From the IMG/VR virus record IMGVR_UViG_3300036818_000127, positions 32,001 through 96,000 of that record: a stretch of 64,000 bases of DNA. One strand, 5' to 3'. Positions within the stretch are counted from its first letter, which is position 1. Every line of letters starts with the position of its first letter. Of this stretch, positions 1 to 64,000 are shown piece by piece. The notes beneath the pieces are model-generated. The model was not told where the DNA came from, searched no databases, and saw only the letters and a list, made by a program, of their open reading frames with translations. Source of the DNA: a virus. Position numbers and translations under genes: made by a program.

Positions 1-17
1 CTTCCATTTCTACCCTT

Positions 18-461
18 GTTGCATAAAAGGTATATGGTCGTATCTCTGTCGCATTTATTGTTGCATCCAAAACCATTATCAGTGTTGCATCCTGTGGTGA
101 CTGTTGCATCCCACTAAGTCCTCTGCATGTTGCAGTCAATATTACCTTGTTGTTATTGTCACATTTGCAAGCTGCATTATCCCTAACAGGAGAGATTTTA
201 TAGTGCTGCATGTCATTTCTGGTTGCATTATAGTTGCATGTACTACTTGCCTCCAGTTGCAGTTTCCCCTGGGTTATACTAGTTGCATTGTGTCACCTGA
301 TGGGATTGTGTTGCATTAATCCCCTCAAGGGACTATCACGTCAAGAAACCCGTTGCAGTCTTGTGTTGCATAGAAAGGAGTAGCAGTCTGTATAGTTGCA
401 GTATCCTCTAATTTCTGACAGTTGCATCAATCCCTAGTTGAGATTAGGATAGCATTGTTAG
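18..461 (-). repeat. tract of about 18 same-strand GTTGCA(T/G)-like motifs, irregularly spaced; decayed extension of the adjacent array
   Basis: Motifs at 18,48,60,84,103,129,171,205,222,233,256,282,310,352,365,380,395,421. Confidence 0.7.
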
Positions 462-890
462 GTTACAATTATGCCCTTTGCTAGTGCTGTTGCAATCATT
501 GGGCTAGATAACTTTCACTAGAGGGATAGAGCAAAGTTACAATCATTCCCCTAGCAGCTAGATCTCGCAACCTGTTTACACCTTCACCGATTGCTGTCAG
601 TCGCTCGCAGTTGCAATTATTCTTCCAGCAGCCAGCCATTGCAATGGAAGTACATTATATTGCAATTATTCCTCCAGCGGCCAGCCATTGCAATTAGAGA
701 AGAATAAAGGAGATGAGATGGGAAACAGGTTGCAATCATCCCCCAGCGACTAGACCCTTGCAACATGAGTTAGATGAGGGTGAGCAGCTGGCCTGGGCTC
801 GTTGCAATCATCCCCCCTGGCAACTATGCCATTGCAATCAGCATATTCTATATGATTTACAATATCATACCCATTGCAATCATTCCCCTA
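462..890 (-). CRISPR. degenerate CRISPR-like array, 35-38 nt repeats (e.g. GTTGCAATCATCCCCCAGCGACTAGACCCTTGCAAC on +)
   Basis: Repeats at 462-496, 536-571, 610-645, 659-694, 729-764, 801-838 and a half repeat from 873; spacers 39,38,13,34,36,34 nt; minus-strand 3' end GATTGCAAC. Confidence 0.75.
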
Positions 891-1092
891 TATATTTTAA
901 AAGAGCCAGCCTCAAGGGAGCCACCGCGAAGCGAGTACCCGCTAGGGTTTTGTGGCGATGTTCCTGCCAGAAAGAGTCAAGTCCCCTATACCCCTAAGAG
1001 TAATCTTCGGATCATACGGCCATTCCCCAGCAGCTCGGCCTGTAACTACTGAAGCGAACTTCGACGAGCCGAGACAATCCGAAGATTGCAAA
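873..1092 (-). ncRNA. putative structured scaffold/tracr-like RNA abutting the array
   Basis: 11-bp stem 1002-1012/1077-1087, CTCGGC/GCCGAG, GAAG-UUCG-CUUC hairpin on minus, GCCAC/GTGGC. Confidence 0.5.
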
Positions 1093-1097
1093 GCAGA

Positions 1098-1316
1098 TTA
1101 TAACACAGGTTTTCTGAGAAGTGTATCCCTTTTCTCCAATGCTTCCTTGAACATTTTCCATGCCCAACTCCGGCCAGATCCACGACTCCAGATGTCACAG
1201 GTATATGGCCTCCGGTCTCGAAGTATGGCCGTTACTCTATCGAAGTCTGCCTTCGTAAATTCGACGCATTCCTCAACATACTCATACTGCTCATTGCTGG
1301 TATTCTGCGTGTCCAT
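1098..1316 (-). CDS. hypothetical protein
   Basis: ORF track 1098..1421; start trimmed to MDTQ. Confidence 0.5.
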   Translation of the reverse strand: MDTQNTSNEQYEYVEECVEFTKADFDRVTAILRDRRPYTCDIWSRGSGRSWAWKMFKEALEKRDTLLRKPVL

Positions 1317-1719
1317 AGCCCTCATCTTTCTGCGGGATAACCTTGGGTAGTGTTTGCCCACCGAGGTAGATCCTTGCCTCTTCTTTGGCCTTATCAAATC
1401 CATTGATGAAATGCACATCACATGCCCCGCATACAGGGATTACATTTCGGTAAATTAGCCCTTGGGCACGATCAAACATGCATATCTTGCTACAAGTGTA
1501 TTTCTGGCATAAGCAGCATAGGCCGTGCCAATCACTCAAAATGCTGAGCCACTCTGGAAGGACAAGAGAGATAGGAGATACACCTTGCCGTCGCGCTTGC
1601 TGAGCCGCTGACTCCACGCGATCAAATTCCCTAAGTCGATCTTTTGAGTAGCACTTCTCGCAAAGTCCATATGCGGTACGGGATGAGAATGTAAGGCCAC
1701 AGATACAGCAAGTGCTCAT
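1291..1719 (-). CDS. Zn-binding, degenerate HNH-like protein
   Basis: Multiple CxxC pairs, NVIPVCGAC. Confidence 0.55.
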   Translation of the reverse strand: MSTCCICGLTFSSRTAYGLCEKCYSKDRLREFDRVESAAQQARRQGVSPISLVLPEWLSILSDWHGLCCLCQKYTCSKICMFDRAQGLIYRNVIPVCGACDVHFINGFDKAKEEARIYLGGQTLPKVIPQKDEGYGHAEYQQ

Positions 1720-1725
1720 AATGCA

Positions 1726-2160
1726 TTATCCAGGAGGTATGGCTTGTAGGAATTGCATAACAGGAAAGTCTACTTGGATAACTAGGTATTCATGCTCATT
1801 AAATATCTGTAGCTGACCTTCTACCTTTTGTCTCTCTATTCTTTCTCTTATCCTTTGTTTCTTGTTAGCCTCAAGTACTTCAGCATTATGTTGTCTTTGT
1901 GCTTTCCCGTGGCAACGCAGGCAAAGTATGATCAGCTCTGCTTCTGGATTAAGAGTATCATAGTTTGGATGATGAGCAGTTAAAACCACCCCTTTCTTTT
2001 TTCGTTTCTTCTTGCGGCTTTTCAGGAGGGGAAGCTGAATAATACTTGGTACCTCCCCTCGTATGCGGAGGCACTGAGAACAGAATGGTTGTAGGTTTCT
2101 CAGGTCGCGTGATCGTTCAGGAAAATTATCTGCATACCATTGCTTGCCGATTTTTATCAT
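1726..2160 (-). CDS. HNH endonuclease-like protein
   Basis: CSQC...LTAHHPNYD...LCLRCH. Confidence 0.65.
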   Translation of the reverse strand: MIKIGKQWYADNFPERSRDLRNLQPFCSQCLRIRGEVPSIIQLPLLKSRKKKRKKKGVVLTAHHPNYDTLNPEAELIILCLRCHGKAQRQHNAEVLEANKKQRIRERIERQKVEGQLQIFNEHEYLVIQVDFPVMQFLQAIPPG

Positions 2161-3260
2161 CAGTATGCTCCTGACTCCACAATGGTGTTTGTATCAATGA
2201 TCACGGAATGAGAATCAGATCTACTAACTACCTCTCTCAATACTGAGATAGCCCTTTCCATAACCTCAATACACTGTGCAGCCCTAATTCGATCATCATT
2301 CTCGAAGTTCTCTCGGTCAAGAGGGCTGGGTACTTTTCCCATAAAACCAGTCACATAGGTATATAATCCATTTGCGTCTTCGCGCCACTGTTGTCTAGTA
2401 CGTTCCTGTTGTATAAGGGCATGTCTCTCTTTGAAGCTAACACGGACCTCTTCACTAAGCTGGTCATTCTCGGCGGCTAATCTCGCAACGTGCTCCATTT
2501 TCTCTTTGAGCTTAGTCTCTTTCTCTTTGATTTGAGCTTGGGTTGCTTGCTTCTCAGTTTCGAGATCTACACCCATTTTGTCTATTTGCTTCTGTAGATC
2601 TTCTATAGTGTTCGTGACTGATTGGGGGATGACTTCCTTCTCAACTTCTACAATCTCAACTTCTGGTGTTGTTAGGGTTTCCATCTCTTGCTTCAGAGCA
2701 ATCATCTGTTTAGTAAGTTCATCTATCTCTTTTTGAGCCGCATCTTTGGAGTTGAAGAGTTGGAGCTGGGCAGCTTGTGCTTCTGCCTTTGATCTAGCAG
2801 CCTCTATTTTTGCTAGACGGACTTCTAGTTTTGCCTCTTTGATTGCCTCTTTTGTTGGGGGTAATTCACCTACGATAACCTGATCGACAACTTCTTCTGG
2901 AGCTGATGCCAACTCTCTCAGGACACTTACACCCAAAAGGGGATTTAATCCCTTTTTGTCTCCCAAATTCTTAGCAATGCTCATAAAGACTTTGGCATTA
3001 TCGTAAGATATCCCAAACTCACACTCTATCCAATCCCGAAACATCCCATGTGGTATATCCTCTTTTACCGTGATTAAGTTTTTCCCGATACTAATAATGT
3101 CCTCTGTTGTCCTCTTCAATAACCATTGCGTCTCAGCAGTCTTCTGGAGGACAAACCCGCGTCTATCTACTGGCACCTGCTCATAGTCAAACAAGGTCTG
3201 CCCAGGCTGTGTAGTCCCTGATTCATCATCAAAAAGACCTGGAAGCATATCATTACTCAT
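2160..3260 (-). CDS. DUF3102-like domain protein with coiled coil
   Basis: IISIGKNLITVKEDIPHGMFRDWIECEF signature; GGAGG RBS before MSND. Confidence 0.7.
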   Translation of the reverse strand: MSNDMLPGLFDDESGTTQPGQTLFDYEQVPVDRRGFVLQKTAETQWLLKRTTEDIISIGKNLITVKEDIPHGMFRDWIECEFGISYDNAKVFMSIAKNLGDKKGLNPLLGVSVLRELASAPEEVVDQVIVGELPPTKEAIKEAKLEVRLAKIEAARSKAEAQAAQLQLFNSKDAAQKEIDELTKQMIALKQEMETLTTPEVEIVEVEKEVIPQSVTNTIEDLQKQIDKMGVDLETEKQATQAQIKEKETKLKEKMEHVARLAAENDQLSEEVRVSFKERHALIQQERTRQQWREDANGLYTYVTGFMGKVPSPLDRENFENDDRIRAAQCIEVMERAISVLREVVSRSDSHSVIIDTNTIVESGAY

Positions 3261-4083
3261 TACCACCTCCAAGCAGAGACACAATAGGCAACTCTTCTGT
3301 CTGAGGGATATTCTTGCGGATTTCACCTACATCATCACGTATCTCTTTTGCAATGCTTTCTACGACTTCGCCCTTTGCGCTAATAATCTGCTCTTTTTCC
3401 CCTGCTGACAAATCTCTGATATCATCTTTCCCTAATCCCTGGAGTTTAAAGGCGCGATTAACGCCAGCGGCCTGCTTACCTAATGCCTCTCTATTCGTTA
3501 TAAGATTGACCATGAGTATCCTAATCGTATCATCCACAAATGTCTTTTTGCCGCTCCTGGCTTGCTCGTGCTTCTCTATTAAAATAGCATTCGTAACCGT
3601 TATATTGGCATTGTCATATACCCAGGCTCTCTGCTTTTCGCTCTTGATTAGCTTGAACTTCTCCCAACTCTCTGTGAGTATCCACTCAGCAAAAAGATCC
3701 CTTATGCGTTCTCGGACTCCTGTCAAGCGGCGCAACTGGATAGCAGCAAGCACGCTAGGATTTGTGTTAATGAACTCTTTCCATCTTCCATGTATCTCGC
3801 TTCCTTTAATATTATACGTCTTCTCTACCGTTGATGTGATGTTGCCCTTTCTGTCCCTTTTAATAATTGTCTCCATAACCTTCTGCTCTAGGGGAATATT
3901 ATTATAGAGCTGCATCTCATAGAAGGCCATCTTACAAATCCTGTCAAAGCCTTCTATTTCCTCTTTCTTCTCGCTTGCTTCAAAATCGTTGTGGGTTTCA
4001 GTAGACACTAGTGATGATATGGATAACAGATCAAGTGCTTGCATGCTGTTCATCTCCTGTGCGCTAATCAACGTTGCAATCAT
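3253..4083 (-). CDS. hypothetical protein
   Basis: 276 aa ORF; likely start 4053. Confidence 0.6.
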   Translation of the reverse strand: MIATLISAQEMNSMQALDLLSISSLVSTETHNDFEASEKKEEIEGFDRICKMAFYEMQLYNNIPLEQKVMETIIKRDRKGNITSTVEKTYNIKGSEIHGRWKEFINTNPSVLAAIQLRRLTGVRERIRDLFAEWILTESWEKFKLIKSEKQRAWVYDNANITVTNAILIEKHEQARSGKKTFVDDTIRILMVNLITNREALGKQAAGVNRAFKLQGLGKDDIRDLSAGEKEQIISAKGEVVESIAKEIRDDVGEIRKNIPQTEELPIVSLLGGGNE

Positions 4084-4213
4084 TCTCTGAATCGCGTCCT
4101 CCCGACATCAGGTACATCCATCCACATATATTTAGTATAGCACATGAATGCCATTGGCTCTTACCAGCATCATTGATCTCCCATTCTTTTTGTACTATTA
4201 CAAAGAGGTATTG

Positions 4214-4741
4214 TTACCGTTCCTCACCCTTCTTAGGCAGGTATATAGCAATTCCGCTTGTCTGGATTGGTCCTCCGTCTTTGCCAGCTAATTCAATCTT
4301 CTGCACGATGCTAGCACCTCTTGCTTCTCTTTCAGCCTCAAGCGCCAATTTCAAGAGACTTACGCTTGCAAGTGCTCCGAACTTCTCAGCCTTGATAAGT
4401 TCCTCAATCTGCTTTATTGCACGTGCTTGCTGAGTTGTACCAATCAATGCTTGACGCTCATTCATTAGGTCAACTTCCTTCTCAAGCTTCTTCATCTTTT
4501 CTTCAGCTACTTTTGCAATCTGCTCTTGATCAAATTTCTTGGCACGTGCAACCCACTGATACTTGCTACTCCATTCCTCAAGTGTTCGTAAACGCACCGT
4601 CGCTTTGCCGTCGCTTTGCCGTCGCTTTGCTTTAATGACCTCTGCAAGCTTTGTAAGCGAGCGGTCTGGTCCTAGGTAGCAATATTCTAGGAAGGCTGCA
4701 GCGGCAGGCGGTGTCTCAATTTCTTCTTTTCTGTGGGCCAT
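4214..4741 (-). CDS. phage terminase small subunit-like protein
   Basis: AFLEY..LG..RSL..LA HTH, WSSKYQWVARAKKFD, C-terminal ELAGKDGGPI. Confidence 0.7.
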   Translation of the reverse strand: MAHRKEEIETPPAAAAFLEYCYLGPDRSLTKLAEVIKAKRRQSDGKATVRLRTLEEWSSKYQWVARAKKFDQEQIAKVAEEKMKKLEKEVDLMNERQALIGTTQQARAIKQIEELIKAEKFGALASVSLLKLALEAEREARGASIVQKIELAGKDGGPIQTSGIAIYLPKKGEER

Positions 4742-4745
4742 AGTC

Positions 4746-4952
4746 TTACTCTTCTTGCTCCAGTTGTTCGAGCAACTCTTCTAGCACGTCTACCTTGGAT
4801 TGCTTCCTTGCGGCATCTAATGCATCTTCACTCATTGTTTGAGAGTCCCCTGTCAGGACAGCGAGGCCGATCTTCTTCAGCAGCTCTGATGCCTCTGAAC
4901 TGTACTGCGCCTGGAGGATATAGATCATATCAGTAAACTGTTCTTTTCTCAT
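4746..4952 (-). CDS. hypothetical protein
   Basis: ORF with RBS in operon. Confidence 0.5.
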   Translation of the reverse strand: MRKEQFTDMIYILQAQYSSEASELLKKIGLAVLTGDSQTMSEDALDAARKQSKVDVLEELLEQLEQEE

Positions 4953-5662
4953 ATTCTTTTGCTACCTCCAGAACCAGTGCATAAAAGCATACACGATAAA
5001 GTAGATAACCGTAGCTCCAACTGCAAGCCAGAATATAACCTGGAAGCATATGAGGATAGCAGTAAGGATGCCAACTCTCTTGATGGTCTTCTCTGTCCGC
5101 GCAAAGCTTCGATTGAACTGTTGTTCAAACTCTCTACCAAATGGATACATGTACTCTTTCCCTTCCTTTTAATCGGGATAGTTCTCAGTAAGTCTCTTAA
5201 CCACCGAGGTATAATGCTCTGTGTCAAGATCCCAGCCTTGTGCTTTACAGAAGAGATCAACAAGCTTGTCCATCCCATCTTCATCAAGGTAAGATAGGAA
5301 CGGGCCAGAGTCCTTTTCTGGAGCCGTTCCAACTTGTGGATAGAGAGGTCCAAGTCTGTATCATCCACAGTAAGCTTCAATCTGAACTTATCATTTTCGA
5401 GCTTTTCTGGATCGGGCTTTTGTGCATGGCAGTAAGGGCATACATTGATGATATGAGCATTGACAGTTACATCTACAGCAGGTGCATGCATCCAGAGGAT
5501 TGCTTGGGGCATACCATGGACATCAAGGTCAACAAGCCTTACATGAAAGATCTTATCAATGAATTGGCCTGTATCTGCATCGGTAATCTTGGTCTGGTAT
5601 CCTGGCCCACCGTCATTCTGGATGTGAACACGGCGCGGTGGCTGCGGCTTCTCTTCAGACAT
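4949..5662 (-). CDS. hypothetical protein; C-terminus probably frameshifted near 5315
   Basis: Strong RBS; track ORF overlaps the next gene. Confidence 0.45.
   Translation of the reverse strand: MSEEKPQPPRRVHIQNDGGPGYQTKITDADTGQFIDKIFHVRLVDLDVHGMPQAILWMHAPAVDVTVNAHIINVCPYCHAQKPDPEKLENDKFRLKLTVDDTDLDLSIHKLERLQKRTLARSYLTLMKMGWTSLLISSVKHKAGILTQSIIPRWLRDLLRTIPIKRKGKSTCIHLVESLNNSSIEALRGQRRPSRELASLLLSSYASRLYSGLQLELRLSTLSCMLLCTGSGGSKRI
4962..5150 (-). CDS. small membrane protein
   Basis: Hydrophobic C-terminal half. Confidence 0.5.
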   Translation of the reverse strand: MYPFGREFEQQFNRSFARTEKTIKRVGILTAILICFQVIFWLAVGATVIYFIVYAFMHWFWR

Positions 5663-5677
5663 GATTAATCCCTCCTT

Positions 5678-6403
5678 TTAATTCTCACGGATAGCAATCC
5701 AGCCAGCGAAATTAAGATAGCGCCAGAAACAGTCAATCTGCTGGAAACCAGCCATATGCAATAGTTCCTCATTCCACCTTGCTGTCACAGGCACAAGCAC
5801 ACCCTCTAATGAAAGCCTCTTTCGCTCAATAGCCTCTTGGGAGTAGCCATTTGTTGCCTTGAGAGCATAGTAATTCTTGACGAGCAGGGTATCAATCTCG
5901 GCGCTTGATCCCAGAAGCTTCTCAACAAGGATAAACACGCCGCCAGGGACAGTGTGCTTGAAGACCTCGCGGATGATCCGCTGGCGATACTCTATAGGAA
6001 CAAATTGAAGAGTCAGAATAGAAAGCGTGACACTTGCCTTCTCTGGCGGGTAGTCCTTCCGAAGATCAAGGGAACGGATAGAGGCATGTGGTTCTATCCA
6101 CCCATTTGAAAACCGATCACTTGCACACTGCAACATCGGCTGACTTACCTCAATCCCGACACATGTCGTCTGGTGCCAGAACTTCTCAACAAATGGAGCT
6201 AGGGCATCGCCGCGAGCACACCCAAGGTCAACAATAGCCGTATGGGGTTTCACGAAGGGAGAAGCAATATCGAACACAGATTGCCGCATCACCTCATATT
6301 GAGGGATAGAGCGAACAAGCATGTCCTCAAAGACATCTGTGACACTCTGGTCAAAATCCCATTTGGCATCTGTAGGCATGTGCCCTATACTATCTTTTGT
6401 CAT
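5678..6403 (-). CDS. cmoA: carboxy-S-adenosylmethionine synthase (CmoA-like)
   Basis: WDFDQSVTDVFEDML.RSIPQY, DLGC, TLQF, EK and NGYS.E.I..KR.SLE all match CmoA motifs, including the key Arg. Confidence 0.88.
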   Translation of the reverse strand: MTKDSIGHMPTDAKWDFDQSVTDVFEDMLVRSIPQYEVMRQSVFDIASPFVKPHTAIVDLGCARGDALAPFVEKFWHQTTCVGIEVSQPMLQCASDRFSNGWIEPHASIRSLDLRKDYPPEKASVTLSILTLQFVPIEYRQRIIREVFKHTVPGGVFILVEKLLGSSAEIDTLLVKNYYALKATNGYSQEAIERKRLSLEGVLVPVTARWNEELLHMAGFQQIDCFWRYLNFAGWIAIREN

Positions 6404-6410
6404 CGCTCTT

Positions 6411-6545
6411 TCCTACTTCAATTACTCTCTACTATTTGTAGAAAACTCTACAACTTTTTGGTTATGTACCCCAGGAAAGGGCCATACAACTAAGAGAGGA
6501 TAGATTACCCTACCTGACCATAAAACTTCCAGAATGGCACTACAG
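6411..6545 (-). repeat. dispersed intergenic repeat, copy A
   Basis: Similar to 33547-33756 and 48052-48262. Confidence 0.8.
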
Positions 6546-6938
6546 TGGCACCTGGTCCAATTGCTGGTTATACCCGTTTCTTGGTGATCTATTTGCTCTC
6601 ATAATGAGATGAGCCTCAATATCATCTGTTTGGAAGATCTCTTTTGCAAAGGCAATTGCATCCTCCTGGCTAAATTCCTTGCAAGAGCAAATATCAATAT
6701 CAACCTCGCCGTGCTCCGGCCACGTATGCAGACTAACATGACTCTCTGCAATGATGACGAATCCTGATAGACCGGAATCTGCATAGCTCGGTGTTTGGAT
6801 ATTGTAGAGGGATGCTGGGCTTACCTTCTCCATCCCGATGCGAGAGGGATACTCATCAAGGATGCGGCGCATAAGTAATTCGTTACTCAGGATAGCTCGA
6901 TCAATATCGTACATTTCTAACATTAAGTGGATGAGCAT
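6540..6938 (-). CDS. speD: pyruvoyl-dependent SAM decarboxylase family protein (SpeD-like)
   Basis: GLSGFVIIAESHVSLHTWPE self-cleavage motif. Confidence 0.85.
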   Translation of the reverse strand: MLIHLMLEMYDIDRAILSNELLMRRILDEYPSRIGMEKVSPASLYNIQTPSYADSGLSGFVIIAESHVSLHTWPEHGEVDIDICSCKEFSQEDAIAFAKEIFQTDDIEAHLIMRANRSPRNGYNQQLDQVPL

Positions 6939-6953
6939 GCTAGTTCTTTCCTC

Positions 6954-7466
6954 CTATAAAGATCCTGTCTTGAGTGCGTCGATTTTCCTCTGAAGATACC
7001 AGGAGAAAAACCCTTCATTTCTTTTTTGGAATTCAGGATCTTTCCAGGCATTGCCATCAATAGTGCCCCGACATTCAGGACTCCCACATTGACACTGCAT
7101 GCTCCAGACCCCATCATATCTCTCTGTTGTTTCATAATCGAAACATAGCTCTTCGCCTGCCAGGATATCACGGCGGGCAATGAATACCGTTTGGCCTTGC
7201 ACGCCGATATTCGGAGAGCAGCTATGATTCACCCCATAGGATTTCAGGTGGGGCACCCCGAGATAGACGTTATCACAAACATGATAGAAATTATCTGAGA
7301 TGGAGCGAGGAAAAGCATCAGTTTCCTCTTCAGTGATAATGTCCCCACCATATACAAAAGCGATTTCACCTTCTGGAATGAACTCTGTAGCAAAGAGGCC
7401 GATACCCTGGACAGGGCTGTTCTTGAATTCGCTCTTTGGCGAAAAGTAGGAATAATATTTATGCAT
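6954..7466 (-). CDS. SET/post-SET domain methyltransferase
   Basis: GIGLFA, NHSCSPN, GEELCFDY, CQCGSPECRG. Confidence 0.9.
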   Translation of the reverse strand: MHKYYSYFSPKSEFKNSPVQGIGLFATEFIPEGEIAFVYGGDIITEEETDAFPRSISDNFYHVCDNVYLGVPHLKSYGVNHSCSPNIGVQGQTVFIARRDILAGEELCFDYETTERYDGVWSMQCQCGSPECRGTIDGNAWKDPEFQKRNEGFFSWYLQRKIDALKTGSL

Positions 7467-8319
7467 TAGGAACTCCTTGGTGGATCTCACTAAAAAGACG
7501 GCGGTAAATGACAATAATTGCCTTCGCATGGCTTACATTGTACTTTGACTGAAGAAGCGTGTCATGCCACTCACGAAGTCCGCTGTTGATTTGCAATGGA
7601 CTATTTGTTCGGTACCATTTCCCACATTTCCAGAACTCAGGGAAGGCGCGGATAGCTAATCCCTTCTGGACAGGGATGTGGATATCATAGGATTTGCAAG
7701 AAAGAAGAAAGTCTATGAGGTCAGGATTGCGAAAGGAATCATAGATCTGTACCCCACATGAAAGTGCTGTTTTTATACAACTTATATCTGAACCACCTTC
7801 CCAAGCAAGCCATTCACGCCGCTTCTGCGTAAACCATTCCTCCCCATGTTCCTTGATACCTACAGAAAAAAAGCGAGATACGCCCCATAAGTCATCAGCA
7901 TTCATTGCGAATGATGCATCACGGTACCCATCATTAAAAGCTGCTTCTGCAAGATAGAGGAATGGATGCGCACATTGTATATGTATTTTTCTGAGTCTAC
8001 AGACAATTGGCAGCACACGGCGAATATCGGCAATGAGTGTTTCCTCATTCTGAGGGATTGAGACAATCGTATGGGGGATATCAAAGTACTTGCAGACAGA
8101 TCGAGAGACCTTTGCATCACTACTCTCACGGTTCCCTACCTGGAAGGTATAGCAGTGTGGTGGCTTATATCCGAGCGAGAGAATACCAGCAAGGTTTGTC
8201 ATACTATCAGTTCCGCCGCTTAGCATCAGCGGCATAGACACATAGGGCTTGATTGCCTCTTGGAACAGAGATCGGAATGTCTGCGCCTGCTGCTCTTGCT
8301 GTCTGCTCACTGCTCGCAT
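7459..8319 (-). CDS. asparagine synthetase-like ATP-dependent amide ligase without glutaminase domain
   Basis: PP-loop LSGGTDS, NADDLWG; RBS AGGAGAGG before MRAV. Confidence 0.75.
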   Translation of the reverse strand: MRAVSRQQEQQAQTFRSLFQEAIKPYVSMPLMLSGGTDSMTNLAGILSLGYKPPHCYTFQVGNRESSDAKVSRSVCKYFDIPHTIVSIPQNEETLIADIRRVLPIVCRLRKIHIQCAHPFLYLAEAAFNDGYRDASFAMNADDLWGVSRFFSVGIKEHGEEWFTQKRREWLAWEGGSDISCIKTALSCGVQIYDSFRNPDLIDFLLSCKSYDIHIPVQKGLAIRAFPEFWKCGKWYRTNSPLQINSGLREWHDTLLQSKYNVSHAKAIIVIYRRLFSEIHQGVPNA

Positions 8320-9749
8320 TGATCTAGTATCCTCTCCTGTATCGTCTTGGCTACCTTTTCCATCATCACAGGAGGCACTGCACGGCCAAGTCGCTCCCAT
8401 TGCTGTGAATAGGTCCCTGTCAGAATAAAATCATCTGGAAATGCACAGATCCTCTTCAGTTCAGCAATAGAAAATTTCCGCTTCTCAGTTGGATGGGTAA
8501 CGCCAGCAGCAGCAGCAGGTGACCATGCAGTGCCAGCAGTCTGGGTGACAGTAGGGCATGGGCCATCAAGGGGTGCTCGCTGTAGAGAGAAGTATTTTTG
8601 ACTCTGTTCTCCAGGCTTTAATTTATCCCATTCCCTGCCGATTGCAAACTTGCTAATATCAGATTCAGGCTCAACAATCTGTTCCTCTATCCAGTGTGTT
8701 CCTACTGATCCAGATAAAACTGTTGGGCTCGGCTGGTCAGTAATATCGCTGCCATTACCAAAGGCCCCGCGATCATCACGGATAGCACGGATAGGGACAT
8801 GCTGTTCCTCGATATACCATTGCTGCATTGTCGTCAAGGTCGGAGAGGGAGTATCTGTAATGTCCCCCTTGCTATATTGAGGTTGGCCTTTTGCATCATG
8901 GATCGCACGTACAGGAATAGCTTCAATAAGGCTAGAAGGGGAAAGCCCATTTCCAAATGCTGGACTTGCGCCAATAGTGCCGCTAGGTGAGGTGGATGTA
9001 TCTCTCCATCCCTCTGTCCCGAATACTGGTCCAGCGCCTTGTCTGATGATCCAGGGCAATGCCTCACGTACTGTATAGGTATAAGGAAGTGGAGCCGGAT
9101 GGGCTGGCCTTATCTTGTACTGCTCAACAAGATCATTTCTCACACCGACAAAGATAAGGCGTTGGCGCATCTGGGGGACACCGAGCCACTGCGCATCAAG
9201 GATCTTGGCCTCAACAGTATAGCCACATGATTTTAGTTCCTTCAGTATCTCTAGGAAGTAGCCTTTAGCTGTCCCCTTCACAAGCCCGCTCACATTCTCA
9301 GCAACAAATACCTTTGGCTGTAATCCCTTGAGAAGTCGTACATATTCAAAGAAGAGATCATCAACCCGCTGGCGCGTATCACTGTAATCCTTGACTTTGC
9401 CCCAGCTTGCCTCACGCTTTCCAGCAGTTGAGAATGATGCACAGGGAGGACTTCCTTCAAAGACATCAAGCTCACCCTGATTTAGATGTATAGCTTTTAA
9501 AATCTCATCTGGTTTTATTTTACGGATATCACGCGCATCAAGAATAGAATGAGGATGATTAGCTTTATAGGTATCTCGTGCTGCTGGTATAAATTCATTT
9601 GCCCAAAGAATACGGTACCCTGCAAGACGGAATCCAAGGCAACTTCCGCCACACCCTGAGAATGTACTTACAACATTACGGCCATTCCATGGTATTTGTT
9701 CTATTTCCCTCATTGAAGGGACTCTGTAAGGAGGCTTGTCTTTTATCAT
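8307..9749 (-). CDS. C5-cytosine DNA methyltransferase homolog, probable carboxymethyltransferase
   Basis: FSGCGG, GSPPC, ENV, QxRxR; motif X is GRAVPP (N to R); ATGA overlap with the ParB-like gene. Confidence 0.9.
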   Translation of the reverse strand: MIKDKPPYRVPSMREIEQIPWNGRNVVSTFSGCGGSCLGFRLAGYRILWANEFIPAARDTYKANHPHSILDARDIRKIKPDEILKAIHLNQGELDVFEGSPPCASFSTAGKREASWGKVKDYSDTRQRVDDLFFEYVRLLKGLQPKVFVAENVSGLVKGTAKGYFLEILKELKSCGYTVEAKILDAQWLGVPQMRQRLIFVGVRNDLVEQYKIRPAHPAPLPYTYTVREALPWIIRQGAGPVFGTEGWRDTSTSPSGTIGASPAFGNGLSPSSLIEAIPVRAIHDAKGQPQYSKGDITDTPSPTLTTMQQWYIEEQHVPIRAIRDDRGAFGNGSDITDQPSPTVLSGSVGTHWIEEQIVEPESDISKFAIGREWDKLKPGEQSQKYFSLQRAPLDGPCPTVTQTAGTAWSPAAAAGVTHPTEKRKFSIAELKRICAFPDDFILTGTYSQQWERLGRAVPPVMMEKVAKTIQERILDQCEQ

Positions 9750-10342
9750 TTCGGCTTTCCAGACCATTGATAGCTGCATTTTGGGCAACAGTATTCTGTA
9801 TCGATACCTTCATCATAGCTCTTGAAATCATCTGGTGATTCCCTGCCATCATCCTCCTCATCTAGATAGGCATCCCCGAGCTTTTCTAACATCTGGCGGA
9901 GTGCTTCCCCGTCCGTCCCGAGACTTGCAAGATCAAACCCCGCCTGCTCCTGTTCCTCTAAGAGCTGGGCCAGGGACAATTCATCTGGTTCAGCTTTATT
10001 CCCTAAGTGATTGTCGCTAACCATATAGCCTTTGGCGTCTAATATGCTCCACTCTGGAGGTGCGATAACAACAGCCCAGCTATTGAGGTGAGCATACTTT
10101 GCAGGGTTTTCTGCATACAGTTCTTTTGCTGCCTCAGTGATTCCATGACCAGCAAGGATAATGTACTGTTCCTCGCCGACAGCCTGCTGGACGACAATGG
10201 GGCGCACCTGCTTGTACCTCATAAGTGAGGCTTTTAGGTCTGCAATTTGAGCAGGTGGATGTTGATTGTAGTTGGCCGGATGACCTTCAAGGCTATCAAG
10301 GGTTACTCTTTTGAATTGGACCTCATTGCTTGTTGCAGGCAT
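9746..10342 (-). CDS. ParB/Srx N-terminal domain protein of the kind found in phage modification clusters
   Basis: HPANYNQH..QI..L.ASL, ILAGHG, SDN; C-terminal CPKC. Confidence 0.8.
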   Translation of the reverse strand: MPATSNEVQFKRVTLDSLEGHPANYNQHPPAQIADLKASLMRYKQVRPIVVQQAVGEEQYIILAGHGITEAAKELYAENPAKYAHLNSWAVVIAPPEWSILDAKGYMVSDNHLGNKAEPDELSLAQLLEEQEQAGFDLASLGTDGEALRQMLEKLGDAYLDEEDDGRESPDDFKSYDEGIDTEYCCPKCSYQWSGKPK

Positions 10343-10446
10343 GAATGTCTCCATTAAAACAAAAAGGACACTTTTCAACCTCATAGTATGAGGGAAAAGC
10401 GCCTGATGCATATTGCATTGTCTAAGCGTTATGTATTCTGTTTTTG

Positions 10447-10710
10447 TTAGTCTTGAGGCTGAGAAACTGCTACTCCGTTATACAAACCATACCTTTTACT
10501 TGGTCTTTTGTGTTTGTATGCTCTATTCGTTATGGAGTACGTCTTCGTACCCAGCCTCATCCCTTGGCCGTCATTCTGGAACTTAAATTCAACACGGCCA
10601 TGACCGCCCTCTCGCTCAATGAGGCGTTTACTGCTCTGGAGGTAGGCATACATCTCCAGGTCCTCATCGTTTGGTCCAGTCGGCAAGATTGAACTATTCT
10701 CTGAATCCAT
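10447..10710 (-). CDS. hypothetical protein
   Basis: ORF with RBS. Confidence 0.5.
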   Translation of the reverse strand: MDSENSSILPTGPNDEDLEMYAYLQSSKRLIEREGGHGRVEFKFQNDGQGMRLGTKTYSITNRAYKHKRPSKRYGLYNGVAVSQPQD

Positions 10711-10929
10711 TGTATCCTATTCTTCTATGCTATAGGGACAATTATTCTAATAACAATGTAACATACGTTCGATATATAAATCAAGTGGACAAGCGGACAT
10801 GACACAAAAGAAGGAAGGGGTTTACCTCTAGATACTGAAATGTGTTGAAGAAATCAGAACTACGAGGTAGTTAGGAAGTACTCGGCCACGTTTATAGTAG
10901 AATCCCCTCCTGTCATCATCATAACATAT

Positions 10930-12159
10930 CTATAGTCTTTTGTTCATCAGCAAATGGACCCTACTCTTTTCTGCTACAATTTTGGGTATATGTTTTTCTA
11001 GAGAGAGTACAGTGCCGTGCTTCTGGAAAATATATTCTGAAACATCCATGTGCTCAAATACATAGGGCTTAAATACTGTATCCGATAAGTCCTCAACAAA
11101 ATAAGCCTTACTAGGCAAGTTCTCAATAAGAAGAGTAAATAATGCAGCATAGACACCAACAATCACCTGCATGCATGTTCCATTTGTGCCATTGGCAGCA
11201 AAGTTGAGTGCTGAATTAAAGTAGTATACTTTTTTATCATCATAGTCCAAGATGACACCAATATTATCTGAACCATTGATAGGGATGAGTATATTATCAC
11301 CATGAACAAGATCTGCATGACTGACATGATGTTTCCTGCTATAGATGTCATCCATATAATCCATTGTCTTCATGTGGATGGCATAGATGAATTGAGAGGG
11401 GATATCATACTTTTGTGCAATAGATACATTTTCATCATGCAGGATAATAAGTCCTTGGGGATAGGCATCCAGTTTCATAATAGGAGAGAGAAGAGGCTCC
11501 ATATCCATTCTATGTTTCAGTCCATTAGGGAAAAGTTCTCTAAGCTGATCTCTTCCGAGCATTATCCCGCTAGGGCTGCTGACTGCCTCGACTAGGAACT
11601 CATGAATAGACCATGTGATCGTAGGCATCCATTTTTCCCGAGCAGTTGACGTATCATATTCAAAATGGATAACCTCTCGCGGGACCCCATATTTTTCAAT
11701 GCCATACTGCACCCACATATTCACAACCCCTGGATTCATTCCAGTACAGAGAATATGAGGGGCACCTGTAAGTACCTCTTTCCTATCATAGATATCACGA
11801 ATAAGCTCTAAGCAGGATTGGTCATCATTATTCATGCATGCATTGACATAAGAGACATGAGCCTTATTTGTTGCTTCTAGGATAGGAAGTGAATCAGCAT
11901 CAGTCAGGTCCAGAACGATATCAATATGATACCTTTCGAGAATAGCAACGTAGTCAGCATAATCTGAGGTAAGTTCTTTTTGTATAAATGTGTAATCTAG
12001 CTTCTTGTGGTCAAGGCGTGGATTAACAAGAACACCATTAGACATATCAAGAAGAACGACTGTACCAAACATCTCTCTATAGAAAGGCAGATAGAGAAGG
12101 ACTGCATTAGAGATACTTCCAGAAGCACCAAGCAGCAGTAGGTTTTTTATTCTACTCAA
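10930..12159 (-). CDS. homospermidine synthase / saccharopine dehydrogenase family protein
   Basis: N-terminal Rossmann LLLGASG, GMNPGVVN, EYDT, TWS..EF..E, HDE. Confidence 0.75.
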   Translation of the reverse strand: MSRIKNLLLLGASGSISNAVLLYLPFYREMFGTVVLLDMSNGVLVNPRLDHKKLDYTFIQKELTSDYADYVAILERYHIDIVLDLTDADSLPILEATNKAHVSYVNACMNNDDQSCLELIRDIYDRKEVLTGAPHILCTGMNPGVVNMWVQYGIEKYGVPREVIHFEYDTSTAREKWMPTITWSIHEFLVEAVSSPSGIMLGRDQLRELFPNGLKHRMDMEPLLSPIMKLDAYPQGLIILHDENVSIAQKYDIPSQFIYAIHMKTMDYMDDIYSRKHHVSHADLVHGDNILIPINGSDNIGVILDYDDKKVYYFNSALNFAANGTNGTCMQVIVGVYAALFTLLIENLPSKAYFVEDLSDTVFKPYVFEHMDVSEYIFQKHGTVLSLEKHIPKIVAEKSRVHLLMNKRL

Positions 12160-12374
12160 GAGCGTACCTTCTCCTTAATGATGCATGCTTCGATATCTTC
12201 TCTATTATAGAGTATTCGGTTACCGACAGGCTCAGTACGAACAGGATTTCTCTTCCTCTGTGATAGTCTCCTTATGTATTTTGGAGAGATCGGACGCTTA
12301 TATTTCAAGCTCAACAGTTCAGAGGCATCATGAGCAGAAATGTAGTCAGCAAGAGCGATGATTTTTCTTGGCAT
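12156..12374 (-). CDS. HTH DNA-binding protein (excisionase/MerR-like)
   Basis: YISAHDASELL...YIRRL...LYNREDI. Confidence 0.65.
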   Translation of the reverse strand: MPRKIIALADYISAHDASELLSLKYKRPISPKYIRRLSQRKRNPVRTEPVGNRILYNREDIEACIIKEKVRS

Positions 12375-12526
12375 GCAATGTATCTCCTGGCATATATCTA
12401 GCTCTTTCTAGTATATCACAAAAAAGAGGGGCCTAGGACACATAAAAGGCTTGACACAAGGAGTCCTAGGATGTAAAATGAGAGGGTCTAGGTACCGATT
12501 ATTTAAGATAATCAGTATCCAGACAA

Positions 12527-13549
12527 ATGGAGGTACTCATGGAATATGAAGTTATCCCTGTTCATTCCACTCTTGACCAAGTTGGGCAAAGTGAGAATGT
12601 CATCTCAGCAAACAATGCTTTTAAGGACTATCATGACAGGATAGACCCAAATACTTTTGCACGTCAAAGTTATGACATGGCACTCTTTTGCGCATTTATT
12701 GCAAGCAAGAAAGTGCTAGTAGACAAAGATGAGCTATTATCCAGTCCCAGAGCATGGTTAGATATCACTCACGGAATGATTGACAGCTTTGCAAAATGGA
12801 TGATAGAAGAAGGCTTTGCTATAGGCTCAATAAATATACGTTTATCTACTGTAAAGACGTACTTCAAGCTTGCTTCTAGAGCAGGCTATATTCAACCTGA
12901 TGAAGCAGTAAAAGCCCATTTTGTAAAAGGGTACAGCTACAAGCAAGGGCTAAACGTTGATGAACGAAGGGAGATAAAGCGCAAGGATAAGAGCAAGAAA
13001 GCTGAGCCCATACCATTAACAAAAGAGCAAACGGATCTACTTAAAAAGCATCCAAATACACCACAAGGGCGACGTGATGCCTTGCTTATGTGCTTGCTCT
13101 TAGATCATGGTTTACGATGTGGGGAGGTTGCAGACCTTACACGTGCCAATATTCAACTTACCTCTGGAATACTTACCTTTCATAGGGAGAAAACCAAAGA
13201 AGAGGATAAGCATAAACTCACGAATGATACATTGGTTGCCCTCATGAGGTACTTTGAAGTCTACCATCCAACTGGCAAGCTCATAGCTGGCAGCCATAGG
13301 AGCGGCCAACTTATGGGGGAAATGAGCAGAAGAGCCATAACTAAGCGTGTACAAGTCTTAGGGGAGCAGATACTTGGGATAAAGAATCTCTCAGCGCATG
13401 ATTGCAGACACGCTTGGGTGGAAGCTGCCATACGAGGGGGAACCAATATCAAGACGCTCCAACAAGCGGGTGGCTGGTCAAGTCCCGCTATGCCACTGAG
13501 ATACGCCGCAAAGGCTGAAATTTCAAATGAAGGAGTAAAACTAGGATGA
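12527..13549 (+). CDS. tyrosine recombinase/integrase
   Basis: HGLRCGE, K, HDCRH, GW, catalytic Tyr in PLRY. Confidence 0.92.
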   Translation: MEVLMEYEVIPVHSTLDQVGQSENVISANNAFKDYHDRIDPNTFARQSYDMALFCAFIASKKVLVDKDELLSSPRAWLDITHGMIDSFAKWMIEEGFAIGSINIRLSTVKTYFKLASRAGYIQPDEAVKAHFVKGYSYKQGLNVDERREIKRKDKSKKAEPIPLTKEQTDLLKKHPNTPQGRRDALLMCLLLDHGLRCGEVADLTRANIQLTSGILTFHREKTKEEDKHKLTNDTLVALMRYFEVYHPTGKLIAGSHRSGQLMGEMSRRAITKRVQVLGEQILGIKNLSAHDCRHAWVEAAIRGGTNIKTLQQAGGWSSPAMPLRYAAKAEISNEGVKLG

Positions 13550-13887
13550 ACCAACCAAATGATGACCGCTTCAAGAAGATAGAGGAACGCATTGACAAAC
13601 TGGAACAAGAGAATACAAAGAGCATAGAAGCTGAGCGGCTCCTGCTCCGGCTATCAAGGATGCATGACGTGAACGTAAAGGAACTGCTCGCCCTTTGCGG
13701 AAGGATCGATCTTGATACAGGAGATGCACGCGAGCGATTTGACGTGATTGAGAGGACTCTTTTCGATCATGGGAATAAGCTTGACAGAATAGAGGAACAC
13801 CAGTTCAAGCAAGATGACAGGCTTGGCAGGATAGAGGAATTGCTTGTACAGTTGGTTACTAGACTACCACAGCCAGAGGGGGAATAG
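13546..13887 (+). CDS. coiled-coil hypothetical protein
   Basis: Heptad-like repeats, ATGA overlap. Confidence 0.6.
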   Translation: MNQPNDDRFKKIEERIDKLEQENTKSIEAERLLLRLSRMHDVNVKELLALCGRIDLDTGDARERFDVIERTLFDHGNKLDRIEEHQFKQDDRLGRIEELLVQLVTRLPQPEGE

Positions 13888-14005
13888 GGAGATTGACAGA
13901 CTATCTAGTCTAAAATATACTTTTATTATCAAACAAAAGTACAGGTCCACCTAGCTCTTGTTTTGCCGCCAGAGAGAAGGCGGCAAATTTCTTGAAAGGA
14001 CAGCA

Positions 14006-14512
14006 ATGATTGATGAATTCCTAGAAAATGCTAAAAATGGAGAGCATGAGGCGCTGAGTGAGATCTATCGGCATTTCTTTCCTAAGATATTTCATTTTAT
14101 CCTAAAAAGGGTGGGTTTTCATGAAACAGCAGAAGATCTCACCTCAGAGGTTTTTATTCAAATGCTCAAACATATCCGTCTATTTAAATCAGAAAATGCT
14201 ATGGCGTTTCACAAGTGGCTTTATCAGATTGCGAGGGCAGTGATAGCAGAGCATTACAGAAAAAGAAAAGATATACTCTCACTTGAACAGAATGATGAGA
14301 GCATCTTCGATGAAATCGCCCAGCATGAGGCATGGCTGGATCTTGTCCAAGGAATCAACAAGCTCCAAGACTCGCACCGTCAACTCATTATCGACCGCTT
14401 TATTTTAGGGTATAATCAGGCAACCATCGCAAGGCTTACAGGAAAGAAAGAGGGTACAATTAGAGTAACTGAATATCGTGCAACACAAAATCTACGAAAA
14501 TTGATACGTTGA
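14006..14512 (+). CDS. ECF-family sigma-70 factor
   Basis: AEDLTSEVF, WLYQIAR, region 4 HTH. Confidence 0.9.
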   Translation: MIDEFLENAKNGEHEALSEIYRHFFPKIFHFILKRVGFHETAEDLTSEVFIQMLKHIRLFKSENAMAFHKWLYQIARAVIAEHYRKRKDILSLEQNDESIFDEIAQHEAWLDLVQGINKLQDSHRQLIIDRFILGYNQATIARLTGKKEGTIRVTEYRATQNLRKLIR

Positions 14513-14633
14513 GAAGGCGGGTTTTATTTTTTTGTTTCAAGAGAAAGCCGCTCGCAGGCAAAGTTGCCAGTACCACGAGCGGCCATATTGTGATCTCCCC
14601 AGACACAATAATATCAGGATACATTATAGCATA

Positions 14634-14780
14634 CTACCTTTTTAGGATGTCCTCTGGGATAGAGAACAGGCCGAGCTGGCCCCGACAGTAGATCTCAGGG
14701 TCTATCGGTCGGGCATTTTCCAGGACAAGCCCATAAGGGCCACAGAACCAAGGATCATCACTCTCTGTCACAGCAGTCGC
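14634..14780 (-). pseudogene. C-terminal remnant of an ASCH-domain gene
   Basis: Translates AVTESDDPWFCGPYGLVLENARPIDPEIYCRGQLGLF with no matching N-terminus. Confidence 0.6.
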
Positions 14781-14822
14781 ACCACACAAGCTCTCGTACA
14801 ATTTTTTCACAGATATCGCACT

Positions 14823-15047
14823 TCATAGTCCCTCACTTAGTACATTCTCTAGTACTAACTGTACTGCATTTTTCTTATCCCAGAGCTTCGCCAGCATACG
14901 GGCATGATCAGCTTTCTCTATAGCATCTGTCTCTTTTTGATAGAGACTCTCAACCCTCCTGATTTCATATTCATATACCCATAGCTGAGATCGAATAAGA
15001 TCCTCTAATGAAAATGGCATTACTGTTTCCTCCATGCCAAGTCCCAT
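14823..15047 (-). CDS. hypothetical protein
   Basis: ORF in operon. Confidence 0.5.
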   Translation of the reverse strand: MGLGMEETVMPFSLEDLIRSQLWVYEYEIRRVESLYQKETDAIEKADHARMLAKLWDKKNAVQLVLENVLSEGL

Positions 15048-15361
15048 TGTGTACTAAGAGTCTGCTTTACAAGATTATATGCATAGGGACTAGATCCGCC
15101 ATAGACCCAGAACCTTGAAAAGTGTACTGGTACCCATCGGCCTTCTTCATGGTCCCGACCAGCTAAGAAGTTTACCTCTGTCCCATACTCATCTATATAG
15201 TGGTACTGAGCGGGGAGTAGATAGGTGGAACTAAATTTCCTAGCTGCTGCCTGGAAACTCAGATGGAATCCGAGAGTTTCCAGTAGTGCGGTCACCTCCC
15301 TGACTGGAGGACATGTTCCACAAAATGCATCCAGATTAGCAAGGGTTGCTGTTTTGATCAT
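15020..15361 (-). CDS. hypothetical protein
   Basis: GGAGG RBS. Confidence 0.6.
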   Translation of the reverse strand: MIKTATLANLDAFCGTCPPVREVTALLETLGFHLSFQAAARKFSSTYLLPAQYHYIDEYGTEVNFLAGRDHEEGRWVPVHFSRFWVYGGSSPYAYNLVKQTLSTQWDLAWRKQ

Positions 15362-15369
15362 GGTACCTC

Positions 15370-15762
15370 CTATTCATCTCCGTGATAATCAGTTTCGTTG
15401 TAACATTCATAAGCACTAGACAAGTCACGTTCCCATGCTGCCTCATTAGCATCTTTCATATCCGCCAATGATACAGGACTTTCTGCTAGTTGCTCTTCTA
15501 TTCTATGAGTCAGATAGCCCATGAGAGCGGAGTCTATATGAAAATCATGTTGACTTCCATGCAACTCATCGTCCTCGAAGTCCTCTGGGGAACCATTATA
15601 GTCATTATAACTCTTCATGAGGGCACGACGGTCTTCTAGGGCGGGCACCGATTTCGTCAGATCAAAATCATTGCAACCGTGATTACTAAAGCTATCTGAA
15701 GCAAGCTTTAGGAGTTCTATGAGAAGCTTCGCCTCAGCATCGGTAAGTGTAATGTTATGCAT
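15370..15762 (-). CDS. hypothetical acidic protein
   Basis: RBS, operon. Confidence 0.6.
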   Translation of the reverse strand: MHNITLTDAEAKLLIELLKLASDSFSNHGCNDFDLTKSVPALEDRRALMKSYNDYNGSPEDFEDDELHGSQHDFHIDSALMGYLTHRIEEQLAESPVSLADMKDANEAAWERDLSSAYECYNETDYHGDE

Positions 15763-15765
15763 TGC

Positions 15766-16002
15766 TTACTCCTGCCTCTCAAAAGACCCTGTTTCAACAA
15801 AGCTTTGGAGGTATGGCAAAAGTGCTGCAACCTGCTCTCGCGAAAAGTGGGTAAAGGGCGCATGGAGGCTAATGTTGTCCTCTTCTCTTATCGCACACCG
15901 TAAAGAGTCTTTTTGTGCAACTATAGTGAATTTCTCATTATAGTTGGCTATAAAGGAAATGTACTGATCCCCAGTGGGGGAAACGCCTGTTTCAATGTTC
16001 AC
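15766..16002 (-). CDS. hypothetical protein
   Basis: ORF in operon. Confidence 0.5.
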   Translation of the reverse strand: MNIETGVSPTGDQYISFIANYNEKFTIVAQKDSLRCAIREEDNISLHAPFTHFSREQVAALLPYLQSFVETGSFERQE

Positions 16003-16078
16003 TTTGTTTCTCTTTTCTTGAGCCGTGATCTTTTTCTCCTGTGGGGCTTGTTAGGCCCCACTACTAACTAACTATCCT

Positions 16079-16510
16079 CTAGCTAAAATCAGAAGCACTG
16101 TAACGATGTATGGAAGTTGAACTTTCACATTCAAAACAGTAGTAAGTGTCATCTCCTGGAACCATATACATCCCGTGAGAATTGGATTGATTGTTCATAT
16201 CATCATTCCACTCGTCCCAATTCATAGCATGCCCACATTCAAACAGAACAGTACGATTGCCGAGTGGATTGCTCTCCCAAAACCTCCTGACTATGAGTCT
16301 CCCCTCTTCTATGCGGTCTAGCTCATTAGCAGTAAGTCTCATGCTGCTTGAGGATATCTCGCCCCGACTATCAGCACATACAATATGGATACCCTCTCGG
16401 GTAATCTCTGCAATGGTGGAGCTGACCTCCATAGTGCTCGTATTAAGGCTTTCACGAAGCCTCAAATACAAGATGCCTCTTTCAAAACTGATGATATGTC
16501 TCTCGTTCAT
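16079..16510 (-). CDS. hypothetical protein, possibly Zn-binding
   Basis: ECGH...CFEC. Confidence 0.55.
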   Translation of the reverse strand: MNERHIISFERGILYLRLRESLNTSTMEVSSTIAEITREGIHIVCADSRGEISSSSMRLTANELDRIEEGRLIVRRFWESNPLGNRTVLFECGHAMNWDEWNDDMNNQSNSHGMYMVPGDDTYYCFECESSTSIHRYSASDFS

Positions 16511-16516
16511 TTGTTC

Positions 16517-16714
16517 CTACTTTCCTGTAAATTTCACATTATACACATGAGGGCTCAAGATATTGACCTTTTGCTCAAGCCCATCTCTATCTATGAAAAC
16601 TACGATTTGAGTATCATATGCGCCAATCTTCACTTTTCCACCTAGAGAGAGGACTTTTCCACTCTCTTTGACATACCTTCCGGTCTGCGTGTATGATCCG
16701 TGTGTAATCCTCAT
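16517..16714 (-). CDS. hypothetical protein
   Basis: GGAG RBS. Confidence 0.55.
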   Translation of the reverse strand: MRITHGSYTQTGRYVKESGKVLSLGGKVKIGAYDTQIVVFIDRDGLEQKVNILSPHVYNVKFTGK

Positions 16715-16728
16715 TTTAGTTGCTCCCC

Positions 16729-16941
16729 TTATGACTCTCGAAGTGCTACTTCAATAGTCATCAAAGACTGAACCTGATGGTAGAGGTCCATACTTTTTGT
16801 ATGTGCTGCTACCCATCCATTTTTGTTGATTAAAGAGTCTGTTAGATCTCGCTGAAGATCTAATGCTTTGTTCAATGCTGAGATTGTATTGAGCAAGGAC
16901 AATCTCCCTACTCCTATTGATGAATCTATCCTATAAAACAT
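16729..16941 (-). CDS. hypothetical protein, paralog of 27074-27307
   Basis: SLLNTISAL.KAL motif. Confidence 0.55.
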   Translation of the reverse strand: MFYRIDSSIGVGRLSLLNTISALNKALDLQRDLTDSLINKNGWVAAHTKSMDLYHQVQSLMTIEVALRES

Positions 16942-16967
16942 TGATTTTTCCTTTACTGTTTCCTAAC

Positions 16968-17267
16968 TTACTGAATACGGGCAGAAAATCCGCGTTTCGC
17001 TGGGACATAGGTCAATGTCCATCCGCTTGAAGTAAAGAGATTTCTGATTGTCATATACTGACTTGCTGCTTCGCTAACTGTGAGATTGTATCTCTGAATG
17101 TAACTCTGATTTCCTCTCATAACCTCATGACAGATTGCTACCCAAGTGAGCCACTGCTGAAGATGTTTTTGACTCCAACTTCGTGTAAACTCTTTATGAT
17201 CTTTTGCTACCTCATACTCAAGCATTGATGTAACTGCTTCTTTGGTCCATGCTAATGGTGCTTTCAT
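16968..17267 (-). CDS. hypothetical protein, first gene after a repeated promoter
   Basis: RBS and promoter at 17321-17349. Confidence 0.6.
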   Translation of the reverse strand: MKAPLAWTKEAVTSMLEYEVAKDHKEFTRSWSQKHLQQWLTWVAICHEVMRGNQSYIQRYNLTVSEAASQYMTIRNLFTSSGWTLTYVPAKRGFSARIQ

Positions 17268-17320
17268 TTTGTTTTTCCTTTGCTATTTAACTAACTTGAT
17301 TAACTTCTTGATCTACTAGA

Positions 17321-17349
17321 AGTATATCATATCTTCCATAAACTGTCAA
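17321..17349 (-). promoter_or_regulatory. repeated sigma70 promoter TTGACAgtttatggaagatatg(c/a)TATACT
   Basis: Consensus -35, 17 bp spacer, -10. Confidence 0.85.
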
Positions 17350-17384
17350 GGGTTTGAAGGGCAATTTATGGAAGATATGCTCTT

Positions 17385-20300
17385 TTACCATAAATTGGTT
17401 TGAACGGCTGCTGCTACCTTTTTAGCTTTCCGTGTCCTCTTCAAGGCATCTCGCTTAGCCCTCAGAGCTGCCCAGGGGTCCTGAGTAAGTGCTACTGGTA
17501 TGATTATCATGGGCTCAACTGATCCCTTCAATGGCTCTGTGGTAATGTCTCCTGCAAGTGGTATCTCCATATCCTCCTGCTCAGGATCGGCATCGGCTGT
17601 GATGTATTCATTCCGTGCAAGGGCTGCTTCCTCAGATGCTTTGAATTGCCTCTGGAGTTCTTCGGCCTCGGCCATCAGGTCGGCTGTGTTATTTTTCCCG
17701 CTATCAAGGGCTTCCTTGACCTGTCGGGCAAGGGCAATTGAGAAGCTACTATCGCTGTCCCCTTCATCTACTCCAAAGGAGACAAGTCCCTCTCCTGGTA
17801 GCTGGCCCTCAACCATAAAGGCAGTTTCCATCTTCCGTGACATTAATAACAAGAGACGCTGCTCCATTGTCGGGTAGACTAATATGATGACCTTGGTGTG
17901 CTTTGTCTGCTTTGGTCTATGTATCCTTCTAAAGGATTGCCGCATCTGGGATGTCGATGTCGGGACCTCAGAACAGATAATCGTGTGGAAGTCTATTAGG
18001 TCGAGACCTACTTGGACCAGGGCGCTATTGCAGATAAGAACATTGCATCCGTTCTCGACATGCTTCTTGAGTACTGCTTCCCTTCCTAATGTATTACCTG
18101 ATCTCAGGATAGCAACCTGGGGGATGTTCCCATTGCGAGGGCGGACGTGAGTCTCTATCAGGGACTTATAGCGGGGCTGGATATCATGCTCCCCTGTATT
18201 TTCGCAGTAGATGATAACCTTTCTGTCCTGCTCCAGCTCCCCTTGGATAATGTCAATTATCCTTTGCTCTTTGGGATAGATCTCTGACTCATCGAGCTTC
18301 CTAGCCGTTCCAAGAATGTAGCCTGTCTTTTTGACTGAGCAGACAGTCTCTTCAAAGGGCATATTAGGGTAGCGCCTCAAACATTGGAACCAAGAACCTA
18401 ATGCCCTCTTATCCCCTAGTACTAGCATTGCAGCTAACTCAGCAGTGATTGTACTCTCAAACGATTTATATGCTTCTTCCAGGGGTCCCGACATTGGAAT
18501 GATGTCTACCTCTTCAGAGTAGGGAGGTAAGTACGGGGCCACATCTTTAAGCTCCAGGAAGGCAGATCGTTCAAACAAAGGCGGAAGGCCATTCGGTGAG
18601 AATGCGGCCATCTCATGTTCTTCTCCACGACCGCTGGACTTTTTCTTGCTTATAGCTCCATCTCCGCCGCTATCTAAGTCATCCTTCTTTTCCTTAATCA
18701 CAGTTTTTCTGGCTCCGTACCGATCAACCCATTCCCTCATGCCATCATAAGAGAATTGCTGGCGGACATCTGGATTAATACTCCAGGCGAAGGGGAATAA
18801 TGATGAGGCATACCCATTACATAAGGTCCCCGTTAGACCTAAGTAGGATTCGCATGCTCCCATCAGGGAACGTCGGGCAAAGTCGAGGGCTGTCCCCTCC
18901 TTCCCTTGGTGGATCTCATCGCTGATCAGGAGTTTGAAGAAACCTGAATGAAACTTTCTAATATAGTCGGCCACGCTGAACCGTCGAAAGCTGGTATCCT
19001 TGACAGTCTTAGGGAGACTTCCAAGGCTGTCTGGAAGAGGGAGGGCAACTACTGCATCGCCACTTCTCAATACTGACTTAGGCTCAAAGTCCTTCCCTGT
19101 CGTGTACTGCCATAAGGGACCACCGCAGGAACCGCACCATCTCTTTTTGTGCTTTTTAGCACTGATCCACAATTCTTGTTCAGTGACGTAAGCTCCTTCA
19201 TCCTCATCCATCTCTTCTTCTATTGAAGAGAGGGCTTTTCCATTTCGCTTCTTGCGTGCTATCTGATCCTTTTTTCTTTTGTAGTCAGGATTGCTTTTCA
19301 TTAAGCGATCAATGCGTGCCTGATCCTTTACAGGAGCAAAACAGCTCGGGCAGCATGGTGTCAATCTAGGAAGTTTCGTTTCCTCGTCATGCTGTACTGC
19401 CACCTTTCCATTCGCATCTAGTGTTCGCATTGGGGAAAGCCGATATGCCAACGTCCAGGCCATACTCAACTTGGCCGTCCCATTAGGGATAATGACTAGG
19501 TGACATGGCTTCTGAGGAAGTGGGCGACCATGCAATTTTGCTTCATCATATTGCTGCCGCCAGTCCTGGAGTTCATAGTCAATCCTTTTGATAACCCTCT
19601 CAATACATCCGACTGCCGACAGTTTCTCGCCTCTCCAGAATGGATCAAATTGCCTTAGCTCTCTTGACTTCTCAGGAGTATCAATTCTCTGAACAACAAT
19701 CGCATGGACATTTGGGATAGTATCCTCTGCCTCGCGTTTCCATTTGTACGCGATGATCTCTGGGACCATCACGACAGCTGGGGAAAGCTCAATCTTCTTA
19801 GCTGTTGAGGGAAGCATGTCAGCACAGCCATTCAGGTCCATATCCCCTAAGAAGAGGGTGGATAGGGATAAGTAGGTCTTGCCAGTCGCCATCTCGGCGA
19901 TCTCACCGACCCTATTCATAGGAGCATGATCTTTCCCTCCGACCATTGCATTCACAATAGCAAGGATAAAGCCTTTCTGTCTACCGAGCGGTTGACGTAG
20001 CATCCGAGAGAAGGCGGCGTTGGCCCAGGGGACTTGAGACGGGCTGTGATAGAGCGGGGGATTGCTCTCTAACAGCTTCTCTGTTAGGGCTCCACCAAAG
20101 TTATCCAGGAAGGAACGAAGAGACATTGTTTCATGGGGAATGCTGAGCATCCCGACCATTGGCCCTGTTTCAATCCTGATAAGCTGACCGAGGGTATCAC
20201 CTTCTGTCATATCGATACACCAGAGGGATGACTCGAAGCTATCACGTTTCTCTGTGATGATATTCTCTTCATCTTCAGAGACCTTGGTCACTTTGCGCTT

Positions 20301-21383
20301 TCTTGAGAAGCCCTTTACAACTACTGTACGGCCATCTTTACCTACAAGATAGGCCCCATTGACTATTCCAGCAGCAGCCATGATGGCCCGATGCCCATCT
20401 TTAAGTGGCTGGACGGGCCGACCAGAGGCATTGCCTCTATCTTGATCAGACGGCCAGTGAAGAGCCTTATATTGCAGTTTGCTATAGACCCCATTCGCTG
20501 GAAGGCTAGCACCCTGCGGAACTGCAAGGAGTGCAGCAGCCTCTTCTGGATCGAACCTGCTCGGAGACCAATACTTGATAGCAGATCTTGCTATGGGGAT
20601 AGAATACTGTCCATATCCATCACTCCGTGAAGTCACAGCCTCGATGGGTGAAATGTCATCATGGGGGTTATCTGTTGTGCCAAGCTCAATGAGGACTTTC
20701 TCTGTAGACCGATCTGATCGCTGGCCGAATCCCTTCTGGGCAATCACGACGACCTGATCAAACATCTCAAACATGGGGACAGGCTTCTCTTTGTTCTCTA
20801 CCATCTCAGGCGTGGCAAAGGGAGTATCAGGGAACCGCAGCACCTTGATGTCGGTGTACCACTGAGAAAGATATGATGCCCCTTTCTCAACGATCCATTG
20901 TGGGACAATCCAAATCAGGACCCCGCCAGGACATAATTTCTTCGTAGTTCGTCTGAGGAAAGTCAATTCTAGCCGCTCGCCGCCGGACTCTTTGTCCCAA
21001 TCATATGGCGGGTTTACGAATGCCAACTGGAACCCGCCATCAAGAGAGTCCCCGCTAGAGATAAGAGACTGGAAGAATGATGCATGCAGGACATCATCTA
21101 GAACTTTCCTCGCAGCCTTTACCCGCGAGATATTGGGCTCGATGCCATGGGTGAGGACTTGAGGGAATGTGTGACAGTAGTGCCACATCTGCTGAATGTG
21201 CTCTCTGTATTCCTTGGCGAGAAGTTCTAAGGCTCTCCCCTTGCCTGCACATGGATCAAGAAACCTCATCTCTTGAGCATCCCCTGATGGGTAGCGGCAA
21301 CTGAGGTATTGAGCTATCATCGATATAACTGGCTCAGGGGTTGGGTAGTACAACCCTTTGACCTGTGATTCTGTCCTAGGCAT
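17385..21383 (-). CDS. adenine methyltransferase-like (DUF6094-like) / SNF2-type helicase fusion
   Basis: DPCAGKG, NPPY; TGKT, DEIH, C-terminal GLDL...RIHR. Confidence 0.8.
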   Translation of the reverse strand: MPRTESQVKGLYYPTPEPVISMIAQYLSCRYPSGDAQEMRFLDPCAGKGRALELLAKEYREHIQQMWHYCHTFPQVLTHGIEPNISRVKAARKVLDDVLHASFFQSLISSGDSLDGGFQLAFVNPPYDWDKESGGERLELTFLRRTTKKLCPGGVLIWIVPQWIVEKGASYLSQWYTDIKVLRFPDTPFATPEMVENKEKPVPMFEMFDQVVVIAQKGFGQRSDRSTEKVLIELGTTDNPHDDISPIEAVTSRSDGYGQYSIPIARSAIKYWSPSRFDPEEAAALLAVPQGASLPANGVYSKLQYKALHWPSDQDRGNASGRPVQPLKDGHRAIMAAAGIVNGAYLVGKDGRTVVVKGFSRKRKVTKVSEDEENIITEKRDSFESSLWCIDMTEGDTLGQLIRIETGPMVGMLSIPHETMSLRSFLDNFGGALTEKLLESNPPLYHSPSQVPWANAAFSRMLRQPLGRQKGFILAIVNAMVGGKDHAPMNRVGEIAEMATGKTYLSLSTLFLGDMDLNGCADMLPSTAKKIELSPAVVMVPEIIAYKWKREAEDTIPNVHAIVVQRIDTPEKSRELRQFDPFWRGEKLSAVGCIERVIKRIDYELQDWRQQYDEAKLHGRPLPQKPCHLVIIPNGTAKLSMAWTLAYRLSPMRTLDANGKVAVQHDEETKLPRLTPCCPSCFAPVKDQARIDRLMKSNPDYKRKKDQIARKKRNGKALSSIEEEMDEDEGAYVTEQELWISAKKHKKRWCGSCGGPLWQYTTGKDFEPKSVLRSGDAVVALPLPDSLGSLPKTVKDTSFRRFSVADYIRKFHSGFFKLLISDEIHQGKEGTALDFARRSLMGACESYLGLTGTLCNGYASSLFPFAWSINPDVRQQFSYDGMREWVDRYGARKTVIKEKKDDLDSGGDGAISKKKSSGRGEEHEMAAFSPNGLPPLFERSAFLELKDVAPYLPPYSEEVDIIPMSGPLEEAYKSFESTITAELAAMLVLGDKRALGSWFQCLRRYPNMPFEETVCSVKKTGYILGTARKLDESEIYPKEQRIIDIIQGELEQDRKVIIYCENTGEHDIQPRYKSLIETHVRPRNGNIPQVAILRSGNTLGREAVLKKHVENGCNVLICNSALVQVGLDLIDFHTIICSEVPTSTSQMRQSFRRIHRPKQTKHTKVIILVYPTMEQRLLLLMSRKMETAFMVEGQLPGEGLVSFGVDEGDSDSSFSIALARQVKEALDSGKNNTADLMAEAEELQRQFKASEEAALARNEYITADADPEQEDMEIPLAGDITTEPLKGSVEPMIIIPVALTQDPWAALRAKRDALKRTRKAKKVAAAVQTNLW

Positions 21384-21395
21384 GACTTATACTCC

Positions 21396-21755
21396 TTATT
21401 TCACGCTGTATGTGTTTGAAACTGCATCAAAGGAAAATACTACAAATGACTGACGTGAGAACCTGACTATTTTGCTTATATGTTCCTGATAATCACTACC
21501 TGTATCGCCATCCCGTTGGACCCTATCAAGTGTCTGGCAAAGCTCATTAAGAGCATTCTTGAGATCTTTTATGGACCTTGCATACCATTGACGAAACCCC
21601 TTTGTAGTCTCTGGGAATGTACAATAGCCGCTCTCTACAAGGCTCTTGCGGATACTCTCAATTGCACTTGATATTTCTCTGTTTGATCCTTTTCCGTACT
21701 GCTTTTCTAAGGCATTGATCTCTTTTACCAGTTTTGCAACTTCTGTTTTATTCAT
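21396..21755 (-). CDS. hypothetical protein
   Basis: Follows repeated promoter. Confidence 0.6.
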   Translation of the reverse strand: MNKTEVAKLVKEINALEKQYGKGSNREISSAIESIRKSLVESGYCTFPETTKGFRQWYARSIKDLKNALNELCQTLDRVQRDGDTGSDYQEHISKIVRFSRQSFVVFSFDAVSNTYSVK

Positions 21756-21805
21756 TTTTGCTTGCTCCTTTGATACTAACTTGACTAACTTCTTGATCTA
21801 CTAGT

Positions 21806-21834
21806 AGTATAGCATATCTTCCATAAACTGTCAA
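21806..21834 (-). promoter_or_regulatory. repeated promoter copy
   Basis: Exact 29-mer. Confidence 0.85.
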
Positions 21835-21873
21835 GCATAAAAGAGGTATTTAGGGCAATGTTTGGAAATAAGA

Positions 21874-21904
21874 AAAACTGGAGCAAGTATCGAACCTGCT
21901 CCAG
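21874..21904 (-). terminator. intrinsic terminator, near copy of 31866-31899
   Basis: CTGGAGCA...TGCTCCAG plus U-run. Confidence 0.7.
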
Positions 21905-21912
21905 GATGGGGG

Positions 21913-22689
21913 TTATGCGGCGACTTCTTCCCTGCTTCCCTCTCTGATGTATAATGAGAGGTCTTTCATTATCTTCTCAAGATCTGGGAAGCAGAGATAG
22001 GCGGAAGCTACTAGTGAGCTGGTTCCATCTGGAGTAAAGGCCCAGACTTCCAGTTCCTCTATCTCTGGGGTTTTAAGGGCACGATCCCAAAGGAATGGTG
22101 CCCACTCATCAATCAGGGGAAATGGACATCTCTTGTCCAAATAGGAGAGGTGAAGCTTGCTGGCCTCTTCTCCTGGAGGGACCATCATAAAAAAGATCGG
22201 TCGGCGATCAATCACGCGGGCCACCTTCTCCGACATCTCGCCTTCCTTTGAAGCCACCTGCCGTAGCTTCTTACTGCCCCCATCTTGGGGAGTAACCTTC
22301 TTGACCTTGATAGCCTGCTGGGGGTCCCAAAGAGAAATGGCGTTGCTTTCAACTAGGGCATGGATTGCCTTGTTGGTCCCAAATTCCGCAAAAGAGCAGG
22401 ACCAACTTGGAGACATCCCAGGCATGCGCCCACTTCGATGCATGAGAGCAACTGGCCCGAGATCTTCGATATAGATCTCTCTAATGGATGGCTGGCTCAC
22501 CAATCCTGCAAAGATAGCATTCAGGCTTGATCCACTACCCTTCGGGCCAAACATTGAGAGGTAGTATAGCTCGTGCCTTCGTGTATCATCCTGCATGGTT
22601 TGCCTCTCCTTAGAGAAGATAGCCATATTAATGTATGCTTGAAATTGTGCTGACCCTTTATCGAATAGGGTGATCTGACGTACTGACAT
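21913..22689 (-). CDS. hypothetical protein
   Basis: 258 aa ORF, GGAGG RBS. Confidence 0.65.
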   Translation of the reverse strand: MSVRQITLFDKGSAQFQAYINMAIFSKERQTMQDDTRRHELYYLSMFGPKGSGSSLNAIFAGLVSQPSIREIYIEDLGPVALMHRSGRMPGMSPSWSCSFAEFGTNKAIHALVESNAISLWDPQQAIKVKKVTPQDGGSKKLRQVASKEGEMSEKVARVIDRRPIFFMMVPPGEEASKLHLSYLDKRCPFPLIDEWAPFLWDRALKTPEIEELEVWAFTPDGTSSLVASAYLCFPDLEKIMKDLSLYIREGSREEVAA

Positions 22690-22736
22690 GTGGTACCTCC
22701 TAGGGGTATCCTGAGATACCCCATCACATAAAGCAT

Positions 22737-23378
22737 TTAAGCCCCTTTACGGTTCGCTTGCACTCTCTTATTTAGTTCCGCTATAAGCTTTACCATATCC
22801 CCAAAAGACAATCCTTCTAAATCAACATCAGGTAAATTAAGCATCTGATGCAGCTTTTTTACGCTCGCAATCTGTTGAACCGTAGCTGGTGCTTCTGGAT
22901 CATAGGAGGGCTTGCGTTCTTGACGTTGAACAGGAGCATCGGCCAGCCGCTCGCCTTCCTCTAACTCATCGCCGCAAAACTGAGTTCCATAGCCTAGCCC
23001 GACTAGAGCCCTGCCGATGGCACCTGTCTCTGCCTTCTCTAGGTAGTCAGGGAAGCAGGCCGCATTCTCGGTTTTAGTGCCTGTTGAGCTACCTCCCTTG
23101 CCGTCGGTAACTATTGCCCTAAAGACTGCAACTCCACGGGCTTTCTTGATAACCTTGTCATAGCGGCGCTTCTCATCATTCCAGACACTAACCTCAGTCT
23201 CACACTCTTCCGAGCGATTGAGATCGAGTAACTCAGTCGTGATTGTGCCCTCTGGACATTGCTCTCTAAACCATACCAATCGCCACGCAACGGGGAGGTA
23301 GTCCTTGGGTCCCTGCTGAGACTTGAGCTGAATGATATGAGAATTAGGGTTGAACACTTTATCAATGGTAGTATTCAT
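22737..23378 (-). CDS. Sak/Rad52-like single-strand annealing protein
   Basis: YLPVAWRLVWFRE, EKAETGAIGRAL. Confidence 0.7.
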   Translation of the reverse strand: MNTTIDKVFNPNSHIIQLKSQQGPKDYLPVAWRLVWFREQCPEGTITTELLDLNRSEECETEVSVWNDEKRRYDKVIKKARGVAVFRAIVTDGKGGSSTGTKTENAACFPDYLEKAETGAIGRALVGLGYGTQFCGDELEEGERLADAPVQRQERKPSYDPEAPATVQQIASVKKLHQMLNLPDVDLEGLSFGDMVKLIAELNKRVQANRKGA

Positions 23379-23807
23379 ATCGTCCTTTCTGGAGACCCAT
23401 TCCCTTCAGGGATTGGGAGGAAAGAAACAGCCCGCAGGCTGGATCTATACTGTTCTGTTGCTAGTCCCTTGCGGGAGGGCCTTTTTAGGAGAAAGACCCA
23501 GAAAACTCTTGCTCGATTGCGAGCCGCCGTGTCTAAGCACGGGTGATATGACCCTTCGAGATGGCAATACAGGCATAGGTCCGAGACCGTCTGCTTCGGC
23601 GTGGCAGGTAGTGGTTTAGACTAGGGTGGCATCCAAACATACTTTCGCTACTTCCACTAGCACATAAGCCTGTGGGTTCGCTATTTCTTAGCCCGTATCG
23701 CTGCTGCTTGTGCGGTGAGTTGCCTCTCCGACCAAGCCCTCTAGACAGGAACTTACGTTGCGCTAGCCGTTTCGCAAGCCCCTAGGATTTATCCAGGGGT
23801 TCTTGAC
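23379..23807 (-). mobile_element. non-autonomous IS200/IS605 element carrying a standalone omega-RNA (resembles an IsrB-type scaffold)
   Basis: Minus strand begins GTCAAGAACCCCTGGATAAATCCTAGGGGCTTG and ends TTCCTCCCAATCCCTGAAGGGAATGGGTCTCCAGAAAGGA; same end as 60399-60821. Confidence 0.75.
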
Positions 23808-23867
23808 TATTTTCTGATCCTTCTCTTTGGGAGGGCTCTTTGACGAATCCTCCCGACAATATACTGC

Positions 23868-24284
23868 TTACTCTATTACTATTCCTTTTCCAGAGACCTC
23901 TTTCCCGATCCACTCAAAAGGTGTCTTGATCGAGAAGCCTTGAGTATCCGCGATGCCCCTGGAAAAGTAGAGAACCTTGTCATCAACTAGCCGCGTCACC
24001 TGCAGCCTCTGATTGACAGGCAAACCATTTTTCCCATTTCGATAGCTAATCCACCGGATGTCCTCTACTTTATAGAGGATGCAGCCGACTTCTAGAATAT
24101 CGCCGACTACTGCCTTGTAGATACTGCTGCAGGTCGGCTTTATTTTCTTCTGTCCTTTTGGGGCAATGATCATTAGTCCTGTGCCGCCGCATCCATAGCA
24201 GACAGTTCCATGCCTTAAGTTAAAACTGTATGATCCAGAGCCATGGCACCGTGTGCATTCTTTTGTGTTAATGGTAGCAATCAT
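23868..24284 (-). CDS. CxxCxGxG zinc-finger protein
   Basis: CTRCHGSG, CYGCGGTG. Confidence 0.65.
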   Translation of the reverse strand: MIATINTKECTRCHGSGSYSFNLRHGTVCYGCGGTGLMIIAPKGQKKIKPTCSSIYKAVVGDILEVGCILYKVEDIRWISYRNGKNGLPVNQRLQVTRLVDDKVLYFSRGIADTQGFSIKTPFEWIGKEVSGKGIVIE

Positions 24285-24359
24285 TTTGTTTACTCCTTAT
24301 GATATACTTCCTTCACTATGGGAAGGTATGCTACTTATTTCTCTTGTTTACTAGTAGTA

Positions 24360-24388
24360 AGTATAGCATATCTTCCATAAACTGTCAA
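24360..24388 (-). promoter_or_regulatory. repeated promoter copy
   Basis: Exact 29-mer. Confidence 0.85.
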
Positions 24389-24529
24389 GTGTTTTAGGAT
24401 GGATATCAGGCAATATTTTATTCTTTCACAAAACTGATGCAGGAACATCACGCCTTGACAAGGATACTATAACCAGCTAAACTTATACTATATCTTCCAT
24501 AAACAGTCAGGAGAGAGAGAAAAAAACAT

Positions 24530-25303
24530 ATGCAAGAAGAAATAGTTACACCCATCCCCAAGGACCATCTAGCACTACTGTCAGGTATGTCCTTGTCATG
24601 GATACGCATACTCATTGACAGAGGAAGCCTTCCAGCACTGAAGCTTGTCCAGGATGAAGAGACATTAGAGAGTATCCTCGTGCCTTATACTCCGCGTGTC
24701 AAAAAGGCAAAGCCCCAAAGTTTATTCATCGCACCGGATGTGGCTGCGGAATATGTCCAGATACATCGGACAACAGCACATCATATAAAGCAAGGGGAAA
24801 TGGTTACTCCAGTGCCGCTTTCCCATCTTTCAAAGCGTGTAGGGATTGGAGTAGAATCGCTCTATAATGCTATCGATCACGGGAACCTCCAGGCAGTAGA
24901 GTTTGTTTTCGATGCAGATCTACTCTCTTCAAGTCTAGTGCTGTATGTACCCAATTCAGAATCTAGACAGGGGAAAGCACTGTATGTTCTACCTGCTGAA
25001 GCAAAGCGATTTGTTGAAGCAAAACAGCAGCAGCATGCCAAGTTTCTAGCATCCAGGCACACTGAGCCCATGGATATAAATCCTGGATTTGAGCAAGAAG
25101 TCCTGAAAGCAGCGCAGGCTGTGAAGCAAGAACATCCGCAGGGGATAGTTGAGAGGAAGAAAGTCCAGGAGAGGATGACGGTGCCCTCTTATGGAAAGGA
25201 ACAGATAAAAGCTATTAAATATATCATGGATCAGCACCTTAATGAGTTTCCGCCACCGAGACGTGGGCCTTATACATTCCTGGCAAAGAAGGAGGGAGAA
25301 TAG
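24530..25303 (+). CDS. putative DNA-binding regulator with a tandemly duplicated wHTH-like domain
   Basis: Internal repeat VTP.P..HL...G......ID.G.L.A; operator-like motif at 24490-24509. Confidence 0.55.
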   Translation: MQEEIVTPIPKDHLALLSGMSLSWIRILIDRGSLPALKLVQDEETLESILVPYTPRVKKAKPQSLFIAPDVAAEYVQIHRTTAHHIKQGEMVTPVPLSHLSKRVGIGVESLYNAIDHGNLQAVEFVFDADLLSSSLVLYVPNSESRQGKALYVLPAEAKRFVEAKQQQHAKFLASRHTEPMDINPGFEQEVLKAAQAVKQEHPQGIVERKKVQERMTVPSYGKEQIKAIKYIMDQHLNEFPPPRRGPYTFLAKKEGE

Positions 25304-25304
25304 G

Positions 25305-25652
25305 ATGCCATTCTACGCCCCAGGTGGACTCAAAATTTACATCCAGGCTATTCTTCAAGAGGGCCTGGATTTTGAGACCGAGCTACCTATAAACTTCCCG
25401 CGAAACCTTGAGAGCCTAGAGGAGCTTCGCGTGATTCATTCTGCGATGATCAAGAAACAGAAAGAGGTCAGTAACCTCTATAACTACCTTATTCTCATTA
25501 TCGACTCTCATAACCGAGGGGAGTATATCGGTTCTGTTATTGAGTATATACTTTCCACCAAGCATATCCAGGCAGTCAAGGAATATCTTGGAAAGCTTCA
25601 GCTCTGGACAAAAGAGCTAGAGGACAGAATTAGAATACTAAAGAGCATGTAA
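25305..25652 (+). CDS. hypothetical protein
   Basis: RBS GGAG. Confidence 0.5.
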   Translation: MPFYAPGGLKIYIQAILQEGLDFETELPINFPRNLESLEELRVIHSAMIKKQKEVSNLYNYLILIIDSHNRGEYIGSVIEYILSTKHIQAVKEYLGKLQLWTKELEDRIRILKSM

Positions 25653-26372
25653 ATCCTGCTGGAGTGCTGCCCAATTGATAGCATTAGGGGCCACTCCATT
25701 TGCAAAGAAGTCTAGAGAGAGTACCCCATAGGACTCATCGCAATACTGGCCCCAGAAGCTCCAGGTCATCTTTTTAAGAGCACCCCAGGTAACTACCGTC
25801 AGATAATGAGAGTCCCAGGCCACCACGTTGCAACAATGTCCGCCCCAACTTCCAGGGGCTCCTCTTCCATGTGGTCCACCGCTAGGCACAGCCCAAATAG
25901 CCTGACTCTCTGCTGAGATGGGGAGGGCAAGCCCGATGTATACGCCGCCAAACAAGTAGACTGCTGCCTTGATATGAGTATGATTGGTCGGCTCTAAGGC
26001 TACATATGAATCAATCTTGCGGCCAGCGATTCCTGTATGCCTCCAATAATTGAGCACATCTAAGCAGTATGCGCCATTGTCATTGGCACCTGTCTGGGGG
26101 TTGTAGCCGCTAACATCGGAGTAGGCTTTAATGATGTCGCTATCTGAGGGGATGATCTCAGTACTGGCGTTAGCAGTCCATGCCTCTTCCATGTGAGCAC
26201 TAGAAGAAATTGTGCAGCAGCCCAGACGGTCATTGGCGAGCATGTTCCAGGTCGAAACCTTTGGGCTCCAGTCCTTTTGAGCAGGGATTGGAGGTAATGC
26301 CTCGGGGCGAAGGTAGTTAGCAAGCTGAAGAGTTCGGTGGTCGTGTTTCGTTGGAAGTTTTCCAAGTTTCAT
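25638..26372 (-). CDS. papain-like cysteine peptidase homolog
   Basis: NDRLGCCT catalytic Cys region, WGGHC, VTWG. Confidence 0.65.
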   Translation of the reverse strand: MKLGKLPTKHDHRTLQLANYLRPEALPPIPAQKDWSPKVSTWNMLANDRLGCCTISSSAHMEEAWTANASTEIIPSDSDIIKAYSDVSGYNPQTGANDNGAYCLDVLNYWRHTGIAGRKIDSYVALEPTNHTHIKAAVYLFGGVYIGLALPISAESQAIWAVPSGGPHGRGAPGSWGGHCCNVVAWDSHYLTVVTWGALKKMTWSFWGQYCDESYGVLSLDFFANGVAPNAINWAALQQDLHAL

Positions 26373-26460
26373 CAAAATTCTCCTTAGATACAATGTTAGA
26401 ACAAGTCATCCTAATTGTATCATGACTTGTTCTAACATGTCAGGGAGAAGGGATAAGCGC

Positions 26461-26730
26461 CTATGACATTTCTTCGTAGGCTTGCCACGCCTGATCAACT
26501 TGGATGCGGAGCAGACCAATGGAATATTCTACTTTTGCAATTTTTCGATTGAAGGGCTCCCAGGCAGCGCAGATAGCCTGAACCTTCTCATCAACAGAAC
26601 CCTTACAAGTAATTCTTGCTGTCCTTGCAGCATCCTCACCAGCGATTTGAAGCCTCTTCATTTCTTCTTTAGCCATGCTCAAGGACTTAAGTGCTGTCTG
26701 GTATGCATAATAAAGTGTTGTTACGTTCAT
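26461..26730 (-). CDS. hypothetical protein
   Basis: AGGAG RBS. Confidence 0.55.
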   Translation of the reverse strand: MNVTTLYYAYQTALKSLSMAKEEMKRLQIAGEDAARTARITCKGSVDEKVQAICAAWEPFNRKIAKVEYSIGLLRIQVDQAWQAYEEMS

Positions 26731-26780
26731 TTTTGTTTTCTCCTAAGAAAGAGGGAAGGGAATACCCTTCCCAGATGATT

Positions 26781-27059
26781 TTACTGATGTCTACGCTCAT
26801 CGTTGTAGAGGATATCTTCAAGCTCGGACTCATCATAGTCAACACCCGTCCTTAAATCATACACAACATCCTCATCCTTCTCTTCTTCTCTTCTCAGAGA
26901 AATTACTGATCTCTCAAGTCCTGACTTTACAAAGATGTTCCAGTACTCATCGCTACCTTCAACAAGAACGGTATCAAAAACATTTTCGCCACCTACAGCG
27001 ATCTTTCGTAGTTGCCCTGCTACCAATTCAGCAGTTTCTTGTGTGTGTCGTTTTACCAT
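26781..27059 (-). CDS. hypothetical acidic protein
   Basis: AGGAG RBS. Confidence 0.55.
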   Translation of the reverse strand: MVKRHTQETAELVAGQLRKIAVGGENVFDTVLVEGSDEYWNIFVKSGLERSVISLRREEEKDEDVVYDLRTGVDYDESELEDILYNDERRHQ

Positions 27060-27073
27060 GATATTTTCTCCTT

Positions 27074-27307
27074 TTATGATTGCAGTCCTGCTGCAACTAT
27101 TTCCATAGCCTGGATTTGATCCCTAAGCTTACTAGCCTCTACATAGGCTTCGATATACGCATCGCCTGTTGGATTTTCGATGAGCGACTGCTTTATCTTA
27201 TTTTGATACTCTAAAGCCTTCCCTAAAATGCTGATCGAGTTCAGCAAAGATGCTAGGCTATGCTCGCGGAATGCAAGGACTCCGCGCTGTAGGTCGTCAT
27301 TTTTCAT
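27074..27307 (-). CDS. hypothetical protein
   Basis: AGGAG RBS; paralog of 16729. Confidence 0.55.
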   Translation of the reverse strand: MKNDDLQRGVLAFREHSLASLLNSISILGKALEYQNKIKQSLIENPTGDAYIEAYVEASKLRDQIQAMEIVAAGLQS

Positions 27308-27572
27308 AGTATTTTCTCCTTTATTTACTGCTCTAAACAATTCAAACAAAGCTCACGATTTTCATGGGATCTATAATGAAGGCTGCATTTTGAACACTGG
27401 CGGGCTGCACCATGTATTCTTATCTGCAATTCCTCTGCCTTGGCTGCTTCGCGCTCTTTCGCGGCTTTCCTCGATGCCCTCATGGCTTTCTGCACTGCGG
27501 GGGACATTGAGTTTTCTGCCGCTTTTGCCTGACGGGCTGTTACTTGTTTACTCCTTCATGTGTACTTGATAT

Positions 27573-27722
27573 TTACTGATTGTTTGATCTAGACAAATAC
27601 ATGTCTAGATATGCATCCATTGCATCGGACAACTCCTGCTGCAACTCTTCCAGTGTGAGCAGCCCCCATTCCCAAAGGTCCCAAGTGGTATAGGTGGTAA
27701 CTGCATTATATGTAACTTCCAT
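27573..27722 (-). CDS. small acidic protein (MEVTYNAV...), not in the ORF track
   Basis: AAGGAG RBS after repeated promoter. Confidence 0.45.
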   Translation of the reverse strand: MEVTYNAVTTYTTWDLWEWGLLTLEELQQELSDAMDAYLDMYLSRSNNQ

Positions 27723-27772
27723 GATTGCTTACTCCTTGTTTACTAACTTGTTTAACTTCTTGATCTATAATA

Positions 27773-27801
27773 AGTATAGCATATCTTCCATAAACTGTCA
27801 A
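27773..27801 (-). promoter_or_regulatory. repeated promoter copy (divergent pair)
   Basis: Exact 29-mer. Confidence 0.85.
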
Positions 27802-27918
27802 GCTTTTTATGGTGAATACTAGCCAGTTTCCTACTCCTATAGAATACTCACCTAAATGCATCAATTCTTCTTATTTTTAGCCTTCTATAGGAACAATTTT
27901 AAACTGGACCCAAAACCC

Positions 27919-27947
27919 TTGACAGTTTATGGAAGATATGCTATACT
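27919..27947 (+). promoter_or_regulatory. repeated promoter copy (divergent pair)
   Basis: Exact 29-mer. Confidence 0.85.
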
Positions 27948-27996
27948 TTCTATAGATCAAGAAGTTAAACAAGAAGTTCTAAAGGAGCAAACAATC

Positions 27997-28314
27997 ATGG
28001 CAACCAATAAAACCATCAAAGTCGGAGAGATGTCGGATACCGGAATACTTGTAACAGCAGCACGCGAATTTGCAAAAACATATGGGCAAGTGAAAGAGGA
28101 TTGGGAAAAAGTTGAAAACCTGTATACTTTCTATAAAAAGGAAATTGCAGACAAGCTTATAAAAGAGCAGCTGGGAGAGGACTATCTCCTAGATATTGAA
28201 GAGTGTAGAGAGTACCTTGCAGGTGAAGAAGAATGGGATGCAGAACAAAGGAATAGAGAAGCAGAAAAAATGTATCATTCAGTATATGAGTCTCTTGGAG
28301 TGATTGAAGGCTAG
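27997..28314 (+). CDS. hypothetical protein
   Basis: AAGGAG RBS before MATNK. Confidence 0.6.
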   Translation: MATNKTIKVGEMSDTGILVTAAREFAKTYGQVKEDWEKVENLYTFYKKEIADKLIKEQLGEDYLLDIEECREYLAGEEEWDAEQRNREAEKMYHSVYESLGVIEG

Positions 28315-28320
28315 GTTAGT

Positions 28321-28372
28321 AGACCAGAGGTACTAGGGAAACTTAGTACCTGGGGCTTGCTAAGTGAGCAAG
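28321..28372 (+). repeat. 52-bp perfect direct repeat, copy 1 (double hairpin)
   Basis: Identical to 29587-29638. Confidence 0.9.
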
Positions 28373-28397
28373 GATATCAAGAAGGGATTATACTTTT

Positions 28398-28679
28398 ATG
28401 ACTGGTCATGATTTAGCACAGGTTATCATTTGTATTCAGGAATGTAAGTCCCAGGGCATACGATGTGAGGTTACTCCCTCACTCGTCTTTGGGATGGCGA
28501 GTGTTATTGATCCAACAGTTACGATGGAGCAGTGCAAGGAAGCTATTGAAGTATCAGTACACGGCCATGAAGCAGAGTGGGACAAAAAGGTAGACGACGC
28601 TGAAAAAGCTGAGTATCAATCTTGGCTTGATAGAGGCGAGGCTGAATACGACAATACAAGCTGGTGGCGATACAGCTAG
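28398..28679 (+). CDS. hypothetical protein
   Basis: ORF. Confidence 0.55.
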   Translation: MTGHDLAQVIICIQECKSQGIRCEVTPSLVFGMASVIDPTVTMEQCKEAIEVSVHGHEAEWDKKVDDAEKAEYQSWLDRGEAEYDNTSWWRYS

Positions 28680-28772
28680 CAGACAACTGCACCAGGAGCA
28701 ATTCTTAGTACAAAGGCTACCTCATACTAAGAATTGCTAGGTAGGTAAGAACAAAAGAAAGAGAAGTCTTCG

Positions 28773-29546
28773 ATGAGTAATATCCCATACAAGCAATGCA
28801 CAGGACCTTGCAGACAAGAATATCCTGCAACTACTGAATATTGGTATTCTGAAAAAAGGTCAAAGGATGGATTCAGAAACAGATGCAGAAAATGCATAAA
28901 ATGGCATCAAAAAGAATACCAACAACAAACAGAAGTCCAGGAGCAAAAAAAAGATTATAACAAAGAGTACTATGGTAGACCAGAAGTTAAAGAACAGCGT
29001 AAGGAGTCCTTCAAGCAATACAGCAAGGAGTATTATAGCCGTCCAAAAGTTAAAGAACAGCGTAAAAAATATTACAGCCGCCTAGAAGCAATAGAACAGC
29101 GCAAGGAGTATTATAGCCGTCCAAAAGTTAAACAACATAAAAAGGAGTACAACAATCGTCCAGAAGTACAAGAACGACATAAGGAGTTCTTTAAACAATA
29201 CGGCAAAGAGTACCGTAATCGTCCAGAAGTACAAGAACGTCTTCGTGTACATAGGATTAATCGTCGGGCACGCGAACATTCTGTTTTAGGAAAACATAGT
29301 CCTCAACAGATTAAAAATCAACTTAGGCATCAAAAACATAAATGCTACTATTGTCATAAACGTTTACGGAGGACTAAGGGAAAGTATGTTTATCACATAG
29401 AACATACTTTCCCTTTAAGCAGGGTAGCAGGTACTACTATACCTGCTAACAGCATTGAGTACATAGTGTTAGCTTGCCCTGCTTGCAATTTAAACAAAGG
29501 AGACAAATTTCCATGGGAGTATCCAGAAGGGGGAAGACTACTATAA
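28773..29546 (+). CDS. HNH endonuclease with internal KEYYSRPEV repeats
   Basis: CYYC...HIEH.FPLS...LACPACNLNKG. Confidence 0.85.
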   Translation: MSNIPYKQCTGPCRQEYPATTEYWYSEKRSKDGFRNRCRKCIKWHQKEYQQQTEVQEQKKDYNKEYYGRPEVKEQRKESFKQYSKEYYSRPKVKEQRKKYYSRLEAIEQRKEYYSRPKVKQHKKEYNNRPEVQERHKEFFKQYGKEYRNRPEVQERLRVHRINRRAREHSVLGKHSPQQIKNQLRHQKHKCYYCHKRLRRTKGKYVYHIEHTFPLSRVAGTTIPANSIEYIVLACPACNLNKGDKFPWEYPEGGRLL

Positions 29547-29586
29547 GGAAGATAACCAATAAATACAGAACAGGTAATCACTTATC

Positions 29587-29638
29587 AGACCAGAGGTACT
29601 AGGGAAACTTAGTACCTGGGGCTTGCTAAGTGAGCAAG
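29587..29638 (+). repeat. 52-bp perfect direct repeat, copy 2
   Basis: Identical to 28321-28372. Confidence 0.9.
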
Positions 29639-29665
29639 ATTATCTTACTTAAAGGAGCACAACCC

Positions 29666-30328
29666 ATGGCAACCGATACCAAACTAGTTCTCTCAAAAAT
29701 CAAGAAGTTGCTGGCGCTATCAACCTCCAGCAACCCTAATGAAGCGGCAGCGGCAGCGGCGAAAGCCCAGGAGCTGCTCATGCTCCACAATCTTAGCATG
29801 AGTCAGATCCAGACACAAGAGCCATCTAGCTATGAACAGACATTCTTAAATCTAGGTAGGAGTATCTGGAAGCGAGTGCTGCTTTCAGTTATTGCACGAA
29901 ATAATTTCTGTGAAGTAGTCTATACTCCCTCCAAGGCGGAGTCTGCTCTCATTGGTGAGGCGCACAATCGTGAGGTGGTGACCTACCTCTATCACTATCT
30001 CATCGGGCAATTAGAGCCAATGGCAATAGACGCCTATCACCGATCTCTTTCATCTATGCATGCCAAGAGCTGGCTTGATGCCTTCTATATGGGAGCTGCC
30101 ACAAGTATCGACCATCGATTGGAGGAACAGCAACGAGAAATGGAAGCCGCATCAAATGCATGCAAGGCTCTTATTATCAGCAAGGATGCAGAGTTAAAAT
30201 CTGCAATGCGACATTTCTACCCACAAACTAAGAATGGAAGCTCGAAGCGGATAAGAAGCAAAGATGGCTACTATTCAGGCCAGGAGGCAGGCAGAAAAGT
30301 AGCACTCAACCGAGGGATTGAGGCATAG
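29666..30328 (+). CDS. DUF2786 domain protein
   Basis: KIKKLLALS.S.N.NEA..A..KAQELL. Confidence 0.85.
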   Translation: MATDTKLVLSKIKKLLALSTSSNPNEAAAAAAKAQELLMLHNLSMSQIQTQEPSSYEQTFLNLGRSIWKRVLLSVIARNNFCEVVYTPSKAESALIGEAHNREVVTYLYHYLIGQLEPMAIDAYHRSLSSMHAKSWLDAFYMGAATSIDHRLEEQQREMEAASNACKALIISKDAELKSAMRHFYPQTKNGSSKRIRSKDGYYSGQEAGRKVALNRGIEA

Positions 30329-30420
30329 CAAGAAGGCGATAAGACTTCTAGGTCTTCAGAGCACTCATAATGCTCATCGCCATTTAAAATTATTCAACGG
30401 AATATTCACCCATAAGGGGC

Positions 30421-30449
30421 TTGACAGTTTATGGAAGATATGATATACT
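30421..30449 (+). promoter_or_regulatory. repeated promoter copy
   Basis: 29-mer, 1 mismatch. Confidence 0.85.
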
Positions 30450-30492
30450 TACTAGTAGATAAGAGTACTACTAGTAAACAAGGAGATTTGAA

Positions 30493-30852
30493 ATGGCGAT
30501 CAACTACTTCTATCAGTCAAGGGTGCTAAAGGAATTAGTCATAGATGAGGATGAAAAGGGCGTATTTATAACAATGCCCTCTGAAAGTGAAAAGGGTGTA
30601 TTTCACATTGTTAGGTGTATAGAGGACGGCAGAGGAATGTATGTTGATAGATGCGACTGTACTGGCTACAAATACAAGAGATATTGCCAGCACTGCACGA
30701 TTGTCTCAGAGTATTGGGAGGGCATCTACAAAAAGTCTTCTCCGGCCAAAGAAGAGAAGGTTGTTGGGCTGGAGGTAGTGGACAACAAATCAGAAGATTG
30801 GACAAAGGAAGCTCCACTTGGAGGGACCAGAAAGTATAGCTTGCTTAGATAG
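30493..30852 (+). CDS. SWIM zinc-finger protein
   Basis: CDC..Y.Y...CQH. Confidence 0.7.
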   Translation: MAINYFYQSRVLKELVIDEDEKGVFITMPSESEKGVFHIVRCIEDGRGMYVDRCDCTGYKYKRYCQHCTIVSEYWEGIYKKSSPAKEEKVVGLEVVDNKSEDWTKEAPLGGTRKYSLLR

Positions 30853-30881
30853 CAAGCTATAGAGGGAAAGGACACTTCAAA

Positions 30882-31250
30882 ATGAAACAGTTACTTGGAG
30901 TTGGGCTGCTTAGCTGGCCCCGATATGAGCGAATGTCAGGAAGGTACGGGCTAGTGGCCCTATTCCGGCCTGGAACTGAGGGTGAAGATGGTCTGCAAGG
31001 GTATCCCTTGAATACAGAGACCATCGCCCTCATAGTAGGAAATCGCGGTTCTCTTATTGCAGTCCTGGATGGTCAAGAGATTGACCTTGGTTCAGGCAAG
31101 CTATTTACTGAGTTTCAGTATGACATCATCTATGTCGGATTGAAGCCTGATGAGCCTAGAGAAGAGAACTGGCTCAACGTCGATAACCTCTACAAAGTAG
31201 ATGGGATCATGCATCACCGAACAATAGAGCTATACTTCCAACCAAGATAA
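30882..31250 (+). CDS. hypothetical protein
   Basis: RBS. Confidence 0.55.
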   Translation: MKQLLGVGLLSWPRYERMSGRYGLVALFRPGTEGEDGLQGYPLNTETIALIVGNRGSLIAVLDGQEIDLGSGKLFTEFQYDIIYVGLKPDEPREENWLNVDNLYKVDGIMHHRTIELYFQPR

Positions 31251-31284
31251 GCCATCTACTGAAAAATTGGAGCAGGGAAATTAC

Positions 31285-31497
31285 ATGTTCAAACACGTTA
31301 TATGGCTTCTCACCATTGCAAAACGAGATGTAGCAAGAGAGTGGATCAAACACAATTTTGATGTATTCACGGACGAGGCTTTCGTCCTCTCGAAGATCTA
31401 CACATTCTATACAGCCGCTTCTCTCAACGAGGAGCAAGTAGCCCAGATTTCAAACATCGTAGGGCTTGAAGAGCATTTCTTAAATGAAGAAATGTAA
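31285..31497 (+). CDS. hypothetical protein
   Basis: ORF in operon. Confidence 0.5.
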   Translation: MFKHVIWLLTIAKRDVAREWIKHNFDVFTDEAFVLSKIYTFYTAASLNEEQVAQISNIVGLEEHFLNEEM

Positions 31498-31508
31498 AGG
31501 AGCAACAC

Positions 31509-31826
31509 ATGTACATTGATTATAACGGCAGGGAAATCGAGGACTTGGAAATGGAAAACATGAGACGAGATGCAAGAGAGGAGCAAAAACAGGAGCAACA
31601 CTCCACTATGATGTGTAATGATGGGACACAGTTAACGTTTTACACCTCAAACGGCTTTTTAGTCATAGCACGCCACGATGGTGAATTGCTACTTAGTAGT
31701 TATACCATCACACTTGCAACTGACGAGATCAATGAGCTTCAAGTATTCCTGGCAAGTCTGGTAGAGACTGATCCAGAAGAGTCGGACCTGGAATACAAAG
31801 AACTAGTTGATCTTGAAGGCGGATGA
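31509..31826 (+). CDS. hypothetical acidic protein
   Basis: AAGGAG RBS. Confidence 0.55.
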   Translation: MYIDYNGREIEDLEMENMRRDAREEQKQEQHSTMMCNDGTQLTFYTSNGFLVIARHDGELLLSSYTITLATDEINELQVFLASLVETDPEESDLEYKELVDLEGG

Positions 31827-31939
31827 GCCTAAGAACTACCTAGAGAATTAGTAATCTATACATCAACTGGAGCAGGCTTGCTACTTGCTCCAGTTTTTTG
31901 TTGCCTTCAAATATTGCCCTAAATACCCCTTATAGCTGC

Positions 31940-31968
31940 TTGACAGTTTATGGAAGATATGCTATACT
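31940..31968 (+). promoter_or_regulatory. repeated promoter copy, preceded by terminator 31866-31899
   Basis: Exact 29-mer. Confidence 0.85.
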
Positions 31969-32016
31969 TACAGTAGATCAAAAGTTAGTCAAGTTAGTAT
32001 CAAAGGAGCAAATCAA

Positions 32017-32352
32017 ATGACAGTACTTACTACCCCAACTACTATTCAGCGCATGTGGGATACCAAAGTATCTCAGTGTCCACGAAACAAAACTACCATG
32101 ATGGTAGCAATCCCCAGTCGTAACATCGCTAGCGGCGAGTATGTAAGCAGCTATGGATCTGGGCAGTCCCATAGTGATATCTTCTTCAAGTACATGAATT
32201 TCCGCAGGCAGCAGGAGGCGGAAATCACTACTCAGGTGGTGGTGGATAACATCATTATCACTGTCCACTATAAAGGAAAATTAGGGAAATATAACATGGA
32301 AGAAATCAATCTCTTCTGCCAGAAGGGGTTTATTAAGGATATATCCTACTAA
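32017..32352 (+). CDS. hypothetical protein
   Basis: AAGGAG RBS. Confidence 0.55.
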   Translation: MTVLTTPTTIQRMWDTKVSQCPRNKTTMMVAIPSRNIASGEYVSSYGSGQSHSDIFFKYMNFRRQQEAEITTQVVVDNIIITVHYKGKLGKYNMEEINLFCQKGFIKDISY

Positions 32353-32398
32353 AATTAATGAGGGGAGATTCATTTCTCCCCTCAAAAGGAGAAACAAA

Positions 32399-32608
32399 GT
32401 GAAATATAAAGTAATGTTCAGCTCAGTCGATGGGGCTGGCTACATCAATCAAGAGAACCGAGCACCAGGGGCTCCTGAGATCCCAAAGAAGTGGGATACG
32501 AAGGCGGAAGCGCAAGCAGTTGCTGCCCAGCATAATGAAGACTGCAAAAAGGATAATAACCCTTGGGGGTATAGATACTCAGTAAAAGAAGATCGGTATA
32601 TTAGGTAG
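32399..32608 (+). CDS. hypothetical protein
   Basis: AAGGAG RBS, GTG start. Confidence 0.5.
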   Translation: MKYKVMFSSVDGAGYINQENRAPGAPEIPKKWDTKAEAQAVAAQHNEDCKKDNNPWGYRYSVKEDRYIR

Positions 32609-32657
32609 TCGGGGAACCACAAATTCCCCTAGTCCCGCAAGGGAAGGAGTATTTAAA

Positions 32658-33083
32658 ATGCCACGACGCGATAGAGAGCACAGAATGAGCTTATCTGAAG
32701 CCCAGCGTATTAGGACCCAGATGGTCCGAGACTCTGAGCAGATAGCGCGAGATCACAAAGAACAAGAGGAAAGAGAGCGAGAGCTAAAGGATTATGAGCT
32801 AGAGATTAGCATCTCTACTCCCTATGACAGGATCGACGAAGAGATGGCCCGCTTCTATCCAAACATTTGCCCCGATCCCTACTGGTGCCTCGGCGCTGAC
32901 AGCAACAACTATTATGAAGAGGATGAGGTACCAGAGGGCGGGTATATAGAGACTGAAGAGAGCATGCAGCAGATTGCGGAGGTGGGCAGCAAGGCCAATA
33001 AAGAATGGCAAGACCACCTGGAGCAAATGAAAAAAGAGCCCTGGTTTAATGAGCTAGGGGATTTAGATGAGCACCCGTTCTAA
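32658..33083 (+). CDS. hypothetical acidic protein
   Basis: AAGGAG RBS. Confidence 0.55.
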   Translation: MPRRDREHRMSLSEAQRIRTQMVRDSEQIARDHKEQEERERELKDYELEISISTPYDRIDEEMARFYPNICPDPYWCLGADSNNYYEEDEVPEGGYIETEESMQQIAEVGSKANKEWQDHLEQMKKEPWFNELGDLDEHPF

Positions 33084-33462
33084 TTTTCAAGAAAGGCAAA
33101 AACTAATGCTACACATGGACAGATACATTAATCCTGAGCATAAAGACATCAATGATTTCATTGAACTTGAAGGTGGGCTTATCGCTCATCGTTACGACAT
33201 CATTTCGACCAGCCGTGTATGTTATGCAGTCTATGAGCGATCTGCACTATTCGCAGGCAAGCATACTAGCTTCTTGAGTAACGAAAAGTACGGAGTAATG
33301 GGAGATATTACAACCCGAGAGCTGCCAGCAGAACTGGAAGCCATGCGTCCTGGAAGTCAGGAGAGGTGCCATGCAGTTAATGCTTGGCATCGAGAGCTAG
33401 AGGCTTTAGCTGAAAAGTGCATTCGCAGTGCATTTTCAGAAGATTTTATAGTAGGGACCTAA
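33067..33462 (+). CDS. hypothetical protein
   Basis: ORF; likely start 33106. Confidence 0.5.
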   Translation: MSTRSNFQERQKLMLHMDRYINPEHKDINDFIELEGGLIAHRYDIISTSRVCYAVYERSALFAGKHTSFLSNEKYGVMGDITTRELPAELEAMRPGSQERCHAVNAWHRELEALAEKCIRSAFSEDFIVGT

Positions 33463-33546
33463 CAACTCCCTTAGCACCGAAAGAGGGAAGATGAGCTGTT
33501 TTTCATCTTTCCTCTTCTTTTTGTTTGGCTTTTTTAAACTACCCTT

Positions 33547-33756
33547 TCCTACTTCAATTTTTTTCTACTATTTCTAGATTTTTCTACAACTTTTTGGTTA
33601 TAGAGCCCAGGAAGGGGGCATACACCTAAGAGAGGATAGATTACCCTAGTAGGCACTAAAACTTCCAAAATGGCACTACAGGCCCATCTGAAGCACATGC
33701 TGGTTTTGCCGCTCTTATGCATCCCTTTCCTCTCAAAACAAGGTCAATTGTTCTAA
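33547..33756 (-). repeat. dispersed intergenic repeat, copy B
   Basis: Reverse complement of 48052-48262. Confidence 0.85.
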
Positions 33757-33770
33757 ATTCCCCCTCACCA

Positions 33771-34637
33771 TTAGGATACATTGATGCGCAGCATCCGGCC
33801 AGCTCCAGACTCAACCTTCGAGACCTTTAGATACTCCCGCTCAGAAAAGATATCTCCAGTTTGTTTGGCTGACAGGATTACCAGACCAACATTCTGGAGC
33901 TGCCGCATGATTCCAACAATCTGGCTTGGTCGAACACTATGGCCGTGGAGAGCAAGAAGACTACTCACCTCATGTAGCGTTATGCCCAGACCTTCAGAGG
34001 GTAGCATATGAAAAATAGTTTCTGCCATCTTGCGTTGCCCAGCATTGCTGCCTAGTTGATATACATCAGCAGTAGGGGACAGCCCCCACTTCCCTAGAAA
34101 ATGAACATCAAACTGACAATCATCATCTCCCTTCTGCATACAGGCTATCTCTTGGACAGCAACCACCTCACTATACTTCTTACCTGCACCTTCAATGGCA
34201 CCATAGAGGATAGGGCAGAGATGACGATGGCTATCATAGATGATGTGGATACCGAGCCCAGTGAGAGGTTCATATTGAAAAAGGGGTGGAACAATCTCTG
34301 ATGAGGCATGATTTAGCTGCTGATGGGCCATGCGCATCGTGAGGAGAAGATCTCTTGCACTATGAATGCCCTCTAGGAGATGAGAGCAAACATGGCTAGT
34401 AAAATTATTTGTAATAAAGTATTCTCCATACAGATACAAGAGAATACTAGGTGCAACCCCAGTTACTTTTGATGTGGCAGTAACTCCCTTCAACAATACC
34501 TCATCAGGATAGGTGCGAGTAACCAGCGGGATGTCCGCACCTGTCCCTGCTATTGAACTTCGATATATTCCAAGTGCAACCTCGCCGTACCTATCTGCTA
34601 GAAACTTCTCCCAGGTCGCAAAAATAAGACCATGCAC
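33771..34637 (-). CDS. H-NOX (heme-NO binding) plus V4R domain protein
   Basis: HGLIF N-terminus, proximal His in MAHQQL, PPLF, YxSxR (YDSHR), CMQKGDDDC. Confidence 0.8.
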   Translation of the reverse strand: MHGLIFATWEKFLADRYGEVALGIYRSSIAGTGADIPLVTRTYPDEVLLKGVTATSKVTGVAPSILLYLYGEYFITNNFTSHVCSHLLEGIHSARDLLLTMRMAHQQLNHASSEIVPPLFQYEPLTGLGIHIIYDSHRHLCPILYGAIEGAGKKYSEVVAVQEIACMQKGDDDCQFDVHFLGKWGLSPTADVYQLGSNAGQRKMAETIFHMLPSEGLGITLHEVSSLLALHGHSVRPSQIVGIMRQLQNVGLVILSAKQTGDIFSEREYLKVSKVESGAGRMLRINVS

Positions 34638-34717
34638 GTCTGCTACCTCCATTGGCTCATACTGCTAACAAAAACTATGTTACACAGGAATTATACACTC
34701 CTGTGTAAGCTATAGTA

Positions 34718-35788
34718 TCAGAGGATGTCAATACCTAGCTGATTGCTAGCCATTGAAGGACAGAAGAGCGGCAACGTAAAATAGAAGCTACTCCCTTCTC
34801 CCTCTATCCCGCTCGATTCAACCCAGATTTGTCCGCCCATGTTTTCTACCATGCGGCGGCAGTTGTACAGGCCAAGTCCCGTCCCGTCAACATGCCTTTC
34901 ATCATGCAGTCGTGAGAACTTCTGGAAAAGCTGACTGGCCTTCTCTGGGTCAATTCCATATCCTTGATCTTTAATGCAGACACAGGCGGCACCTTCATTG
35001 ATGCCAATCTTAACAGAAATAGGCGTCCCTTTGGCTGCATACTTGAATGCATTATGTAAGAGGTTACGTAGCACACGCTGGACCTGCGTAATATCGGCTA
35101 GGACTTCTACTCCTGTCGGGATATGAAGATCAACAAGGGGATGTTCAAAGGTGTAAATATATCGAAGCAGTTCTTTTACCACTTGGTCAAGATGGAATGC
35201 TTCTAGCTGAGGCGGGGACACATCATCGATGGCAGTCATAGCATCTCGAATATTTGAAGTAAGCCGAGCAACCTCATCACAGCTATAACTTGCCTGATCA
35301 AGAAACATTTGCTGCTCAGGAGCAGAGAGCTTTGCCCCATACTCTCTCAAAATACCGATTGACCCAATTGCCGTCGTCAATGGTGTCCTCATGTCATGAT
35401 TGAGGTTTGCTAGGAACTGGTCCTTGATCTGGTGAAACTCCTGTAGTCGGTCCATGGCAGATCGAAATGCTCCAATGGAGATAACGAGGATGAGGTCCGT
35501 GACTGTCCCTGAAATGAAAACGGCCAGGACATGAATAGACCATCCCTGATATACGGTGAGCAATACTATATGTATCCACAGTAGTCCCCACTCAAGAGCC
35601 AGTGCTTCTTTCCAGCTAAAGACCCAGCAGATGAACAATCCAAGGATCAGTAAAATAGAGGAAAAACCCCAATCGTGAAGAGAAATAATAAATGCTTCTT
35701 CTATGATAAATATGAAGATCGCACTGAAGAAGCGAACACATATAGGCAATTGACGCAAATATAGAACATGATTTCTAATGGCGTCCAT
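34718..35788 (-). CDS. membrane sensor histidine kinase
   Basis: TM helices, HDMRTPL, NAFKY, DQGYGI, GTGLGL. Confidence 0.92.
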   Translation of the reverse strand: MDAIRNHVLYLRQLPICVRFFSAIFIFIIEEAFIISLHDWGFSSILLILGLFICWVFSWKEALALEWGLLWIHIVLLTVYQGWSIHVLAVFISGTVTDLILVISIGAFRSAMDRLQEFHQIKDQFLANLNHDMRTPLTTAIGSIGILREYGAKLSAPEQQMFLDQASYSCDEVARLTSNIRDAMTAIDDVSPPQLEAFHLDQVVKELLRYIYTFEHPLVDLHIPTGVEVLADITQVQRVLRNLLHNAFKYAAKGTPISVKIGINEGAACVCIKDQGYGIDPEKASQLFQKFSRLHDERHVDGTGLGLYNCRRMVENMGGQIWVESSGIEGEGSSFYFTLPLFCPSMASNQLGIDIL

Positions 35789-36004
35789 ACTACCTCCCTA
35801 TTAAATTTCTTCTTGAAAAGTACCATTGTTCAGTATACTACAGATATGCAAATATAGAACTAATCTATGTATTGTTCAGCTTATCACTCCAGTTTTAATA
35901 CTCCTATCTGCATCTAAAATCCCTTGATCATAAGTATACTATATATAGGCCCGAATTGGCCCTGTAGAAAGAGAGGCAATTCTTGTAGAGTAGCACCTAT
36001 CGAC

Positions 36005-36241
36005 ATGAAGGATAGATACGTGCTAAAGATCCTTTTAGGCCAACGGATCAAGCAATTGCGAGAAGAGCGCCACATAACACAAGAAGACCTTGCTGACTTA
36101 ATGAAAGTAGAGAGTGATCGACAGGTCCGCAAGTGGGAAAGTGGAGAGAGATTTCCAAGTCCCACTCACCTTGTTGCGCTAACGAAAGTTTTTAAGATAC
36201 GTGTCAGAGACCTCTTTGACTTCCCTGACTCGGACCTTTAG
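36005..36241 (+). CDS. XRE-family HTH regulator
   Basis: GQRIKQLREERHITQEDLA...WESG.RFP. Confidence 0.85.
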   Translation: MKDRYVLKILLGQRIKQLREERHITQEDLADLMKVESDRQVRKWESGERFPSPTHLVALTKVFKIRVRDLFDFPDSDL

Positions 36242-36252
36242 ATGTGGCCCTA

Positions 36253-36892
36253 CTACTGCAACTCTTTAATTCCCTTAATATTTAATTTGTCAGTATCCCT
36301 ATACCTACGAATTGCAGCAGGCAAGTTTGGCTCCGTCCTAGGTGACGCAAGGGAGGAATCAGCACTACGCGGTAGGCGTCTTGGGGTATGATTAAATGTG
36401 CTAAAGGCAGCAACTGCCTTATTGACTGCATCTGGAGGTTGGTGCCCAGACAGTGCCCATAGCGCCTGGTACATCTCTTCAGTAAACACAGGCATCTCTA
36501 GTCCCTTCCACTCAAAATACCTCTTGATTTCCTCATTATTATAATGCTCTTCAATAACGGAAATCCAGATATACGTCTGGATATAGCTTGGTCTCTGGAC
36601 CCCTATAATGACACGTGATACTGCCTGCTGGAGCATCGAACTTTGCTCCTCTTTCGGAAGAGTCCCTTCTTCCAGCATCTGCTCATATCGTTCTTTCCCA
36701 TACTTCCTAATCATCATCTCATTATACATTGATTGCCCTTTATCTGCTAACCACGGCTGATTCATGCCAGCCGCCTCACAGAATTGGCGCATAAGAGTAC
36801 CAAACCTCGGAATTGGCTTTCCATTGATTAATTCGTGCAGATACCGAGGACCTTGGCTTTTTGATGTATCATCGCTCACTTTAATCTCATCC
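36253..36892 (-). CDS. hypothetical protein, possible HTH regulator
   Basis: Track ORF 36253..37137; start trimmed. Confidence 0.5.
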
Positions 36893-37018
36893 ATTTCAGT
36901 TGGTCTAAAATTCTCTTGACAATAGAACCACTTAAATACTACAATGCGGAAACTTACACAGATGGTCTGTGTAGGGTGGCTCACATACGTTGATGGAATT
37001 ATAGCATAATCGTCAACG

Positions 37019-37495
37019 GTGCGTCTATTTTGTCGTGGACTTTGTGGGGTTGTTATGGTTACGTTTTTTGCCAAGCCCAAGCCGAGAATTGAAGATGATG
37101 ATCTGCTCAGGGAAGTCATCCGAGATATCTCAGGCACTACATACTTTGATCCGATCAGCGATCCGCCAACCCAGGAACTTCAGGCCATCTCGATAGGATT
37201 GCGTCACACGAACACAACCCGATATCCTATCATCTCTAAAAGTCCTTGGCCGTTGGAACATATGTTTGCTGCTGTCTGTGCCCATATTCGACCACGAGCA
37301 CCAGTCCCACGCTACATCATACTCCCTGACGTGGCATACAGAAAACACCTGGAAGATGTCCTGACACCACGGCCTTTTGACGGTCTCTTTCTCTTTCAGA
37401 TCTCAGGTATGAAGAGACCCTTTCACATCTTAGTCTATAGAGATGTCGAACTGAATACAACCCTACCACCTAATGTTATTTTGTGTATCAGCTAA
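37019..37495 (+). CDS. hypothetical protein
   Basis: ORF. Confidence 0.5.
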   Translation: MRLFCRGLCGVVMVTFFAKPKPRIEDDDLLREVIRDISGTTYFDPISDPPTQELQAISIGLRHTNTTRYPIISKSPWPLEHMFAAVCAHIRPRAPVPRYIILPDVAYRKHLEDVLTPRPFDGLFLFQISGMKRPFHILVYRDVELNTTLPPNVILCIS

Positions 37496-37514
37496 CGGAA
37501 AGGAAAGATTGGAG

Positions 37515-37934
37515 ATGTCTATACAGAGACCCGCGCCATTCAGTCACCTCGCAGAGCTAGAGAAGCTTGTAGAGAACAGGAATGAAAGGCCCACACGGGC
37601 CATGCCAGCAGTGACAGCAAAGAGACCTGCTCGTGCGCTTATTCCACCAGGATACTGCAACCCCACGCTGAGCCCCTATGTCTTGATCATTGCGGCCATC
37701 ATTGAAAACAGACGATACATGTATGGACCAGTCCTTCCGAAAGCCCTCTATGTTACGAGCGAGATCCTGGAGCAACTATCAAAGGACATAATGCATTGCA
37801 CAGGCCAGGATTTTAATGGGCATTCAATTCCATTTACCCTATTTGATGGGAAAATAGTACACATCCCTGTATTCTCCGCAAGGAAAGGGGATGGTGTTAC
37901 TGTTCCGAAACATACAGTATGGTGTGCAAACTGA
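37515..37934 (+). CDS. hypothetical protein
   Basis: ORF. Confidence 0.5.
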   Translation: MSIQRPAPFSHLAELEKLVENRNERPTRAMPAVTAKRPARALIPPGYCNPTLSPYVLIIAAIIENRRYMYGPVLPKALYVTSEILEQLSKDIMHCTGQDFNGHSIPFTLFDGKIVHIPVFSARKGDGVTVPKHTVWCAN

Positions 37935-38201
37935 TACAGAAAGAGGTAAAAAGTGCCTTGGTATTTTATAGCACTCTGCTCCTTTTTTATAGCTATTATA
38001 CTAACTAATGCATGCATATGTATCTTTCATCCTTTTATAGAATACATGAGGGATGAGCTTGACATACAACAATTATTGCATGAGTGGAAGGATAGGGACT
38101 TATGAGGGAGATTTTGAGCATTCTCTTCGTTACAGCAATCTTTGCTGCTATCACTACAGCATGCATGATCTTGGTACATTAGGAAAGGGAAATAGCACAG
38201 G

Positions 38202-38522
38202 ATGCTAGAACAGAAAACAAGACAAGAACCAAATCTGTACAGGCCGACAGCATTGCGTATTTATTTACGGCTAGTTAGGCACATTGACTATGTACAGAGG
38301 TATCCATGCAACTACTGCTATGCTCGTGGGACTTCTCTTATCATTCAGGGAGATGCAGAGGCGCACATCCAAGAGATTGCAGGAAGAGACTTTGACCACA
38401 TTCATTTCGAGACAGTCGTAAGGGACTTGGAACATTTCGGACTTATCATACATAGCAATATTCGGATGGGACTGCATGAGCTTGCACTCCTGTATAGCAT
38501 GAGAGGAATGAGACATGGATGA
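38202..38522 (+). CDS. hypothetical protein
   Basis: ORF in coupled operon. Confidence 0.5.
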   Translation: MLEQKTRQEPNLYRPTALRIYLRLVRHIDYVQRYPCNYCYARGTSLIIQGDAEAHIQEIAGRDFDHIHFETVVRDLEHFGLIIHSNIRMGLHELALLYSMRGMRHG

Positions 38523-38868
38523 GACCACTACCCAGCAAGAGAACAGCAACCTCTGCCAACAGTGCGGAGGGACGAGGCGCATCGTCTACACCATGGGATT
38601 TGAAGAGGGAAGACCCCGAGATCTACGAGCTGATCCTCCCACATTCCTTAAATTATGCCCAGGACATCCTGCCCAGACAGAAGATTCACAAGAAGAAACG
38701 CTAAGCAATGAGCAACGCTACTCTATCCTGAAGCTCAAACAGCGCATCGTTGACCACTTTCTTGCAGAAATAGAGGCATTCTATACAGTCCACCCAGGTC
38801 TACGAATAACATGGGATTTTACTATAGATGCGTTCACCAGAGAAGAAAAGGGAGAAAAGGATAGCTAA
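38515..38868 (+). CDS. hypothetical protein
   Basis: Overlapping operon. Confidence 0.5.
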   Translation: MDETTTQQENSNLCQQCGGTRRIVYTMGFEEGRPRDLRADPPTFLKLCPGHPAQTEDSQEETLSNEQRYSILKLKQRIVDHFLAEIEAFYTVHPGLRITWDFTIDAFTREEKGEKDS

Positions 38869-39242
38869 TGCAGCAGTTTACGAAAATGCCGCAGCACAAT
38901 ACCCACCCTAACTATGGAGACAATTTCCATATTAAGGATGAAACAACAGATACATCCATGCATTCTATGTCTGATTGGAAGCCACAGCAGCAGCCTATAG
39001 CACCTTATCCTGAGAATTGGCACAAGCAAAATGCTGCATGGCAACCGCCCTATCCAGAGCACTGGAATAAGCAGGATACAAGTCCCATGCATCGGATTAT
39101 TCTCCCTAGCATAAAGCATTACCCAATCTTGCCGCCTGCGCCTACCCTAGTCGGCTATCTCGTTATCTGGGCATGCTGTGGGTATACCGTATTTATTATT
39201 TTCTGCCAGCTACTTCGAGCGTTTCCACAGGCTATCAAGTAG
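38868..39242 (+). CDS. hypothetical protein with C-terminal TM helix
   Basis: PYPExW repeat, hydrophobic tail. Confidence 0.5.
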   Translation: MQQFTKMPQHNTHPNYGDNFHIKDETTDTSMHSMSDWKPQQQPIAPYPENWHKQNAAWQPPYPEHWNKQDTSPMHRIILPSIKHYPILPPAPTLVGYLVIWACCGYTVFIIFCQLLRAFPQAIK

Positions 39243-39254
39243 AAAGGATATTTC

Positions 39255-39611
39255 ATGAGTAACAATGATATAACAGCAAGGTGCCATGCTGCACTCAATA
39301 GACTATCTAAATGGAAGTCAGTTTTTACAGGCTGGCAATTAGGGACGGTTCCGCTCGGGTATGCTCCAGGTGATGCTGTGCGAGACCACCGAGAGACAAC
39401 GCTCTTACTGCGAGCAGAAAATTCAACACTCCTTGGACTATGCATTCGCAAGGGACTCTTTACAGAGGATGAGTACCACCTAGCTCTTGCTAAGGAAGCA
39501 GAACAGCTTTCAAAGGACTATGAGAAGAAGTTTCCAGGGATGAAGGCAACAGACATTGGAATGCAATTCAACGCACAAGCAGTAGAGACGATGAAGGACT
39601 GGTTGCCGTAA
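39255..39611 (+). CDS. hypothetical phage protein
   Basis: RBS, ORF. Confidence 0.6.
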   Translation: MSNNDITARCHAALNRLSKWKSVFTGWQLGTVPLGYAPGDAVRDHRETTLLLRAENSTLLGLCIRKGLFTEDEYHLALAKEAEQLSKDYEKKFPGMKATDIGMQFNAQAVETMKDWLP

Positions 39612-39612
39612 G

Positions 39613-39897
39613 ATGCTATTCGATAAAGACAAGAAGGTCGTGATTGAGTATGAAGCTATCCGTGCTGCTATTGTGCTCGATGCCATCATGACCCGCATGG
39701 AAACCGTCATAGAGGACACATCGATAGAGGGTGTCTGCAAATATCTCATCCTAAGAGATTTAGGACAGGAGATAGTTGATCAGCTCGTGCCAAGGGGCGA
39801 GCAAGAAGCATTTCTACGAGAGCTACTTCAAAATGAAACAATACTCTCCGCATTGAGGAAAGAAAGAGGGGAGAAAGGTGGAACATCTCAAGATTGA
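39613..39897 (+). CDS. hypothetical protein
   Basis: ORF. Confidence 0.5.
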   Translation: MLFDKDKKVVIEYEAIRAAIVLDAIMTRMETVIEDTSIEGVCKYLILRDLGQEIVDQLVPRGEQEAFLRELLQNETILSALRKERGEKGGTSQD

Positions 39898-40267
39898 AAT
39901 CAATGAGCAGTTCGCACGGAAAAAGAACATATTTGACCTTGGGGACGGCATGAGCATCATCATCACCCCACTTGAGCTTGACGAGCATTATTGGATCTAT
40001 CGCGTCAAGCTCTTTGAAGATCAGGCAATTATTGCTTTTCCCAAGTTCTCTACCGTCGCCATCGGTTTCGCCCAGGAGGCTGACTGGAATACCAATCTTC
40101 CTTATAGGTGCAATGCAGAGATGATCTACAGCCATATCAAGCATAACAAGAAGTATAAGGAGATCACAGACGGTGATTGTTTAGCAGCAATCAAGCTTAT
40201 CCAGCGAACTATAGCGGCTATAGGAGAAGCAAAGGAGCACTATGAGCACAAAGATCCAGGTTATTAA
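39878..40267 (+). CDS. hypothetical phage protein
   Basis: ORF. Confidence 0.55.
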   Translation: MEHLKIEINEQFARKKNIFDLGDGMSIIITPLELDEHYWIYRVKLFEDQAIIAFPKFSTVAIGFAQEADWNTNLPYRCNAEMIYSHIKHNKKYKEITDGDCLAAIKLIQRTIAAIGEAKEHYEHKDPGY

Positions 40268-40883
40268 TCCCTTCTGGCAAGAAGTCCAAGCAAATCTTGC
40301 AGTTGCCCGTGAGTATGACTACAGGTGGGTTATCAGCAACTCAGAACTGCGAGATAAGTGTTGCAGGATGTATGCCTGGGCTATTCCTGATCCTATGTCT
40401 GTCATCTTTGTTGCTCAACAGCTTGGCCCGCGAGCTATTGAGATGGGGGCTGGCACTGGCTACTGGAGCTGGCAGATTTCCCAGCTCGGGGTTGATATCC
40501 TGGCCTATGACAAAGCACCTCCGGACAAGATCCCAAATGACTTCTTTGCTCCCTATTCGGAGGTCCCATCCAAGAGCCTAGTCAAAACATGGCACCCTGT
40601 CCAGCTAGGAAGCATTGAAGTCCTGGCTGAGCATACTGATCGAACATTGCTTCTCTGTTGGCCGCCCTATGCAACTGATTTTGCACATCAGTGCCTCAAA
40701 GCCTACCAAGGCAATCGACTTGTCTTCATCGGCGAAGGGTGCGGTGGGTGTACTGGAGATGATAATTTCTTTGCACTTCTAGACAGGGAGTGGGAAGAAG
40801 TAGCAGAGCATAGCATACAGCAATGGAGATATATCCATGATGGCATCACAGTCTATGAGAGGGGAAAAGAAGAAAATGAGTAG
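40242..40883 (+). CDS. class I SAM-dependent methyltransferase-like protein
   Basis: EMGAGTGYW, AYD, LCWPPY. Confidence 0.75.
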   Translation: MSTKIQVINPFWQEVQANLAVAREYDYRWVISNSELRDKCCRMYAWAIPDPMSVIFVAQQLGPRAIEMGAGTGYWSWQISQLGVDILAYDKAPPDKIPNDFFAPYSEVPSKSLVKTWHPVQLGSIEVLAEHTDRTLLLCWPPYATDFAHQCLKAYQGNRLVFIGEGCGGCTGDDNFFALLDREWEEVAEHSIQQWRYIHDGITVYERGKEENE

Positions 40884-41018
40884 TTATTGGATCGATGTAG
40901 CAGGAAAAGCTATTGTGGCTATAGGGTTTGTTTTCTGCGGAATTGGGGTACTATACAATGTTACTAAGTTGTTCATTGCATTAGTCCTAGAGGCTGTAGA
41001 AGGTACTGAAGAGGAACC

Positions 41019-41321
41019 ATGCCACGACGACGAAAAAAAGGATATATTCGCGGGAAGCCGCTAAGCGAACGGGAAAAAGAAACAGTTGGATTGCTCGCAC
41101 TTGGCCTGGAATATTCCCAGATTGCGAGAAGTATGCATGTTAGTACAAATACTATCAAAAATCACCTGTGGAGCATCCGGTGTAAGACGGGTATCCAGAG
41201 TCGAACACTCCTAGCATTTTATGCCTATGCAAGCGGGATCGTGAGCAAAGATGAGATCAAAGGAGCAATGAGGTGGGAACGGAGGCTCAATCCTCTTGTG
41301 AGGAAAGAGAAGGAAGGGTGA
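41019..41321 (+). CDS. LuxR-type HTH regulator
   Basis: LSEREKE...LA.G.....IA..M.VS.NTIK.H. Confidence 0.85.
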   Translation: MPRRRKKGYIRGKPLSEREKETVGLLALGLEYSQIARSMHVSTNTIKNHLWSIRCKTGIQSRTLLAFYAYASGIVSKDEIKGAMRWERRLNPLVRKEKEG

Positions 41322-41644
41322 CGAGAACAGCAATCGGACCATTATCATCACCCAGGTCCCTTGAGCACATTCAAAGATCATAGTGTGTGGATAGTAGCCA
41401 TAGTATAACAAACTCATGTATCGAAATCAAGATGTCAAGCGGGGCTAATCCCAAAGTACTAGAAGGAGCAAAGTGATGTATACAAATCTTTACACAAGAA
41501 TAGCAATATCTAGGCATTGCATAAAGCAAGTAGAAACTGGTCATATTAAGGCATCTAACCTATTGCAATTTTTGCAATTCTGTAGTATAATAGAATTATT
41601 AGAAACGTTGTACATACTAGATAGACCAGAAGAAAGGGAAAGAG

Positions 41645-41857
41645 ATGGCGATAAACATGCAAGAAAAACTCTATACTCCAGAAGAGATTGGAGAGATGTT
41701 CCGAGTCTCGCCGGATACTGTCATGCGGCTGCTGAGAGAGAAAAAGATGAAGGGTACCAAGTTTGGGGGACAGTGGCGTGTTGCCGAGAAGGACCTAGAA
41801 GCATATGTAGCAAAACAAGTCAACATTCAGGAAGAGGGTCAACAAGAGAACAAATAA
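41645..41857 (+). CDS. excisionase-like HTH_17 protein
   Basis: YTPEEIGEMFRVS..TV.RL...K.GGQWRV. Confidence 0.85.
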   Translation: MAINMQEKLYTPEEIGEMFRVSPDTVMRLLREKKMKGTKFGGQWRVAEKDLEAYVAKQVNIQEEGQQENK

Positions 41858-42112
41858 AAAGAGCCGGAAAAATCCGGCATGTTACAACAAAAAGGTTATT
41901 AGCAACATTCAGTTTATCCCCTAGACGGTCGGCAAAACTTATAAGGGATGAACCTGGGGGTACTTGACGCCCCGATGATCTTAGTATAACCACTCCATCC
42001 TAAAAAAGCAATGGTTTTACACAAGAAATCATCGGACTGCAAGAAAGAAAGAAAGTGTGTTTATGCATCTTAATCTCATAATGTATCAAAGTAGCATGAG
42101 AGGGTATAGTCA

Positions 42113-43483
42113 ATGGCTATAGGCAAGGATATGTCATCACCTTATGAAAACGCACCAATTATTGAACAGGCCATGCAGTGGATTCTTGATGATTTGCTCT
42201 CAAAGAATAGACAGCCCTCACCAGAAGACCTGGAAGCAATCCCACAAGGTGAGGGGACAGAGATCATTCAAGCGATCAGTGAGGCATTTGAAAAAAACCG
42301 AGAGATTGGTGCCCACAAGGTCTGGAATGCGCTGTGCAAAGACATTGATGAGAGGAATAAAGCAGCTAGCAAGAAGGGCAACTGGCTCAAAGAACTAAAA
42401 GCACGACCCGTCCCTCCAAGGGACGGGGATGAGACAGCAAGCCCGCCTGTAAAGGAACGTCAGTACCCACTACAGCCGCTTAGCTACTTCAAAAACAAGC
42501 CCAAGCGAGATTGGGGAGTTGATCAGATCATATTCAATCGCGGCTCATCGATTTTCATTGGAGACAGTGGGAGTGGAAAATCTACATTTGTACTGAACAT
42601 GTTCCTAAGTCGCGCATGTGATGTCTACTTCATTAGTCGTCCGACCAAACCAGCTTTTCTCGTCTGGATTGCAGGAGAGAGTGCCGATGAACTCTATCCT
42701 AGAGTGAAAGCCTTTTTAGCATGCCACAATATCCCAGAAGATGAACTAAAGAACTTCCTTGCATTAGATGGGCGCATGCCATTTAACAATGTTACTGAAG
42801 TCTTAACCTTCATAGAAGAAGTAAAAGAGCAGCTAGCAGAAATAGAAGTAACACCAGAAACACATTCCATTGTCTTCGTATTTGATACCTATGCAAAGTG
42901 TACGCCAGGGTCAGATGAGAACAATACCCAGGAAACAAAAATCATTACAGAGTCAATTGACTCCATTGTTAGAGAGTTTCAGTCACACGTAGCAATCATC
43001 CACCACGTAAATGCACAAGGTAAAATAAGAGGTAACGGTGCATTTAAAGCTTCTGTAGATACTGTCTGGCTCGTGACCAAAGACGGCGCAAATATGAAGC
43101 TTCACTGTGAAAAAATGCGAGGGACACGGGAGCCTGATGACTTCACGGTAGAGGTTCGCTCTATCCTTATCGATGAGAGTGCTATCAGTGCCCCTGATAG
43201 CACGGCACCTGTCATCTTTCCTAGCAATGCAAGTGCTGAGAGCTTTATCCCCAAAGCACAGATGCAGATGTTACACCTTCTTAACTCAAAATCACAACTC
43301 ACAAGCGGGGAGTGGCAGAAACTTTGTGAAGATGAGCACACTATCTCACGTCCTACATTCCACAGACACTTGAAGCTTCTCTTAAAAGAAGAACTTATTA
43401 ATGGTCCTGCTGAAGAAGATAAAGAACAAGGCAAGAAAGTATATTACTCTTTATCCCCGAAAGGAGTCTTACTGCTTGGATAA
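42113..43483 (+). CDS. AAA_25/RepA-like helicase with C-terminal wHTH
   Basis: GDSGSGKST, FVFDT, DEN, IIHH, RG. Confidence 0.85.
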   Translation: MAIGKDMSSPYENAPIIEQAMQWILDDLLSKNRQPSPEDLEAIPQGEGTEIIQAISEAFEKNREIGAHKVWNALCKDIDERNKAASKKGNWLKELKARPVPPRDGDETASPPVKERQYPLQPLSYFKNKPKRDWGVDQIIFNRGSSIFIGDSGSGKSTFVLNMFLSRACDVYFISRPTKPAFLVWIAGESADELYPRVKAFLACHNIPEDELKNFLALDGRMPFNNVTEVLTFIEEVKEQLAEIEVTPETHSIVFVFDTYAKCTPGSDENNTQETKIITESIDSIVREFQSHVAIIHHVNAQGKIRGNGAFKASVDTVWLVTKDGANMKLHCEKMRGTREPDDFTVEVRSILIDESAISAPDSTAPVIFPSNASAESFIPKAQMQMLHLLNSKSQLTSGEWQKLCEDEHTISRPTFHRHLKLLLKEELINGPAEEDKEQGKKVYYSLSPKGVLLLG

Positions 43484-43489
43484 TCTAGT

Positions 43490-43832
43490 ATTAGTAGTCT
43501 CATTGTGGGATTTAGGAGTGAGACTAGTTTTCCGAAGCAATCAATATATGCATGGGGCTGGATGTCGTGTATTTTCGGTAACAGTAAATAAAAAGAGTAT
43601 GGGCATAACTGTTAAATCAAGTATAAAGGGTAGTAATGTACATGGAAAACTAGTCTCACTAGTATCAAAGTGGTCTCATGATACTAGTGAGACTGGCACC
43701 TACAAAACTAGTCTCACTAGTATCACTACTACTAAGTAGTGATACTAGTGAGACTAGTTGGTCGGCAAGCTCAAATGAACAGAAAAACTAAGCTAAATTT
43801 GATTTTGAGAGTGAAACTAGTGAGACTAGTTT
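43490..43832. repeat. iteron-like ACTAGTGAGACTAGT repeats in both orientations; candidate replication origin
   Basis: About 7 copies between helicase and primase. Confidence 0.65.
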
Positions 43833-43851
43833 GTGAGAGAGGCAAAGACAG

Positions 43852-45081
43852 ATGGAATCTAATCTTCTTGCAGAGATGCAAAATGATGGGTACAGCGGAA
43901 AGCGTAAGGCAACAACGAGAGGTGGGGAATGGCATGGACCTTGTATCTTGCCAGGGTGCAGCGGACTCGGCAAGGATAGATTAAGGGTACAGCCTAATCA
44001 CGGACCCTATGGGTTTTTTGAATGCAGAGTGTGTAGCGAGAGCGGCTCACTAGTGGACTACCTAATACTCAAGAGGGGACATACTAAGCACCAAGCCCTT
44101 GTACAGGCAGGTTGGAAGCCCAAGGATGGGAGTGAGCCGCAATTTCTTCTCCCTAAAAATGTGCTCACTGGTGATGCCTACCTAAGACATTTAGCGCCGC
44201 CTCTAGTATGGCAGGCACAGGCAAAGGTCTTTGTTGAATACTGCACTAGTGTCCTCTGGGGGGATAAAGGACAACAAGCATTAGACTATCTGCGGGGACG
44301 TGGGCTAACAGACGAGATCATCAAGATGGCACAGATAGGATACAATCCTGCAAGGTTACGCCAGTCGGCGGAAAAGTGGGGGCGCAAAGAGCATGGATTT
44401 CTGGCGGCAGGTATTACGATCCCATGGTTTGTCGGGGAAGGTGAATTGTGGAGGGTGACTATCCGCGATGAGAAGATAGCAGATGGCGAGGGGCGCTACA
44501 AGCAAATAGCAGGCAGCTCTAATGGGCTCTATCTCTCTTTTACCCTCAGCTATGATCGACCCGTGGTATTAGTGGAAGGGGAAATCGATGCACTTTCTAT
44601 TGCTCAGGAGTGTGGACATGATGTTTCAGTATGCGCAACTGGAGGAACCATCGGGAGTCACTCAGCTAGATGCCTCGGCGCACTTGCAGGGAAGGACCTT
44701 GTACTCATTGCATTTGATGCTGAGGAAAGAGGCGATAAAGCATCAGATTGGTGGCTCAACCGACTAGAGAATGCGCAGCGGCTCCGACCGTTCTGGAAGG
44801 ATGCCAATCAGATGTTGCAGGAGGGTGTGGACTTGCTAGAGGATTGGATACTGCCGAGACTTGAGTCTATTCTCTATGGTCCTAGTCCTATACCTACTCC
44901 CGAGAGCAGTGATGTATGCAAAGGATGTGGGTGTCCTTTCCCGTCATTTGAGGGCTGGGAACCTGAGAATATTCCAATGGATGATGTTATGAACTTTGAC
45001 CCTGAAGATGGTGAAATGTACTGTGAAAAATGTAGGCCAGGCCTTTTTGAACAAGTATGCGAATTAGCACAAGCATCATAA
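43852..45081 (+). CDS. DNA primase (Zn finger + TOPRIM)
   Basis: GPC..PGC...CRVC, YLRGRGL, VEGEIDALS, FDAEERG. Confidence 0.85.
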   Translation: MESNLLAEMQNDGYSGKRKATTRGGEWHGPCILPGCSGLGKDRLRVQPNHGPYGFFECRVCSESGSLVDYLILKRGHTKHQALVQAGWKPKDGSEPQFLLPKNVLTGDAYLRHLAPPLVWQAQAKVFVEYCTSVLWGDKGQQALDYLRGRGLTDEIIKMAQIGYNPARLRQSAEKWGRKEHGFLAAGITIPWFVGEGELWRVTIRDEKIADGEGRYKQIAGSSNGLYLSFTLSYDRPVVLVEGEIDALSIAQECGHDVSVCATGGTIGSHSARCLGALAGKDLVLIAFDAEERGDKASDWWLNRLENAQRLRPFWKDANQMLQEGVDLLEDWILPRLESILYGPSPIPTPESSDVCKGCGCPFPSFEGWEPENIPMDDVMNFDPEDGEMYCEKCRPGLFEQVCELAQAS

Positions 45082-45093
45082 GGAAAGAGCAAG

Positions 45094-45429
45094 ATGAGCA
45101 AACGAAAGAATTTACACCTTCTTAGGGTTGGAAAGATAAAACAATCCTTTACAGGGTTGATTGAGAGTATCTCTGATCAAGACCGCTTATGGTTTGAGCA
45201 ACATCCTAGTAAAGATCAGTATGTGCGTGATTATAAGGCTGGAGAGTTTAAAGATCAGACACCCCCTATGAATACACAAGTTCTAGTCACAAAAGTTAGT
45301 GCAGATGTAAGAGTCCGCACAGTTATCCCCTATGATGTTGCGGATTTATCTCAGTCAGGTATGTACATATTCATACCTGAGGTAGAAGAAATAAGAGATA
45401 AGATGGGCCATATAAAGTTTGAAGAGTAG
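45094..45429 (+). CDS. hypothetical protein
   Basis: ORF. Confidence 0.5.
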   Translation: MSKRKNLHLLRVGKIKQSFTGLIESISDQDRLWFEQHPSKDQYVRDYKAGEFKDQTPPMNTQVLVTKVSADVRVRTVIPYDVADLSQSGMYIFIPEVEEIRDKMGHIKFEE

Positions 45430-45458
45430 CGTGTCATATAGCCAAAGGATACAAGGAA

Positions 45459-45761
45459 TTGATAACAAGAGAGCAAGCACTTAGTGCACTAGCGCAACAC
45501 TATGATTTATCGTTAATGTATGAATTAGAACCAAGTAGGACAGAGTTTCTAGTTGATTTAGCATTTGAGTGTATTGCAATGGAAGAGTCAAAACAGTCTG
45601 CTCTTGAAGGTCTCAAGATGTATGCAACTCGACTCGTTGGCCGAAATGCTATATGCCCAGAGCTTCGGACAGCCGCATATGAGAGATTACTATATAGCTA
45701 TCTCGACTGGTTGTTATCACCTTCAGAGTTGGAGGGTATAGGTCAGGAGCAAGCCTCCTAG
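45459..45761 (+). CDS. hypothetical protein
   Basis: ORF. Confidence 0.5.
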   Translation: MITREQALSALAQHYDLSLMYELEPSRTEFLVDLAFECIAMEESKQSALEGLKMYATRLVGRNAICPELRTAAYERLLYSYLDWLLSPSELEGIGQEQAS

Positions 45762-45785
45762 TGGAAATGTGTAGAGTATAGCTGC

Positions 45786-45814
45786 TTGACAGTTTATGGA
45801 AGATATGCTATACT
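45786..45814 (+). promoter_or_regulatory. repeated promoter copy driving DNA polymerase
   Basis: Exact 29-mer. Confidence 0.85.
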
Positions 45815-45843
45815 TAAAAGAGAGATAAGAGAAAGGACTTCTG

Positions 45844-47859
45844 ATGATAACAAAAAAAGAGAAAGACCTCGAAAAACTGGCACTATGGAATAACCCGATG
45901 AGAGCAGCTTTTGAGCCACGAACAGAACGTCATATTGTGGCGGCCCCCTCGAATGTCGAGACTACTGAAGAAGCTGTCAACCCTGCTGACCATCCTGTTA
46001 TAGAATCGCACTCTTCTGTATGTGTCTCAACTCCAGAGCAGGTCCATGATATTGCACAGCAACTTCAAGGCAATGCTACCTATGTTATGGACCTGGAGAC
46101 GACAGGGTTAAACCCTCGACAGAACAAGATCATTACCATAGCATTCGGTACTCCTGATCAGGTCTACATTATTGATGTGAGAAGGTTTCATTCAGCTTCA
46201 GAGAGTCTTCGAACTCTCTGGTGCGAGGCATTGCAGAGGCTCTTTCACCGAGAGGATATTGTGTGGGCTGGGCATAACCTGAAGTTCGACTGGTCTTTCG
46301 TGGCTGTCCAGTTCGGGGTACGGATGAGGCGGGTGTATGACACGATGATAGTAGAGAAGCTAATTCACAATGGCGCGAGGGTTTCTGCATCCCTCAAGAA
46401 TGCCGCCGCTCGCTATGGTATTGCTGTCTCGAAGGAAGAGGTCAACTACTTCATTGGTCTGGACCAACGCCCGAAAGAGTGGTCAGCGCCAATCCCTCCT
46501 GCCCAGATCACCTATATTGAACAGGACATCATTGTCCCCCACCAGCTTATAGCTTCCCAGCAGGTAGAAATAGATAGGCAGTCTTTGGGCCAAGTTATTG
46601 AACTTGAGAATGCTGCCCTCCCAGCAATAGCTTCTATTGAAGTCAATGGGCTACTAGTGGATGTTGCAAGGTGGCGCCATATCCTGGAGGCAAAGCTGGC
46701 CAGGAAAGAAAAGTTAGAAGGGGAATTGAAATCCGTCTTATCAAATGCTCTTGCAGATAAGGCAGAGCAGGATACTGACGGTAAACTTTTTTCAGTACGT
46801 CCCGACATCCATATCAACCTAGGCTCGCGCGATCAGCTTCTCTCAGCACTGGCATGCCTTGGTGTACGGGTAGATGATACGAAAGCCGAGAGCCTAGAGG
46901 AAGTAAAGGGTCAACATGATTCTGTGGGCCAGCTATTAGACTGGAAGAACCTTGAAAAGTTCATTACTGCTTTCGGAGACTCTGTTCTCGGGAAAGTTGA
47001 AGAGGATAGCCGCATCCATGCCACCTTTGAACAGCTAGGAGCAGTGTCTGGTCGGATCATCTGCCGAGATCCAAACCTCCAGCAGATACCTAAGTCCAAC
47101 AATCATGATGAGGATATCCGTAGTTGCTTCGTGGCCCCATCTGGATACAAGTTCTTAGTAGCGGACCTCTCTAACATCGAACTGCGCATCCTGGCCGAGG
47201 TATCTGGTGACCCTACCATGCTCCGCTTCTTTGATGAAGGAAAGGACCTTCATGCAGAAACAGCGAGGCTTATGTTCAAGCTTGGCCCTGATGTTGATAC
47301 CAAGAAGCACTTGATCAATGGGGTAAAGGCTAGGGATATTGCTAAGACCATCAACTTTGGGATTGCCTATGGTATGGGTCCTGGAGGGCTGGCGGCACGT
47401 ATCGGAGTTGATCCCGATGCAGCTAAGAAGCTTCTCTCAACATACAAAGAGACATACAAGGGAGTAGTCACATACCTAGACCAGTCATCACGGGAGGCAA
47501 TTAATCAGAAGTATGTCACCTCCCTCTCCGGCAGGCGCAGGACCTTTCTCCCAGAAACTCTTGCTGATAGGCAGTCACGCGGAGAGGCAGAGCGAGCTGC
47601 AAGAAACCACCCGATCCAGGGAGCCAATGCCGATATCCTTAAACGAGCATTGGCACTACTCTCTGAACAATTGCCAGAAGACGTGCATATAGTGCTTACT
47701 GTACATGATGAAATTTGTTTAGAGGCACCAGATATTAAAGTAGAGGAAGCAACCAACATCTTAAAAGAGTGCATGATGCAGGCATGTAGGAAGTTTTTAC
47801 ACAGGGTAGAGATACCAGAGATTGACGTATTAGTAGCAGGATACTGGATCAAGGGTTAA
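45844..47859 (+). CDS. polA: family A DNA polymerase with 3'-5' exonuclease
   Basis: DLETTG, HNLKFD, PNLQQIP, ADLSNIELR, AKTINFGIAYG, VHDE. Confidence 0.95.
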   Translation: MITKKEKDLEKLALWNNPMRAAFEPRTERHIVAAPSNVETTEEAVNPADHPVIESHSSVCVSTPEQVHDIAQQLQGNATYVMDLETTGLNPRQNKIITIAFGTPDQVYIIDVRRFHSASESLRTLWCEALQRLFHREDIVWAGHNLKFDWSFVAVQFGVRMRRVYDTMIVEKLIHNGARVSASLKNAAARYGIAVSKEEVNYFIGLDQRPKEWSAPIPPAQITYIEQDIIVPHQLIASQQVEIDRQSLGQVIELENAALPAIASIEVNGLLVDVARWRHILEAKLARKEKLEGELKSVLSNALADKAEQDTDGKLFSVRPDIHINLGSRDQLLSALACLGVRVDDTKAESLEEVKGQHDSVGQLLDWKNLEKFITAFGDSVLGKVEEDSRIHATFEQLGAVSGRIICRDPNLQQIPKSNNHDEDIRSCFVAPSGYKFLVADLSNIELRILAEVSGDPTMLRFFDEGKDLHAETARLMFKLGPDVDTKKHLINGVKARDIAKTINFGIAYGMGPGGLAARIGVDPDAAKKLLSTYKETYKGVVTYLDQSSREAINQKYVTSLSGRRRTFLPETLADRQSRGEAERAARNHPIQGANADILKRALALLSEQLPEDVHIVLTVHDEICLEAPDIKVEEATNILKECMMQACRKFLHRVEIPEIDVLVAGYWIKG

Positions 47860-47868
47860 GTAGTAGAA

Positions 47869-48075
47869 ATGATCATTGAAGTCTTACGCGCACCAAAAAG
47901 AGTACTGTATCATCAGGAATGCTATGTAGAGCAGAAAGATGATACAGTATATGGTGTACTAAGACTTCGTGATGGGGGTAAGTGTGTAGCCTGCGGGAAG
48001 GTCATAGCAGCCGGCCCACATTCTCGTAGGGAGGAAGAAATCCCCGCCAAGTTAGAACAATTGACCTTGTTTTGA
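47869..48075 (+). CDS. small Zn-binding hypothetical protein
   Basis: HQEC...CVAC. Confidence 0.45.
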   Translation: MIIEVLRAPKRVLYHQECYVEQKDDTVYGVLRLRDGGKCVACGKVIAAGPHSRREEEIPAKLEQLTLF

Positions 48076-48262
48076 GAGGAAAAGAGATGCATAAGAGCGG
48101 CAAAACCAGCATGTGCTTCAGATGGGCCTGTAGTGCCATTCTGGTGGTTTTATGGTCAAGTAGGGTAATCTATCCTTATCTGGGTGTATGGCCCACTCCT
48201 GGACTCTACAACCAAAAAGTTGTAGAAAAATCTAGAAATAGTAGAAGGAAATTGAAGGAAGG
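48052..48262 (+). repeat. dispersed intergenic repeat, copy C
   Basis: Matches copies A and B. Confidence 0.85.
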
Positions 48263-48753
48263 TGGCAATGACTAATAGTCAATTATCAGGGCGTGAAACT
48301 GAGGTACTGCAACTTGTAGCGCAAGGTCGTGATGACGATGACATTGCTAAGATCCTTGTGCTTAGCGCAAACACAGTACGGGCACATCTAATGAATATCC
48401 GAAAAAAGCTTGGATACAAAAAGTGTTCGCATAAAGAAGCTGGATCAATACGCGTGAGATTGACTATCTATGCATTAGAATCTGGCATAGTGAAGCTGGA
48501 GGGAATTTCCATGGAAAAGAACTATACACCAGAAGAAGAGCAGCGTATTCGAGAACTAGTACAACAGATAGAAATGAACTTCAATGCCTTTGGTCCGATG
48601 CTCGAAGAGTTATTTACCATCTATGAAGGCTATGAAGAGCATCATGTAAAGACACTGCAATTATTGCTAGAAGCGATGAATGAGGTAAACTTCGTAGAGA
48701 TACAGCGAGGCATTAAAAAAAAGGAGAATTCGCAAGATGACCGTTTATGTTGA
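48262..48753 (+). CDS. LuxR-type HTH regulator
   Basis: LSGRETEVLQLVAQG....IA..L.LS.NTVRAH. Confidence 0.85.
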   Translation: MAMTNSQLSGRETEVLQLVAQGRDDDDIAKILVLSANTVRAHLMNIRKKLGYKKCSHKEAGSIRVRLTIYALESGIVKLEGISMEKNYTPEEEQRIRELVQQIEMNFNAFGPMLEELFTIYEGYEEHHVKTLQLLLEAMNEVNFVEIQRGIKKKENSQDDRLC

Positions 48754-49054
48754 TGAACTGATGAGCTGTCTGCCTACTAGAAAATGGCCCTACAAGAAAG
48801 CATGCCATATGCGAGCAGACACAGAAGATGAATTGCATACCTTTGCTGCAAAGATAGGATTGAAGAGAGAATGGTATCAGAACCATCACCGAAATCCTGT
48901 TATGTGGCATTATGACCTTAATGCAGGGAAGCGAAAGGAGGCCATACAAAAGGGAGCCAGGGCTATCACGTGGCGTGAAATGGCGGCGATGATTACTGGA
49001 AAACCTCCATACAATCCAGATCTAGAGACAAAAGAGAAAGGGGGAACTCCGTGA
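48737..49054 (+). CDS. DUF4031 domain protein
   Basis: VYVD...CHM.AD..DELH.FA..IGL.R.W.Q...HYDL. Confidence 0.85.
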   Translation: MTVYVDELMSCLPTRKWPYKKACHMRADTEDELHTFAAKIGLKREWYQNHHRNPVMWHYDLNAGKRKEAIQKGARAITWREMAAMITGKPPYNPDLETKEKGGTP

Positions 49055-49464
49055 CACCAGCAGCAGTTATTGCTCGCATCAAAAAGTCAGGACTGCTCAA
49101 TATCAGCTACATGCGATACAATCCGCCGCTTGTTGTAGATGATGTGGCATATCAGTGCTCATTTGGAGTAAGTCTCCATGTCGAAAAGAAATTTGGCACG
49201 AGAATCCAATGTGATGCGATCCTCGTAGAAGCTCTAGGATCGATGTCAGGGCGTCAAGCCCAGCAGAAGATAGACGTATGCAAGAACCGCATGGAAACGG
49301 CAGCTATGACCGATCAGGGCTCTCTTAACTATGGTGTAAGAGAGAAGGTCAGTAGTCCTGCTGGGAAGGCGGTAAAGAAAGCCGACCCAACTGAGGTTCA
49401 ATTGAAGAAGATGCGGAAGCGCGGCCAGCAACTTGCTAAGACAATCCAGTATCCTGCGAGATGA
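49051..49464 (+). CDS. hypothetical protein
   Basis: ORF. Confidence 0.5.
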   Translation: MTPAAVIARIKKSGLLNISYMRYNPPLVVDDVAYQCSFGVSLHVEKKFGTRIQCDAILVEALGSMSGRQAQQKIDVCKNRMETAAMTDQGSLNYGVREKVSSPAGKAVKKADPTEVQLKKMRKRGQQLAKTIQYPAR

Positions 49465-49476
49465 AAGAGGTGAGAT

Positions 49477-49755
49477 ATGAGCGAACAAAACAAGCCACTT
49501 TTGATGAATAGCCGTCTTGAAATCCCATTTGGCATTCCCGATCATAAAGGAGATGTCGTCCTATCAAGAAAAGCGGCAGAGGAATTAGTACAGAGGTTCA
49601 AAGAAACAAGGGAGATAGACATCGAGCATGGCGGGACGTTCAAAATACTGAATGTTTTTCTTGAGTACAACCTCAATGACCAGGACATAGGTGAGATCGT
49701 GGTGTCTGGAGAGTTCCCGATCATGCTGCCGAGGGTTGACGAAGGGGAGTTCTAA
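49477..49755 (+). CDS. hypothetical protein
   Basis: GAGG RBS. Confidence 0.55.
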   Translation: MSEQNKPLLMNSRLEIPFGIPDHKGDVVLSRKAAEELVQRFKETREIDIEHGGTFKILNVFLEYNLNDQDIGEIVVSGEFPIMLPRVDEGEF

Positions 49756-49764
49756 TGGTGAGGC

Positions 49765-49802
49765 AAAAAGGAGGGATAGCATCTAAACTATCCCTCCTTT
49801 TT
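49765..49802. terminator. bidirectional terminator
   Basis: AAAAGGAGGGATAG...CTATCCCTCCTTTT. Confidence 0.85.
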
Positions 49803-49813
49803 ATGCATCAAAA

Positions 49814-50072
49814 ATTGCAGTACCCTCAAGGCGGGTCGATGGATTGCAACTCGACAGGAATGCGCGGCCAGGTCTCTAGCATGATCAATTGCAGTACCCT
49901 CAAGGCGGGTCGATGGATTGCAACTGGAATATCCTCTCCAGTAGATATCAACATACATCGGATTGCAGTACCCTCAAGGCGGGTCGATGGATTGCAACTT
50001 AGAAAGTCATTCGAGAGACACTTCCCTGATTTTGTATTGCAGTACCCTCAAGGCGGGTCGATGGATTGCAAC
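49814..50072 (-). CRISPR. CRISPR mini-array: 4 identical 37-nt repeats (ATTGCAGTACCCTCAAGGCGGGTCGATGGATTGCAAC on +), 3 spacers of 37 nt, no cas genes
   Basis: Repeats at 49814, 49888, 49962, 50036; leader-like sequence on the right. Confidence 0.97.
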
Positions 50073-50243
50073 TGCCGCAGCATATAAATCTTGAAAGACC
50101 CTACCACTCAACTTTTATCGCATGAGCCCTCTCTTGATCTTCTCAGCGCGGTGATTTCTTTTGTTTTGCTAAGGAAAAGCATACCAGATCTGTCAAGTTT
50201 CGCAAATTGGTTTTTGTTAAAATATGGCGTCGATTTGCGAGGA
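50073..50243 (-). promoter_or_regulatory. putative CRISPR leader
   Basis: AT-rich noncoding DNA with TTCGCAAA / TTTGCGAG motifs. Confidence 0.5.
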
Positions 50244-50618
50244 TCAATATCCCCTATGTTCCTTGTATTCTAGATACTGCCTCTTAACCTCATTGACTAT
50301 GTTTTGTTTGACCTCATCATCAGTTACATTTTTCTCTCTAATGATCTTTTCTGTCATTACTTTTACTTCTATTTGCCCCAAAGCATCAAGGTCACTAAAC
50401 CCCCACTTTACAGCATAATCGCTAAAAACCTGCTCCCGCTCCTGTTTTTCCTTTGCGAAGACATTTTCTGAAGGCATAGTAGCCTTTTTTGTCTGGATGA
50501 TCTTATTGTATGTCATCACCTCAATTTTATCAAGACGCTGTTCTACTCCCGTCAGACGGTCTTCCTGTTCTACAGCCTTGTACCCTTGAAGATAGCGATA
50601 TTCTTCTTCGTGATCCAT
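50244..50618 (-). CDS. hypothetical protein between the two repeat arrays
   Basis: AAGGAG RBS before MDHEEE. Confidence 0.6.
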   Translation of the reverse strand: MDHEEEYRYLQGYKAVEQEDRLTGVEQRLDKIEVMTYNKIIQTKKATMPSENVFAKEKQEREQVFSDYAVKWGFSDLDALGQIEVKVMTEKIIREKNVTDDEVKQNIVNEVKRQYLEYKEHRGY

Positions 50619-50721
50619 AGTTTTCTCCTTTGTGTATACAAAAAACCCACAGAACCCTAGTATACTCCCACTGATCAACATCGAAATTCTTGGCAGTGAG
50701 TTCTGAGGGTAGGGTAAAAAG

Positions 50722-50753
50722 AAAGAGGGATAGTGTAGATGCTATCCCTCTTT
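50722..50753 (-). terminator. terminator, inverted near-copy of 49765-49802
   Basis: GAGGGATAG..CTATCCCTC. Confidence 0.8.
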
Positions 50754-50758
50754 AAATA

Positions 50759-51017
50759 TACCCTCAGATGGATCGATGGAAATGAAAAGTATTAGTCACC
50801 TAATTCAGTTGCAGTATCCTCAGATGGATCGAAAAGTAAATCTGAACTATCGACTAAAGTAGTTGCAGTACCCTACCAACGGGTCGAATTGGTTAAAGTA
50901 GAGAGTATACCCCTATACAGTTGCAGTACCCTCTAACGGGTCTAAGTGCAGAAAGCGAGTATCAAACATATGAATACCGTTGCAGTATCCTAGCTCGGAT
51001 CAACAGAGCTAGGATAC
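50759..51017 (-). CRISPR. array of truncated, divergent CRISPR repeats (Racr/crlRNA-like)
   Basis: GTTGCAGTA(C/T)CC units at 50808, 50862, 50920, 50979 and a partial unit at 50759; period 54-59. Confidence 0.8.
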
Positions 51018-51047
51018 CAGCACTCCCTCTATCTGTCAAGTCGGATT

Positions 51048-51344
51048 CTATAGTTCCTCTTCATAGGCAGTTCGCAATGGCTGCAATGACTCCTCATACT
51101 GAGAACGTAATTCCTGCTCAGCATCCTCTCGTGTCTTGAATGGCCCTTGGTCTTCTCCCTCGGAATAGAGGCCATCCTTAGTCCCTCGCTGGTAGCCGTA
51201 CCATCCATCATCCTGCTGAAATGTCACCATCTCAATCCCGTCTTGCCCACCACCCCAGCTTAGCGGACCAGGGATACCTACAGGGGCTTTCTCACTCAGT
51301 TGAACAATTTCTAAGGTCTGCTTTCTCATCTCTTCATTTGCCAT
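51048..51344 (-). CDS. small acidic hypothetical protein
   Basis: ORF. Confidence 0.55.
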   Translation of the reverse strand: MANEEMRKQTLEIVQLSEKAPVGIPGPLSWGGGQDGIEMVTFQQDDGWYGYQRGTKDGLYSEGEDQGPFKTREDAEQELRSQYEESLQPLRTAYEEEL

Positions 51345-51395
51345 GATTCTTTTCGCTTTCTTTCTAAAACTAAAACTACCTAGCTACTATTCTAC

Positions 51396-51743
51396 TCAGG
51401 AATCCCGCAGGGAATGCGGTTTTTTCTGTGACTTTTTGTTTCCCTCTTCGATGCGTACTCCATCCTCATCGAAGAGGTCCCAGGGATATGTATTTTCAGA
51501 GACACTAAGAGGTGTAGGTTTGAGCATCGATACGTTTCGCTCATGCCATGCTTTTGCCTTTGCGATATCCTCTTCTGTGGCAGGTGCTAAATCCTCGCTC
51601 TCGTATTCATAGGTACCGCCTGTGTGCAGCAAGGTTGCGAAGATCTTCTTATCCTGGATACGCTCTACTCTAGCGCAAACAGTACCACCAATAGCATCAA
51701 CGATTTTAACAATTCGTCCGATTTGATAGGTTATTTCTGACAT
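51396..51743 (-). CDS. hypothetical protein, SH3-like N-terminus
   Basis: AGGAGG RBS. Confidence 0.55.
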   Translation of the reverse strand: MSEITYQIGRIVKIVDAIGGTVCARVERIQDKKIFATLLHTGGTYEYESEDLAPATEEDIAKAKAWHERNVSMLKPTPLSVSENTYPWDLFDEDGVRIEEGNKKSQKKPHSLRDS

Positions 51744-51901
51744 GTTACCTCCTATATCTTATGCAATCGATAATCTCAAACAGTATAAATACTCCTACTA
51801 CAGCAAGAGCAGCTATCGTCCCTAATTGTCCCATTTGTGCTATCTCCTCTGCAAAACTGTCTAGGAATATTCCAAAAATATTCCTGGACCAATTCCCAAG
51901 C

Positions 51902-52306
51902 TCATCCAATATCCGTCAGCAGATCATCGAAGTAGCGGAAATGGGTACCGAGCCTTTGGAGTATTTCCTGATCACCTTCGACCTCTTGGTAGAGATCATA
52001 CTCTGGACTGTCGAGCATATCAAGCACTCGTTGTGGACAGGAAGTATGTAGTTGTTCAGTTTGCTTCTGGCAAAGCCTGTACCGACATCCAAGTTTTGGA
52101 TGTTTCTCTACAACTCCAGCATCAATTAGCTCTTTGAGGGCATCATCATACTGTGTCCCTGGGATGCGACAGTCAAGCTGCCCTCTATCAACTCCAAGCT
52201 TATCGCAGATCGTCCACCCTGCAATATAGGAGCCTTTCGGTGGCATCGTACTTGAGACGATAACCCCTAACATGTTCTGGGCAATAGGACTAAATTGTTC
52301 GCTCAT
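51902..52306 (-). CDS. hypothetical wHTH-like protein
   Basis: ALKELIDAGVVEK. Confidence 0.5.
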   Translation of the reverse strand: MSEQFSPIAQNMLGVIVSSTMPPKGSYIAGWTICDKLGVDRGQLDCRIPGTQYDDALKELIDAGVVEKHPKLGCRYRLCQKQTEQLHTSCPQRVLDMLDSPEYDLYQEVEGDQEILQRLGTHFRYFDDLLTDIG

Positions 52307-52542
52307 TTCTGGAAAACCCTTTCTTGTAGTGATAGAGCAGCAAAGAGACCCTCTGCCTCTTCAATAATTATCTGCTGGAATTCCGACGATTCCCCTGCTT
52401 CATCGCAGGTAGCGCGAAAATCAGTGCCTATATCAAAGAAGTGCATCGTTGCTGGCGATTGGCGCATCCAGATTGGATACCTAGAAAGATCTTCTTTAGG
52501 CACTTCTTTACCTAAAAGATCGATAAGATTATTGTCACTCAT
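52303..52542 (-). CDS. hypothetical protein
   Basis: Start MSDNN, ATGA overlap. Confidence 0.5.
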   Translation of the reverse strand: MSDNNLIDLLGKEVPKEDLSRYPIWMRQSPATMHFFDIGTDFRATCDEAGESSEFQQIIIEEAEGLFAALSLQERVFQK

Positions 52543-52561
52543 TCCTTTTCCTTTATACCTT

Positions 52562-52948
52562 CTACCTGCATTCAGCTTCCTTGCTCTGTGCAATAGATAT
52601 AGCCTTTTGCACCTTTTTATTAAGGGTACGGTATCGGCTAACTTCCTTTTGCCATGTTTTAACGGGCCAAGCTTCTTTACTCCCCTTGGTTGATTGAATA
52701 GAGGGTATGAGGCCGCTATGCATTTGAGCATATAAAGCTCGGATATGCTCAGGAGCATAACCAATACTGCCAAAATACTTATCATGGTCACCGATGATCT
52801 CGAATGCTTGCAATGCTAGGACTTCATATTCCTGTTCACATTTGCCAAATTCATCTATGGCATCTACAATCTCTTCATATGCATATCGTGTCAATCCTGC
52901 TGCAAGAAATCGAGCATGAACATCTCTCTCAGGGACCTGTACGGCCAT
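52562..52948 (-). CDS. hypothetical protein
   Basis: First gene after repeated promoter. Confidence 0.6.
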   Translation of the reverse strand: MAVQVPERDVHARFLAAGLTRYAYEEIVDAIDEFGKCEQEYEVLALQAFEIIGDHDKYFGSIGYAPEHIRALYAQMHSGLIPSIQSTKGSKEAWPVKTWQKEVSRYRTLNKKVQKAISIAQSKEAECR

Positions 52949-52992
52949 TTAGTTTCCTCTTTCTTTACTAGTAGCCTTCTTGATCTATCCTA

Positions 52993-53021
52993 GGTATAGC
53001 ATATCTTCCATAAACTGTCAA
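52993..53021 (-). promoter_or_regulatory. repeated promoter copy (divergent pair)
   Basis: 29-mer, -10 is TATACC. Confidence 0.8.
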
Positions 53022-53129
53022 TACTTTTCACTATGAATATTCCCTCATTTCAAAATATCCCTAAAACTGCCTATAGCATACCAGGCAGGTCCAGTTTTGT
53101 GTAGCACTAAATATTCACCCTCAAACCTA

Positions 53130-53158
53130 TTGACAGTTTATGGAAGATATGCTATACT
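53130..53158 (+). promoter_or_regulatory. repeated promoter copy (divergent pair)
   Basis: Exact 29-mer. Confidence 0.85.
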
Positions 53159-53203
53159 TAGGATAGATAAGAGAGTACTACTAGTAAAGAAAGAGGAAAC
53201 CAA

Positions 53204-53581
53204 ATGACACAGTTACTTACCGAGCAAGAAGTTGAAGTCATGAGTGAAGAGCTTAAAATTATCGCCCTTATCTTCACCGAAGACTATTGGGGAAAAGATC
53301 CAGAAAAAACAAAGTGGTATGAAAGCGATCCCGAATATAAGGGGTACATCGCCCAGCATGCTGAAATATATCGAACACTCCTACATGATGGCAATAGAAA
53401 GGAAGAGATTAGAAGGGAGAATAAAAGGAAAGAAAAGAGAGAAAGTAGAAAAGAGTATATAAAAGGTATTCATGCCCTAGGCTTGACAGTTGCAGAGGTT
53501 GAGCATCCATACAGTCAGGCAGCGAGGGATGCCTCTCTAAGGAGAGAAATCCGAAGCGAAGCATATGCAAACAGGTACTAA
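53204..53581 (+). CDS. hypothetical protein
   Basis: RBS. Confidence 0.6.
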   Translation: MTQLLTEQEVEVMSEELKIIALIFTEDYWGKDPEKTKWYESDPEYKGYIAQHAEIYRTLLHDGNRKEEIRRENKRKEKRESRKEYIKGIHALGLTVAEVEHPYSQAARDASLRREIRSEAYANRY

Positions 53582-53608
53582 AATTAGTACCTAGAAAGGA
53601 GCAACAAA

Positions 53609-53818
53609 ATGCCACAGAAACAGAAAAACCCTCTTATAGGTGAAAACATTCTTTTCATTAGCGCAGCACTTCACAAAGGATGCGTAAATGATAAGGAAGA
53701 GGGTATTGAGATTTGGACAGCAGATGGAGAGTACCTTGTATGTGTAGATAATATTGTAACACATGTTGTGAGTGACCGTAGGGATGCATTGGCTTACTAC
53801 GGTGAGTACTTCGGATAA
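53609..53818 (+). CDS. hypothetical protein
   Basis: AAGGAG RBS. Confidence 0.55.
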   Translation: MPQKQKNPLIGENILFISAALHKGCVNDKEEGIEIWTADGEYLVCVDNIVTHVVSDRRDALAYYGEYFG

Positions 53819-53829
53819 GGAGGTAGATC

Positions 53830-54030
53830 TTGAGAAAGCTACAAGTAAGTACTGAGTACCAGTACAAGTCTAACGGGAAAGAGTACTACAAGGTTTACAT
53901 GAGTAGGGCTGATGGATCAATGGTAAAAGGCACTCGAACACTTGGTGCCTTTACTGGATCAAAATTGAAGCAAGTCCAGAAGGATATGCAAGATAACATC
54001 AACCGTGGCGCTTGGAGCAATAGGGAGTAA
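53830..54030 (+). CDS. hypothetical basic protein
   Basis: AAGGAGG RBS, TTG start. Confidence 0.5.
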   Translation: MRKLQVSTEYQYKSNGKEYYKVYMSRADGSMVKGTRTLGAFTGSKLKQVQKDMQDNINRGAWSNRE

Positions 54031-54372
54031 GGAGTTTTGTTCTTATCTATCCCTTATCTGCTATAATTCTATATAATTTCCATATCTCGAACTGATTCTG
54101 GGAATGCTTACACCGCAAGAACGGGCACAGTTCGAGAGTGAGTTACAAGTCAGCATCAATCACTGGCTTGCTAAGAAGGCGATGTAATATGCTGAATGAC
54201 AGAGAAGAAGTTACGCCAGCAAAGGCATTAGATTATATCCTCCTTCTCATGGATCGAGTAAGGAAAGCACTTGACCTTCCTCAGCCTGAACGAATGATGG
54301 TCCTAGCAATCATGAATGACTGGATGAAAGAGGCTGTTGCGATGCTTGAAGCAGCAGTAGAACAGGAGAATA

Positions 54373-54675
54373 GTGATAGAGATGATAGCGCAAAATCGTG
54401 AAGAAGGTGGAAGGCTTGTTCGGCTGGCTTGGATACGCTGGGCCAAGCAGCAGCCTGACCCCAAGTTTTCCTGGCTCGTTGAGTGGGATGATCCTCGATT
54501 TCCAGAGGCAGACAGGGAGGCTGATCGACAGATTTGGGATGCAATTGTTGCCCCATACAATGAATCAGTTGTAGCTCTCATAGCTGAGAATCAGCAGCTA
54601 CGAAAGGACCTTGATAAAGCAATAGAAGCTCAGTATAGGCTAGAAAGATTGCTAGAGGAAAAGGATCAAGCATGA
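54373..54675 (+). CDS. hypothetical protein
   Basis: ORF in operon. Confidence 0.5.
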   Translation: MIEMIAQNREEGGRLVRLAWIRWAKQQPDPKFSWLVEWDDPRFPEADREADRQIWDAIVAPYNESVVALIAENQQLRKDLDKAIEAQYRLERLLEEKDQA

Positions 54676-54857
54676 GAGATGAGATAATCCTTGCACTAGC
54701 AGGGTCTCTTGTGCTAGCAGCTCTCTCAATGCTAGCACTTTTCTCGCCAAAAGTGCAAAGCTACAAGTATATTAATCAGTGTTTAGTAGCAATGATAGTC
54801 TATATTATCATTGCTACTTTTGTCATGGTTTATGCATGGTATACAGTAAAAGCCTAA
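54672..54857 (+). CDS. small two-TM membrane protein
   Basis: Hydrophobic, ATGA overlap. Confidence 0.5.
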   Translation: MRDEIILALAGSLVLAALSMLALFSPKVQSYKYINQCLVAMIVYIIIATFVMVYAWYTVKA

Positions 54858-54875
54858 AGAGTAGGGAGGATAAAA

Positions 54876-55163
54876 ATGGATTGCTCTTGTGCCACTTGGT
54901 GTGGAAGTCCTTGTTATTATCTGAAACTAGGAGACATAAAAGAACTGCCTGAACTTGCTGCGTCAATCCACATGCGCCACGTGATCCTGTGGACAAATGG
55001 CATGTGTATGGTATTTGATGATAGGGGTGAGCAGATGCCGTATTACCAAGGCAGATTTGATAATAGGGCACAGCGCATCAATAATGTATTTCGTGGCGAG
55101 TGGGAGTATGGAGACTGGAATAGGGGTATCTTGAGTGGTGTGCCATTAGAGCTAAAGGCATAA
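54876..55163 (+). CDS. hypothetical protein
   Basis: GGAGG RBS. Confidence 0.5.
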   Translation: MDCSCATWCGSPCYYLKLGDIKELPELAASIHMRHVILWTNGMCMVFDDRGEQMPYYQGRFDNRAQRINNVFRGEWEYGDWNRGILSGVPLELKA

Positions 55164-55318
55164 GTCTATCTAGAGAAGAAACTGCTAATCTTGCAATGGA
55201 GATTAGCAGTTTCTTCGTTTTTGGCACACTTGTTCGTTGACTTGCTGATGAGGTAATGGTAGGTTGATGAGTAGATGCGTGCACGCATGCATGCATACTT
55301 TAATAGATGGAGGATTAA

Positions 55319-56143
55319 ATGCCTGTTAAAAAAAGAACAAGAGTATGGACGTTCCTAATCCGCAAAGGGGGTTCGGGCAAAACAACATCTGCTGTGAACT
55401 TTGCGACAATACTTGCATGTATGCATAATCGCAAAGTCTGCTTAATCGACTTAGATCCACAGGGTAATTCCACTACCCACCTTGGGATTAACCCAGAGAT
55501 ACTTCCTACCTCAGTAAATACCCTCTTTACAGAGATTGGAGTTGACCCCCATTCTGTCGTGCAGCCTGTTTTGTTTACCGTCAGCAACAAGGGCTATTCA
55601 ATTGGTGTCATTCCTGCCAAGCGGGACCTAGATGAGACTGACCTCAGTATGAAGGCAACGCAGGTAGGGTTACTCAAGCCAATCATCGATGCACTCTCTG
55701 AAGATTGTGATGATATCGTGATTGATACGCGACCCACGCGGAGCATGCTGACTATTAGTGCTCTCATTCCAGCTACCCATGCCATCATCCCTATGGAAGC
55801 TGGCGTTTTTGCCCTAGATGCGCTCAAGGACACTGAGCAGGATATCAATAATGTGAGGCAAGGGCTTAATCCAGGATTGAAGCTCGTAGGTATTCTACCG
55901 ACGCGGGTACGTGAGAGCACAAATCTATCTAGGGTTATCTTAGGAGAGGCTGCGAAGGGATTTGATCATCTACTCATGCGCTACCAAGAGAAGGGAGAAT
56001 CGCGGTTACTCCTGATCCATGATAGCGTTCGTCTCGGTGAAGCTCCAGCCTATGGACTTCCTGGAATAGCCTACGACCCCAAGAGTCCAGCTGTGCAGGA
56101 TTACATCAAGTTCACGGAGGTACTCCATGCCCAAGAAACCTGA
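55319..56143 (+). CDS. parA: ParA/Soj family partition ATPase
   Basis: KGGSGKTT, IDLDPQGN, IDTRP. Confidence 0.93.
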   Translation: MPVKKRTRVWTFLIRKGGSGKTTSAVNFATILACMHNRKVCLIDLDPQGNSTTHLGINPEILPTSVNTLFTEIGVDPHSVVQPVLFTVSNKGYSIGVIPAKRDLDETDLSMKATQVGLLKPIIDALSEDCDDIVIDTRPTRSMLTISALIPATHAIIPMEAGVFALDALKDTEQDINNVRQGLNPGLKLVGILPTRVRESTNLSRVILGEAAKGFDHLLMRYQEKGESRLLLIHDSVRLGEAPAYGLPGIAYDPKSPAVQDYIKFTEVLHAQET

Positions 56144-56732
56144 CCTCAGTAAGGCATTCGGCGAGCGATTTAAGACAGAGGAGAAAGTAGACGTGCAGGA
56201 CCCTATAGCTGCTGCCATGCAGGCAACAAAGGATGCAGAGAAGGATGCAATCCTTCTGGCTGGGTTGCCTGAAAACAAGGATGCACGCATGCATGCGTAC
56301 ACGTCAGATGTGATACCTGAAAGCATGAATGTATCCATAAATGAAGGCCCGCCAGCAGGGAGGCAGGCAAGAAGGAAAGTACCTACGCCAGCACGTGAGC
56401 AAGCAAGCAAGACTGAAAGCAAACCTACACGGAAGCCTGCTAACCAACAGGAAAGCAAGGATGAAAACGAGCAAGCAGACATAGATAAAGGAGTACTAGT
56501 AGACATGCTGTATGATCAGATCCAGCAGAAGAAACACTTATCTAATGGATCATTTCGCTATCGAGCAGATGAGCTGGAGAAGCTAGAGGCTATCTATCGG
56601 GACCTTGATAGGGCAAAGCCTGGTCGCATTAGCAAGAATGATATTGCGCGGCTGGCACTTATCGCCTTCTATGAGGACTATGAGCAGAATGGGGATGAGA
56701 GCATACTGGCACAGGTATTTAAACGCATGTAA
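56127..56732 (+). CDS. putative centromere-binding partner of ParA (RHH-like C-terminus)
   Basis: Overlaps parA; disordered N-terminus, ISKNDIARLAL. Confidence 0.6.
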   Translation: MPKKPDLSKAFGERFKTEEKVDVQDPIAAAMQATKDAEKDAILLAGLPENKDARMHAYTSDVIPESMNVSINEGPPAGRQARRKVPTPAREQASKTESKPTRKPANQQESKDENEQADIDKGVLVDMLYDQIQQKKHLSNGSFRYRADELEKLEAIYRDLDRAKPGRISKNDIARLALIAFYEDYEQNGDESILAQVFKRM

Positions 56733-57034
56733 GCATGCATGCATACTAGAAAGGGTACTAACCTACATGAATATCCTCCAATTTGGTATTGACCTGGGCC
56801 ATACCATTGCCCACACTGATTGCCCAAATCCTAATGACCTCCGTGAGAAAGCACGGAAGATCATCGAAGCTCTTGGGCTCACCTTGAATGTTGATGAAGA
56901 TCCTACATTCTTAATTGGGCTGGGCGTTGGACTTGCAGATCGACATAGGGAACCACTCGGTGAGGTTGCGCTAGATCTGATGGGAGAGTCTGGGCTACAA
57001 AATGGAGATGACTCTCTTTAGAAAGGAAGTATGT

Positions 57035-57307
57035 ATGCCAGAACTTATTCGTACCAAGTGTAATACAGGCCAACTGGTTATCACTGACAAAGCCATTCGT
57101 CTTGAGACCAAATGGATAGGACAGTCAACACGTATGCTAGCTCGTGAAAGGATTATTGGTGTCGATATTATGCCCTATCCGAAAGTGCTTGGACTTGGTG
57201 GAAAGAAGGCAGACTTGACGTTCTACGGACAGGGAAATGAAACCATTAAAGTTCAGATTGTTGATATTAAAGTTGCGAGGCAGATCGTAGAATTGCTTGG
57301 GTACTGA
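57035..57307 (+). CDS. bacterial PH-like domain protein
   Basis: GQLVITDKAIRL. Confidence 0.5.
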   Translation: MPELIRTKCNTGQLVITDKAIRLETKWIGQSTRMLARERIIGVDIMPYPKVLGLGGKKADLTFYGQGNETIKVQIVDIKVARQIVELLGY

Positions 57308-57502
57308 GGTAGGGGACAGACAGGCTTGCAGTAAGCCCTATCCTTGTTGTAGAGTATGAGGGATGCCTATCGTGAATAGTTTTTTGAAAGGAGAGAGTCA
57401 TTATTTGATCTGAGGGGAAACAGAGTTTCGTTGATCAAGCCTGGAAGAAACCCATCTCTTCCAGGCTTCGCTTTTGTTATGGGTGCTGGGCTTGCCACTC
57501 TC

Positions 57503-58135
57503 TTAGAGCTTGTTTACAGGGCTGTTGACCATGGCATCATACTTTACTCCATCAAGGATACCAAGTTCGCGCTGAGGATCATAACGACCAGCTCTTGCAA
57601 TTCCATGATCATCCGTGTAAGAAATTAATATCCGTGTTCCTCTAGGCTCTACACCATTTATCTTATATGGTGGGTATGACCCACTGCTTATGTAGTCACC
57701 AGGAATTACCTGACTTGCTAGTTTCATGATCAAGCAAGCCTCTACTAGCCTCAAAGTCTCTTCTCTTTTCTGAGTGTCTTTGCCTATGGATACAACGTGA
57801 GAAGTAGGCGGTGCAAGCATGCTAACCGGATTGCAAGGAGTTAGTTGGATATTGAGTAGCTGACATCCTTGATCGAGATAATACTGCACCCAATACTTCT
57901 CACGTGTATATGCGGCATTCTTGCCATCATACACAATCTCTATGATCTCAAAAAGAGGTTCTAGTTCTAAAGCGGCAAGTTCCCGCATCCACGCATCTTT
58001 GCCCTGGTTAGTCCCATCTAAAATCTTGTGCCGATCAAACCTTGCATTAGGATTATTTGTCATCCCAACATACCTTGTGCACAGGACTATATCTGAGTTA
58101 CGGGGGTCTTTCCATCGGTAGATGAAGTGTATCAT
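57503..58135 (-). CDS. GIY-YIG nuclease domain protein
   Basis: FIY...DPR...YVGMT.NP.AR..RH, E..W. Confidence 0.75.
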   Translation of the reverse strand: MIHFIYRWKDPRNSDIVLCTRYVGMTNNPNARFDRHKILDGTNQGKDAWMRELAALELEPLFEIIEIVYDGKNAAYTREKYWVQYYLDQGCQLLNIQLTPCNPVSMLAPPTSHVVSIGKDTQKREETLRLVEACLIMKLASQVIPGDYISSGSYPPYKINGVEPRGTRILISYTDDHGIARAGRYDPQRELGILDGVKYDAMVNSPVNKL

Positions 58136-58158
58136 GTGTTTCTCCTGCTCTATGTCTG

Positions 58159-58971
58159 CTAGGCTTGCGCTTCTCGCAGAGCATCTTTATGATCCATTGC
58201 AAAATCTAATCCTGACATCTTTACATCAATGATAAAGTTGATATTCCCGCCTCCAGGTTCGATTTCAGTAAATCCAATGTGGCGCATTAGTCCGATCCCG
58301 TCTTTTGTATCAGATCTTGCTGCTAGCATGTTAACAGGTATGCCTCTTTGCCCGAGATTGACAATGTGTCTAAACATTCCTCGAATAAGGATACTTCCCC
58401 ATTTTCTTCTATTTGCTTTTGCTAACCCGATATCATTAGATGCCAAACCAAGCAACCATAAGTTAGCAGCCTTGCCTGTCTCAAAGGGAAGTACATCTTC
58501 AACATCAATCACTCCAAAGTTTTGACTTCTGTCCAGTTTAAGTAACCACCACATCTTCTCTTCTGTAATATTCAGGATGAAAATGCATCCTCTTACTTTT
58601 CCGCGACTATGTACGACAAAACATGATTCTGGATTTCTCTCCAGCCAAGCATTTCTTTTTGCTGAAGTATCATCCCCTCCCCATATTTTTCTAAGCAAGG
58701 CAACAATTTCAGGCATATCCTCTGGAGTTGCGGGGCGGAAAAGAGTAGGAAGGGCTTGATCTTCTGATTTCCGTTTCTCATCATTCCACTCTTTGATGAG
58801 CTTGTCGATATCATCTATCTTGTAGAAACCTTGCTTCTCTCCAGGTTCTACAAGACGCTCAATTTTCCCCTCTTTAACAAGGCCGCGAAGCCTACTATCA
58901 TTGATGTTTCCAAGTTTTCTTAGGGCTACGGCGGCTCTGCAATAGCCTTTGGGAGGTAGTCCTCTAGTCAT
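58159..58971 (-). CDS. HTH plus GNAT-fold protein
   Basis: N-terminal HTH, FRPATPEDM, G..LMRHIGFTE. Confidence 0.65.
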   Translation of the reverse strand: MTRGLPPKGYCRAAVALRKLGNINDSRLRGLVKEGKIERLVEPGEKQGFYKIDDIDKLIKEWNDEKRKSEDQALPTLFRPATPEDMPEIVALLRKIWGGDDTSAKRNAWLERNPESCFVVHSRGKVRGCIFILNITEEKMWWLLKLDRSQNFGVIDVEDVLPFETGKAANLWLLGLASNDIGLAKANRRKWGSILIRGMFRHIVNLGQRGIPVNMLAARSDTKDGIGLMRHIGFTEIEPGGGNINFIIDVKMSGLDFAMDHKDALREAQA

Positions 58972-59157
58972 TAGTGTGGCCGATCCTTTCTATGTATTAG
59001 CCCAATTGTACTTTAAAATTTGCAAGAAAGCAATCAATGAAGACTTGAAAAAATGAAAGATTGAAACCCTTGACAAACCTGATCCTATAAAGTATAATAA
59101 TTTTGTAGTTAAGGATTTTAAATAAAAGTCTTGTTTGAAAGTAAGGAGGCGATTTGT

Positions 59158-59388
59158 ATGGCAGTTGTAATGAACAGCCAGTTGCTCCTGCTTAGGAAGC
59201 AGTTGAAAGTATCAAGAGAAAAATTAGCACGGAGGACTGAATCGGTATCTTCTGGAACAATCAGAAATGCTGAGGAAGGTAAAAGGATAGTGGTCTCGAA
59301 TGCTAATCAGATACACCAAGCAATAAATGAGCTGCTTCAAGAAGCTGGCATGCAAAAAGTGGACACTTTAGGTTTATCTTTGTACTAA
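59158..59388 (+). CDS. XRE/Cro-like HTH protein
   Basis: LRKQLKVSREKLA...VSSGTIRNAEEG; divergent from 58971. Confidence 0.7.
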   Translation: MAVVMNSQLLLLRKQLKVSREKLARRTESVSSGTIRNAEEGKRIVVSNANQIHQAINELLQEAGMQKVDTLGLSLY

Positions 59389-59563
59389 TGTTCTTGTTAG
59401 CTAGTAGGCATAGTTCTACTGAGTAGTGAATATTTACAACTGAATAGTGCAGCTCTCAGCAGTCCTACTAAGGTATATCCCTACAATGCTCGACCCAGTT
59501 AGCAGCGAGACACGACTTGTCCTGGTGAAAAGGTTCGGATTAAGAGAGAGAAGCACAAAACAT

Positions 59564-59660
59564 GGGGATGATTGGTTTGACAAGCATGAACAGGGCCAAC
59601 CGTGTCACGGCGCTATCTAGAATTGCTTGACGGGGAGTTCAATTCTCTCCCATCTCCACC
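59564..59660 (+). ncRNA. miniature tmRNA-like RNA (tRNA-like domain with about 40 nt internal segment)
   Basis: GGGGAUG/CAUCUCC acceptor stem with G3-U, GGUUUGAC, AAGCA/UGCUU helix, GAC, GGGGAG-UUCAAUU-CUCUCC T arm, ACC end. Confidence 0.75.
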
Positions 59661-59711
59661 GATGACAATGTTATGTCATCAATACTTATAGTGAGCAGAA
59701 AGGTACAATAT

Positions 59712-59921
59712 ATGCCTGCCAATTATTCTGAATATTCTGCTGAGGTACGTATTGCAGCTCGTGGCCTTGCAGATGGCAAATTCAATGTGGCATTCTCGCA
59801 AGACCCCAATGCCTTTACATTAGCTGAAGCTGAGTATGATCGTCTCATGCAGGATTATATTCAGCACGGCGAAAACTCTGATCTGGCTAAGGCTGCCAGA
59901 GAGAGAAATATCGAATTGTAG
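59712..59921 (+). CDS. hypothetical protein
   Basis: RBS AGAAAGG. Confidence 0.5.
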   Translation: MPANYSEYSAEVRIAARGLADGKFNVAFSQDPNAFTLAEAEYDRLMQDYIQHGENSDLAKAARERNIEL

Positions 59922-60201
59922 TGCATCATTTAGTAACAAAGCATCCAGGAGCATTAATGTATCCTAAAATACACAAGCGTATCTTTTACGCCATTCTCGT
60001 AGCTTTTGTATGTGAGATGGCTGGACGTACAGGTAGGGTTGTATCTGTAGTTTCTCGTTTAGGTAGTATCGTCAAAAGTAGAGTGTAGTGTAAGACGGCC
60101 TGCTCATTGCCAAAGGAGTCCAAGCCGGAGCAATGAGCAGGTTTTTCACCCATACAAGTATAGGCTATTCCTAGAATACCACAGCCCGGAAAGGACTTCT
60201 T

Positions 60202-60411
60202 ATGAAGTGCCACATATGCCTGCGAGAGCAAGGCATCATCCCATCTCAACATGACAATGACCAGCACACCCTATGTGATGAGCATAGAAATGAGGCAGCA
60301 TCAACCTTTTATGTCGGCAAGCTTGCAAGAGAGCAGGCAGGTCGCTTATATGCAGGACATCACGATCTGAATAGGCTACTTCGATTGGTGGGTAGACAGT
60401 CAGGGACCTGA
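60202..60411 (+). CDS. small Zn-binding protein; last codons supplied by the inserted element
   Basis: CHIC...CDEH. Confidence 0.5.
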   Translation: MKCHICLREQGIIPSQHDNDQHTLCDEHRNEAASTFYVGKLAREQAGRLYAGHHDLNRLLRLVGRQSGT

Positions 60412-60821
60412 TCCCTTAAAAGGGATGGGCTTGTAGAGATGGGGGTAGTTTTTGCCCGTCTTCTCTCTAGCTTCACCTGACCAGACCCAGCCAGGGCTGT
60501 TCCTAGAAGGCTCATAGAGAGCGGGAAACAGCTATCGGGCTACGTTAGAGGCGAAATTAGGTACCATAGGATGCGAGGGCCAGTCCGATGCTCTACGGTT
60601 GCAGGTTAAACAGGTTTACGAGGGTTAGTGCCAGTGCTTGCAACGACAAACCGCTTTCTAACTTCGTCGAGGCCCCCATTACCTGGGAAACCAGTGGGGT
60701 TTAGCCGTTCCGTCATAAAACGGCTCCCCGCAAGGGGATTACTCCTAAACTAATCCAGCCTGCGGGCTACTTCTTTCCTCCCAACCACTAAAAGGGAATG
60801 GGTTTCCAGAAAGGATAACTG
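60399..60821 (+). mobile_element. non-autonomous IS200/IS605 element carrying a standalone IscB-type omega-RNA (HEARO-like)
   Basis: GTCAGG...CCTGACCAGAC closing stem, CTACGTT, GGATGC..GCCAGTCC, GGTTAAACAG, GTCGAGG..CATTACC; terminal hairpin shared with 23379-23807. Confidence 0.85.
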
Positions 60822-60956
60822 ATGAGAAAGTTTTTAGCATGGGTCATCCATAGATTATCAGATAGGTGCGGTACTTGTGACTACTACGAATGTTCATATT
60901 GTTCTGCATGCCATAATCCTGATTGCTCATCGTATAGGGAGTGCTTTTACCGATGA
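60822..60956 (+). CDS. 44-aa Cys-rich protein, not in the ORF track
   Basis: MRKFLAW...CGTC...CSYCSAC; RBS and ATGA overlap with the next gene. Confidence 0.5.
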   Translation: MRKFLAWVIHRLSDRCGTCDYYECSYCSACHNPDCSSYRECFYR

Positions 60957-61156
60957 GCCAACAACAAGAGCCTCTCCAAGAGGGGGATACCGTTGAGGTT
61001 TTCGGAGATCGCCGCACGTGGCTTAACGGCCTTCAAGGGAGGGTCTTTGATATTATCGGAGACCGCATACACATCTACTTTGAAGGTGCGATCGCTGCTG
61101 AGAAGCAGGTAGTTGTCCTTCGCAAGAATGTCAGGAAGGTAAAACGTGAACTTTGA
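60953..61156 (+). CDS. KOW/SH3-like small protein
   Basis: LQEGDTVEV...G.QGRV. Confidence 0.55.
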   Translation: MSQQQEPLQEGDTVEVFGDRRTWLNGLQGRVFDIIGDRIHIYFEGAIAAEKQVVVLRKNVRKVKREL

Positions 61157-61424
61157 GCTAATGACAAATGATGAGATTAGGGATCTCATCATTGATACCA
61201 TCGATGCAGGGGAATATCGGAAGCGCCAGGAATTATGGGCACCGTTGATGCTAGATGAAATGCCTCCGCTGCCTCAACATATAAACAAGGCAATGGAAAG
61301 GCGCGAGCAGATTGGGAACATCGCTCGCGGGATCTACCGTCAGACGGGGATTACCCCGACAAATGAGGATATTCAGAAAGCTGTAGCGCGTGGCATGGCA
61401 TTGATTGAAAAGCTAGAGAGGTAG
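61146..61424 (+). CDS. hypothetical protein
   Basis: ORF in operon. Confidence 0.5.
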   Translation: MNFELMTNDEIRDLIIDTIDAGEYRKRQELWAPLMLDEMPPLPQHINKAMERREQIGNIARGIYRQTGITPTNEDIQKAVARGMALIEKLER

Positions 61425-61428
61425 CAGA

Positions 61429-61644
61429 ATGGGAAAAGAGATATTCCCTACTATGAATGAAATCCCCCAAAGCATGCAGGACACGCTGGAAATAGCATGC
61501 AAGGCTATCGAGTGGGACGAGAAGGAAGTGACATCGGAGGCTGTAGCGCAGCATATACGTCAGCACTTGTGGCACCGTGAGCAACCACTTCCTTCCCTTA
61601 TTAAGGTTTTTGTAGACAATTGGCATAGCCCAGCAACTATATAG
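61429..61644 (+). CDS. hypothetical protein
   Basis: GAGG RBS. Confidence 0.5.
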   Translation: MGKEIFPTMNEIPQSMQDTLEIACKAIEWDEKEVTSEAVAQHIRQHLWHREQPLPSLIKVFVDNWHSPATI

Positions 61645-61663
61645 AACAATAGGAGAATTGAAC

Positions 61664-62371
61664 ATGAGCGCAAAGTTTCGGAATGTCGGCCCTGAGTCGG
61701 CAATGCCTGGAGGAGGCTCTGAGAATGGTCATTTTGACCCACGAGCCACCCACAAATTTACTGTAGATGAAGAGGAGGGCACCCTGGACAACATGGCCTA
61801 TGAGGGTGCTGCTGCCCAAAATCCGATGGTGAAACTGGTCATCGGATTTGCTCAGGTCATATGGGGATGTATCTCGAACTGTATTCAGGTTGCCACATCC
61901 AGTATGGCATGGCTGTCTATGATCACGGCACAGCCTGCATTTAATAACATCCCTGACTTTCTCATGTCTCCGTTTGCATGGAAAGTCACAATTGCACTTG
62001 TGATGGGCATTGCACCTCAAGTGTTGTTGCATATGCACAGCCAGCCTATCACGGATACCTGGATGCGACTGAAAAACATGCAGAATTTTCGGGTTAAGGC
62101 ATTCAGTAGCAAGATAGAAGTCAAGAAGGTGCTTAATGCGCGAGCATTCCTGGGCTATGTTGGTCTCGGAGCGGATGTAGTGAGTGATGCCACATTCGTC
62201 AATCTCTTCACGGAAAACATTCTTGCGATCATCTTCTGGATGTTTGTCCTTACTGGATGCAGCACCATCTGTATGTACGACGGTGCGAATAAGGTATGGG
62301 GCGCATTCGAGGATTACAGGGATTATAAGCATTATCATAATATGCATGATCCTAAGAAGGAGAAGCAATAA
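61664..62371 (+). CDS. multi-pass membrane protein
   Basis: About 4 hydrophobic segments. Confidence 0.65.
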   Translation: MSAKFRNVGPESAMPGGGSENGHFDPRATHKFTVDEEEGTLDNMAYEGAAAQNPMVKLVIGFAQVIWGCISNCIQVATSSMAWLSMITAQPAFNNIPDFLMSPFAWKVTIALVMGIAPQVLLHMHSQPITDTWMRLKNMQNFRVKAFSSKIEVKKVLNARAFLGYVGLGADVVSDATFVNLFTENILAIIFWMFVLTGCSTICMYDGANKVWGAFEDYRDYKHYHNMHDPKKEKQ

Positions 62372-62372
62372 G

Positions 62373-64000
62373 ATGCATCAAGGAGGCTCAACTAAATCAT
62401 ACATCTCTTTCGGTTTGTTTGTTTTACTTGTTGGTATTCTGTCCTCTGTTTTTGCAAGAAAGGGGACAAATGCCGTTGCTTGGCTCGTGATTGTGATACT
62501 TGCAGTTGTGTTTATTACACCAATTGTTTTCAAACACACGAGAAAACACTGGAATAGAGCGATCACGAGTAGGCCTTCTAAGCTTGATTTTGCTTTGGCC
62601 CCAAGCGGCCATAGGCGTGCTCGCTACCTAGAGACCAATGAAGAGTACGCTGCACAAACAGTTGTTATCCCGACTCCAAACAGGCCCTTAATCCCTGATA
62701 CGGTTGAAGTCCCTGATCAGAGAACACTTGCTGCTGCTTACCAGTCTACGGTATCGGCTCCATACTCTCGTAGCAAGCAACTCTATGAAATGACCCAAGG
62801 TGGTAGTCCTAGTCCGTCGAGGGCAATGGTCCCTGTAAAATCCCAATCTGTCGAATCTATTCAACAGAGGGATAACCCTAAGCTGCATCTTGCGCCGAAC
62901 TGTACACCTTATATTGACGATATTCTTGGACATGCCATTCTCGGCGTCGGAATGAGAGGAAGTGGAAAAAGCTCACTAGCCGCACTAATCATCGAGGAAG
63001 TATGCCAGCATCACATTCCTGCGCTCGTGTGTGATCCAGAAGAAGAGTACGTCACATTACCATCAGTCCTTCGAGAACGGTGTGTGATCGCTGGCCCCCC
63101 GACCTGGGGTGAAAAGTGGCGATATCAAGATCTATATTGGGAAGTTACCGAAGAAAATGCGGCAGAGGTTGGGTACCTGATCTTAGATGAAGGATGGCAA
63201 GTTGTTCTGCAAGTCGGTGCATATGAAACACTTGAGCTTGCAGCAACAATCATGGTCAGTGTGATTAAAGGGATGTTTGCATGGGCAGATGATCATGATC
63301 CATGCAAACGGGTGCCTTGCCTTATCTTCCTGGATGAGGCGCAGTACTTCCTTCCACAGAATGAAACAGTCTCTTCTATTGCAAAAGAAGAAGCAAATAG
63401 CTTGCTCAAGATTTTTATGGATGTGAATGCGCGTGGGCGCAAACGTGGGCTGACTCCAGCCATCTTCACACAGCGAATAGCGCAAGTCAGGAAAGAAGTC
63501 ATTGCTGGCTCGGAGATTTACTTTCTCGGCAGGCAGACTATGGACAATGATGTCAACCGATATATAGACATTGTAGGAAAAGGAAAACTTGATCCTTCAG
63601 TAGTGCAGACATTGCCACAAGGAGACTTTGCGGTGTTTGAAGGTGGCGAAGTGTTCATTACCCATATGAACAAACGAAAATCAGAGCACCGGAGCAATAC
63701 CCCCAAGCATGCACAAGCTATTGAGAGGTATGCAAACAAGCCAGTTGCCACGAAAAAGTTTCGCTCGGTCCAGACGACATTGCTTGATGAGTATGAAGGC
63801 ACTGATCCCAGGGATGAAGACATTAACGAGAATGAAGGCTATCCCTTCTCTCCAAGTAGAGACACTGGTACAGGTGAAAACAAAATCAGCGGACAACCGA
63901 AGACACCCGATCTTATTGTGCTAGGCAAGGACCCCATATCAGGTAACCCTGTGCACACGACCAGACAAGGATTTAATGTTGCTGTCAAGCTACGCAAGGC
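62373..64000 (+). CDS. membrane-anchored HerA/FtsK-family ATPase, runs off the window end (absent from ORF track)
   Basis: Two N-terminal TM helices, Walker A GMRGSGKS, Walker B IFLDEAQ, RGRKRG, TQR. Confidence 0.85.
   Translation, partial: MHQGGSTKSYISFGLFVLLVGILSSVFARKGTNAVAWLVIVILAVVFITPIVFKHTRKHWNRAITSRPSKLDFALAPSGHRRARYLETNEEYAAQTVVIPTPNRPLIPDTVEVPDQRTLAAAYQSTVSAPYSRSKQLYEMTQGGSPSPSRAMVPVKSQSVESIQQRDNPKLHLAPNCTPYIDDILGHAILGVGMRGSGKSSLAALIIEEVCQHHIPALVCDPEEEYVTLPSVLRERCVIAGPPTWGEKWRYQDLYWEVTEENAAEVGYLILDEGWQVVLQVGAYETLELAATIMVSVIKGMFAWADDHDPCKRVPCLIFLDEAQYFLPQNETVSSIAKEEANSLLKIFMDVNARGRKRGLTPAIFTQRIAQVRKEVIAGSEIYFLGRQTMDNDVNRYIDIVGKGKLDPSVVQTLPQGDFAVFEGGEVFITHMNKRKSEHRSNTPKHAQAIERYANKPVATKKFRSVQTTLLDEYEGTDPRDEDINENEGYPFSPSRDTGTGENKISGQPKTPDLIVLGKDPISGNPVHTTRQGFNVAVKLRK

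Follow-up and report, generated by a model that had tools for sequence, protein, structure and literature searches.

A short array of CRISPR-repeat mimics in a soil phage of Chloroflexota, a candidate RNA anti-CRISPR

The closest described counterparts of the locus reported here are two kinds of viral RNA anti-CRISPRs. Racrs are solitary repeat mimics encoded by viruses that trap Cas proteins, as exemplified by RacrIF1 (Camara-Wilpert et al. 2023, PMC10651486). Viral Cracrs are crRNA-like RNAs copied from the host regulators CreR/CreA, which compete for Cas proteins and direct these to repress cas or creT promoters (bioRxiv 10.1101/2024.10.29.618823). According to the same study, Cracrs are often stacked in arrays of two to three with pseudo-spacers of 21-24 nt, and they have been reported for types I-B, I-C, I-E, I-F and V-A in three phyla, Chloroflexota not being among them (10.1101/2024.10.29.618823). 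Here, we describe a phage-borne array of five repeat-like units which an earlier note had introduced as a multiplexed Racr/crlRNA candidate. This framing holds insofar as the array fits the published Cracr arrays and related viral arrays match a CreR-like RNA or a cas promoter of hosts, but no match was obtained for its own four spacers.

The array lies in a virus record of 109,417 bp which carries direct terminal repeats and represents a complete virus, a 109-kb soil phage of Chloroflexota. The window, i.e., the whole stretch of 64,000 nucleotides that was analysed and to which all coordinates refer if not stated otherwise, comprises bases 32001-96000 of this record. A search of cultured-phage DNA with the whole region gave no match, and every relative of the PolA protein showed less than 30% identity. 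Searching IMG/VR with the full repeat core returned chance singletons only, and the neighbouring proteins used there as single queries had no match. Relatives of the array turned up when soil metagenomes and IMG/VR were scanned for the pattern of two closely spaced handles. The neighbours of the array are replication genes and orphans, and no cas genes were present among those tested within ~8 kb, which places the array in a virus-encoded setting outside a CRISPR-cas locus. The sole Rfam report in the window was a HEARO RNA (HNH endonuclease-associated RNA) at 60399-60682 on the plus strand (102.9 bits, E = 4.5e-20).

The five units occupy positions 51003-50752 of the minus strand, with spacings of 59, 58, 54 and 56 nt. 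The sequence GGRTACTGCAAC recurs at 50990, 50931, 50873 and 50819 (intervals of 59, 58 and 54 nt), and the fifth unit, which starts at 50763 with GGGTATATTT, 56 nt beyond the fourth, has lost its handle. Units 1-4 combine a 4-bp stem (ACCC/GGGT or ATCC/GGAT) with the 8-nt handle ACTGCAAC, and their loops vary, just as the earlier note had described for four full units. The period of 54-59 nt was likewise confirmed, compared with 74 nt in a true mini-CRISPR array, which is ~685 bp away rather than the rounded 700 bp given before. Allowing at most one mismatch, GGRTACTGCAAY matched 12 times in the window against an expectation of 0.93, and none of 100 shuffles reached 12; eight of these matches fall within the two arrays. 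Unlike the units of a canonical CRISPR array, the five units of the short array differ in loop, 5' half and one stem pair.

The array has its own predicted promoter of the sigma-70 type at 51011-51039 on the minus strand (TTGACA, 17 nt, TATCCT, with a TG extension), which was found by a promoter scan. It therefore need not depend on the distant repeated promoter at 53021 from which it had been supposed to be driven. In the orthologous locus of the closest relative, a metagenome contig (L151), both hexamers and the TG are kept and the spacer between the hexamers carries substitutions. The region around 53021 contains a 59-nt inverted repeat (window 52983-53168, 88% complementary), which holds a divergent pair of near-consensus promoters (TTGACA-17-TATACT) whose ribosome-binding regions match; these promoters drive the orphan-gene operons on either side.

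Unit 1 (psiR1, 50979-51003, minus strand like all following elements of the array) reads TTG ATCC GAGCTA GGAT ACTGCAAC; its orthologue in L151 is identical in stem and handle and has one loop change. It lacks a 5' half because it starts approximately at the predicted transcription start. Segment 1 (50945-50978) contains the pseudo-spacer psiS1 (~22 nt, GGTATTCATATG...) and, in diverged form, the 5' half of unit 2, and is homologous in L151 and a second relative, L140; its first 11 nt are kept in both except for position 6, which differs in all three sequences, and single changes at positions 4 and 7. Unit 2 (psiR2, 50920-50944) reads TAG ACCC GTTAGA GGGT ACTGCAAC and is nearly identical to the 3' half of a host repeat, TAGACCCGTTATGAGGGTACTGCAAC of genome G002. 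It is followed by segment 2 (50888-50919), with psiS2 (~18-21 nt, TGTATAGGGG...) and the likewise diverged 5' half of unit 3, which shows ~88% identity to the corresponding segment of the relatives L147/L137. Unit 3 (psiR3, 50862-50887; TCG ACCC GTTGGTA GGGT ACTGCAAC) precedes segment 3 (50833-50861), made up of psiS3 (~15-17 nt) and of the 5' half of unit 4, again diverged. Unit 4 (psiR4, 50808-50832; TCG ATCC ATCTGA GGAT ACTGCAAC) shares its stem type with unit 1 and with most host CreR-like crlRNA units, and is followed by segment 4 (50777-50807), which contains psiS4 (~19 nt, TGAATTAGGTGACTAATAC) and the 5' half of unit 5. Compared with L151, segment 4 is 85% identical over 34 nt up to the stem of unit 5, its first 19 nt differing only at positions 6 and 12. 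The terminal unit 5 (psiR5, 50752-50776) reads TCG ATCC ATCTGA GGGT ATATTTAA; it can be recognised from end to end, with a U-G wobble in the stem and a degenerate handle, as also found at the ends of host CreR-like genes and related viral arrays.

The 5' part of the repeats had been taken as lost, which turned out not to be the case: it has diverged and is still present. As judged by eye, the sequence before unit 2 resembles the host GTTTCAGAAGATAG type, and those before units 3 and 5 resemble the phage GTTGCAATCCATCG type. Because each hairpin is preceded by a repeat 5' half that has diverged, the pseudo-spacers are only ~17-22 nt long, with boundaries set by eye against full-length repeats of hosts and phage, compared with 36 nt in the true array. 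The whole segments from a handle to the next hairpin measure 32-37 nt. An intrinsic terminator with a 12-bp stem followed by a T-run lies at 50722-50753 directly behind unit 5, as already noted before. The minimum-free-energy fold of the transcript was mildly better than those of shuffled sequences (z = -2.05), the 4-bp hairpins not being its main feature. A 12-bp alternative hairpin which had been proposed to mask the first unit does exist at 51017-50985, but such a role appears weak since the hairpin overlaps the -10 region of the array promoter and keeps only ~9-10 pairs in L151.

The true mini-CRISPR array of the phage (49813-50074, minus strand) contains four identical repeats of 38 nt, and its three spacers, each of 36 nt, have no match in the phage itself. 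Its terminator at 49765-49802 is a paralogue of the one behind the short array, and the two arrays probably share ancestry. Upstream of the true array, a CTTGACAGAT...TGGTATGCT motif at ~50178-50200 resembles the short-array promoter, with the hexamers too close together. Further handle-like sequences occur elsewhere in the phage. The last 6-7 bases of the repeat handle, (A/C)TGCAAC, recur every 13-87 nt in two long non-coding stretches, one at window positions ~1-1900 (minus strand) and one outside the window at genome positions 107,400-109,417 and 1-626 (plus strand). The phage genome contains 94 copies of TGCAAC and 68 of GTTGCA versus ~27 expected for each, both being concentrated in these stretches. 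A second cassette at genome positions 99,960-100,200, ~4 kb past the end of the window, starts with a TTGACA-17-TATGCT promoter, followed by several short hairpins which end in (G)GATTGAAAC-type handles and mimic a different CRISPR repeat family of the ATTGAAAC type.

To place the units among host repeats, one genome per prokaryotic species was scanned for two GGGTACTGCAA motifs at array spacing. Large arrays with these motifs were found almost only in Chloroflexota, namely in Ktedonobacteraceae and related MAGs. Their repeats are 37 nt long. The 5' halves vary freely, also among arrays that share a genome, while all repeats keep (G/A)CCC, a loop of 6-7 nt, GGGT and ACTGCAA(C/G/T); the constant part of the family is GACCCG....GAGGGTACTGCAA. 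The phage units therefore retain exactly that part of the repeat which is constant in the hosts. When compared with the family pattern of (G/A)(C/T)CC, a loop of 5-7 nt (usually G...A), GG(G/A)T and ACTGCAA(N), units 1-4 conform fully and unit 5 in all but the handle. The host arrays adjoin genes for a WYL regulator, Cas3, a Cas8a-like protein, Cas7 (DevR type), Cas5a, Cas6, Cas1, Cas2 and Cas4, and the host system is a type I system with Cas6 in Ktedonobacteria-class Chloroflexota. The comparison with host repeats that the earlier note had called for thus shows units that mimic a Cas6-type repeat hairpin with its 8-nt handle, and host loci that encode Cas6, Cas5, Cas7, Cas8 and Cas3.

The same comparison bears on the co-variation of the stems, which differ between units 1 and 4 (ATCC/GGAT), units 2 and 3 (ACCC/GGGT) and unit 5 (ATCC/GGGT). 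In 42 distinct host and phage units, 99.4% of the stem cells pair, a value reached by none of 500 shuffles, and the second stem pair is C-G in 31 units, U-A in nine, U-G in one and broken in one. Full arrays with the ATCC/GGAT stem likewise exist in hosts (G109, G141, G145 and G154). The co-variation claimed before is thus real as to pairing; it represents a difference between two repeat sub-families of hosts and phages that did not arise inside the array, and may go back to very few evolutionary events. Solitary ATCC/GGAT units with promoters of their own were also observed on two host chromosomes which show no arrays of the family, L176 (G089:C3:102272-102297) and L177 (G116:C1:23002-23027), the latter adjoining an ABC-F-like gene (by eye) outside a cas locus.

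We then compared the array with its relatives. L151 shares the upstream ORF, the promoter hexamers and the terminator, and its stem types follow in the same order (ATCC, ACCC, ACCC, ATCC, ATCC), with a degenerate last handle. The stems and handles of the four complete units are identical at 64 of 64 positions, compared with 18 of 25 in the loops (72%), 221 of 297 in the upstream ORF (74%) and 60-85% in the inter-unit segments; at an identity of 0.74, the probability of 64/64 is 4e-9. The random decay of stems in relatives, named before as an observation that would speak against a function, was looked for and not seen, and the units are therefore under purifying selection. Shorter versions of the same design occur in L140, L147/L137 and L155, where some inter-unit segments are homologous to those of the phage; in L147, three units stand nearly back to back, only 3-4 nt apart. 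In addition, an unrelated AT-rich virus (IMG/VR contig 3300024520_000102, L109:5880-6010) has two ...GCTACAGA-GGATACTGCAAG units at a distance of 71 nt between a promoter and a terminator, i.e., a one-spacer mini-array with the same handle.

The pseudo-spacers are less uniformly conserved. Their conservation against L151 is marginal (17/19, p ~0.05), and psiS2 and psiS3 could not be aligned. In those that could be aligned among the relatives, five of eight positions at every sixth base are variable, compared with five of 40 elsewhere (Fisher p = 0.006), as counted by eye from few sequences in windows chosen after looking. Variability at every sixth base is the pattern expected of guides held by a type I Cascade, and would fit pseudo-spacers acting as guides.

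A search of short spacer seeds against host cas promoters had been suggested as a test, and was negative for the source phage: its four spacers matched no cas promoter or CreR sequence in the loci of the host class. From the host class, the promoter windows of 30 WYL operons and 20 complete cas loci were searched, and neither these nor 47 host CRISPR/cas loci gave seed matches above shuffled controls. No target of psiS1-4 was found in ~1.4 Mb of cas/CRISPR loci from members of the class other than the true host. Self-targeting of the phage genome by any of the seven spacers stayed within the range of shuffled controls. With the sixth positions left free, psiS4 yielded only one-mismatch matches scattered at unrelated places in 169 genomes of the class, and none of the ATCC-type crlRNA genes in these genomes has a spacer in common with the phage. 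A 9-nt seed of psiS2 is present between cas3 and cas8 of G001 (by eye), which is expected by chance across 20 loci, and psiS2 is weakly similar to the CreR spacer of that genome (z ~2.7).

The gap between cas3 and cas8 contains host CreR-like genes in G001 (L218), G005 (L219), G114 (L224:7480-7620) and G136 (L231), which run antisense to the operon. Each has a promoter followed by two units that flank a short spacer, the first with its handle intact and the second with a degenerate one. A similar pair of units was matched in G073 (C188:7022-7094), and no cas3-cas8 gap or CreR-like gene was seen in G002 and G003. Both units are of the ATCC/GGAT type in G001 and G005, only the second one in G136 and G073, and both are of the GCCC/GGGT type in G114. 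Just upstream of cas8 in G114, the spacer of the CreR-like gene is partially matched (AGACGATGTT, by eye), which suggests Cascade autorepression in Ktedonobacteria.

Two relatives of the array carry spacers that match such host sequences, each with an AAG 5' flank at the match. An L091-type viral array has a 21-nt spacer that is identical to the CreR-like spacer of G114 at 20 of 22 positions, with no shuffle coming near, and psiS1 of L155 matches the cas promoter core of G136 at 15 of 17 positions. The L091-type locus (L091:5150-5480 and L097, IMG/VR 3300012354_000006 and 3300012350_000092; also L138, L156, L160 and L162) consists of a promoter and three full ATCC/GGAT repeats with normal spacers, followed by the CreR-matching spacer; by this layout and match, it is a Cracr appended to an ordinary mini-array. 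Because these related arrays match host cas regulatory sequences, the lineage of viral arrays to which the short array belongs includes Cracr-type members.

A further link to host cas regulation was found upstream of the array. At 51389-51419 on the minus strand, the phage carries the palindrome CCGCATTCCCTGCGG (51419-51405), followed after 10 nt by the -10-like box TAGAAT (51394-51389). The element overlaps the stop codon of a 115-aa ORF and lies ~45 nt upstream of a gene for an acidic 98-aa protein (51048-51344, minus strand); 26 nt of it recur without a mismatch in a single-copy element that precedes the WYL-cas3 operons of G002 and G003. The palindrome with a TAnACT -10 box 10-12 nt further on was present 20-95 nt before the operon ATG in 16 of 30 host WYL-operon windows. 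The element occurs a single time in the 109-kb phage, and neither L151 nor the other relatives examined have it. The hairpin at 51405-51419 had also been considered as a plus-strand terminator, which was dropped in favour of a minus-strand promoter/operator after the host comparison. The element is read as a captured host cas promoter together with its operator, and the palindrome is probably bound by the WYL-type cas regulator.

The 98-aa protein is a candidate from an anti-CRISPR locus by position only. It has ten homologues, some of which carry an N-terminal RHH/CopG domain, and members of the family adjoin repeat-mimic arrays in three phage lineages, i.e., the source phage, L151 and the L091/L097 virus (44% identity). 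The protein gave no PHROG match and only a sub-threshold match to Pfam DUF6316, and the best PDB matches of its AlphaFold model (pLDDT 62.6) were dsRBD-like and not significant (E ~0.2).

Taken together, the array is most likely an RNA anti-CRISPR. As to how it acts, we tentatively favour a Cracr-type array of crRNA-like RNAs aimed at the Cas6-dependent type I system of a Ktedonobacteria-class host, an assignment we would rate at somewhat under an even chance. In this mechanism, the dedicated promoter would produce a transcript of ~280 nt ending at the terminator, which host Cas6 would cut after each 4-bp hairpin. The products would be four small RNAs, each with the 8-nt handle at the 5' end, a pseudo-spacer of ~17-22 nt and a 3' hairpin, which would be loaded onto host Cas5/Cas7/Cas8 in competition with immune crRNAs. 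Since such guides would be too short for full R-loops, we propose that they bind without cleavage, most likely at host cas regulatory DNA as viral Cracrs do, a task for which two of the related viral arrays also appear to be made. The 98-aa gene, being placed behind the copied cas promoter and operator, would be co-induced with the host cas genes, possibly together with the array by read-through. A more far-reaching and rather speculative version is that the phage copied the cas-operon promoter including its operator in front of an anti-CRISPR module of the 98-aa protein and the four-guide array, so that counter-defence would be induced by the CRISPR-Cas signal of the host and the two unit types, one of the immune-repeat and one of the CreR kind, would allow the array to enter the immune as well as the autoregulatory arm of Cascade. 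If true, this would be a concrete example of counter-defence that a phage has placed under the CRISPR regulator of its host.

Alternatively, the array may be a pure decoy of the Racr type that ties up Cas6, Cas7 and Cas5 in useless complexes, with the sequences between the units acting as mere linkers. This is a possibility of lesser weight, which would fit the restriction of strict conservation to stems and handles, the loss of psiS2 and psiS3 similarity in L151, the failure to find a target for any of the four segments, the nearly back-to-back units of L147 and the second cassette of ATTGAAAC-type mimics in the same phage; moreover, Racrs are an established mechanism (PMC10651486). A pure decoy is opposed by the regular spacing and the pseudo-spacer lengths of ~17-22 nt, and by the 5' ends of psiS1 and psiS4, which are better kept than the loops and changed at positions 6 and 12. 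It is also opposed by the related arrays, which are built alike and have spacers matching regulatory sequences of host cas genes.

Less probable still, and in our view doubtful, is a working guide array which uses host Cascade on targets other than cas, either competing phages and plasmids in superinfection exclusion or other host genes. Virus-borne mini-arrays directed against related viruses are known, and a canonical array of four repeats lies 685 bp away in the same phage. With the diverged 5' halves counted as spacer, the segments of 32-37 nt would also resemble the ordinary spacers of type I-E/I-F systems. However, these halves are recognisably derived from repeats, leaving only ~17-22 nt, and the units are not identical copies, as they would be in arrays built by adaptation. 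Furthermore, the whole-region search of phages gave no match, and some portions of the segments, instead of being turned over, have been kept between phages that have diverged. It is very improbable that the array is a functionless, decaying remnant of a duplicated mini-array, since its likeness, together with the terminator, to a diverged duplicate of the true array and the drift of loops and 5' halves are set against stems and handles kept at 64 of 64 positions in L151 despite ~26% divergence around them, a promoter and terminator kept there as well, and a layout that recurs in L140, L147 and L155.

If the favoured Cracr-type reading is correct, RNA anti-CRISPRs of the Racr/Cracr kind would extend to Chloroflexota phages and to an unstudied Cas6-dependent type I system, and an array of four spacers would exceed the two to three per array given in the Cracr preprint (10.1101/2024.10.29.618823). 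As a by-product, the analysis identified CreR-like regulatory RNAs and a conserved cas-operon operator in Ktedonobacteria-class bacteria.

Compared with known systems, the short array differs from virus-borne mini-CRISPR arrays, to which the true array at 49813-50074 belongs, in that its units are non-identical and its spacers about half the normal length. It shares the layout of the host crlRNAs CreR/CreA, in which a pseudo-repeat, a short pseudo-spacer and a second pseudo-repeat with a degenerate last handle follow each other (Shmakov et al. 2023, PMC10120712), but these are single-spacer genes inside cas loci, whereas the short array has four spacers and resides in a phage. With Racrs, it shares the dependence of a viral repeat mimic on Cas6-type recognition by the host, as well as a promoter and terminator of its own; Racrs are solitary and sequestering, while the short array has five units with regular short spacers and some signs of guide-like constraint. 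The likeness to Cracr arrays extends to the location in a phage genome outside a cas locus, degenerate units that keep handle and hairpin, pseudo-spacers of ~20 nt, a single transcription unit and the possible presence of adjoining candidate protein anti-CRISPRs. The match to host CreR/CreA or a cas promoter that defines Cracrs was not found for the source phage, and is present in the L091 type (20/22) and L155 (15/17). Finally, the published Cracr arrays contain two to three spacers and are directed at type I-C, I-E and I-F systems of Pseudomonadota, Bacillota and Actinomycetota, whereas the short array combines four spacers with five units of two mixed stem sub-types and relates to a Cas6-type I system of Chloroflexota.

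Follow-up and report, generated by a model that had tools for sequence, protein, structure and literature searches.

An uncultured phage carries, at positions 59564-59660 of the plus strand of the window analysed here, a 97-nt gene for a miniature tmRNA (hereafter the mini-tmRNA), the presence of which is confirmed by the reading of its sequence. The window is a stretch of 64,000 nt that corresponds to bases 32001-96000 of a 109,417-bp IMG/VR virus record, which CheckV rates as complete. We consider it probable that this is a real phage gene for a structurally divergent TLD-only (CDS-less) tmRNA of the DS6A type, and that its product competes with the host tmRNA or stands in for it. Trans-translation is the main ribosome-rescue path of bacteria and a drug target. 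By its features, the mini-tmRNA is a divergent member of a class of phage tmRNAs that has already been published, and not a new kind of RNA. The high novelty implied by the initial annotation of this DNA must be given up, since RNAs of this kind have been published (DS6A) and are widespread in viral contigs. Taken alone, the mini-tmRNA is an ordinary, somewhat divergent member of its class. The literature that we found names a single phage TLD-only tmRNA, that of DS6A, and our scans show that the class is common and that its alanine elements are invariant. The class also exists in a geometry with a 13-bp acceptor/T arm, matching a subset of bacterial tmRNAs, which suggests a mimicry matched to the host, and a TLD-only tmRNA can occur by itself, in a phage devoid of tRNA genes.

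Anatomy and recognition of the mini-tmRNA

The anatomy of the mini-tmRNA can be followed letter by letter on the plus strand, and all the parts that had been described are found in their places, with both ends of a tmRNA present and paired to each other. The 5' strand of the acceptor stem (GGGGAUG, 59564-59570) pairs over its whole length (7/7) with the 3' strand (59651-59657), the third pair being G-U. It is followed by a stem-less D-loop analogue of 10 nt (59571-59580), which contains GG and ends in UUGA where UCGA is usual. Next comes helix 2, whose 5' strand (59581-59586) forms 6/6 pairs with its 3' strand (59624-59629) in both the MFE and the centroid folds; this helix had been presented as AAGCA/UGCUU, and it is indeed present, but with six pairs where five had been counted. 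The interior that separates the two strands (59587-59623) has the length of about 37 nt that had been announced, exactly 37 nt, and takes the place of the pseudoknots and of the tag region; fold prediction puts in it a hairpin with a 4-bp stem (59600-59610) and 3 outer pairs. An AC linker (59630-59631; the family described below usually has GAC after the closing G) leads to the T arm (59632-59650), which is made of a 6-bp stem (GGGGAG/CUCUCC) and a 7-nt loop (UUCAAUU). The sixth pair of this stem was missing from the initial annotation, and ARAGORN, when relaxed, draws the extra C as a bulge. The 3' end (59658-59661) consists of the discriminator A73 (59658), CC and then a G (59661), the terminal A of CCA not being encoded. 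The acceptor stem with its G3-U pair, the D-loop analogue, the T arm and the ACCG end had all been noticed from the start and are borne out. All 19 pairs of the three helices are intact (19/19), the T-loop consensus, G3:U70 and A73 are kept, and the 7 bp of the acceptor stem together with the 6 bp of the T stem give an acceptor/T helix of 13 bp. The G3:U70 pair is an alanine identity element.

Several searches single out this locus. A degenerate TLD pattern has one match in the window and none in 100 shuffles (0/100). The Rfam tmRNA model (RF00023) matches both ends with 37 bits (E 1.2e-14 for this genome), and its alignment skips the whole middle of the model, which supports the initial description of a miniature tmRNA without the pseudoknot ring. 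The comparison with tmRNA models that had been proposed as a check has a mixed outcome: the match at both ends speaks for the RNA, but its score is lower than the gathering score of 47, and ARAGORN is silent at this place, both with its defaults and with tmRNA thresholds lowered to 50-70%. At thresholds of 70-80%, this program yields only forced, poor cloverleafs with a bulged C. A covariance model made from ten gapless 80-nt members of the family, termed R1 and built without the mini-tmRNA, gives it 37.6 bits (E ~6e-6), and this is its only match in the whole 109-kb genome. The fold energy is unremarkable and no better than that of shuffles (z = -1.14).

Two other assignments were considered for this RNA. 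A tRNA (RF00005), whether intron-containing or long-armed, was rejected, as there is neither a D arm nor an anticodon arm with a 7-nt anticodon loop, no call by default and nothing beyond the forced cloverleafs; the best match in the Rfam tRNA clan is tRNA-Sec, with 15.3 bits and an E value of 4.2. A canonical tmRNA (RF00023) was rejected as well, the 37 nt between the strands of helix 2 holding no pseudoknots and no credible mRNA-like domain. The search with the Rfam mt-tmRNA model (RF02544) left the mini-tmRNA unmatched and returned only weak chance matches elsewhere in the genome.

A family of TLD-only RNAs and its full-length bacterial relatives

The mini-tmRNA belongs to a family that can be collected from viral contigs with simple patterns. 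The first one separates the 5' GAC from the T loop by 35-65 nt, imposes beyond this loop the spacing of the mini-tmRNA itself, and gave three analogues that are convincing (L006, L007 and L009). The second one, identical except for a canonical spacing, found at least 120 loci. Together, they give at least 100 matches with perfect acceptor and T stems, 85 of which are unique among the matches listed and most of which measure 77-84 nt. The TLD-only class is common in uncultured phages. ARAGORN calls none of these RNAs from viral contigs a tmRNA, and they are likely to be unannotated in most phage records because this program misses them. The Rfam gathering score for tmRNA is passed by 8 of the 9 family loci tested (48-75 bits), the ninth (L006) being unmatched; five of these eight adjoin tRNA genes. 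In the set of 85, a tRNA gene is found within 2 kb of a third of the members with a 5-bp T stem, versus 1/15 of those with a 6-bp one, so that standing alone is normal for such RNAs. No protein family is conserved beside them across the 85 loci, the largest cluster being limited to 8 loci and without an informative match in Pfam.

The family covaries. When the 85 members are aligned to R1, 98.2% of the cells are paired, and the covariation score reaches 0.715, compared with 0.151 for shuffles and no more than 0.104 for slid controls; it must be kept in mind that the members had been selected on their acceptor and T stems and that the alignment follows the model. Helix 2 played no part in the selection, and 5 of its 6 pairs show double changes in the same alignment.

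Within the family, the mini-tmRNA stands at the edge. It has the lowest R1 score among the 85 members listed. Its interior of 37 nt compares with 13-28 nt in most of the family and is exceeded in only 4 of the 85 members listed. Its D-loop analogue, with a U for the usual C, is shorter than the norm at 10 nt and lies within the family range of 9-15 nt; a U or an A replaces this C in other members too. Compared with the family norm, its linker lacks one base and its T stem has one additional pair. One of the features by which membership was judged is a D-loop analogue with GG and a (U)CGAC end that leads straight into helix 2, the closing C-G pair of which adjoins the GAC linker; it is found here in a variant form (UUGAC end, AC linker), and others have similar variants. 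A common motif can be seen in the interior of the RNAs of about 80 nt (viral contigs L012-L131 and L261-L320), namely an A-rich run, CC and a tiny hairpin. The interior of the mini-tmRNA does not have the A-rich/CC motif in register and is not conserved in any other member.

Searches by plain similarity add little to those made by pattern. An exact 18-mer of the 5' end of the mini-tmRNA has only two matches in viral contigs, both by chance and inside coding sequence, and blastn of the locus and of the mini-tmRNA against 50,697 phage records returned no match. When a family member was compared with phages by blastn, the matches were confined to the 3' ends of phage tmRNAs, either full-length or permuted, namely those of Bongo, where the match is the annotated tmRNA, and of Pseudomonas phage SM1. 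In the latter, we noticed an unannotated permuted two-piece tmRNA (L133:1418-1809, or about 54019-54410 of NC_041877), which scores 111 bits with the beta_tmRNA model and 118.6 bits with tmRNA_permuted and sits in a 1.4-kb stretch without any annotated feature.

The alanine elements were examined with a third pattern, anchored on the end of the D-loop, the GGAC linker and the T arm, and placing no constraint on the acceptor stem. Among its matches, 76 unique RNAs have 6 or more acceptor pairs. G3:U70 is found in 76/76 of them and A73 also in 76/76, neither being imposed by the pattern, while the acceptor pairs 4:69 to 7:66 vary with compensation. CCA is encoded in 64 of the 76 and is absent from the other 12, as it is from the mini-tmRNA. 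The invariance of G3:U70 and A73 beside covarying pairs 4 to 7 points to selection for aminoacylation, and not for the binding of SmpB alone; such an absolute conservation would be hard to explain if charging were irrelevant.

The T stem of 6 bp is also a recurrent feature. Viral and metagenome contigs supplied 23 unique short RNAs that have it, the mini-tmRNA included, with a Watson-Crick sixth pair in all 23 (GC in 17, CG in 3 and AU in 3). The scan of metagenome contigs also caught, by their 3' parts, full-length bacterial tmRNAs of the same T-arm geometry. Rfam scores of 109-171 bits were obtained for seven of these, five of which receive ordinary tags from ARAGORN; the full-length tmRNAs noted for combining ordinary tags with this T stem are L206:6909-7282, L144:983-1356, L175:3114-3476, L154:5563-5916 and L225:2847-3199. 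The acceptor stem of L206, L144 and L175 is identical to that of the mini-tmRNA, and the T arm is almost identical in two of them. The 13-bp acceptor/T helix is, to judge from these tmRNAs, a working natural variant, and the mini-tmRNA has the look of a tRNA-like domain copied from a tmRNA of this type. A mimicry of the host tmRNA would fit, because full-length tmRNAs with the same acceptor stem and a nearly identical 6-bp T arm exist, and the mini-tmRNA is likely to have arisen from a host-type tmRNA through an internal deletion. As for the contigs themselves, Infernal models the extra T-stem pair of the bacterial tmRNAs as insertions, and L206 is a high-GC contig with urease genes. In another contig (L217:1-1218, minus strand), a match to a eukaryote-type LSU rRNA (412 bits) overlaps a tmRNA match (152 bits), which may reflect a chimeric assembly or an artefact of the models.

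The locus and the phage that carries it

The two ends of the phage genome have 127 bp in common. Among its genes are those for a family-A DNA polymerase, a primase/helicase, a large helicase, a DNA methyltransferase, a ParA-like protein and a terminase-like ATPase. ARAGORN finds no tRNA gene in the whole genome, and the mini-tmRNA is its sole tRNA-like gene; the rest of the genome holds no second copy of it and no Rfam family at gathering score. Genes for SmpB, a CCA-adding enzyme, a release factor or ArfB, and Pth were looked for in the phage and none was found, so that the mini-tmRNA would have to be served by factors of the host.

A sigma-70 promoter of perfect consensus (59070-59098, plus strand; 12/12 matches and a 17-nt spacer) lies upstream, and neither a closer promoter-like site nor a terminator-like site is found between it and the mini-tmRNA. 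It is the likely source of the transcript. A small gene for an HTH protein (Cro/repressor-like; 59131-59388, plus strand), recognized through weak HTH_3 and phrog_3 matches, stands between the two and is probably co-transcribed with the mini-tmRNA: the promoter upstream and the lack of a terminator before the mini-tmRNA make co-transcription followed by processing plausible. Directly 3' of the mini-tmRNA, a 6-bp hairpin or palindrome can be read on the plus strand (59662-59679), which could be a signal for 3' processing or an operator.

On the other side of the promoter, and divergent from the unit formed by the HTH gene and the mini-tmRNA, is a gene of 270 aa (58159-58971, minus strand; the region between is 58972-59130). 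The layout of this gene and the HTH gene resembles that of an immunity-switch region. The metagenome homologs of the 270-aa protein have 75-58% identity; two of them are labelled as from a Ktedonobacteraceae MAG and one as 'N-acetyltransferase YhbS'. Searches for related loci with the neighbour proteins as single-sequence queries gave nothing, and an alignment of the 270-aa protein gave three viral loci that share that gene alone, are not syntenic and have no mini-tmRNA. As one of them (L255, 60% identity, not syntenic) shares only this gene, the latter seems to move independently of its neighbours. Two bacterial loci obtained with the same alignment were uninformative on the host.

Other elements of the genome bear on the lifestyle of the phage. 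Its only tyrosine recombinase (12527-13549, plus strand) is 46 kb away from the mini-tmRNA, and no serine recombinase was found in the phage. A GIY-YIG endonuclease (57503-58135, minus strand) and a ParA-like partition protein (55319-56143, plus strand) are encoded nearer, and these two, the lone tyrosine recombinase and the short terminal repeat are a hint of a plasmid-like prophage lifestyle. At 740 nt downstream of the mini-tmRNA, we found a complete HEARO RNA, the omega RNA of IscB (Rfam RF02033; 60399-60682, plus strand; 102.9 bits versus a gathering score of 83). It is followed by no ORF of the size of IscB, those up to the ATPase gene at 62184 being of only 44-237 aa, and it has the appearance of an orphan guide-RNA scaffold. 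Two further copies of the first 11 nt of the mini-tmRNA lie 72 nt apart in a CRISPR-like repeat field (window positions 733 and 805, minus strand), probably by chance; genome-wide, 10 eleven-mers are shared versus 4.6 expected.

What the mini-tmRNA may do, and how it compares with known RNAs

The reading that we prefer builds on a published precedent. The tmRNA of Mycobacterium phage DS6A was listed as 'TLD only' by Hudson, Lau and Williams in 2014 (PMC4131195), and the tmRNA database of 2025, in which nine of 97,179 sequences are 'Standard, no CDS', repeats this result (PMC11915505). Full-text literature searches for phage mini-tmRNAs returned DS6A alone. According to the account of Mao et al. 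2009 given in PMC4131195, a similar molecule, and not the present RNA, strongly inhibits tmRNA in E. coli whether it can be charged or not, perhaps by titrating SmpB. The idea of an SmpB/EF-Tu decoy that blocks trans-translation, raised in the initial annotation, is in fact the one put forward in the literature for the TLD-only tmRNA of DS6A, as conveyed by that same account (PMC4131195, citing Mao et al. 2009).

In the phage studied here, the mini-tmRNA would be transcribed early, along with the small HTH gene, from the promoter at 59070-59098, and then cut out by the RNase P of the host and its 3' trimming enzymes, its 3' end being completed by the host CCA-adding enzyme. It would be charged with alanine by the host AlaRS, through G3:U70 and A73, and would bind the SmpB of the host and probably EF-Tu, as the tRNA-like domain of the host tmRNA does. 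Devoid of pseudoknots, of a credible resume site and of a tag, it could not add a degradation tag. Its net effect would then be either a competition with the host tmRNA that suppresses tagging and degradation, or a rescue of stalled ribosomes without tagging. The stronger proposal, according to which phage mini-tmRNAs are charged, tag-less ribosome-rescue RNAs and not mere SmpB sponges, is one that we hold only tentatively and judge rather unlikely. The alanyl-TLD and host SmpB would in that case enter the stalled ribosome and take over the nascent chain, which would be released untagged; in this way the phage would both recycle ribosomes and protect truncated products of its own. The geometry of each mini-RNA would correspond to that of the tmRNA of its host, here the 13-bp acceptor/T helix.

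The main competitor of a functional TLD-only tmRNA is a decaying or non-functional remnant, in which the gene of a TLD-only or full-length phage tmRNA has lost its function and is drifting. The position of the mini-tmRNA at the bottom of the R1 scores of the 85 members listed, its Rfam score under the gathering score, the silence of ARAGORN, the shortened D-loop analogue and linker, the lack of the A-rich/CC motif in register and the CCG in place of CCA would all agree with it. Drift would nonetheless break first what is intact here, namely the 19/19 pairs, the T-loop consensus, G3:U70 and A73, and each odd feature recurs in other members or in working bacterial tmRNAs, so that we regard a remnant as improbable. 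Still less probable is another functional RNA, such as a decoy, an antisense RNA or a guide, lodged in the 37-nt interior, with the tRNA-like part as its scaffold. Such a design would suit a genome in which RNA-guided elements abound and the HEARO RNA is a near neighbour, and the interior is unusually long and has its own hairpin; but nothing significantly identical or complementary to the interior is present elsewhere in the phage genome, no other member conserves it, and the TLD features suffice to explain the presence of the RNA.

A working minimal tmRNA, which would tag proteins through the open frame of 11 residues and a stop at 59595-59630 (plus strand), is very unlikely. The frame does read ANRVTALSRIA-stop, as the initial annotation had it, begins with Ala-Asn like many tags and ends with Ala, and the interior is long enough for it only here and in a few other members. 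As a tag, however, it is not significant (P ~0.18): when shuffled interiors were scored for an Ala-initiated frame of at least 11 codons ending before the T loop, 18% gave one at least as long, and we judge it a chance feature. Its stop codon is a product of the junction between helix 2 and the GAC linker. Just 8 nt lie between helix 2 and the putative resume codon, the context upstream of which is unusual, and a pseudoknot is lacking. Translation of the frame would moreover open helix 2 as far as the T arm, the peptide ends in RIA without a hydrophobic LAA-type tail, and most members of the family, whose interiors are typically of 13-28 nt, have no room for a tag. The related suggestion of a rescue RNA with an altered tag falls for the same reasons: a frame at chance level, a structural stop, 8 nt before the resume codon and no pseudoknot. 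The last alternative, an attP sequence or the scar of an integration into the host ssrA, is largely refuted and hardly credible. An att site reproduces no more of ssrA than its 3' part, while both ends are present and paired in the mini-tmRNA. It is true that ssrA is a common integration site (PMC4131195) and that the phage has one tyrosine recombinase. The latter is nevertheless encoded 46 kb away, and the same architecture is found in at least 100 unrelated phage contigs, with a tRNA gene within 2 kb in about 1/3 of those with a 5-bp T stem. The initial annotation had named a deleted ssrA or att remnant as what would overturn its reading; with the integrase so far off, the att sense of this does not apply, and what survives of it is the likely origin by internal deletion.

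A structurally divergent TLD-only phage tmRNA can finally be set beside the RNAs that it resembles. The CDS-less tmRNAs of organelles (the jakobid mt-tmRNA, RF02544, and those of Mallomonadaceae plastids, PMC11915505) are also reduced and without a tag frame, and they are thought still to act with SmpB; unlike the mini-tmRNA, the mt-tmRNA is mostly two-piece and permuted, these RNAs are not viral, and RF02544 misses the mini-tmRNA. The canonical ssrA (RF00023; L206, L144 and L175) has a D-loop analogue and a junction of helix 2 with GAC of the same type, whereas the mini-tmRNA lacks about 270 nt of it (PK1-4, the resume codon, the tag frame and helix 5); the former score 109-171 bits versus 37 and are found by ARAGORN with normal tags, and the latter is not. 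The closest known RNA remains that of DS6A, which lies in an unannotated gap of NC_023744 (about 28478-28560), has the layout of the family and is the top sequence outside the training set of R1, with 63.8 bits against the 37.6 bits of the mini-tmRNA. It is of about 80 nt versus 97 nt, with an interior of about 18 nt versus 37 nt, and the mini-tmRNA differs from it by an interior without the A-rich/CCGC motif in register, a T stem of 6 bp versus 5 and a D-loop that ends in UUGA versus UCGA. Both are encoded by a phage without an SmpB of its own and do not encode CCA (DS6A ends in ACTA). Both are one-piece and non-permuted RNAs with little beyond the tRNA-like domain, free of pseudoknots and tag, and they share the 7-bp acceptor stem with G3:U70 and A73, the D-loop analogue, helix 2 and the T arm.

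What the first reader, a model, noticed from the sequence alone, without database searches (positions are those of the whole stretch)
60399..60821. Protein-less IscB-type omega-RNA element inserted silently at an ATGA gene junction
The element is a complete omega-RNA-like scaffold between IS200/605-type end hairpins, with no iscB. Removing it joins GGTAGACA to ATGAGAAAG and restores a stop/start ATGA overlap (..GRQ-stop / MRK). The element supplies a new stop for the upstream gene and an RBS (AGAAAGGA) for the downstream gene. The 5' flank would be the guide and ATGA the TAM (ATGA is a known IscB TAM), so a trans-acting IscB would cut element-free relatives.
Basis: partly seen in the sequence, partly recalled or inferred. 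Interest (0 to 1): 0.7.

Follow-up and report, generated by a model that had tools for sequence, protein, structure and literature searches.

The report
Nuclease-less IscB guide-RNA mini-transposon in phage
A 423-base jumping element that keeps only the guide-RNA scaffold of the Cas9 ancestor IscB sits exactly in front of a start codon in a complete 109-kb soil phage genome; this is a known kind of transposon derivative, and relatives in Ktedonobacteraceae bacteria show that it lands between a gene's ribosome-binding site and its start codon and brings a replacement ribosome-binding site.

Summary
Window 60399-60682 (+) matches Rfam HEARO, the IscB omegaRNA, over the full model at 102.9 bits (cut-off 83). 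The complete phage has no IscB and no Y1 transposase.

A second, diverged copy lies at 23807-23379 (-). Both copies end in the same conserved ~65-nt end with an SD-like AGAAAGGA, a 4-6 nt spacer and then ATGA, the start of the next gene.

A Ktedonobacteraceae MAG (G001) holds 80-90% identical copies of both subfamilies:
- 24 HEARO hits, 14 of them with no IscB beside them;
- 12 IscB genes;
- 2 Y1 transposase genes.

Three orthologous empty sites in G001/G020 show insertion exactly between the native SD-spacer and the start codon of conserved genes. No empty allele of the phage itself was found.

Two further viral contigs carry protein-less copies. Earlier work in this scan noted the same kind of element in other phages.

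Standalone omegaRNAs that act in trans, protein-less PATE-type elements and the N|ATGA target of ISC transposons are all published. This is therefore a new member of a known kind.

The parts
60383..60398 (+). Predicted guide: the 16 nt of phage flank (3' end of the 69-aa ORF) immediately 5' of the scaffold
   Evidence: Flanks 5' of GTCA are unrelated between copies. In OMEGA systems the guide lies just outside the transposon end (PMC10691335). There is no other match in the window at up to 3 mismatches.
60399..60682 (+). IscB omegaRNA scaffold (HEARO). Its first hairpin (60411-60426) doubles as the transposon end that Meers et al. call RE
   Evidence: 102.9 bits, full model; 65 consensus pairs, 29 of them with compensatory changes across 13 family members.
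60683..60694 (+). Extra 3' GNRA hairpin of the omegaRNA, beyond the Rfam model
   Evidence: Conserved with covariation in copies with and without IscB (columns 299-310).
60695..60752 (+). Internal segment with two small hairpins, specific to the protein-less lineage; it takes the place of iscB
   Evidence: Present in all short copies. Absent from the 1653-bp full-length element C503.
60753..60815 (+). Conserved omegaRNA-distal transposon end: tetraloop hairpin, subterminal hairpin (60780-60802, weakened here) and SD-like AGAAAGGA (60808-60815)
   Evidence: 89% identical to copy B. Found after iscB in full-length elements. Hairpin folds.
60816..60821 (+). Terminal spacer of the element between the SD-like motif and the start codon
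   Evidence: The spacer is 3-9 nt, A/T-rich and variable in 23 distal ends.
60822..60825 (+). ATGA: target site / predicted TAM, and start codon of the 44-aa ORF (60822-60956)
   Evidence: RTGR follows all 23 distal ends. Empty sites. N|ATGA in PMC4810608.
60202..60411 (+). Upstream 69-aa ORF. Its Gln codon (60397-60399) ends on the element's first base, and its last three sense codons and the stop (60400-60411) lie in the element
   Evidence: There is no homologue in 5.8 billion proteins.
23379..23807 (-). Copy B: a second protein-less omegaRNA element of another subfamily. Scaffold 23807-23543, shared distal end 23444-23383, SD-like motif 23390-23383
   Evidence: HEARO 33.9 bits, E 6e-5, full model. 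82-90% identical to G001 copies, two of which sit in front of ~400-aa IscB genes.
23375..23378 (-). ATGA after copy B: start codon of a 213-aa phage gene (PF27148 family)
   Evidence: An SD-like motif lies in the flank just 5' of copy B, 10 nt from the ATG once the element is removed.

Best explanation
The feature is a non-autonomous, protein-less member of the ISC branch of IS200/IS605 transposons. It keeps the two transposon ends and a complete IscB omegaRNA.

Shown:
- It belongs to a multi-copy family with sharp boundaries. The family also has full-length members that carry iscB between the same ends.
- Sister copies in Ktedonobacteraceae genomes sit, without target duplication, exactly between a gene's native SD-spacer and its RTG start codon.
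- The end that abuts the start codon carries a conserved SD-like motif at SD distance.

Inferred:
- The element entered the phage genome in a Ktedonobacteraceae-type host through a host Y1 transposase acting in trans, immediately 5' of the ATGA stop/start overlap of two small genes.
- The upstream gene now ends three sense codons later, at a stop inside the element.
- The downstream gene is translated from the element's own SD, so the insertion is tolerated.
- Read-through transcription from the upstream gene gives an RNA whose 5' part (the phage flank) is the guide. A host IscB loaded with it would cut phage genomes that lack or have lost the element (flank + ATGA), which favours retention or homing by recombination.
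For: - omegaRNA identity: with covariation.
- Boundaries and family.
- Full-length relative with a 432-aa RRXRR+HNH IscB between the same ends.
- Empty sites: G001:C494 vs G020, G001:C203 vs G020, G020:C56 vs G001:C13. All three sit at the start codon of conserved genes of 289 aa, 399 aa and about 500 aa, with the native SD left upstream of the element.
- At G001:C585 a roughly 85-nt reduced element replaces the native spacer and SD in front of a >500-aa gene I read as a penicillin-binding protein, so the element's SD must serve there.
- RTGR follows 23 of 23 distal ends, and 11 of 23 are followed by ORFs of at least 40 aa.
- Y1 transposase is present in G001 and absent from the phage.
- Second copy in the same phage. 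Protein-less copies in two other viral contigs that have no IscB.
- Literature: ISC ends and the N|ATGA target (PMC4810608); the IscB omegaRNA is bounded by the RE, IscB elements are co-oriented with the upstream gene, and the homing model (10.1101/2023.03.14.532601); standalone omegaRNAs act in trans (PMC10691335).
Against: - No empty allele or close relative of this phage was found, so the exact phage junction is inferred from sister copies.
- The host, and whether it has a compatible IscB, is unknown. G001 is only 80-90% identical in the elements.
- The distal hairpin of copy A is weakened, so this copy may no longer be mobile.
- Nothing shows that the omegaRNA is processed, or selected for, in the phage.
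- Kapitonov et al. found GT|GR, not N|ATGR, for K. racemifer ISC2 families.
- The SD-like motif could instead be conserved for transposase recognition.
Confidence: 0.8

Rival explanations
1. Inert relic. The element is a dead passenger that transposed once into the phage. Its omegaRNA is never loaded on an IscB in this phage's host, and it only persists because the insertion is neutral.
For: The distal hairpin of copy A is degraded. The phage has no IscB or TnpA. There is no evidence of selection within the phage lineage. More than half of the HEARO copies in G001 are orphans too.
Against: The scaffold still scores above the Rfam cut-off with its helices intact. There are four independent protein-less insertions in three viral contigs. 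Standalone omegaRNAs have been shown to work in trans (PMC10691335). Note that this rival differs from the best explanation only in the last, inferred step.
Confidence: 0.35
2. Phage-adapted regulatory or decoy RNA. The phage keeps the scaffold to sponge host IscB, or as a structured 5' UTR that controls translation of the downstream gene, rather than as a mobile element.
For: According to earlier notes, the same phage carries other RNA-based mimic arrays (untested here). A 5-bp pairing can sequester part of the SD-like motif in copies B and L134.
Against: The same architecture, with the same SD-like end, is found in bacterial copies and in full-length IscB elements. It is therefore a property of the transposon and not a phage invention. 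Host IscB guides derive from IS flanks and are not known to threaten phages.
Confidence: 0.07
3. Assembly artefact or host contamination. The element was joined into the viral contig by mis-assembly of a host repeat.
For: The element family is repetitive in likely host genomes.
Against: Both flanks continue phage ORFs in frame, with a junction typical of the family. A second copy of another subfamily sits at another phage gene start. The record is a complete genome with direct terminal repeats.
Confidence: 0.02

Closest known systems
Standalone omegaRNAs of OMEGA systems (Altae-Tran et al. 2021, as summarised in PMC10691335)
   Same: A mobilised omegaRNA without effector or transposase. The guide is the flank outside the transposon end. 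It is expected to use a compatible effector encoded elsewhere.
   Different: Here the omegaRNA is in a phage genome that has no IscB at all, so the effector would have to come from the host cell. Trans activity was not tested.
ISC transposons of Ktedonobacter racemifer and others (Kapitonov, Makarova and Koonin 2016, PMC4810608)
   Same: GTCA at the 5' terminus, ...ATGR at the 3' terminus, subterminal hairpins, no target duplication, a 4-bp target (N|ATGA or GT|GR), and mobilisation by a Y1 transposase in trans.
   Different: This copy has no iscB. My two informative empty sites favour N|ATGR rather than the GT|GR reported for K. racemifer. The paper does not mention start codons (0 occurrences).
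PATE-like protein-less IS200/IS605 elements that encode omegaRNAs (Meers et al. 2023 preprint, 10.1101/2023.03.14.532601)
   Same: Minimal non-autonomous elements with only the ends and an omegaRNA, acted on in trans. IscB-type elements are co-oriented with the upstream gene. The donor-joint cleavage and homing logic is the same.
   Different: Those were described in a Geobacillus chromosome, mostly for TnpB-type elements. Here the element is IscB-type and phage-borne, with an SD-like motif abutting the start codon.
HEARO RNA motif (Rfam RF02033; Weinberg et al. 2009)
   Same: Full-length covariance-model match.
   Different: No adjacent HNH/IscB ORF. From memory only (the paper could not be opened), the original description already noted ORF-less copies and integration next to ATGA/GTGA.

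Membership tests
HEARO / IscB omegaRNA (RF02033) | Covariance-model score at or above the gathering cut-off over the whole model | tested here: met
   Copy A: 102.9 bits against 83, positions 1-211. Copy B reaches only 33.9 bits. Of the two IscB-adjacent G001 relatives of its subfamily, C358 also scores below the cut-off (38.4 bits) and C185 gave no HEARO hit.
HEARO / IscB omegaRNA (RF02033) | Helices supported by compensatory changes among relatives | tested here: met
   RNAalifold on 13 family members gives 65 pairs, 29 of them with double changes.
HEARO / IscB omegaRNA (RF02033) | IscB (RRXRR + HNH) ORF directly downstream | tested here: not met
   PF14239 was not found in the whole phage. 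About 140 nt of non-coding sequence follows the scaffold.
ISC / IS200-IS605 non-autonomous transposon (PATE-like) | Multiple copies with conserved ends and unrelated flanks | tested here: met
   at least five full-length short copies of about 393-397 bp in G001, plus copies in three viral contigs.
ISC / IS200-IS605 non-autonomous transposon (PATE-like) | Similar subterminal hairpins on the same strand at both ends | tested here: met
   In L134 the two hairpins are identical, and in other copies they co-vary. The distal hairpin of copy A is weakened.
ISC / IS200-IS605 non-autonomous transposon (PATE-like) | Site-specific insertion next to a 4-bp target without target duplication | tested here: met
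   Three empty sites of sister copies. RTGR follows 23 of 23 ends. This was not testable for the phage copy itself.
ISC / IS200-IS605 non-autonomous transposon (PATE-like) | Y1 transposase available in trans | tested here: inconclusive
   There are two PF01797 hits in G001 (one interrupted by a TGA) and none in the phage. The real host is unknown.
Trans-acting standalone omegaRNA | A compatible effector in the same cell, and guide-dependent cleavage | not testable with these tools
   In G001, IscB genes sit next to omegaRNA cores 86-92% identical to copy A and 82-83% identical to copy B.

The most novel reading that the evidence does not exclude
These are nuclease-less homing elements of phages. 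By keeping only an omegaRNA whose guide is the phage flank, they use the host's own IscB to cut element-free co-infecting phages and spread by recombination. The ISC end next to the target has evolved a Shine-Dalgarno so that the family can colonise start codons, including ATGA coupling junctions of tightly packed phage operons, without polar damage.
Probability: 0.3. Interest if true: 0.6.

Novelty: new member of a known kind. Interest (0 to 1): 0.35.

Why it matters
It is a clean example of how far an RNA-guided transposon can be reduced. With no nuclease and no transposase of its own, the element still lands in a complete phage genome, and relatives carry both enzymes.

The bacterial empty sites give direct evidence that this family lands between SD and start codon of conserved and apparently essential genes, and substitutes its own SD. 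I did not find this point stated in the papers I could read.

The 80-90% identity of both phage copies to elements of a Ktedonobacteraceae genome also gives an independent host assignment for this uncultured phage.

If host IscB really uses phage-borne guides, this would be a homing system whose endonuclease belongs to the host.

Tried and rejected
Searches for an empty allele or a close relative of the phage all failed:
- The 69-aa upstream ORF in viral contigs and in 5.8 billion proteins.
- The distal-end pattern in viral contigs.
- The reconstituted junction, with a 0-6 nt gap, in metagenome contigs.
- The 213-aa gene and the neighbouring 605-aa ORF (62184-63998), which I read as an ATPase, in viral contigs.
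- Metagenome relatives of that ORF are only 56% identical and lack the small ORFs.
- GenBank phages gave no match.

Other dead ends:
The Ktedonobacteria genome copies are too distant, at 47-67%.
- Two G001 sites had no orthologous flank in G020.
- G001:C585 is not a simple insertion.
- Weinberg 2009 and Altae-Tran 2021 could not be opened.

Readings considered and rejected:
- The shared distal segment as a phage-own promoter or UTR repeat. Rejected because it is the end of full-length bacterial IscB elements.
- The four non-Ktedonobacteraceae hits, which I did not examine and assume are unrelated.

Full report
**The sequence.**
The window is bases 32001-96000 of a 109,417-bp IMG/VR virus record with direct terminal repeats, rated 100% complete. 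A gathering-threshold Rfam scan of all 64 kb gives a single hit: HEARO (RF02033), the IscB omegaRNA, at 60399-60682 (+). It scores 102.9 bits against a cut-off of 83 and covers model positions 1-211.

The 69-aa ORF 60202-60411 runs into the element. Its Gln codon uses the element's first base, and three more sense codons and a TGA (60409-60411) follow. A 44-aa ORF starts at 60822. Neither the RRXRR domain of IscB nor a Y1 transposase is found anywhere in the phage. The same two searches find 12 and 2 in a bacterial genome.

**A second copy.**
A BLAST of the element against the phage found a 62-nt, 89% identical match to its 3' part at window 23383-23444 (-). A permissive Rfam scan there gives a full-length HEARO match at 23807-23543 (-), at 33.9 bits and E 6e-5. 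Copy B spans 23807-23379. Like copy A, it ends in the SD-like AGAAAGGA, a short spacer and ATGA. Here the ATGA is the start of a 213-aa gene that has phage and bacterial homologues. The flank just 5' of copy B contains an SD-like motif that would lie 10 nt from that ATG if the element were removed.

**Source family.**
A pattern taken from the shared distal end found three contigs of one Ktedonobacteraceae MAG (DASYAN01, handle G001). G001 contains:
- 24 HEARO hits.
- 12 RRXRR ORFs. Comparing coordinates, 10 HEARO hits lie directly in front of an IscB ORF and 14 do not.
- At least five full-length short, protein-less copies of about 393-397 bp that are 73-83% identical to copy A over positions 1-413/417 of 423.
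- Copies 82-90% identical to copy B, two of them in front of ~400-aa IscB genes.
- Two Y1 transposase hits, one interrupted by a TGA.

A full-length element (C503, 1653 bp) has the same proximal end and omegaRNA, a 432-aa IscB with RRXRR and HNH domains, and the same distal end right after the iscB stop.

DNA similarity to copy A occurs in 56 of 151 sampled genomes of the class.

**Boundaries.**
In an alignment of the two phage copies with seven G001 copies plus flanks, similarity begins exactly at GTCA (60399). The upstream flanks are unrelated, as expected for a guide region.

At the other end, similarity runs through the SD-like motif. A 3-9 nt, A/T-rich, length-variable spacer follows, and then RTGR in 23 of 23 distinct ends. 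In 11 of the 23 the RTG opens an ORF of at least 40 aa, and seven of those exceed 100 aa.

Both ends carry similar imperfect hairpins on the same strand. These change together between copies, and in L134 they are identical. The distal hairpin of copy A has lost pairs, so this copy may be immobile.

**Empty sites.**
G020 is a genome with 88% identical orthologues.
1. G001:C494 against G020:C52. The element sits between the native SD-spacer and the start codon of a conserved 289-aa gene.
2. G001:C203 against G020:C61. A 133-nt reduced element sits between SD-spacer and the ATGG start of a 399-aa gene. G020 has ATGG at the empty site.
3. G020:C56 against G001:C13. A 382-nt element sits between SD-spacer and the ATGA start of a gene of about 500 aa that I read as an aminoacyl-tRNA-synthetase; this identification is from the N-terminal sequence only and was not tested.

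At G001:C585, a roughly 85-nt reduced element replaces the native spacer and SD in front of a >500-aa gene that I read as a penicillin-binding protein, again from its sequence only.

There is no target duplication. Sites 2 and 3 need fewer changes under N|ATGR than under the GT|GR model that Kapitonov et al. derived for K. racemifer ISC2 families. Site 1 cannot tell the two models apart.

For the phage, both models give the same result at protein level. The upstream ORF ends ...Gly-Arg-Gln-stop and overlaps the start of the next ORF (ATGA or GTGA).

**Phage relatives.**

Three other IMG/VR contigs carry the A-type core:
- A 32-kb contig (L132) has a short copy that ends directly in front of the ATGG start of an 89-aa ORF.
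- A 95-kb contig (L134) has a short copy ending in GTGA about 45 nt before the next gene.
- Neither of those two contigs has an IscB.
- A 5-kb fragment (L133) has a full-length element with IscB.

Earlier notes of this scan describe the same kind of IscB-less mini-element, wedged between RBS and start codon, in several unrelated phages. I did not test those notes.

**RNA.**
RNAalifold on 13 A-type copies, with and without IscB, gives 65 consensus pairs, 29 of them with compensatory changes. It also shows a further conserved GNRA hairpin (60683-60694) beyond the Rfam model. Relative to bacterial copies, copy A differs mainly by a longer variable stem-loop. Neither predicted guide has another target in the window. 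No sigma-70-like promoter is predicted on the + strand in or just before the element. Expression would therefore depend on read-through from the co-oriented upstream gene, as Meers et al. note for IscB elements.

**Mechanism.**
*Shown:* family membership, boundaries, the insertion position of sister copies, and the presence of an SD-like motif where the native SD has been displaced.

*Inferred:* acquisition in a Ktedonobacteraceae-type host by a Y1 transposase in trans; translation of the downstream ORF from the element's SD; and loading of the phage-encoded omegaRNA onto a host IscB, which would then cut the element-free junction (flank + ATGR). That last step would favour retention after excision, or homing into co-infecting genomes. 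It follows the published donor-joint model and the published trans activity of standalone omegaRNAs.

**Known or new.**
The following are all published:
- ISC transposons with GTCA...ATGR termini and N|ATGA or GT|GR targets (PMC4810608).
- Protein-less PATE-type elements with omegaRNAs (10.1101/2023.03.14.532601).
- Standalone trans-acting omegaRNAs (PMC10691335).

This is therefore a new member of a known kind.

What I did not find stated in the papers I could read is that the target RTGR is so often a true start codon and that the abutting end supplies an SD. 'Start codon' occurs 0 times in PMC4810608 and once, in another sense, in the Meers preprint. A phage that relies wholly on the host for both enzymes is likewise not described there. 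From memory only, the 2009 HEARO paper mentions integration next to ATGA/GTGA; I could not open it.

Noticed in passing
window 23379-23807 (-): A second protein-less IscB omegaRNA element of a different subfamily. It shares the ~65-nt distal end with copy A and sits directly before the start codon of a 213-aa gene, with an SD-like motif left in the flank just 5' of the element.
   Followed up: yes
window 60407-60411: Copy A has a T where all other aligned A-type copies have a C (CCTGA against CCCGA). This creates the TGA that stops the upstream ORF after three sense codons inside the element, instead of roughly 17. It is a single observation; it may limit ribosome traffic into the scaffold, or it may be chance.
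   Followed up: partly
window 22737-23378 (-): The 213-aa protein downstream of copy B belongs to PF27148 (precomputed annotation). It has homologues in 92 of 169 Ktedonobacteria genomes, usually as a single copy (the tally includes the unpublished G056 and G138). This fits a Ktedonobacteria host. Its function is unknown, and it has no Pfam-A hit in the local scan.
   Followed up: partly
L039 (G001:C585), around 1500-1600 (-): A roughly 85-nt remnant of the element (proximal hairpin fused to the distal end) is the whole spacer between an upstream stop codon and a >500-aa gene that looks like a penicillin-binding protein. The orthologous G020 locus has a 29-nt spacer with its own SD.
   Followed up: partly
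L134 4130-4543 (-) and L132 405-807 (-): Two other IMG/VR contigs (95 kb and 32 kb) carry short IscB-less copies of the same family and have no IscB on the contig. In L134 the hairpins at the two ends are identical.
   Followed up: partly
L133 around 4502-4740: In a 5-kb 'viral' fragment, a full-length IscB element ends at about 4540 (+) and a second distal end lies on the opposite strand about 150-200 bases beyond it. Two elements may therefore abut there. The fragment may be host DNA.
   Followed up: no
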